Part shown: positions 1 to 64,000 of the stretch, piece by piece | How the letters are laid out: each line of letters opens with the position of its first letter | Numbering within the stretch: the stretch's first letter is position 1 | Origin: Escherichia coli | GTDB taxonomy: Bacteria; Pseudomonadota; Gammaproteobacteria; Enterobacterales; Enterobacteriaceae | Strand: one strand, 5' to 3' | Assembly (NCBI RefSeq): GCF_044324785.1 | Contig: NZ_CP172127.1 | DNA: 64,000 nt | Program-made: the position numbers and the translations under genes | The notes under the pieces: generated by a model | Told to the model about the DNA's origin: nothing | Databases searched by the model: none | The model's input: only the letters and a program-made list of their open reading frames with translations

Positions 1-14579: not shown

Positions 14580-16229
14580 TTACTGATTTTCCTCAATCAA
14601 CAACGCTTCAAGCAAATCGAGATCGTGCAGTAATTTTTGCAGCGTTTCGTTGCTGATCTCCCGCGTGGCGCGCAGGTGGTACAGTTCAGCACGTTCAGAA
14701 CGCAATGCCGCCAGACGGAAGCGACGCTCAAGGTTCTCTTCCTGCACGGAACTTTCAACGTCGTTACGTCCATCGGCGCGACGACGCAGGTTACCAATGA
14801 CGCGAGAACTGACCTCCGTGAGCAGCTGGTTATCGATATTCTCTTCGGTATCCGCCGCCAGACGCTCCTCCATTTTCTGGATCGCCACAATCGCCACTTC
14901 TGCCGTTGCCGCTCGCGCAATACGTTCCTCTTTCAATTGTTGCGAATGGTCCGCGACTTCAATGTGTTGTAGCAGAATAGGCAACATCACCACGCCGACA
15001 AACAGCGAGAAGAGAATGACACCAGCCGCCAGGAATACCAGCTCATAGCGCGCCGGGAAGACGTTACCATCCGGCAAGAGCAGCGGGATAGAGAGCACAC
15101 CGGCCAGTGTGATCGCCCCACGCACCCCGGCGAAAGACGCGATCAGGATTTCTCGTGTGGTCCACGAACCAAACTCCATCGGCTTCTTCTTCAGGAAGCG
15201 GTTGCTGAACTTTTTCATCGTCCACAGCCAGCCGAAACGGACCAGCATCAGCGCCGCATAAATCAGAATGATATCGGTAAACAGCATCCAGATTTCGACG
15301 TTAGGGTCGATTTCTGCCGCCATCAGCGACGTCTCCAGAATACCCGGCAGCTGCAGACCTAACAGCAGGAATACCATGCCGTTAAAGACAAATTCCAGCA
15401 TCGCCCAGGTGCTGTTTGCGCGCAGGCGCATTGCCAGCGGCGCACGGCGCATCACACCGGAGCGGGTGATGGTCATCCCGGCGGCAACCGCAGCGAGGAT
15501 GCCGGAAACGCCAATATGTTCGGCAATCAGATAAGAAGCGAATGGCAGCAAGAACAGTAGAACAATCTGCGTCGCAGGTTCATCACCGCCCCAGCGGCTG
15601 AGGAATCGCAGCGAGCGACCATACAGCCAGCTCACTACAAAACCGGCGAGAATACCGCCAATGGCCACTTTCATAAATTCGACCGTCGCACCGCCGACGG
15701 TGAAGATCATCGTCCCCATCGCCACTGCTACGGCAAACTTCAACGACACCAGGCCGGAGGCGTCATTCATCAACGCTTCACCCTGCAAAATGCCCATGAT
15801 TTTTTTCGGGATGCGCCCTTCGCCAACAATCCCCGAGAGCGCCACAGCATCGGTCGGAGAAAGCACCGCAGCCAGCGCAAAGGCGGGGATCAGCGGAATG
15901 CCCGGCACCACCCAGTAAATAAGGAAGCCAATGCCGACCACGGTGACCACCACCAGCGCCAGCGCAAGGCCGAAAATCTCTCGACCATGTTCGAGAAATT
16001 CACGGGTCGGCGTTTTCCAGCCATCAGCGAACAGCAACGGCGGGATAAACAAGACTAAAAAGAGTTCAGGATCAAACTCCACATGCAAACCAAACGTCGG
16101 CCACGCCAGTAGCGCACCGATGGCGATTTGCATAAGCGGAAGCGGGATCTGAAAGGGCATGACACGAGTGACCACCCCGGACAGCGAGACCACGAGGGTC
16201 ATTATCAGTATGGTGAAGAAGATTTCCAT
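14580..16229 (-). CDS. yjcE: Na+/H+ exchanger (CPA1 family)
   Basis: 549-aa ORF, polytopic N-terminal transporter domain and charged coiled-coil C-terminal tail. Confidence 0.88.
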   Translation of the reverse strand: MEIFFTILIMTLVVSLSGVVTRVMPFQIPLPLMQIAIGALLAWPTFGLHVEFDPELFLVLFIPPLLFADGWKTPTREFLEHGREIFGLALALVVVTVVGIGFLIYWVVPGIPLIPAFALAAVLSPTDAVALSGIVGEGRIPKKIMGILQGEALMNDASGLVSLKFAVAVAMGTMIFTVGGATVEFMKVAIGGILAGFVVSWLYGRSLRFLSRWGGDEPATQIVLLFLLPFASYLIAEHIGVSGILAAVAAGMTITRSGVMRRAPLAMRLRANSTWAMLEFVFNGMVFLLLGLQLPGILETSLMAAEIDPNVEIWMLFTDIILIYAALMLVRFGWLWTMKKFSNRFLKKKPMEFGSWTTREILIASFAGVRGAITLAGVLSIPLLLPDGNVFPARYELVFLAAGVILFSLFVGVVMLPILLQHIEVADHSQQLKEERIARAATAEVAIVAIQKMEERLAADTEENIDNQLLTEVSSRVIGNLRRRADGRNDVESSVQEENLERRFRLAALRSERAELYHLRATREISNETLQKLLHDLDLLEALLIEENQ

Positions 16230-16379
16230 GCGTTCCCTGTTTGCGATGTTTTTTATGATCTGAGAAAGACGTTATGCCTGAATTCTCATTTTTTCAGAAT
16301 ATCGCAAAAGCTCACACAATGTGCGGAGAAAATAAAAACGGGCAGCCATTGCCACCCGTTTTCAGAATCATATGAAAGA

Positions 16380-17729
16380 TTAGATAGCCCAGCCACCCGC
16401 ATAGAAGGTCACCAGCGCCACAGCGATAACGACCGTACCGATGTTCAACTTGCGCCATTCGCCGGAAACCAGACGACCAATCACCAGAGTCGCGAAGCCG
16501 ATCATGATGCCTGTTACGATGTTACAGGTCAGCACGATGAATACCGCCGTAACCAGACCCGCCATCGCATCAACAAAATCAGCAAAGTCGATTTTCGCCA
16601 CGTTGCTCAGCATCAGCAGGCCAACGTACATCAGCGCCGGAGCCGTTGCATACCCCGGAACGAGGTAGGAGAGCGGAGAGAGGAACAGAATCAGCAGGAA
16701 CAGCACGCCAACGGTGATAGCCGTCAAACCGGTTTTACCGCCCGCCGCCGTACCTGCCGCAGACTCGATGTATACCGCTGCCGGAGCCGCACCCACCAGG
16801 CCAGAGAAAACGCTGCTCATGGAGTCAGTGGTCAGTGCCTTCCCGCCGTCGATAATTTGCCCATCTTTATCCAGCAGGTTCGCCTGGCCGGCGACGGCAC
16901 GGATAGTTCCGGTGGCATCAAATACTGCCGTCATCACCAGCGCCAGAACGCTTGGCAGGACTACAGGATTCAGCGCGCCCATAATATCCAGGCTGCCAAT
17001 CAGTGAATTGCCGTTTTCATCGCTCAATGAAGGCATGGCGAAAACACCGGAGAAATGGACGTTAGGATCGAAGATCAAACCGACAATTGAGATACCGATA
17101 ATGGTCAGCAGAATGCCACCAGGGACTTTCAGTTTTTCCAGGCCGATGATCGCCGCCAGACCTACCAGTGACATAATCACCGGGAAGGTCGCGAAATCAC
17201 CCAGCGCAACGGGCAGACCATCAAGCGGGTTTTTAATCACCAGACCGACACCATTCGCAGCAATCAGCAGCAGGAACAGACCGATACCGATCCCCGTGCC
17301 GTGCGCCACACCGTGCGGCAAGTTGCGCAAAATCCAGCTACGGATACCCGTGGCAGAAATGACCGTAAACAGCACACCCATCAGGAACACGGCACCCAGC
17401 GCGACAGGTACGCTAATATGTTGCCCCAGCACCAGACTGAATGCGGTAAACGCCGTCAGGGAGATGGCGCAACCAATCGCCAACGGCAGATTAGCCCACA
17501 GACCCATCACGATAGAACCGAGTCCGGCAACCAGACAGGTCGCAACGAAAACTGCCGCAGGCGGGAAGCCCGCTTTACCCAACATGCCTGGAACGACGAT
17601 AACCGAGTAGACCATCGCCAGAAACGTTGTTAACCCGGCAACCACTTCCTGACGGACAGTGCTTCCACGTTGTGAAATTTTAAACCAGGCGTCGAGTGAA
17701 CCGCCGGTACGCGCTGATGGCGTAGACAT
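16380..17729 (-). CDS. ghxP: Guanine/hypoxanthine permease (NCS2/AzgA-like)
   Basis: 449-aa polytopic membrane ORF; synonym yjcD. Confidence 0.88.
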
Positions 17730-17843
17730 AAGAAAACATCCCCTGAGAGTTTAATTTTCGTCAAGATGCGTGGCGGACAATCCCCTGCCAGCGAAACGTT
17801 ATCTTCCTGCTCCAGGTTTGCGGCAATTTGGTGCGTCGCAAAA

Positions 17844-18001
17844 AAGCAAACGTTTAGCTCCGCGCATACAAAACGGGTGGTAAAAAAAGCAAACGATTAT
17901 CCGGCGATCATAGCGGCTTTTTCAACCGAAGTTTGCTGCTTTTTTCTCTTTTATTGTCTTGACGATGAAAAACCAGGCAATTGATGCGCAAACGTTATCG
18001 T
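17844..18001. promoter_or_regulatory. Two PurR-box-like sequences upstream of ghxP
   Basis: aagcaaacgtttagct (17844-17859, 12/16 to ACGCAAACGTTTGCGT with perfect GCAAACGTTT core) and gcgcaaacgttatcgt (17986-18001, 13/16); a third partial gcaaacg at about 17889. Confidence 0.4.
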
Positions 18002-18250
18002 CGATGCGCAAGATTGCAGCGTTATCGAGCCGTATACCGTTCTGGATTGCGATAAAAAATCGTCTGAGATGACAAAAATATTGCGGCTAAAAAGTATACT
18101 TTTACACTGGCGAAGAAACGTCGGTGACATACAATTAAAGCATCAACACCAACCGGAACCTCCACCACGTGCTCGAATGAGGTGTGTTGACGTCGGGGGA
18201 AACCCTCCTGTGTACCAGCGGGATAGAGAGAAAGACAAAGACCGGAAAAC

Positions 18251-18284
18251 AAACTAAAGCGCCCTTGTGGCGCTTTAGTTTTGT
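18251..18284. terminator. Bidirectional rho-independent terminator (probable soxR 3'UTR terminator)
   Basis: Perfect 13-bp stem aaactaaagcgcc / ggcgctttagttt with loop cttgt, A-run upstream and T-rich run downstream. Confidence 0.6.
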
Positions 18285-18300
18285 GTTTGCGGATAATTCC

Positions 18301-18440
18301 AAAAGAGCTCGATCTGTCCCCTCGCCCCTTCGGGGAGAGGGTTAGGGTGAGGGGAACAGGCAGCACCAGTGCAAACATTTACCCTCACCCCGGCCCCATA
18401 GTTAACGATGAGTCAGCTTGTCCTTGTGGCGCTTTAGTTT
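18301..18440 (+). ncRNA. ryjA: Small RNA RyjA (placement from recollection of K-12 coordinates relative to soxR)
   Basis: Convergent with and overlapping the 3' end of soxR; region contains GC-rich hairpins (cccctcgcccc/ggggagaggg; gggtgaggg/ccctcaccc). Exact ends not verifiable from sequence alone. Confidence 0.45.
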
Positions 18441-18898
18441 TGTTCATCTTCCAGCAAGCGTGCGCCTGTGCCTTCTTCTCCTAAGCGGTCGCCCGGGTTA
18501 CGCAATGGGCAATCACTGCGCGAAAGGCAGCCACAACCAATACATCCGTCCAGTTCGTCACGCAGCGCCACTAAGGTATGAATGCGCCGATCCAACTCTT
18601 CTCGCCATTGGGACGAAAGCTGTTTCCACTCTTTCGCACTTAATGTATGCCCTTCGGGCAACACGCCAAACGCTTCACGAATGGTCGCCAGCGGAATGCC
18701 AATGCGCTGAGCAATTTTGATGATTGCGACATATCGCAACACATCACGTTTATATCGCCGCTGATTGCCACTATTACGGATACTGCTAATCAACCCTTTG
18801 CTTTCATAGAAATGCAGCGCCGATACCGCCACACCGCTGCGTTTCGCCACTTCGCCGGGGGTTAGCAGCGCTTTAATGCGGGGTAATTTCTTTTCCAT
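18434..18898 (-). CDS. soxR: Redox-sensing MerR-family regulator SoxR ([2Fe-2S])
   Basis: 154 aa; MerR HTH; C-terminal cysteine cluster [17 protein letters not shown]. Confidence 0.95.
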
Positions 18899-18905
18899 AA
18901 ATCGC

Positions 18906-18936
18906 TTTACCTCAAGTTAACTTGAGGAATTATACT
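18906..18936 (+). promoter_or_regulatory. soxS promoter with SoxR operator
   Basis: Palindrome cctcaagttaacttgagg (18910-18927) lies between -35-like tttacc and -10 tatact (18931-18936), i.e. in an over-long spacer, the classic SoxR arrangement. Confidence 0.8.
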
Positions 18937-18983
18937 CCCCAACAGATGAATTAACGAACTGAACACTGAAAAGAGGCAGATTT

Positions 18984-19307
18984 ATGTCCCATCAGAAAAT
19001 TATTCAGGATCTTATCGCATGGATTGACGAGCATATTGACCAGCCGCTTAACATTGATGTCGTCGCAAAAAAATCAGGCTATTCAAAGTGGTACTTACAG
19101 CGGATGTTCCGCACGGTGACGCATCAGACACTAGGTGATTACATTCGCCAACGCCGCCTGTTACTGGCCGCCGTTGAGTTGCGCACCACCGAGCGTCCGA
19201 TTTTTGATATCGCAATGGACCTGGGTTATGTCTCGCAGCAGACCTTCTCCCGCGTTTTCCGTCGGCAGTTTGATCGCACACCCAGCGATTATCGCCACCG
19301 CCTGTAG
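18984..19307 (+). CDS. soxS: AraC/XylS-family transcriptional activator SoxS
   Basis: 107 aa with two HTH motifs; divergent from soxR. Confidence 0.95.
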   Translation: MSHQKIIQDLIAWIDEHIDQPLNIDVVAKKSGYSKWYLQRMFRTVTHQTLGDYIRQRRLLLAAVELRTTERPIFDIAMDLGYVSQQTFSRVFRRQFDRTPSDYRHRL

Positions 19308-19312
19308 TTTTA

Positions 19313-20905
19313 TTACCCGCGCGTTAACCCCCGCGCGGGTAATTGCTCCATCCATTGCATAAACACCTGCGGCGGCATCGCCTTCGCAAAGAACCATCCC
19401 TGACAATAGCGCACGCCGCGTTTGCGCAGCCAGTTAACCTGCTCCTCAGTTTCGACGCCTTCAGCGATCGTTTTTAACCCCAGACTGTGCGCCAGCTCGA
19501 TGATGTGTTCCGCAATCAAATGACTGGTTTTGTGGGTGGTCAGCGTCTCAACAAACGATTTATCGATTTTCAAAATATCGACATTCAATGATTTAAGGTT
19601 ATGCAAGTTAGAGTAGCCAATACCAAAATCATCAATTGCCACTTCGTAACCAGCCTGGCGGAAAGCCAGAATAATTGGTGTCATTTTGTCGACATCAAGA
19701 AATGCATGTTCAGTCACTTCAAATTTAATTTGCTGTGGACGCACCGCGTATTGCTCTGTTTTCTGATTGGTTCGCGCTATCAACCGTGACGTATGAAAAT
19801 CGGAGGCCGACAGGTTAATAGAAACATAGCGATCGGCATGTGTTGCCAGGTACGCGCCCAGATCGCGGAAGACATTATCAATAACATAATCAGTTACCTG
19901 TCCGATCATCCCCTCCTTTTCTGCCAGCGGAATAAACTCTGCCGGATTCATTACTTGCCCCTGCTCACCAGGCCAACGTAACAATGCTTCAGCTCCGATA
20001 CATTTTTCTGTTTTGATATCGATTATTGGCTGGTAATAAAGGCAAAGTTGATGTTTTTCGAGGGCGCGTTGCAATTTGCGTTTGGGAGACAAATAGTTTT
20101 GTCGAATACGTAGCCAGAGTAATAACAGAACAAGACTCCCCAAAATACCGGCGGGTAACGCAAAAATAAGATGATTATAAAAATGCGCTATAAGACGTTG
20201 ATATGAAGTCGCAACAATAGCTGCAATCGGGCGTTTTGTCGAATAAACTGTCGCATATAAATAGCCATTTCTTTGTACGATTAAATCATTCAAATGAATC
20301 AGCGGAGAAAACGTTGCTGCCGAGGCCTCGTTGCTTAACGAGAAAAAGGTTTTTGTCACCGTATCATACACACCCCATTGCAATGTCGGATCATCGGACA
20401 TCACTTCACTCCAGAAGAGAGGGTTGATAACCGCCACATAATTTCCCCGCTGCATATAGGTCATTTTATAGCCAGAGAAAAAAGGCGTATCGCGGTAATA
20501 ATAGATAGAAACGTTAGGTTCACGCTTATAATCGGCCGGTGCAATCGTATAGCCGTTTACAGGCGCTATCAGCGATGAGCATAAAAAATGGTTATCACGG
20601 GCATAGATCAATTCATTAATATAAAGATAGCCACGAATAATATTCAACATTCGCTTTTGATGGGCTGGAGTGCAAACTTGCCCCTGATAGCGTTCAGCAG
20701 CATCGCTCACTAAATCTGCCTGGCGAATGACCAGCTCGGATTTATCCAGTGCCAGTTGAGCAAAAGTTTGGAGCTGACTATTCACTTCTGATTTTGCCCA
20801 AAGGAAGGCAATCCATAGCGACAGAATGATGGGAAAGAGAACTAAAAAGATAATGCCCGGCAACGCCAGTAATTGGTGTCGTGCATGATGACTCATTGCT
20901 ATCAA
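19313..20905 (-). CDS. pdeC: c-di-GMP phosphodiesterase, CSS-motif periplasmic domain plus EAL domain
   Basis: 530-aa ORF; N-terminal TM, periplasmic domain, C-terminal EAL domain (EALLRW motif, [10 protein letters not shown]); synonym yjcC. Confidence 0.88.
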
Positions 20906-21324
20906 TTTCCTGCCTGTTTATACCCGGTCATTGCAAGGTGAAAACCCTGGTTACCGACATCTTTAGATAAATCTTACGGTATAAATAGCACTTTTGCCTG
21001 ATTTGAAATTGATACCTTTTTAATGGTCACCTGGATAAAAATAATTCATTGATATTCAAATTAATTTTCTACAGGAATGCAGAGGCGGCGGGAAGATATG
21101 CCCTTAATGCCACTGAAAAACCACATAATCTGTACAGCAATAAAAGTCACGGCCTAATCTGGCTAACAAACAATCAATTGTGATATAGTTCACAAAATTA
21201 ATGAAACAAACAGAGTGTTTCATTTTTGTGTCCTGCAAGCCCCGCGATAGCCAGAGTGTACCACGCCTCCCGTGAACAACGCCGCGCTGTCCAGGGCATC
21301 GGCTCTTTTCAGAGGAATTGTTTG

Positions 21325-21606
21325 ATGGCTACCCTCACCACTGGCGTGGTTCTTCTTCGCTGGCAACTTCTTAGTGCCGTAATGATGTTTCTGGCCAGCA
21401 CGCTCAACATCCGTTTTCGTCGGTCTGATTATGTCGGGCTTGCAGTGATCAGCAGCGGTCTGGGCGTAGTTTCCGCCTGCTGGTTCGCAATGGGGTTGCT
21501 TGGCATCACAATGGCGGATATCACCGCCATCTGGCACAACATCGAGTCGGTGATGATAGAAGAGATGAATCAGACACCGCCACAATGGCCAATGATTTTG
21601 ACTTGA
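21325..21606 (+). CDS. yjcB: Small inner-membrane protein
   Basis: ORF 21226..21606; start set at ATG 21325 (MATLTTGVVLL, 93 aa); two hydrophobic segments. Confidence 0.7.
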   Translation: MATLTTGVVLLRWQLLSAVMMFLASTLNIRFRRSDYVGLAVISSGLGVVSACWFAMGLLGITMADITAIWHNIESVMIEEMNQTPPQWPMILT

Positions 21607-21613
21607 TATGTAG

Positions 21614-21642
21614 AAGCCTCCAAAACGGAGGCTTCTTTTTTA
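21614..21642 (+). terminator. Rho-independent terminator after yjcB
   Basis: gaagcctcc-aaaac-ggaggcttc hairpin followed by tttttt. Confidence 0.8.
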
Positions 21643-21703
21643 CGGCTGGCAGATGTTTTATCATCCACCTTAAAACAATATAACCTATTGTTTTAATGAC
21701 AAA

Positions 21704-22240
21704 TCAGAACGGAATATCGTCATCAAAGTCCATCGGCGGCTCATTAGACGGTGCTGCCGGAGCAGACTGCTGCGGGCGAGACTGCGCGCCGCCGCTGAAC
21801 TGATTGCCGCCCTGCGGCTGCTGAGGCTGACCCCAACCGCCCTGCGGCTGACCACCACCGATATTGCCACCTGCAGGAGCGCCACCACCCTGACGACCAC
21901 CCAACATCTGCATGGTGCCGCCAACGTTCACCACGACTTCTGTGGTGTAGCGATCCTGACCGGATTGATCGGTCCATTTGCGGGTACGCAGCTGACCTTC
22001 GATATAAACCTGAGAACCTTTACGCAGATATTCGCTGGCTACTTCTGCCAGTTTGCCGAACAGCACAACGCGGTGCCATTCAGTCTGCTCTTTCATCTCG
22101 CCGGTCGCTTTATCACGCCAGGATTCGGAAGTAGCCAGCGTAATGTTGGCAACTGCGCCACCATTTGGCATGTAGCGTACTTCCGGGTCCTGACCCAGAT
22201 TACCAACGAGAATAACCTTGTTTACGCCTCTGCTGGCCAT
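21704..22240 (-). CDS. ssb: Single-stranded DNA-binding protein
   Basis: 178 aa; OB-fold N-terminus, Gly/Gln/Pro-rich linker, acidic C-terminal tail DFDDDIPF. Confidence 0.97.
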
Positions 22241-22393
22241 GTTCGTGTCTCCTGAAAAAAAATCGTTCTGAATAAGTGTAAACGCGCGATTGTACCATTA
22301 CCAATAGCGCTTTTACTATGTTGTGACCTCGGTTCCGGGAAACAAACCTGGCCAGACATTGTTACACAACACTCCGGGTAATGCATTCCAATA

Positions 22394-22409
22394 CTGTATA
22401 TTCATTCAG
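22394..22409. promoter_or_regulatory. LexA (SOS) box in ssb-uvrA divergent promoter region
   Basis: ctgtatattcattcag matches CTG-N10-CAG SOS operator. Confidence 0.85.
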
Positions 22410-22494
22410 GTCAATTTGTGTCATAATTAACCGTTTGTGATCGCCGGTAGCACCATGCCACCGGGCAAAAAAGCGTTTAATCCGGGAAAGGTGA

Positions 22495-25317
22495 ATGGAT
22501 AAGATCGAAGTTCGGGGCGCCCGCACCCATAATCTCAAAAACATCAACCTCGTTATCCCCCGCGACAAGCTCATTGTCGTGACCGGGCTTTCGGGTTCTG
22601 GCAAATCCTCGCTCGCTTTCGACACCTTATATGCCGAAGGGCAGCGCCGTTACGTTGAATCCCTTTCCGCCTACGCGCGGCAGTTTCTGTCACTGATGGA
22701 AAAGCCGGACGTCGATCATATTGAGGGGCTTTCTCCTGCCATCTCAATTGAGCAGAAATCGACGTCTCATAACCCGCGTTCTACGGTGGGGACAATCACC
22801 GAAATCCACGACTATTTGCGTTTGTTGTTCGCCCGCGTCGGCGAGCCGCGCTGCCCGGACCACGATGTACCGCTGGCGGCGCAAACCGTCAGTCAGATGG
22901 TGGATAACGTGTTGTCCCAGCCGGAAGGTAAACGCCTGATGCTGCTCGCGCCAATCATTAAAGAGCGCAAAGGCGAACACACCAAAACGCTGGAAAATCT
23001 GGCAAGCCAGGGTTACATCCGTGCTCGTATTGATGGCGAAGTCTGCGATCTTTCCGATCCGCCGAAACTGGAACTGCAAAAGAAACATACCATTGAAGTG
23101 GTGGTTGATCGCTTCAAGGTGCGTGACGATCTCACCCAACGTCTGGCAGAGTCGTTTGAAACCGCGCTGGAGCTTTCCGGTGGTACCGCGGTAGTTGCCG
23201 ATATGGACGATCCAAAAGCGGAAGAGCTGCTATTTTCCGCCAACTTCGCCTGCCCAATTTGCGGCTACAGTATGCGTGAACTGGAACCACGCCTGTTTTC
23301 GTTTAACAACCCGGCGGGTGCCTGCCCGACCTGTGACGGCCTTGGCGTACAGCAATATTTCGATCCTGACCGCGTGATCCAGAATCCGGAACTGTCGCTG
23401 GCAGGTGGTGCGATCCGAGGCTGGGATCGCCGCAACTTCTATTACTTCCAGATGCTGAAATCGCTGGCAGATCACTATAAGTTCGACGTCGAAGCGCCGT
23501 GGGGCAGCCTGAGCGCGAACGTGCATAAAGTGGTGTTGTACGGTTCTGGCAAAGAAAACATTGAATTCAAATACATGAACGATCGTGGCGATACCTCCAT
23601 TCGTCGTCATCCGTTCGAAGGCGTGCTGCACAATATGGAGCGCCGTTATAAAGAGACGGAATCTAGTGCGGTACGCGAAGAATTAGCCAAGTTTATCAGC
23701 AATCGCCCGTGCGCCAGCTGCGAAGGGACGCGTCTGCGTCGGGAAGCGCGCCATGTGTATGTCGAGAATACGCCGCTGCCTGCTATCTCCGACATGAGCA
23801 TCGGTCATGCGATGGAATTCTTCAACAATCTCAAACTCGCAGGTCAGCGAGCGAAGATTGCGGAAAAAATCCTTAAAGAGATTGGCGATCGCCTGAAATT
23901 CCTCGTTAACGTCGGCCTGAATTACCTGACACTTTCCCGCTCGGCAGAGACACTTTCTGGCGGTGAAGCCCAGCGTATCCGTCTGGCGAGCCAGATTGGT
24001 GCGGGCCTGGTTGGCGTTATGTACGTGCTGGACGAGCCGTCTATCGGCCTGCACCAGCGCGATAACGAGCGCCTGTTGGGTACGCTTATCCATCTGCGCG
24101 ATCTCGGTAATACCGTGATTGTGGTGGAGCACGACGAAGACGCGATTCGCGCCGCCGACCATGTGATCGACATTGGCCCGGGCGCAGGTGTTCACGGCGG
24201 TGAAGTGGTCGCAGAAGGTCCGCTGGAAGCGATTATGGCGGTGCCGGAGTCGTTGACCGGGCAGTACATGAGCGGTAAACGCAAGATTGAAGTGCCGAAG
24301 AAACGCGTTCCGGCGAATCCGGAAAAAGTGCTGAAGCTGACAGGCGCACGCGGCAACAACCTGAAGGACGTGACGCTGACGCTGCCAGTCGGTCTGTTTA
24401 CCTGCATCACAGGGGTTTCAGGTTCCGGTAAATCGACGCTGATTAACGACACACTGTTCCCGATTGCCCAACGCCAGTTGAATGGTGCGACCATTGCCGA
24501 ACCGGCACCGTATCGCGATATTCAGGGACTGGAGCATTTCGATAAAGTGATCGATATCGACCAAAGCCCAATTGGTCGTACTCCGCGTTCTAACCCGGCG
24601 ACCTATACCGGCGTGTTTACGCCTGTGCGCGAACTGTTTGCGGGCGTACCGGAATCCCGTGCGCGCGGTTATACGCCAGGACGTTTCAGCTTTAACGTCC
24701 GTGGCGGGCGCTGCGAAGCCTGTCAGGGCGACGGCGTGATCAAAGTGGAGATGCACTTCCTGCCGGACATTTACGTACCGTGCGACCAGTGCAAAGGTAA
24801 ACGCTATAACCGTGAAACGTTGGAGATTAAGTACAAAGGCAAAACCATCCACGAAGTGCTGGATATGACCATCGAAGAGGCGCGTGAGTTCTTTGATGCC
24901 GTGCCAGCTCTGGCGCGTAAGCTGCAAACGTTGATGGACGTTGGCCTGACGTACATTCGCCTGGGGCAGTCCGCAACCACACTTTCTGGTGGTGAAGCCC
25001 AGCGCGTGAAGCTGGCGCGTGAGCTGTCAAAACGCGGAACCGGGCAGACGCTGTATATTCTTGATGAGCCGACCACCGGTCTGCACTTCGCCGATATTCA
25101 GCAATTGCTCGACGTACTGCATAAACTGCGCGATCAGGGCAACACCATTGTGGTGATTGAACACAATCTCGACGTGATCAAAACCGCTGACTGGATTGTC
25201 GACCTGGGACCGGAAGGCGGCAGTGGCGGCGGCGAGATCCTCGTCTCCGGTACGCCAGAAACCGTCGCGGAGTGCGAAGCTTCGCATACGGCGCGCTTCC
25301 TCAAGCCGATGCTGTAA
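22495..25317 (+). CDS. uvrA: Excinuclease ABC subunit A
   Basis: 940 aa; two ABC ATPase modules ([18 protein letters not shown]) and zinc-finger CxxC motifs. Confidence 0.98.
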
Positions 25318-25322
25318 TCGTT

Positions 25323-25352
25323 AAGGCCGCTTTCTGAGCGGCCTTTTCCTTT
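25323..25352 (+). terminator. Rho-independent terminator after uvrA
   Basis: aaggccgc-tttctga-gcggcctt hairpin followed by T-rich tract. Confidence 0.6.
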
Positions 25353-25708
25353 CAGAGTTGCACCAGCAATTTACGTTTTTCTTCCGGCAGCAAATTCACC
25401 GCCTGCTGATAAGACGCATCCACCAGATAATAGATTTGCGAATCCGGCAGCGAACCGTCGAGATACACGGTGCTCCAGTGCGCTTTATTCAGATGGCGGC
25501 TTGGACGCACATCGCTGTGCTGCTGACGTAGCAGCTCCGCCAGCTCCGGGCTGGTTTTCAGCGAAACCGCCGGGCGATTTTCTACTTCTTTCACCATCGC
25601 AAACAGTACATCTTCCACTTTGATCTGCGTCGCTTTCCAGTCGTTATGCACGCTCTGTTCTGCGCCTGGTTTTGCCATGCAATATTGTAGCAACTCCGAA
25701 ATGGTCAT
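25352..25708 (-). CDS. yjbR: YjbR/MmcQ-family protein of unknown function
   Basis: 118-aa ORF, position conserved downstream of uvrA. Confidence 0.8.
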   Translation of the reverse strand: MTISELLQYCMAKPGAEQSVHNDWKATQIKVEDVLFAMVKEVENRPAVSLKTSPELAELLRQQHSDVRPSRHLNKAHWSTVYLDGSLPDSQIYYLVDASYQQAVNLLPEEKRKLLVQL

Positions 25709-25711
25709 TTT

Positions 25712-26128
25712 TTACTCCCCTTGTAGTGTCGCGATGATGCGACGCGATCCGCCGTGGATGCGATGTTCCCCCAGCCAGATGCCTTGCCAGGTGCCGGTCT
25801 GAATACGCCCTTTATGCACCGGCAATACAAGCGATGTTCCCAGCATTGAGGATTTGATATGAGAAGGCATATCGTCTGCTCCCTCATAGTCATGCTCATA
25901 ATTTCCGTTATCGGGAACGGTGCGGAGGAAAAAACGCTCCATGTCGTGGCGTACGGTGGGATCGCAGTTCTCATTAAGTGTCAGAGAGGCGGAGGTATGT
26001 TGCAGCAACAGATGCAGTAAGCCGATGTTAACGCGCGGCATATCAGCCAGCTGATTCAGAATTTCATCCGTTACCAGATGAAACCCACGAGATTTGGCGC
26101 TAAGCGTGAGCGTCTTTTGATACCACAT
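25712..26128 (-). CDS. yjbQ: YjbQ/UPF0047-family protein
   Basis: 138-aa ORF. Confidence 0.8.
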
Positions 26129-26238
26129 GTGCTGCTCCTTGATAAAACTCTCTTAATCAGTTTGCAGCAAGACAGCGAAAGGATAAAGGTGTGATTAAAA
26201 AAACAGCATTCGGGAGAGTGTCACGCTCTCCCGCTCTG

Positions 26239-27231
<993 letters not shown>

Positions 27232-51211: not shown

Positions 51212-52756
51212 ATGGATGTCATTAAAAAGAAACATTGGTGGCAAAGCGACGCGCTGAAATGGTCAGTGCTAGGTCTGCTCGGCCTGCTGGTGGGTTACCT
51301 TGTTGTTTTAATGTACGCACAAGGGGAATACCTGTTCGCCATTACCACGCTGATATTGAGTTCAGCGGGGCTGTATATTTTCGCCAATCGTAAAGCCTAC
51401 GCCTGGCGCTATGTTTACCCGGGAATGGCTGGAATGGGATTATTCGTCCTCTTCCCTCTGGTCTGCACCATCGCCATTGCCTTCACCAACTACAGCAGCA
51501 CTAACCAGCTGACTTTTGAACGTGCGCAGGAAGTGTTGTTAGATCGCTCCTGGCAAGCAGGCAAAACCTATAATTTTGGTCTTTACCCGGCGGGCGATGA
51601 GTGGCAACTGGCGCTCAGAGACGGCGAAACCGGCAAAAATTATCTCTCCGACGCATTTAAATTTGGCGGCGAGCAAAAACTGCAACTGAAAGAAACGGCC
51701 GCCCAGCCTGAAGGCGAACGCGCGAATCTCCGCGTGATTACCCAGAATCGTCAGGCGCTGAGTGACATTACCGCCATTCTGCCGGATGGCAACAAAGTGA
51801 TGATGAGCTCCCTGCGCCAGTTTTCTGGCACGCAGCCGCTCTACACACTCGACGGTGACGGCACGTTGACGAATAATCAGAGCGGCGTGAAATATCGTCC
51901 GAATAACCAAATTGGCTTTTACCAGTCCATTACCGCCGACGGCAACTGGGGCGATGAAAAGCTAAGCCCCGGTTACACCGTGACCACCGGCTGGAAAAAC
52001 TTTACCCGCGTCTTTACCGACGAAGGCATTCAGAAACCGTTCCTCGCCATTTTCGTCTGGACCGTGGTGTTCTCGCTGATCACTGTCTTTTTAACGGTGG
52101 CGGTCGGCATGGTTCTGGCGTGTCTGGTGCAGTGGGAAGCGTTGCGCGGCAAAGCGGTCTATCGCGTCCTGCTGATTCTGCCCTACGCGGTGCCATCATT
52201 CATTTCAATCTTGATTTTCAAAGGGTTGTTTAACCAGAGCTTCGGTGAAATCAACATGATGTTGAGCGCGCTGTTTGGCGTGAAGCCTGCCTGGTTCAGC
52301 GATCCGACCACCGCCCGCACGATGCTGATTATCGTCAACACCTGGCTGGGTTATCCGTACATGATGATCCTCTGCATGGGCTTGCTGAAAGCGATTCCGG
52401 ACGATTTGTATGAAGCCTCAGCAATGGATGGTGCAGGTCCATTCCAGAACTTCTTTAAGATTACGCTGCCGCTGCTGATTAAACCGCTGACGCCGCTGAT
52501 GATCGCCAGCTTCGCCTTTAACTTTAACAACTTCGTGCTGATTCAACTGTTAACCAACGGCGGCCCGGATCGTCTTGGCACGACCACGCCAGCCGGTTAT
52601 ACCGACCTGCTCGTTAACTACACCTACCGTATCGCTTTTGAAGGCGGCGGGGGTCAGGACTTCGGTCTGGCGGCAGCAATTGCCACGCTGATCTTCCTGC
52701 TGGTGGGTGCGCTGGCGATAGTGAACCTGAAAGCCACGCGAATGAAGTTTGATTAA
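51212..52756 (+). CDS. malF: Maltose ABC transporter permease
   Basis: ORF 51197..52756; start set at [10 protein letters not shown] (514 aa); EAA-loop region ([22 protein letters not shown]). Confidence 0.97.
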
Positions 52757-52770
52757 GGGAGATAACAAAA

Positions 52771-53661
52771 ATGGCAATGGTCCAACCGAAATCGCAAAAA
52801 GCACGTTTGTTTATTACTCACCTGCTACTGCTACTTTTTATCGCGGCGATTATGTTCCCGCTGCTGATGGTCGTCGCTATCTCGCTGCGTCAGGGAAACT
52901 TCGCGACTGGCAGCCTGATCCCGGAGCAAATCTCCTGGGATCACTGGAAACTGGCGTTAGGTTTTAGCGTAGAACAGGCTGATGGTCGCATTACGCCACC
53001 GCCATTCCCGGTACTGCTGTGGCTGTGGAACTCGGTAAAGGTCGCCGGGATTTCCGCGATTGGCATTGTGGCGCTCTCCACCACCTGCGCCTACGCTTTC
53101 GCCCGTATGCGCTTTCCAGGCAAAGCGACGCTGCTGAAAGGAATGCTGATTTTCCAGATGTTCCCGGCAGTACTTTCACTGGTCGCGTTGTATGCGTTGT
53201 TTGATCGTTTGGGTGAGTACATTCCATTCATTGGCCTGAATACTCACGGCGGCGTAATTTTCGCATATCTGGGTGGGATTGCGCTGCATGTCTGGACCAT
53301 CAAAGGCTATTTCGAAACCATCGACAGTTCGCTGGAAGAAGCGGCGGCGCTGGATGGTGCGACACCGTGGCAGGCCTTTCGCCTTGTCCTGTTGCCGCTG
53401 TCAGTACCGATTCTGGCGGTGGTGTTCATCCTGTCGTTTATCGCTGCCATTACTGAAGTTCCGGTCGCGTCGCTATTATTGCGTGACGTAAACAGCTACA
53501 CCCTGGCTGTGGGGATGCAGCAATACCTCAACCCGCAAAACTACCTGTGGGGTGACTTTGCCGCCGCTGCCGTGATGTCTGCATTACCGATCACCATCGT
53601 CTTCTTGCTGGCTCAACGCTGGCTGGTCAACGGCCTGACGGCAGGTGGTGTGAAAGGTTAA
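52771..53661 (+). CDS. malG: Maltose ABC transporter permease
   Basis: 296 aa; EAA motif ([22 protein letters not shown]). Confidence 0.97.
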
Positions 53662-53731
53662 AGATGTTGTTCTGCCAATGTTATGCCGCTGCACCCTCAA
53701 CTTACGTTATCCCAACTTGTGACTGTTATTC

Positions 53732-53757
53732 GGCGCTCCACGGAGCGCCTTTTTTTC
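53732..53757 (+). terminator. Rho-independent terminator after malG
   Basis: ggcgctcc-acg-gagcgcc followed by ttttttt. Confidence 0.8.
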
Positions 53758-54032
53758 TTTCGTCTGCAATCTGAATCGTTCGCCAGTTAATATTTCCATC
53801 ATAGAGCTTATTATTTTTACGTTATTTGTTTTCCCACTTACGATAATTCTCTTTCGTGCTCTGAGTCACGGCAATAGTATTGTTTTCATCAATTTTAGAT
53901 AATTATCACAATTAAGATCACAGAAAAGACATTACGTAAACGCATTGTAAAAAATGATAATTGCCTTAACTGCCTGACAATTCCAACATCAATGCACTGA
54001 TAAAAGATCAGAATGGTCTAAGGCAGGTCTGA

Positions 54033-55508
54033 ATGAATACCCAGTATAATTCCAGTTATATATTTTCGATTACCTTAGTCGCTACATTAGGTGGTTTATT
54101 ATTTGGCTACGACACTGCCGTTATTTCCGGTACTGTTGAGTCACTCAATACCGTCTTTGTTGCTCCACAAAACTTAAGTGAATCCGCTGCCAACTCCCTG
54201 TTAGGATTTTGCGTAGCCAGCGCTCTGATTGGTTGCATCATCGGCGGTGCCCTCGGTGGTTATTGCAGTAACCGCTTCGGTCGTCGTGATTCACTTAAGA
54301 TTGCTGCTGTCCTGTTTTTTATTTCTGGTGTAGGTTCTGCCTGGCCAGAACTTGGTTTTACCTCTATAAACCCGGACAACACAGTGCCTGTTTATCTGGC
54401 AGGTTATGTCCCGGAATTTGTTATTTATCGTATTATTGGCGGTATTGGCGTTGGTTTAGCCTCAATGCTCTCGCCAATGTATATTGCGGAACTGGCTCCA
54501 GCTCATATTCGCGGGAAACTGGTCTCTTTTAACCAGTTTGCGATTATTTTCGGGCAACTTTTAGTTTACTGCGTAAACTATTTTATTGCCCGTTCCGGTG
54601 ATGCCAGCTGGCTGAATACTGACGGCTGGCGTTATATGTTTGCCTCGGAATGTATCCCTGCACTGCTGTTCTTAATGCTGCTGTATACCGTGCCAGAAAG
54701 TCCTCGCTGGCTGATGTCACGCGGCAAGCAAGAACAGGCGGAAGGTATCCTGCGCAAAATTATGGGCAACACGCTTGCAACTCAGGCAGTACAGGAAATT
54801 AAACACTCTCTGGATCATGGCCGCAAAACCGGTGGTCGTCTGCTGATGTTTGGCGTGGGCGTGATTGTAATCGGCGTTATGCTCTCCATCTTCCAGCAAT
54901 TTGTCGGCATCAATGTGGTGTTGTACTACGCGCCGGAAGTGTTCAAAACGCTGGGGGCCAGCACGGATATCGCGCTGTTGCAGACCATTATTGTCGGAGT
55001 TATCAACCTCACCTTCACCGTTCTGGCAATTATGACGGTGGATAAATTTGGTCGTAAGCCACTGCAAATTATCGGCGCACTCGGAATGGCAATCGGTATG
55101 TTTAGCCTCGGTACCGCGTTTTACACGCAGGCACCGGGTATTGTGGCGCTTCTGTCGATGCTGTTCTATGTTGCCGCCTTTGCCATGTCCTGGGGTCCGG
55201 TATGCTGGGTACTGCTGTCGGAAATCTTCCCGAATGCTATTCGTGGTAAAGCGCTGGCAATCGCGGTGGCGGCCCAGTGGCTGGCGAACTACTTCGTCTC
55301 CTGGACCTTCCCGATGATGGACAAAAACTCCTGGCTGGTGGCCCATTTCCACAACGGTTTCTCCTACTGGATTTACGGTTGTATGGGCGTTCTGGCAGCA
55401 CTGTTTATGTGGAAATTTGTCCCGGAAACCAAAGGTAAAACCCTTGAGGAGCTGGAAGCCCTCTGGGAACCGGAAACGAAGAAAACACAACAAACTGCTA
55501 CGCTGTAA
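54033..55508 (+). CDS. xylE: D-xylose:proton symporter (MFS sugar porter)
   Basis: 491 aa; MFS sugar-porter motifs (GRRDSLK, PESPRWL, PETKGKTLEELE). Confidence 0.97.
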   Translation: MNTQYNSSYIFSITLVATLGGLLFGYDTAVISGTVESLNTVFVAPQNLSESAANSLLGFCVASALIGCIIGGALGGYCSNRFGRRDSLKIAAVLFFISGVGSAWPELGFTSINPDNTVPVYLAGYVPEFVIYRIIGGIGVGLASMLSPMYIAELAPAHIRGKLVSFNQFAIIFGQLLVYCVNYFIARSGDASWLNTDGWRYMFASECIPALLFLMLLYTVPESPRWLMSRGKQEQAEGILRKIMGNTLATQAVQEIKHSLDHGRKTGGRLLMFGVGVIVIGVMLSIFQQFVGINVVLYYAPEVFKTLGASTDIALLQTIIVGVINLTFTVLAIMTVDKFGRKPLQIIGALGMAIGMFSLGTAFYTQAPGIVALLSMLFYVAAFAMSWGPVCWVLLSEIFPNAIRGKALAIAVAAQWLANYFVSWTFPMMDKNSWLVAHFHNGFSYWIYGCMGVLAALFMWKFVPETKGKTLEELEALWEPETKKTQQTATL

Positions 55509-55519
55509 TCTTCCTGTCC

Positions 55520-55553
55520 AGCACGCCGCGCCAGTTCGGCGTGCTGTCTTTTT
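55520..55553 (+). terminator. Rho-independent terminator after xylE
   Basis: agcacgccg-cgccagtt-cggcgtgct followed by gtcttttt. Confidence 0.7.
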
Positions 55554-55962
55554 ACTCCCGCTTCAGCCGTTTCGAATTACACAGCCACAGGGTGATCACC
55601 AGTAACAGGATCGCTGCCGAGTAGATCAACACATCCAGTGGCGATTTATGATCGACGATGATCAAGCGCACAATGGCGGTAATCCCAATATAGACAAAGT
55701 AACGTAGCGGGAAGTGAAAACCGGACTGAAAGTACTTCACAATCAGCGCGATAAATTCGAAATAGAGAAAGTAAACCACCAGCCCTTCTACCAGCTCATA
55801 TTTGCTGGTTTGTTCTGGCGCGAACAGCACATCAGCCAGATGCACCGTTTCTTTGCCGAGGAAGACAACCAAAATAAGGCCGAGGCACAGCAGGCCAAGA
55901 TTGAGTACGGTCTGCAAAATGGTGGAGATAAACTCCACGCGCGGACGAGAGAGTGACGTCAT
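55552..55962 (-). CDS. psiE: Phosphate-starvation-inducible membrane protein
   Basis: 136-aa four-TM protein. Confidence 0.88.
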
Positions 55963-56176
55963 AGCAGTACCTCCTTCACAGTGGCGAGCTTCCTGTATAA
56001 CGCAAAAATGTGACGGAGATCTATATTTTTTGTGTATGTTTTGTTCAGCTCGATTAAGTGGGCATCTCCCATCAACGTCTCATCTGACAAAACACACAGC
56101 CCAAAAAAATCACCCATTCAGGTGATTCCCAGCCACCAGCAATGCGCGAAAAATCGACAATGTTCCTCTGGAACAA

Positions 56177-56455
56177 ATGAAACGTAACCTGATAAAGGTG
56201 GTAAAAATGAAGCCTTATTTTGCTGCTTTGATGTTATCAGTCTCTGTTCTTCCTGCTTATGCTGGTCCGCTCGGTACTGCAGATAAAGCCGACCTACCGC
56301 AAAGCAATGTCTCCAGCCCAATGATGGCCCAGTCGCTCAGGCAACCAGACCTGCAACCGATATCGACGGACAGGAAGACAGAATGTTTTCGCCTTTACAC
56401 ACCAGATCGCAAACCGGGGGTGAACTGCGTTCCTGATGGCTCAACAGGCCATTAA
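56177..56455 (+). CDS. yjbT: Small putative periplasmic protein
   Basis: 92-aa ORF; internal MKPYFAALMLSVSVLPAYA looks like a signal peptide, so the true start may be Met11. Confidence 0.6.
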   Translation: MKRNLIKVVKMKPYFAALMLSVSVLPAYAGPLGTADKADLPQSNVSSPMMAQSLRQPDLQPISTDRKTECFRLYTPDRKPGVNCVPDGSTGH

Positions 56456-56501
56456 GAATAAAGGTGCCAGTGAGTGCGAAAACTGGCACCTTTCCCATGA
56501 C

Positions 56502-58598
56502 TTAGCGGAAATTGACGCTACGGTCGCTGGTCATGTCATACAACTGGAACTTACGCCCAAGTTGCTGACCACCGTCACGCGTCAGCGGCGTCCAGCCAAT
56601 TGCCGCACGGCTGCGTGTCGGGCCAGACGAGAAGAGATCCAGCGGTACAGAGACATACACGCCTTTGGTGAAGTCCCCTTCGCCGTACTCCTCTTTCGAA
56701 ACATTCGTGATCGTGGCATAGCCACCCACCACCACGCCGCTATCAAAGCGTTTGGCGATCTCCAGCGTGCCGCCTTTATCCCCTGCCAGATACTGCCCGA
56801 CGCTCGCTTTCACTAACACATCCTGAGCGAAAGATGGCGTCCAGTATGCGGTCAGATGTCCGGTTTTCACGCTGTAGTCGGTGAATTTCATCATATCTTT
56901 TGCGCTACGCCAGTCGCGCTGTTTAACGTAGTTGGCATCCAGACCAAACGCCCAGTTGCTATCCAGCGGGCGATACAACACTTCTGCCCCCACGCCGCCA
57001 AACATGGTTTCGAGATAACCTCCGTAGACCTGACCGTAGAAGCCGTTGCCCAGATGCTGGAAGTAGTTGGCTTGCAGGTTATTCACATAGACATCGTTCT
57101 GCACATACTCGCGCACATGGGTACGAACGCGCGGTAAGTGCGAGTCCTGCGGCGGATTGGTGTAGTTAAACTTGTCGTAGTTGTTGGCAAGATTTGCAAA
57201 CAGGCTGCCGGTGGTCAGCAGATGGTCCGTCAGCCACAAATCTGCCGTTCCCATCACGCCCAGCTGATACATGTAAAAGTTTTCCGGGCCACCGACCGAC
57301 TGGTTCAGCACCGGATCGATATGGAAATCAAAGCGTGATTTGTCGATATACCAGCCCTGCTCGGTGGACTGCGGAACCACTGGCTCGACGCGTTTTTGCG
57401 CCAGCGTCGTTTCGTGGCCCAACGGCTCTCCGGCGAGATGATTTTTCAGGCTGGCGACATCGGTTTCCGTCGTCACCTGCGGCATGTTAAGGCGATTTTC
57501 CGTAATGCGGATCGTTTTGATCCCATCCGGCAGATCGTTCATCACGATCCGATTAGCACGGATGATCCCTTCGCGCGAATCACGATATTTCACCTGCTCG
57601 CCGGTAACATACAGCGTATCGCCTTTCGCCTGGATCTGTGGATCGGCAAGTCCGGCATTGTATTTCAACAGCGTTAACTGATTCGCCACCACCGAATGCT
57701 GCAAAATGGCATCCTGCGGCTGCGGTTGATATTGCGGGCGGGCGTTATCGTTGTAAGACGGGCGCAGATCGTTAAAGTTGGTGCGCAACGTAACGCCAAA
57801 CATAAATGTGTTGCCACGTTCATAGCTAAGGTTAACGTCGGCCCAATCGGTAACGCGATAAATCGCACCGACGTTAAACTTACTTTTTTGCTCCAGCTTC
57901 CCGGCAAAATCCTGCTGATAATTATTGCCTTCATACTCCAGTTTCAGGCGCAGCGGTTGCCAGGGCGTCTGGTATTCCACGCCGCCAAACAGTGAGGCAG
58001 GACCGTGGAACATCTGGCTACCGTCGATAGATCCCGCCTGTTTGTAGCTGTTATCGCGATAGCAATATTTATCACTGGCTGAACAGAGCGGATTTTTCAC
58101 ATTACCGCTGGTGCCCAGATATCCCCAGCCCAGGCCGAGCGTAAAATCGAACGGCCCCCAGGCTTTGCTGGCAACAAGATATTCCGCATCAAACAGCCCC
58201 GTACCGCCGATATCCCGCGCACCAACCGCCACTTGCGGCAGCCAATAACTCTCTTCCCACAAACGCAGTTTGAGATCGAAGGCTTTATCTTTATACGTTT
58301 GATCACCAGAGAACGCTTCGACGCTGCTGTACTGCCGGGTGCGCACGTCGGTGTAGCGCAGCGTTGTTTCCAGCCACGGGAAGAGTTGCACTGAAGCTGA
58401 GTAATAACGGTACTGATCGTTATCGCGATAGTTCAAACTCAACTCCCCTTCCCGCGCCATGCGGGCGGTGGGCGTTTGTAATAATCCTACGCCACCGAAA
58501 TCCGACTGCGACGGACCAATGGGCGCAGGATATGTTTCGCCGTAGCAAGCTGTGCTAATGCCCAGCGCCAGTAAGCTAAGCAGATGTCTTTTTTTCAT
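56502..58598 (-). CDS. yjbH: Outer-membrane lipoprotein of the yjbEFGH exopolysaccharide-associated operon
   Basis: 698 aa; lipobox-like LALGISTAC at N-terminus. Confidence 0.88.
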
Positions 58599-59335
58599 TA
58601 TTGAGGTATCCGCTGCGTCAGAGTCTGAAGAATGTCGGCGTTAAGGGCATCAGGCGTCTCACTCCAGACGGAGTCCGCGAGGCCAACATAAATAATGCTG
58701 CCGGGCATCGGCTCTACGTGACGCTTGTTCCAGTAAGCCACCGGCGCTTTTTGCGTGCGTCCGTCCGGGTAAACCACCCACGCGTAGCTGCGATCCGCAC
58801 CGCTGAGCAGGCTCTGGTCAGAGAGATAGCTCGCCACGTCGCGACCTGGAGTGAATGGCTGCTTGCCAGGACGGCTGATAAGCCCGAACAACGTGACCGT
58901 GGACGGCGGTGGTCCGACCCACAGCGTGTAGTTGCCCTGCAACGGCGGGTTACCGCGTTCGGCAACGCGGACGATATCGGGATCAAGATTGATTTTTTGC
59001 CTGCCCGTCACTTTCAACGCCTGAATTTGCTGGCGTAAGGCGTTAATCGCAGCGGCATCGTCGGCGCTGGAATCTGCGGCCAGTTCTGCCAGCCGTGTCA
59101 GTAGCGCCTGCTGCTGACGCAATGCTGCCGCCGTTGCCAGCTCTTCGCTAATCACCGCACCAGGCCACCAGCTGTTTGCCAGCCGCGGTTGGCCTACCAG
59201 GTCGATTAAATGCTCTGCACCCGTCAGCGTTTTGGCCTCACTGCTGCTATTGCTGAATACCTTGACGGTTCCCGCCGCGAAGACCGATGACGCCCCCACA
59301 CTCAAAATCAATGCGACAATAGTTTGTTTAATCAT
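58598..59335 (-). CDS. yjbG: Periplasmic protein YjbG
   Basis: ORF 58598..59431; start set at [20 protein letters not shown] (245 aa), signal peptide. Confidence 0.82.
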
Positions 59336-60000
59336 TGTTTTGCCGCCTTGATGAGAGTGGTTTTCACCGGGAAATAATCCGCGCCGAGATACTGTTCCGA
59401 CTGGCGAATTTGCCCTTCGCTGTCGATCCAATAGCGGTTATGCCAGCGCGCCTGGTCGGTGGAGACTTCTTCGTCCAGCACGCGAACCGGGGTTTCATCG
59501 CTGCCGACCTTAACGGTACCGGTGCCATCCCATTTGAAGACTGAGCGTGCGGTGGCGTAGCGTACCTGCTGGTACTCGGTCCAGCCCATCGTGCGCGTCC
59601 ATGTTGCACCATCAACAATTTGTGCGGGTTTAATCAGCGGGTCGGCGGCAAGGTTATTCACTTCAATCAGGTTGTCGCCGCCAAGCAAAGTCTTCACCAG
59701 ACGACCATGTTGTGTGACAAGAGTGGCCTGATCCTGAGTGACCCATTTTTGTTGTCCGTCTTCAGCGAAGGCCAGCACCACAAACAATTGCGGCCCGCCA
59801 TTAAGCTGCATGTACTGGCTGGCGTAGGGCATATTTTGAATATCATCGTCCGTCAGCTGTACGCCTGGCGTGCCGAACAGACTGTCCCACAGTGAATTGC
59901 CCAGCTCTTTAGTCGTGGCTGAACAGGCCTGTAATAGCAGGCAGATAAGAATGAGTGCAGGTCGCTTCACGACTCTTCTCCAGAGGGGCAGAATAACCAC
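59332..60000 (-). CDS. yjbF: Lipoprotein YjbF
   Basis: 222-aa maximal ORF; lipobox LLLQACS; exact start uncertain. Confidence 0.82.
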   Translation of the reverse strand: MVILPLWRRVVKRPALILICLLLQACSATTKELGNSLWDSLFGTPGVQLTDDDIQNMPYASQYMQLNGGPQLFVVLAFAEDGQQKWVTQDQATLVTQHGRLVKTLLGGDNLIEVNNLAADPLIKPAQIVDGATWTRTMGWTEYQQVRYATARSVFKWDGTGTVKVGSDETPVRVLDEEVSTDQARWHNRYWIDSEGQIRQSEQYLGADYFPVKTTLIKAAKQ

Positions 60001-60083
60001 ACCGGAGTGTGGTTATGGTAAATCCCTTCATACTTCAAGCCACAGATGCAATGACTCGAATTATTTTGGGGATACATACTTTA

Positions 60084-60326
60084 TTACTGGGTACTGGTGG
60101 TCGTGGTTGTTGTGGTCCCGGTATTAGAACCATCACCGCCACCGGTTGCCGCGAGCGCGACACCCACCGCCGAGCTTACGGTGCTGACGCTGGTCGCGGA
60201 GGAACTCCCCGCCGAAACCGACGTTGCTGCCGACCCTGCCGCTTCGCCCACCTGTACAGGTGCAGCCCACGCAGAAGTCGCCGCAAGCGCAGATATGGCA
60301 AAAATGCCATACAGAACTTTTTTCAT
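60084..60326 (-). CDS. yjbE: Small secreted low-complexity protein YjbE
   Basis: 80 aa; signal peptide then Ser/Ala/Thr/Gly-rich sequence ending in [10 protein letters not shown]. Confidence 0.8.
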
Positions 60327-60633
60327 AACAATTTCCCTTCATTGAATGAATGGAGATTTACCCAAAAACATTTCGGGCGGGATCGAGTATACACAACTAA
60401 AGCATGCGAATTACGGCGCGGGGAATTAGCGATGGCGTTTTAGGATAATTGGAATTAATATCAAATATAAGTTTCAACTTATATATAAATAAGATTAAAA
60501 ATCAAAAAGTTAAAATAGAATCAAAAATAATCAATCTACGTATTTTCCGAAATCAATCACGATTAAAAATTTATTTTAGGATTAACCTCACAGCATGATT
60601 TCCGTTAAATCACAGACAAGGGGATTTATCTGA

Positions 60634-60660
60634 TAAAAAATGCCGACATAACGTCGGCAT
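60634..60660 (-). terminator. Rho-independent terminator after pgi
   Basis: atgccgac-ataac-gtcggcat palindrome flanked by A-run (plus) and T-run, read as hairpin plus U-tract on the minus strand. Confidence 0.8.
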
Positions 60661-60679
60661 TTTTATTAAGGTTATTTAA

Positions 60680-62329
60680 TTAACCGCGCCACGCTTTATA
60701 GCGGTTAATCAGACCATTGGTCGAGCTATCGTGGCTGCTGATTTCTTTATCATCTTTCAGCTCTGGCAGAATACGGTTCGCCAGTTGTTTACCCAGCTCA
60801 ACGCCCCACTGGTCGAAGGTGAAGATGTTCAGGATCACGCCCTGAGTAAAGATTTTGTGCTCATACAGCGCAATCAACGCACCCAGGCTGAACGGAGTGA
60901 TTTCGCGCAGCAGGATAGAGTTGGTCGGGCGGTTACCTTCGAACACTTTGAACGGCACCACGTAGTCAAGCGTTGCCGGATCTTTACCCTGATCACGATA
61001 TTCCTGCTCAACCACTTCGCGGGATTTACCAAACGCCAGCGCTTCGGTCTGAGCAAAGAAGTTAGACAGCAGTTTCTGGTGATGATCAGAGAGCGGGTTA
61101 TGGGTGATAGCCGGGGCGATGAAATCGCACGGTACCATTTTGGTTCCCTGGTGGATCAGCTGGTAGAACGCGTGCTGACCGTTTGTGCCTGGTTCACCCC
61201 AGATAATCGGGCCAGTCTGGTAATCCACAACGTTACCGTTACGGTCAACATACTTACCGTTGGACTCCATATTGCCCTGCTGGAAGTACGCCGCGAAACG
61301 GTGCATATACTGGTCATACGGCAGAATCGCTTCAGTTTCCGCACCAAAGAAATTGTTGTACCAGATGCCAATCAGCGCCAGCAGTACAGGCAGGTTTTTC
61401 TCGGCAGGCGTGGTGGAGAAATGCTTGTCCATCGCGTGTGCGCCAGAAAGCAGTTCAACGAAGTTATCAAAGCCGATGGAGAGAACAATCGACAGGCCAA
61501 TCGCTGACCACAAAGAGTAACGGCCGCCAACCCAGTCCCAGAACTCGAACATGTTGGCAGTATCAATACCAAACTCGCCAACGGCTTTGGCATTGGTGGA
61601 AAGCGCCGCAAAGTGTTTCGCAACGTGTTTTTCATCACCAGCCGCTTTCAGGAACCAGTCACGCGCACTATGGGCGTTGGTCATGGTTTCCTGAGTGGTG
61701 AAGGTTTTAGATGCTACCAGGAACAGCGTGGTTTCCGGGTTTACTTTTTTCAGCACTTCCGCGATGTGAGTACCATCGACGTTAGAAACAAAGTGCATGT
61801 TCAGGTGATTTTTGTACGGACGCAGTGCTTCGGTCACCATGTACGGGCCGAGGTCAGAACCACCGATCCCGATGTTCACTACGTCAGTGATTGCTTTGCC
61901 GGTATAACCCTTCCACTCACCGGAAATAATCGCTTCCGAGAAGGTTTTCATCTTCTCCAGCACCGCGTTGACTTCTGGCATTACGTCTTTGCCATCAACC
62001 AGAATCGGGGTATTGCTACGGTTACGCAGCGCTACGTGCAGCACGGCGCGGTTTTCGGTGCGGTTGATCTTCTCACCAGAGAACATCGACTTAATCGCGC
62101 CCGCCAGATCGCACTCTTTCGCCAGATCTTGTAATTTCGCCAGCGTCTCTTCAGTGATGCGGTTTTTGGAGTAATCCACCAGCATCTGATCGTCGAAGGT
62201 TGCGGAGAACTTAGAAAAACGATCGCCGTCTTTAGCAAAAAGATCGGCGATCGTAACGTCTTTCATTTCATCGAAGTGTTTCTGTAGTGCCTGCCAGGCA
62301 GCGGTCTGCGTTGGATTGATGTTTTTCAT
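60680..62329 (-). CDS. pgi: Glucose-6-phosphate isomerase
   Basis: ORF 60680..62335; start set at [15 protein letters not shown] (549 aa). Confidence 0.98.
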
Positions 62330-62512
62330 TAGCAATACTCTTCTGATTTTGAGAATTGTGACTTTGGAAGATTGTAGCGCCAGTCACAGAAAAATGTGAT
62401 GGTTTTAGTGCCGTTAGCGTAATGTTGAGTGTAAACCCTTAGCGCAGTGAAGCATTTATTAGCTGAACTACTGACCGCCAGGAGTGGATGAAAAATCCGC
62501 ATGACCCCATCG

Positions 62513-62853
62513 TTGACAACCGCCCCGCTCACCCTTTATTTATAAATGTACTACCTGCGCTAGCGCAGGCCAGAAGAGGCGCGTTGCCCAAGTAACGGTG
62601 TTGGAGGAGCCAGTCCTGTGATAACACCTGAGGGGGTGCATCGCCGAGGTGATTGAACGGCTGGCCACGTTCATCATCGGCTACAGGGGCTGAATCCCCT
62701 GGGTTGTCACCAGAAGCGTTCGCAGTCGGGCGTTTCGCAAGTGGTGGAGCACTTCTGGGTGAAAATAGTAGCGAAGTATCGCTCTGCGCCCACCCGTCTT
62801 CCGCTCTTCCCTTGTGCCAAGGCTGAAAATGGATCCCCTGACACGAGGTAGTT
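62513..62853 (+). promoter_or_regulatory. lysC promoter and lysine riboswitch (LYS element) leader
   Basis: TTGACA at 62513-62518 followed by an AT-rich -10 region; about 300-nt leader containing conserved lysine-riboswitch segments (gaggcgcgttgcc..., ...gagggggtgcatcgccgaggtgattgaacggctggcc..., ...ctgggtgaaaatagtagcgaagtatcgctctgcgcc) ending at the lysC SD/ATG. Confidence 0.85.

Positions 62854-64000: not shown

Follow-up and report, generated by a model that had tools for sequence, protein, structure and literature searches.

PurR operators around the predicted ghxP promoter of Escherichia coli and their spacing across Enterobacteriaceae

The Escherichia coli gene ghxP (yjcD) encodes a 449-aa guanine/hypoxanthine transporter, and the DNA upstream of it contains several sequences that resemble operators of the purine repressor PurR. 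The question raised by this locus is whether ghxP is under direct PurR control and, if so, what more than one operator could contribute at a single promoter. We analysed the locus within a stretch of 64,000 nucleotides (hereafter the window), which is E. coli DNA in reversed orientation relative to K-12. ghxP, the regulated gene, occupies positions 16380-17729 on the minus strand, as given by the open reading frame list and by the RefSeq annotation of the identical sequence in K-12 and other E. coli.

Upstream of ghxP, and divergent from it, is the gene for the small RNA SraL/RyjA (sraL/ryjA; 18142-18282, plus strand, with its start at 18142), which matches Rfam family RF01408 with 153 bits and is annotated as ryjA in K-12. 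It is followed by soxR, soxS and pdeC. The ghxP–sraL intergenic region is 413 bp long. Between the SraL terminator and the ghxP start the window differs from K-12 MG1655 at five bases, none of which is in a PurR box, and the ghxP upstream region was found in 5,408 of the 5,426 E. coli genomes that are complete. Compared with K-12, the window has 159 bp inserted at 18283-18441, after the soxR stop codon and before the terminator of SraL. The insertion carries a GC-rich dispersed repeat, with a median of five partial copies per genome, and duplicates ACAAAACTAAAGCGCCACAAGG; its full form occurs in only two of the 5,426 complete genomes.

Strength and number of the PurR boxes

A first-pass annotation, made from the sequence alone, had described two 16-mers with a shared GCAAACGTT core at 17844-17859 and 17986-18001, 115 and 257 bp upstream of ghxP. 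Both were found as placed, and the two distances agree when counted from the A of the ghxP ATG. As written in the window, the first (box 1, the proximal PurR operator) reads aagcaaacgtttagct and the second (box 2, the distal PurR operator) reads gcgcaaacgttatcgt; on the minus strand, in the sense of ghxP, they read AGCTAAACGTTTGCTT and ACGATAACGTTTGCGC, respectively. Both match the definition of a PurR operator as a 16-bp imperfect palindrome, ACGNAAACGTTTGCNT, with a central CpG.

The boxes were scored with a PurR weight matrix derived from the 27 other PurR motifs of Cho 2011 Table 1, with the yjcD site excluded. Box 1 (18.88 bits, the best match in the window) and box 2 (18.33 bits) rank first and second in the whole window on both strands, with the next match at 12.4 bits, and both fall within the range of the 27 training sites, for which the leave-one-out median is 18.6. 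According to the exact score distribution, matches reaching 18.3 bits should number 0.046 per window and 0.0003 within the 413-bp intergenic region, against two observed. By this measure boxes 1 and 2 are strongly non-random candidate PurR sites. The 9-mer GCAAACGTT by itself is not significant, with three copies in the window (at 17846, 17988 and 24924-24932) against 1.04 expected and with 10 of 100 shuffles reaching three, and the bare 9-mer was dropped as evidence. The 16-mer context of the third copy, at 24924-24932, is below the top 25 matrix matches, and a PurR site is thus unlikely there.

The partial gcaaacg that had been noted near 17889 is present at 17889-17895, within a weaker PurR-like operator (box 3; GGATAATCGTTTGCTT, 17887-17902, minus strand, 11.35 bits). 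Its score is weak but the central CpG is kept, and all three boxes share one orientation relative to ghxP. About 3.5 matches of this strength are expected per window and nine are observed, such that box 3 is weak by score alone; in many species carrying AGATAAT it scores 14.1 bits. A fourth PurR-like site in the leader (box 4; AAGATAACGTTTCGCT, 17790-17805, minus strand, 8.0 bits) is left doubtful as a genuine operator, with only its ACGTTT core conserved and a score of at least 9 bits in only 4 of 80 genomes.

The presence of several spaced boxes had been called unusual, and applying this matrix to 16 further PurR target regions of K-12 agrees. At no single promoter among the 16 do two sites reach 18 bits, and 12 regions contain just one that reaches 10 bits. 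Because the primary sites of these regions went into the training of the matrix, only the secondary sites are informative; these were seen at purR (88 bp from the primary site, 10.9 bits), xanP (98 bp, 12.5 bits) and adeP (32 bp, 12.2 bits), and the sites of ygfT and uacT, 681 bp apart, are at different promoters. The scanned second purR site matches the second PurR operator of purR, and box 3 scores at least as high as this site. The three secondary-site distances, like the 99 bp at ghxP described below, are near multiples of 11 bp, in a small sample and post hoc. Of the 17 K-12 targets scanned, ghxP is the one most densely supplied with PurR sites. Two sites are not without precedent, as purR and purA have two PurR sites each, with only one annotated at many other targets (Meinhardt 2012).

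Like the pur regulon operators of purF, purT, purMN, xanP and adeP, the ghxP boxes are 16-bp imperfect palindromes with a central CG at the promoter of a purine gene, and they share corepressor-dependent binding and repression by exogenous purine; most pur regulon targets, however, have one site of at least 10 bits, whereas ghxP has two of at least 18 bits and a third on the predicted -10 hexamer. purR autoregulation and purA resemble ghxP in that each gene has multiple PurR sites, among them a weaker one and some located beyond the transcription start, and both purR sites reportedly lie downstream of the start. ghxP differs from these two in having three sites that flank or overlap the promoter, of which one is held at a constant distance far upstream.

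Published PurR control of ghxP

Occupancy of this region by PurR and purine-linked repression of ghxP are both on record. The PurR ChIP-chip study of Cho 2011 reports a peak 'ryjA/yjcD' (4,275,855-4,276,485; log2 ratio 2.08) that was called with adenine only, and box 2 is the exact motif given for it. The peak is 630 bp wide and spans all three boxes, such that occupancy is not assignable to individual boxes at ChIP-chip resolution. Sastry 2019 includes ghxP in the PurR-1 iModulon and lists the same box 2 site, at 4278206. Box 1 is the yjcD site at -130 that was predicted by comparative genomics in a 2015 regulon-reconstruction paper (PMC4576408, Additional file 3), which treats yjcD as a RegPrecise PurR-regulon gene and proposes AAGATAACGTTTCGCT at -76, the box 4 of this study, as an extra predicted site. 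No earlier report of box 3 was found in the PurR literature searched.

Adenine represses ghxP (Rodionova 2021), and yjcD is 4-fold down with the adenine precursor HAP (Kozmin 2013). Kozmin 2013 also cites PurR-dependent repression of yjcD by adenine and, by its account, validation of the PurR–yjcD link in DREAM5 (Marbach 2012). The sole dissenting point is that yjcD is unnamed in Cho 2011 among the newly found genes changed more than 2-fold. The first-pass annotation, in proposing direct PurR control of ghxP, had looked to ChIP and expression data for an answer. The first of these gives occupancy of the region with adenine only, the boxes not being resolved, and the second gives adenine- and PurR-linked repression, with the omission in Cho 2011 as the one discordant note. 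Together with the scores given above and the conservation described below, these data make it highly probable that PurR controls ghxP directly, through several operators.

PurR control of ghxP, and boxes 1 and 2 themselves, are therefore already published. The additions offered here are modest ones drawn from sequence comparison, namely a conserved three-site layout around the predicted promoter, with box 3 on the predicted -10 hexamer and box 2 held rigidly at 99 bp.

Conservation and spacing around the predicted promoter

A consensus scan of both strands of 17600-18500 gave TTGAAA-18-GATAAT as the sole promoter-like site. The predicted -35 hexamer TTGAAA (17920-17925, minus strand) is invariant in 76 distinct sequences, and the predicted -10 hexamer GATAAT (17896-17901, minus strand) follows it after an 18-bp spacer that is fixed in length and variable in sequence between species. 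GATAAT is also the left half of box 3, and is kept in two Mangrovibacter genomes that have lost the PurR half of that box. An invariant -35, a retained -10 and a spacer of variable sequence form the pattern expected of a real promoter. From the consensus scan, ghxP transcription would start near 17889 (approximately 4,278,319 in K-12 NC_000913.3). Relative to this putative start, box 3 would span about -13 to +3 and overlap the -10, the centre of box 1 would be at approximately +38, in the transcribed leader, and the centre of box 2 at about -104.5. No acceptable -35/-10 pair for a second promoter was seen by eye beside box 1 or box 2, where the scan, too, gives only the one site; a sigma-54-like CTGGCAG-N-TTGTCC in the leader was dropped, its -12 GC element being out of register by eye.

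Conservation was assessed in 80 ghxP loci from Enterobacteriaceae genomes, all with at least 90% protein identity. Box 1 is conserved in all 80, box 2 in 79 and box 3 in 78, each in the same orientation throughout. Support for box 3 comes from this conservation rather than from its score, and the conservation could derive wholly from the -10 hexamer and neighbouring bases.

Box 2 and box 3 are separated by exactly 99 bp in every sequence that has both (78/78), and the 60-bp spacer from box 2 to the -35 (17926-17985, minus strand) has zero indels in 78 species, despite an identity to E. coli with a median of 55% and a minimum of 38%. The spacer contains phased A/T clusters with a periodicity of 9-10.5 bp, together with A-tracts resembling an UP-element, located around -43 to -46 and -53 to -55. 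A hidden coding region behind the fixed 99 bp was rejected, as no reading frame is conserved across the 99-bp module and any one frame is open in at most 30 of the 78 species. A 72-aa open reading frame on the plus strand (17766-17984), antisense to the ghxP promoter and leader, is probably no gene, because frames through the promoter module are open in a minority of species.

Lineages that have lost one of the boxes indicate what the 99 bp are measured to. Box 2 of Mangrovibacter is still exactly 99 bp from the -10 position with the PurR half of box 3 gone, so that the spacing constraint ties box 2 to the promoter and not to box 3. The heptamer TTGCGCA (18005-18011, minus strand), located 8 bp upstream of box 2, is conserved as highly as box 2 and is a direct repeat of the box 2 end at 20-bp spacing. 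In Pluralibacter, box 2 and the flanking TTGCGCA are both lost, and the promoter and box 3 are kept.

The distance of box 1 to the other two boxes varies. In 55 sequences box 3 and box 1 are 42-46 bp apart; in another 25, insertions widen the gap to 88-205 bp. Box 1 is near 114-135 bp from the ATG in most sequences. The insertions, of 70-190 bp, are in the ghxP leader between box 3 and box 1 in Klebsiella, Raoultella and several other genera, and many of them hold GC-rich inverted repeats (e.g. GCTCCCCC...GGGGGAGC).

The leader has several further features. A structured leader RNA was rejected by comparison with shuffles, as the predicted 180-nt leader folds no better than these (z = 0.11), and what is seen is a single small hairpin with covariation. 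This 6-bp hairpin (TGCGAC ... GCCGCA; 17819-17840, minus strand) is directly after box 1 and its T-run, has compensatory changes at all six pairs across 53 species, and is followed by no T-run. There is also a copy of the ribosome binding site, CAGGGGAU, at 17780-17787 (minus strand), in addition to the real one, AGGGGA, at 17739-17744, and a complementary UCCGCC at 17772-17777 (minus strand) that could pair with either copy. All three elements (17739-17787, all on the minus strand) are nearly invariant, which places their pairing beyond a covariation test.

How the boxes may act

We infer the following division of roles among the boxes. PurR dimers with hypoxanthine or guanine would bind the ghxP operators and stop further uptake. 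The promoter is most likely formed by TTGAAA (17925-17920), the 18-bp spacer and GATAAT (17901-17896), and PurR on box 3, which covers both the -10 and the start, would keep RNA polymerase out. The strong box 1, approximately 38 bp into the leader, would provide a second block, either by close-range clash with polymerase or as a roadblock of the purB type. Box 2, also strong and approximately 104 bp upstream, would be an auxiliary site, with its exact distance to the promoter under selection.

PurR is said to repress purB by a transcriptional roadblock, and box 1 resembles the purB operator in lying within a transcribed region, where the exact promoter distance need not matter. Roadblock action would leave the distance between box 1 and the promoter free to vary between species, and box 1, downstream of the predicted start, is found 42 to 205 bp from box 3. 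The purB operator, however, is far inside the coding sequence, whereas box 1 is in the leader and only about 38 bp from the predicted start, so a steric clash is also possible. Taking the boxes together, we tentatively propose that the three conserved operators of ghxP may form one PurR unit, the distal of them acting by its geometry: it is held 99 bp from the -10, across a spacer that diverges in sequence and has phased A/T clusters.

Box 2 could act on the promoter itself and not on another PurR dimer, as an anti-activator or as a repressor at a distance, a reading that we consider possible if somewhat doubtful. PurR bends DNA, and a dimer bound on a fixed face near -104 could disturb promoter wrapping, contacts between the UP-element and the alpha-subunit, or a spacer-bound activator. 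In favour of this reading, it is the promoter and not box 3 from which box 2 keeps its fixed distance; the UP-like A-tracts and phased A/T clusters that fill the spacer are consistent with it, as is the conserved flanking TTGCGCA that is lost along with box 2 in Pluralibacter. However, the spacer showed no recognisable activator motif, the literature searched gave no experimental precedent for such action by PurR, and the absence of indels could equally reflect several adjacent elements that are each constrained in position.

The first-pass annotation had suggested instead that several boxes could imply looping. A PurR dimer on box 2 would then touch one on box 3 (or box 1), looping the DNA in the manner of lac O1-O3 or the GalR repressosome, and the strong distal box 2 would help to fill the weak site over the -10. 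The spacing of exactly 99 bp from box 2 to box 3, seen in 78/78 species in spite of spacer divergence, would suit such a loop, as would the A/T clusters phased at 9-10.5 bp, which suggest curved DNA. About 11 bp per turn is reported for looping in vivo, and 99 bp would correspond to approximately nine such turns; the secondary sites of purR (88 bp) and xanP (98 bp) are likewise near multiples of 11, although this is a small sample considered post hoc. The lac O1-O3 and GalR OE-OI pairs are also like ghxP in pairing a strong operator with a weak one at a constant separation of roughly 100 bp around a promoter.

The proteins differ: LacI forms tetramers and the association of GalR dimers is helped by HU, whereas PurR is without the LacI tetramerisation domain (Meinhardt 2012, and established knowledge) and its regulatory domain did not display looping behaviour. 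Specifically, the PurR regulatory domain chimera LLhP had no significant spacing dependence in an assay to which GalR- and TreR-based chimeras responded (Meinhardt 2012). The fixed distance at ghxP, unlike those of lac and GalR looping, also outlives the loss of its partner operator, since the 99 bp to the -10 are kept in the two Mangrovibacter genomes lacking the PurR half of box 3, and box 1 is free in its spacing. On the chimera assay, the free box 1 spacing and the Mangrovibacter arrangement, we rate PurR–PurR looping as unlikely, and the earlier suggestion is unsupported.

It is most improbable that box 2 serves to control the divergent sraL/ryjA, or to block read-through from upstream, in place of acting on ghxP. 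The peak label ryjA/yjcD of Cho 2011 would fit such a role, and a read-through block is conceivable in that most genera have a co-directional gene whose end is a short way upstream of box 2. Against this, box 2 precedes the SraL start by 148.5 bp, which is too far for simple repression, and this distance differs among genera, from 148 bp up to more than 900 bp, whereas that to the ghxP promoter is fixed. The value of 148.5 bp is found in Escherichia only, and in most other genera it is approximately 820-950 bp. Because the distance varies by genus, box 2 is assigned to ghxP and was rejected as an sraL element. An additional divergent promoter had been suggested earlier for this region; there is a divergent gene, sraL/ryjA, but a link to box 2 is not supported, the distance being unconserved.

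The larger distance in most genera is accounted for by a co-directional GST-like gene in between. This gene is found between soxR/sraL and ghxP in most genera (for example at 1533-2036 in locus L022, where the open reading frame looks truncated, and at 1487-2155 in locus L007), and in Escherichia, without it, sraL is within 150 bp of box 2. Judged by these arrangements, sraL/ryjA is a neighbour outside the predicted PurR unit.

Finally, Cho 2011 and Sastry 2019 list box 2 alone, but that it should be the only functional site, with the others being chance or decaying matches, is scarcely credible given that box 1 outscores it, is present in 80 of 80 genomes, is the comparative-genomics site of PMC4576408, and is of a strength for which 0.0003 matches are expected in the intergenic region.

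The reading that we retain is that of a direct PurR target with several operators. GhxP imports hypoxanthine and guanine, which are the corepressors of PurR, and its repression closes a direct negative feedback on uptake; this loop is already in the literature, and the present finding adds no new member to the regulon. The rigid placement of box 2 at 99 bp hints at PurR action at a distance, which is undescribed for PurR. If the distal operator does work through geometry, then PurR, which is regarded as a simple steric or roadblock dimer, would also act from about -104, whether by reshaping the upstream promoter DNA, by blocking an activator or UP-element contact, or by looping assisted by another factor.

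Follow-up and report, generated by a model that had tools for sequence, protein, structure and literature searches.

Where soxR ends in the stretch of Escherichia coli DNA analysed here (64 kb of contig NZ_CP172127.1, hereafter the window), the same 22 nucleotides are found twice in the same orientation, with a GC-rich unit between the two copies. This arrangement raises three questions: what the GC-rich unit is, whether it was inserted or has always been part of the locus, and how a segment that belongs to the ends of two genes came to be doubled. We consider it very likely that the 22-mer is a target duplication, left by the insertion of a BoxC element into the terminator hairpin common to soxR and the small RNA gene sraL (also named ryjA).

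The repeat copies and the shared terminator

The 22-mer, CCTTGTGGCGCTTTAGTTTTGT, has exactly two copies in the window, both on the plus strand and spaced by 159 bp (Table 1), as a preliminary description of this DNA had reported. A search allowing up to three mismatches gave no third site in the window, and 100 shuffles of the window yielded zero matches to the 22-mer; no such pair is expected by chance. Copy 1 forms the right arm of a perfect 13-bp-stem hairpin that a terminator scan calls on the plus strand, while the open reading frame list places the soxR stop codon (18434–18436) and the last two full codons within copy 2. In both respects, and in the two imperfect hairpins of the GC-rich unit, seen again by an inverted-repeat search and by DNA folding, our results agree with that description. 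On the minus strand, the stem of the terminator hairpin is identical and the tail, GTTTTCC (GUUUUCC in RNA), falls below the threshold of the terminator scan. RNA folding retained the hairpin on both strands, and transcription of soxR presumably terminates there as well.

Table 1. Features of the soxR–sraL junction, in window coordinates
Feature	Position	Strand	Description and basis
Possible sraL promoter −10 hexamer, TACAAT	18130..18135	+	Read from the sequence; 7 nt upstream of the Rfam start
sraL (ryjA), small RNA gene	18142..18282	+	Full length, ends in its own Rho-independent terminator; Rfam RF01408
Perfect hairpin, 13-bp stem, 5-nt loop	18251..18281	both	100% complementary; terminates SraL and, on the other strand, presumably soxR
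Direct repeat, copy 1	18263..18284	+	Last base of the 5′ arm, loop, 3′ arm and TGT of the terminator
Insertion	18285..18421	+	137 bp; composite BoxC with flanking extensions, internally shorter than the 154-bp form
BoxC/PIT/TMECO triplex motif, type A	18318..18354	+	CCCCTCGCCCC-TTC-GGGGAGAGGG-TTA-GGGTGAGGGG; fits the TMECO consensus and Table 1 of PMC4666352
Inverted partner motif, remnant	18382..18397	−	CCCTCACCCCGGCCCC; inverted-repeat search, fold, comparison with complete inverted pairs elsewhere
Direct repeat, copy 2	18422..18443	+	soxR stop and last codons (Q, N, part of E), soxR being on the minus strand
soxR coding sequence	18434..18898	−	154 aa, ends ...LLEDEQN; open reading frame list and RefSeq annotation of homologous loci

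The preliminary description had placed the small RNA RyjA in the GC-rich unit and had considered that a duplication might have created the sRNA locus. The Rfam model of sraL lies instead to the left of the repeats, where it scores 153.3 bits against a gathering score of 39 (E = 4.4e-36) over model positions 1–142 of 142; on the insert, the same model gives only a sub-threshold match of 26 bits, driven by the shared terminator. The sraL stretch of the window aligns with K-12 without a difference, and genomes with an empty site carry the gene intact, complete and identical. The Rfam match and the complete sraL of empty-site genomes thus rule out a RyjA encoded by the GC-rich unit, a reading that none of the analyses supports and to which we attach practically no credence. 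The 3′ UTR of soxR, which had been thought to run antisense through RyjA, runs through the BoxC element, and its overlap with SraL is confined to the shared terminator. In K-12, ryjA is annotated as overlapping the soxR stop by 7 nt, which fits a sraL gene that ends at the 13-bp hairpin.

Compared with SraL/RyjA as known (RF01408; PMC3753932), the copy in the window is a full-length match, convergent with soxR and ending in the same conserved terminator. SraL adjoins the insertion and served as its target, without being the repeated unit itself, and the overlap of its 3′ end with the soxR coding sequence is lost in this allele. SraL has been reported to be RpoS-dependent (PMC3753932). The TACAAT hexamer upstream of the gene is a possible −10 element, which the promoter scan left uncalled for want of a −35 match.

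The empty site and the direction of change

Of 5,426 complete E. coli genomes, 5,421 gave a match to a 501-bp query spanning the region, and 157 (~3%) contain the query in full. Among the 5,421 genomes with the locus, 5,264 lack the insertion, K-12 included; in these, the query aligns in two pieces spanning 342 bp, i.e., 501 minus 159. Alignment with the K-12 derivative DOC14 gives the exact empty site, which reads ...GGCGCTTTAGTTTTGT up to the junction and TCATCTTCC from it (with longer flanks, ...AAACTAAAGCGCCCTTGTGGCGCTTTAGTTTTGT and TCATCTTCCAGC...) and has one 22-mer. The soxR stop of DOC14 (TTA on the plus strand) is located within the 3′ arm of the SraL terminator hairpin. The preliminary description had suspected a small structured element inserted with duplication of its flanks, and had proposed that the locus be aligned across genomes. 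Genomes without the GC-rich unit do carry a single 22-mer, at an exact empty site present in ~97% of E. coli and in the other Escherichia sampled; neither of the findings that it had named as counting against insertion, the lack of any empty-site allele and a GC-rich unit unique in the genome, was obtained.

The same arrangement was traced outside E. coli. A scan for the SraL pattern in one genome per species gave 108 loci; soxR lies on the opposite strand downstream of the pattern in 105, and the soxR search had no match in the other three. The representatives of E. albertii, E. whittamii, two further Escherichia, E. coli, and C. amalonaticus all have a SoxR that ends ...EDEQN and a soxR stop 1 nt after the GGCGC of the 3′ arm. 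In most other genera, a spacer of 7–25 nt separates the soxR stop from the SraL terminator, in some cases with REP-like inserts. Since the other Escherichia have the same empty arrangement, these comparisons indicate that the single-copy, overlapped state is ancestral for Escherichia and that the insertion in the window is derived.

The opposite order would have the filled state as ancestral and the single-copy allele produced by deletion between the 22–24-bp direct repeats, perhaps many times. Direct repeats of this length can support precise deletion, and the filled allele is spread over diverged backgrounds (the window, USMARC-49610 together with Z142-6, and an ST69-type lineage), so that some losses are likely. 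As the origin of the single-copy allele, however, deletion is very unlikely: the overlapped state with one copy is found in all other Escherichia representatives and in 97% of E. coli genomes, both copies of the repeat are identical, and a duplication of half the terminator would still be needed first.

Two variations in how soxR ends were recorded in the species survey. The extra C-terminal ...EQN of SoxR, with the stop inside the SraL terminator stem, is a feature of Escherichia and C. amalonaticus (L008, L029, L059, L066, L071, L103), and at two other loci (L027, L097), soxR also reads into the terminator stem and ends ...KN followed by the stop.

The insert as a composite BoxC element

The GC-rich unit had been said to differ from the REP/BIME consensus, and this is borne out: its motif is that of BoxC, and identity with REP/BIME or ERIC is ruled out. 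By its sequence, the unit is BoxC, later named PIT element and TMECO, a known multi-copy intergenic repeat of enterobacteria. Positions 18319–18353 match the pattern CCCTCNCCC-N3-6-GGGNGAGGG-N3-GGGNGAGGG, the TTA in the second loop marking type A, and the 37-mer 18318–18354 differs from entries 7, 11, and 15 of Table 1 in PMC4666352 only in the first loop, TTC for TTT. Intrastrand triplex formation in vitro has been reported for the consensus TMECO motif (PMC4666352). DNA folding of the GC-rich unit predicts Watson–Crick hairpins; the second of these, also recovered by the inverted-repeat search, pairs the remnant of the inverted partner with 18345–18354.

In MG1655, BoxC/TMECO has 23 copies, always intergenic and often arranged as inverted A+B pairs; its loci vary between strains, and no promoter, terminator, transposase, or other mobility function is known for it (PMC4666352). 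The soxR site is not among the 23 K-12 TMECOs listed there, and the supplement of that paper does not mention soxR. A search for relatives of the GC-rich unit, also proposed in the preliminary description, places it in a repeat family: an E. coli genome contains a median of 16 places that match part of the insert, and full-length matches occur at the soxR site only. All BoxC copies examined are intergenic (fepB-entC, adk-hemH, yijF-gldA, hrpB-mrcB, ygfF-gcvP, alx-sstT, lldD-trmL), copies also occur in Enterobacter, Lelliottia, and other genera, and the 64-kb window contains no further copy of the motif.

The likeness extends over almost the whole insert. Positions 17–150 of a 154-bp form of the insert (described below) are homologous to the yijF-gldA BoxC pair, and positions 11–106 to the fepB-entC pair. 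The extensions outside the triplex motifs align too, which leaves only ~6 nt at the left end of the insert unaccounted for. This near end-to-end homology with other composite BoxC elements points to an insert that is essentially one such element. Neither E. coli genomes, nor the 108 species loci, nor metagenomes gave a donor locus for the complete insert (137 or 154 bp), and no donor copy with the first 6 nt of the insert was found in E. coli genomes or metagenomes. A likeness of 18285–18300 to the sequence after the second repeat copy of an Enterobacter locus (L040, see below) is probably coincidental, as the GGATAA... stretch aligns with the left extension of other BoxC copies.

With BoxC/PIT/TMECO as described (Bachellier et al. 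1999; Hoyne et al. 2000; Holder et al. 2015, PMC4666352), the insert shares the 37-nt type-A motif with an inverted partner ~25 nt away, the intergenic position, many copies per genome, a strain-variable locus, and the 'palindrome effect', by which internal deletion reduces the element to a plain hairpin. The soxR site differs in being a clean insertion with an exact empty site and a 22–24-bp target duplication, a combination that is not described for BoxC in the literature searched. Like MITE-type repeats (ERIC/IRU, REP/BIME), the insert is short, non-coding, palindromic, multi-copy, and intergenic, polymorphic for presence or absence, and flanked by a direct repeat; unlike them, it has no sequence similarity to REP or ERIC, no known transposase, and a duplication that varies in length, from 22–24 bp at soxR to 3–4 bp at fepB-entC. 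The fixed-length target duplication of a MITE is not seen, with 22–24 bp at soxR, TAA/TTAA at fepB-entC, and none at other loci, and 22–24 bp is far longer than the duplications that transposases typically make. The element is internally palindromic through its inverted motif pair, and its outer ends lack a clear inverted repeat.

Outside E. coli, a locus of Enterobacter sp. kpr-6 (L073, positions 3470–3640 and 5420–5570) holds tandem arrays of BoxC-type motifs joined by a GACAGATCGAGCAC linker. The same linker flanks the E. coli element; family and linker are conserved across genera.

The filled allele exists in two forms. The 137-bp form is found in the window, USMARC-49610, and Z142-6. The commoner, 154-bp form is found in all other filled genomes among the matches listed, and has a complete right-hand hairpin and a direct repeat of 24 bp, GCCCTTGTGGCGCTTTAGTTTTGT; at least 60 genomes, including one labelled ST69, share it with 100% identity over 381 bp, and it was also seen in three metagenome contigs. 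The 137-bp form is best explained by an internal deletion in an element that was originally at least 154 bp long. Starting from a canonical A+B pair, slippage between CCCTC(N)CCC or GCCC repeats could account for both forms, each through a deletion of its own, and such deletions match the palindrome effect reported for BoxC pairs.

Positions 10000–18284 of the window are only 98.9% identical, over 8.3 kb, to the closest of the 5,426 complete E. coli genomes; the lineage of the window is thus unrepresented or poorly represented in that collection. Because the allele is shared in spite of this distance, it has either moved between backgrounds or is old and has been lost repeatedly. The window and the lineage with the 154-bp form encode one and the same SoxR protein, in which, compared with K-12 SoxR, residue 38 is S instead of T and residue 74 is R instead of G. 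One human gut metagenome contig (L122, ~1x coverage) matches the allele through the SraL terminator and the left portion of the insert, but within the BoxC motif it passes into unrelated sequence, probably because the repeat gave rise to a chimeric assembly.

Origin and consequences of the duplication

The event would have started from the arrangement usual in Escherichia, where sraL (plus strand) and soxR (minus strand) converge on one hairpin terminator that holds the soxR stop in its 3′ arm. In the lineage of the window, one non-coding composite BoxC element would have inserted into this hairpin and duplicated 22–24 bp of target, namely the end of the 5′ arm, the loop, the 3′ arm, and TGT. 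As the left copy would preserve the whole SraL terminator and the right copy the last soxR codons and stop, both genes would survive, no longer overlapped. The duplication itself may have come from a staggered break across the hairpin or, alternatively, from a replication template switch at the hairpin with re-entry 22–24 nt back. Either route was possibly aided by selection for events that spare both genes, since in E. coli only those duplicating the overlapped segment would do so. We infer this last part, the way in which the duplication arose, with low confidence.

The ends of both genes are preserved in the window: the SraL terminator is unchanged through UUUUGU, and soxR keeps its last codons and stop. 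RNA folding predicts that the soxR transcript gains a structured 3′ UTR, ~150 nt with two stable GC-rich hairpins before the old terminator. No promoter-like site was found in the insert by the promoter scan, and RefSeq annotation at the homologous loci places nothing within it. The locus illustrates how, where convergent genes overlap in a common terminator, duplication of the stretch they share can part them and leave both undamaged. It also offers natural near-isogenic variants, with the soxR stop either in the terminator stem or ~160 nt upstream of the terminator, a difference that may affect the termination of soxR and SraL, mRNA stability, antisense overlap and pairing, or expression.

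BoxC has been known for some thirty years, and to our knowledge no mode of spread has been established for it. Six other BoxC loci were checked for a general duplication rule. Only fepB-entC gave a clean filled/empty pair besides soxR (186 bp in K-12, absent in ATCC 25922), and its junctions share just TAA/TTAA, a 3–4-bp repeat. At adk-hemH, yijF-gldA, and hrpB-mrcB, the element is a cassette replaced by unrelated sequence; alx-sstT has an internal 76-bp deletion; and ygfF-gcvP has no simple empty allele among the matches listed. The six loci, with no consistent long duplication, contradict a general rule, and the short junction repeat of fepB-entC indicates that a 22–24-bp duplication is not a trait of the BoxC family.

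The behaviour of these loci, as replaceable intergenic cassettes rather than clean insertions and with no duplication length common to the family, lends some weight to a capture of the insert without transposition, either through illegitimate recombination of foreign or ectopic BoxC DNA at microhomologies, or through a 24-bp tandem duplication that came first and received the element later. So does an unrelated insert in Enterobacter sp. Cy-643 (described below), flanked by a duplication of the same half of the terminator. The soxR insert nevertheless ends within ~6 nt of the ends of the BoxC family alignment, its flanks are ordinary E. coli sequence with a sraL identical to K-12, and neither a donor locus nor a tandem-duplication intermediate was found; a metagenome scan for the terminator followed by G, where the tandem 24-bp intermediate was sought, gave only filled alleles. 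On this evidence, we regard capture without transposition as unlikely, and insertion with target duplication as the better account. The soxR locus adds a new site to a known family; the insertion is polymorphic among strains, its target duplication is unusually long, and it overturns nothing in current understanding. Clean filled/empty pairs with defined junctions are rare for BoxC, and the locus could be used for excision or insertion assays.

A parallel case is found at the SraL terminator of Enterobacter sp. Cy-643 (L040, NZ_VWWV01000003.1). A 23-bp direct repeat, CCCTTGTGGCGCTTTAGTTTTAT, occurs there at 1449–1471 and 1616–1638, 167 bp apart, and comprises 2 nt of the 5′ arm, the loop, the 3′ arm, and 3 nt beyond. 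It flanks a 144-bp insert that is unrelated to the BoxC insert and contains a long AT-rich hairpin. A related genome (L043) has the first ~85 nt of this spacer and lacks a ~102-bp segment that includes the second copy. A scan of 966 kb of retrieved enterobacterial sequence looked for exact direct repeats (16 bp or longer, spaced 40–450 bp) of which a single copy falls in a hairpin. Besides copies of the E. coli soxR allele and one 16-bp pair (L089) with a weak, 9-nt hairpin match, the Cy-643 locus was the only case.

Independent duplication of the same ~23-bp segment around unrelated inserts in E. coli and Enterobacter sp. Cy-643 points to the hairpin itself as what sets the limits of the duplication, with breaks in the loop and immediately beyond the stem, or template switching at a stalled fork, as possible routes; our confidence in this is low. 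A broader proposition, that perfect terminator hairpins such as that of SraL are preferred entry points for small intergenic elements, with duplication of loop, 3′ arm, and tail, strikes us as doubtful. If hairpin-directed entry were general, it would give a first mechanistic handle on the spread of BoxC and similar orphan repeats, and would help explain the instability of BoxC loci.

A further likeness of this kind was seen at yijF-gldA (L006, positions 565–600 and 745–790), where the variable cassette is a BoxC pair in some strains and REP in K-12. Its left bound, GAACAACGTGGGAGTTTCAGA, is similar to the part of the right-hand gldA terminator that comprises loop, 3′ arm, and tail, GGACAAGCCGGGAGTTTGGAG, and the two may be what is left of an old, decayed duplication of half a terminator.

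Follow-up and report, generated by a model that had tools for sequence, protein, structure and literature searches.

The protein YjbE of Escherichia coli carries near its end a run of seven threonines (T7). Judged by sequence comparison within and between species, no other part of the protein is as constrained as the C-terminal tail that contains this run, which is the reverse of what a hypervariable tract would show. This run appears to be a fixed-length functional element and not a mutable one. With slightly better than even confidence, it is proposed here that YjbE is an exported disordered peptide, produced in excess of YjbF, YjbG and YjbH, which would act together with these proteins through its invariant C-terminal module. 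The gene was analysed in a stretch of 64,000 nucleotides of E. coli DNA (contig NZ_CP172127.1), which is referred to below as the window.

The coding sequence of yjbE is located at positions 60084–60326 on the minus strand and consists of 80 codons plus the stop codon, with an ATG start, as established from the list of open reading frames, the Pfam family PF11106 and identity with K-12. The PF11106 (YjbE) profile matches with 113.6 bits (cut-off 27.9; E 5e-33) over positions 1–79 of its 79, and the encoded protein is 100% identical to YjbE from K-12 (b4026), while NCBIfam holds no model for yjbE, yjbF, yjbG or yjbH. This is an already annotated core gene of E. coli in an ordinary locus, with the same protein as in K-12, and the identity, coordinates and description assigned to it in the first-pass annotation, which was made from the letters and their open reading frames, proved exact. 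On the evidence of sequence comparison, yjbE is also a true protein-coding gene under purifying selection and not a chance open reading frame, because the 16-residue stretch of its tail that ends in T7 exists in only 3 peptide versions, encoded by 60 DNA versions, across 79 species. A Shine-Dalgarno-like GAAGGGA (60334–60340, minus strand), invariant in three aligned E. coli strains, lies 7 nt 5′ of the ATG, and the coding sequence has a GC content of 60.5%, compared with 50.6% in the whole window.

A signal peptide followed by low-complexity sequence rich in Ser, Ala, Thr and Gly had been claimed for YjbE, and a reading of the sequence agrees with both. The predicted signal peptide comprises codons 1–21 (60264–60326, minus strand), with an n-region MKK, a hydrophobic core and a SAWA|AP junction, features which correspond to those of Sec/SPase I substrates and place the cleavage before A22-P23. 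An AxA|(A/D)P junction is kept in the orthologues of YjbE and in distant members of the family. The signal peptide has no Cys and therefore no lipobox, for which reason YjbE is not a lipoprotein. According to these features, YjbE is an 80-aa precursor with a predicted signal peptide of the Sec/SPase I type, and hence a putative exported protein. Its predicted mature form holds 59 aa (13 Thr, 12 Ser, 11 Ala, 9 Gly and 7 Val), of which 88% are A/G/S/T/V. It contains no K/R/H, no aromatic residues and two acidic residues, E28 and D65, which are its sole charges. The C-terminal module (residues 52–79; 60090–60173, minus strand) is near-invariant in 69 distinct orthologue sequences and includes the T7 tract (60096–60116, minus strand), encoded as ACC ACA ACA ACC ACG ACC ACC and followed by STQ. 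When YjbE was modelled alone with AF2 using a 15-sequence family alignment, the mean pLDDT was 51.8, which is insufficient for a search by fold, and the model showed a low-confidence helix at residues 42–61 and a coil tail. This modelling suggests that mature YjbE is intrinsically disordered.

For the comparison among species, one genome per species was scanned with a 5-sequence alignment, which yielded 80 loci from Enterobacteriaceae, one of them a broken copy. The genera covered include Escherichia, Citrobacter, Salmonella, Enterobacter, Kosakonia, Buttiauxella, Cedecea, Siccibacter and Lelliottia. Exactly seven threonines are encoded in all 79 intact loci of other species, by many different codon combinations. 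The pattern used for the survey demanded [NS]TGTTTTTT, so that tails below T6 were excluded and those of T6, T8 or longer were detectable, and none of these detectable lengths occurred among the 79 intact loci. Across the same species, the signal peptide is found in 51 versions, and the 16-residue stretches of the mature protein at residues 22–37 and 37–52 in 33 and 29 versions, respectively. Residues 52–61, which fall outside the survey pattern, are also almost invariant, and the C-terminal module is the best-kept block among family members that are 41–86% identical. A word-indexed homologue search gave chiefly fragments and frameshifted copies, and an exhaustive search of representatives, which is without the tail-length bias of the survey pattern, was more useful. 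Among the 10 full-length diverse members found in this way, five keep NTGT7 or a near version of it, and the tails of the rest are Thr-rich and interrupted.

The gene heads the yjbEFGH operon, as had been annotated and as gene order and Pfam matches in the window bear out. The order pgi-yjbE-yjbF-yjbG-yjbH is found on one strand, followed by yjbT, psiE and xylE, and it is reversed with respect to the K-12 map. All the genes of the operon and pgi (60680–62335), upstream of yjbE, are on the minus strand. Downstream of yjbE lie yjbF (59332–59970), which encodes a lipoprotein of the GfcB family (PF11102, 2.8e-63; 39% identical to K-12 GfcB), yjbG (58598–59335), of the GfcC family (PF20616 and PF06251), and yjbH (56502–58598), which encodes an outer-membrane protein of the GfcD family (PF06082, 2.9e-271). 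The neighbouring yjbT (56177–56455, plus strand; PF17089, 1.4e-65), convergent with yjbH, encodes an uncharacterised protein of 92 aa with an apparent signal peptide. In the species survey, yjbF was detected downstream in 77 of the 79 intact loci, starting 65–191 nt past yjbE, and yjbH was inside the 5-kb flank in 74 of them, while pgi is usually located ~340–520 nt 5′ of yjbE and farther away in ~12 loci.

The spacer between yjbE and yjbF folds better than shuffled sequence (z −4.06) and contains a perfect 10-bp hairpin (59993–60016, minus strand; AUAACCACAC-UCCG-GUGUGGUUAU) with a U-rich tail. This hairpin, with a loop of the UCCG/UUCG type, is almost unchanged in 18 of 18 genomes inspected, and its flanking sequence varies. 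According to a paper citing Ferrières (2007), the mRNA of yjbE exceeds that of yjbFGH in abundance. The hairpin probably functions as a leaky terminator/attenuator or as a 3′ stabiliser of yjbE, which would fit this reported excess.

The spacer between pgi and yjbE (60327–60679), which holds the yjbE promoter region, had been described as AT-rich, and this was confirmed: it has 353 nt and 30.9% GC, falling to 20.5% at 60440–60600. Scans of 59950–60760 gave no match to a consensus sigma-70 promoter and none to a terminator, the latter missing even the evident terminator hairpin of pgi. Neither was an RcsAB box (TAAGAATATTCCTA, with up to 3 mismatches) found in this spacer, and the matches to this box across the window are at chance level. 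The spacer does contain, divergent from yjbE, a homologue of the sRNA STnc430 (RF02053; 60523–60671, plus strand), which scores 88.4 bits against a gathering threshold of 47 (E 7e-15) and whose strand has a fold z-score of −4.07. RF02053 matches at the same pgi-yjbE site in Citrobacter koseri (163.7 bits), Salmonella enterica arizonae (158.1), Enterobacter cloacae (94.5), K-12 (77.5) and Buttiauxella (49.4). The putative sRNA thus combines, at the level of sequence, a covariance score above the gathering threshold with a syntenic position. No paper on an STnc430 homologue at pgi-yjbE was found in a literature search. A possible −10 element for it, TAAAAT, is present at 60511–60516. The STnc430 match extends as far as the terminator hairpin of pgi (60640–60660; ATGCCGAC-GTTAT-GTCGGCAT), which forms the strong 3′ stem of its fold and has T/A runs on both sides; this hairpin is likely a shared, bidirectional terminator. 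A published T-to-C sweep in E. coli selected with phage T7 (K-12 position 4,235,682), 224 nt 5′ of yjbE, corresponds to window position ~60550, ~28 nt into the STnc430 homologue, and could have an effect on this sRNA or on the promoter region of yjbE. The sRNA homologue and the conserved hairpin 3′ of yjbE are the two items that the first-pass annotation, otherwise right about identity and position, had lacked.

Expression of yjbE is well supported by the literature. The operon is one of the envelope-stress response, and its transcription depends on RcsA-RcsB. As an Rcs reporter gene, yjbE showed a 12-fold induction when prc was mutated, and ribosome profiling footprints cover it. The link of yjbEFGH to exopolysaccharide made in the first-pass annotation agrees with published work, and so does its description of the function of the small protein as poorly defined, since a literature search found no functional study of YjbE. 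A publication of 2024 described the paralogue GfcA as “entirely uncharacterized”.

The operon has been a repeated target in experimental evolution under phage selection, predation by Myxococcus and T6SS attack. In a coevolution study of Myxococcus and E. coli, each mucoid prey clone had one mutation in the yjb operon and the non-mucoid clones had none. These mutations, which are candidate causes and not reconstructed alleles, were a SNP in yjbG, a +9 bp insertion in yjbE, and a SNP or a +8 bp insertion in yjbH. Selection with phage T7 gave a sweep at −224 of yjbE, as well as mutations in yjbH, and T6SS selection gave an IS1 in the yjbE promoter. The best argument that YjbE shares a pathway with YjbG and YjbH comes from the mucoid clones, because an in-frame insertion in yjbE plays there the same role as mutations in yjbG and yjbH. 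The four-gene module yjbEFGH/gfcABCD is widespread in Gram-negative bacteria.

In the mechanism proposed, export and cleavage at A21|A22 would free into the periplasm an acidic, disordered peptide of 59 aa consisting mainly of Ser, Thr, Ala, Gly and Val. The downstream hairpin, by attenuating read-through or by protecting the 3′ end of yjbE, would provide a stoichiometric excess of YjbE, and its invariant C-terminal module would be recognised by the outer-membrane apparatus formed by YjbF, YjbG and YjbH, of which YjbE would be a substrate or cofactor, not an enzyme. Two observations are set against this joint action, the first of them saying little either way. Firstly, when YjbF-linker-YjbG-linker-YjbE was modelled with AF2 using an 18-species paired alignment, YjbF and YjbG were predicted with pLDDT 70–95 (pTM 0.67), but YjbE remained undocked from both, with pLDDT 23–31 and no contact, in a model that covers YjbF, YjbG and YjbE. 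Secondly, the PF11106 family occurs without yjbFGH, as no such genes were found near any of the six distant members whose contigs were read (6/6; metagenomes and draft genomes, loci L006–L015).

These orphan contexts, together with the hydrophobic segments of the orphan proteins discussed below, keep two other explanations alive. According to the first of them, which is considered unlikely, YjbE would be a stand-alone, Rcs-induced, periplasmic disordered peptide resembling a “hydrophilin” or a chaperone, and its place in the operon would reflect co-regulation only. Apart from the orphan state of the distant members, this explanation is favoured by the fact that two of the orphan genes are divergent from a GerE regulator. 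The latter matches RcsA best, at 46–49 bits, well below the 162-bit cut-off. It is also consistent with the level of the yjbE transcript over that of yjbFGH in the citing paper mentioned above, and with a Salmonella lptG variant in which yjbE, yciE and the gene for an acid-shock protein precursor are upregulated but the other members of the regulon are not. However, it is difficult to reconcile with a gene order that does not vary among the 77 species loci, out of 79, with detectable yjbF, with a paralogous gfc operon that also opens with a small Thr-rich signal-peptide protein, and with the yjbE insertion of the mucoid clone, which parallels the mutations in yjbG and yjbH. Among the orphan genes, one is located near phage tail genes and another near a ParE toxin.

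The second explanation, which is quite improbable, is that YjbE is a single-pass inner-membrane protein whose central Gly/Ala/Val segment, once the signal peptide is removed, would span the membrane, leaving the Thr tail in the cytoplasm. The low-confidence AF2 helix at residues 42–61 coincides with this idea, as do the central segments of GfcA and of the orphan members, whose Hessa sums of 0.3–1.8 kcal/mol are close to those of a membrane span, and the name of GfcA in the RefSeq annotation of K-12, “threonine-rich inner membrane protein”, which agrees with its hydrophobic segment. By contrast, this region is Ser-rich in the YjbE of E. coli and of close orthologues, where the sums run from +5.2 to +6.7 kcal/mol. 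The best 19-residue Hessa sum of mature YjbE is +5.16 kcal/mol, a value which argues against a membrane span, and the tail also lacks a positive charge that could anchor it inside.

A third possibility, something of a long shot, is that YjbE, and GfcA by analogy, is cargo of the YjbFGH/GfcBCD apparatus and not an accessory of it. It would be a peptide made on the ribosome that serves as carrier or primer, and its invariant T7 tail would be recognised, perhaps glycosylated on Ser/Thr, and then exported. O-glycosylation on Ser/Thr has been the subject of published speculation for GfcA only. A Pfam search found no glycosyltransferase encoded in the yjbEFGH operon, and the carrier reading, if true, would account for an operon without glycosyltransferase, flippase or polymerase. 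The so far uncharacterised “Yjb exopolysaccharide” would, in that case, consist of a polymer linked to a peptide.

According to the first-pass annotation, the poly-Thr codon run is a potential length-variable tract between strains. This claim was largely refuted, and the comparison of yjbE length and repeat number across E. coli that it called for revealed near invariance, with only rare T5 and T9 alleles. Of the 5,426 complete genomes of E. coli, 5,418 carry the gene at ≥80% coverage, and it measures 243 nt in 58 of 60 genomes sampled evenly down the ranked matches. The two exceptions are a 6-nt deletion (T5, 78 aa) and an IS1 insertion. The T5 allele arises by loss of ACAACA, and its 237-nt form was found in 18 genomes when this allele was used as query. 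When a 101-nt query centred on the tail was run against 5,420 genomes of E. coli, 103 were placed in the 90–95% identity band, which is where 6-nt indels fall for such a query, and 14 more aligned only partly, so that at most 117 genomes lie outside the T7 class. A sampled member of this band is a T9 allele (82 aa), generated by expansion of the hexamer ACCACA. T9 is present in at least 60 genomes and looks like the result of common inheritance and not of recurrence, because the coding sequence is identical in them and the names of many include strain 361 or ST361. In total, T7 is present in ~98% of E. coli, and the known variants are in-frame hexamer steps (T5 and T9); no 3-nt variants of the tract were seen in the E. 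coli samples, where rare ones are possible. The identity-band counts at ≥99% obtained with the T5 (447) and T9 (3,663) queries were not taken as allele counts; they conflict with the ranked tables, probably due to alignments ending at the tract being counted as of high identity. An exact-sequence look-up in a collection of 15 billion proteins, in which hypothetical T3–T12 alleles were queried alongside, did not return even wild-type YjbE.

That the run is a simple-sequence tract prone to mutation, giving rise to phase variation or to differences between strains, is therefore extremely improbable: the T5 and T9 alleles do exist and a +9 bp insertion in yjbE emerged in a laboratory evolution line, but T7 prevails in E. 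coli, the T9 genomes share one coding sequence, the length is fixed in 79 species despite mixed and drifting codons, and every change is in frame, which precludes on/off switching. Given a Thr tail that is constrained and of fixed length, the question moves from its variability to what recognises it, and the tail offers targets for mutagenesis. Rare natural disruptions of yjbE were observed, in two E. coli strains. In EC25, an IS1A is inserted after ~codon 26 (L002:1665-2684), a case which resembles the IS1 insertions that laboratory studies have reported in the surroundings of yjbE and yjbF, and in FCI56, the gene has 241 nt and an annotated frameshift (L097).

The closest known system is the K-12 locus, which encodes the same protein, with pgi upstream and yjbF-G-H downstream, and differs from the locus in the window in two synonymous changes in the coding sequence and in a 145-bp REP/naRNA4-like insert after pgi. 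This REP/BIME-type insert is present in K-12 and many other E. coli, is absent here (60679/60680 junction), and matches the Rfam family naRNA4 (RF02564) with 79.5 bits (K-12 locus L005:225-295). In about half of the sampled strains, the match to a 681-nt query stretches to 811–845 nt.

GfcA (YmcD) resembles YjbE in that its gene opens an operon, that of the group 4 capsule (gfcABCDE-etp-etk), ahead of the paralogues of yjbF-G-H, in holding a signal peptide that ends in AxA|AP, and in lacking aromatic residues. Both proteins also have a similar composition, with Ser plus Thr fractions of 0.40 in GfcA and 0.42 in YjbE and A/G/S/T/V fractions of 0.86 and 0.88, respectively. By eye, they share an end of the type …GDG.S.NT.TTT…ST. 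after a Gly/Ala/Val stretch, which in GfcA reads …SGDGGSHNTSTTTSTTR. GfcA differs in its length of 101 aa, in a second, N-terminal Thr-rich block and in a segment that is near membrane-spanning (0.98 kcal/mol, versus 5.16 in YjbE). The assignment of YjbE to one family with GfcA was rejected, as statistically only the signal peptides align: BLASTP gives an E value of 65, hhalign aligns only residues 1–24, and GfcA has no Pfam match.

The orphan PF11106 members (P0057–P0062 and P0066) share with YjbE a signal peptide, a G(E/D)AAG motif, a Gly/Ala/Val segment and a GGG-DGS-N/T-T-rich tail. They differ from it in having no adjacent yjbFGH, in a central segment that is much more hydrophobic, and in Thr-rich tails that are often interrupted or of a different length.

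Finally, the yjbE tract can be compared to the phase-variable simple-sequence contingency loci, with which it shares a short codon repeat subject to gain and loss of hexamers. These loci are characterised by a homogeneous repeat, whereas the yjbE tract consists of mixed codons which drift between species, and by frequent length polymorphism between strains, whereas the yjbE tract varies in ~2% of E. coli, changes only in frame and keeps its length fixed across genera.
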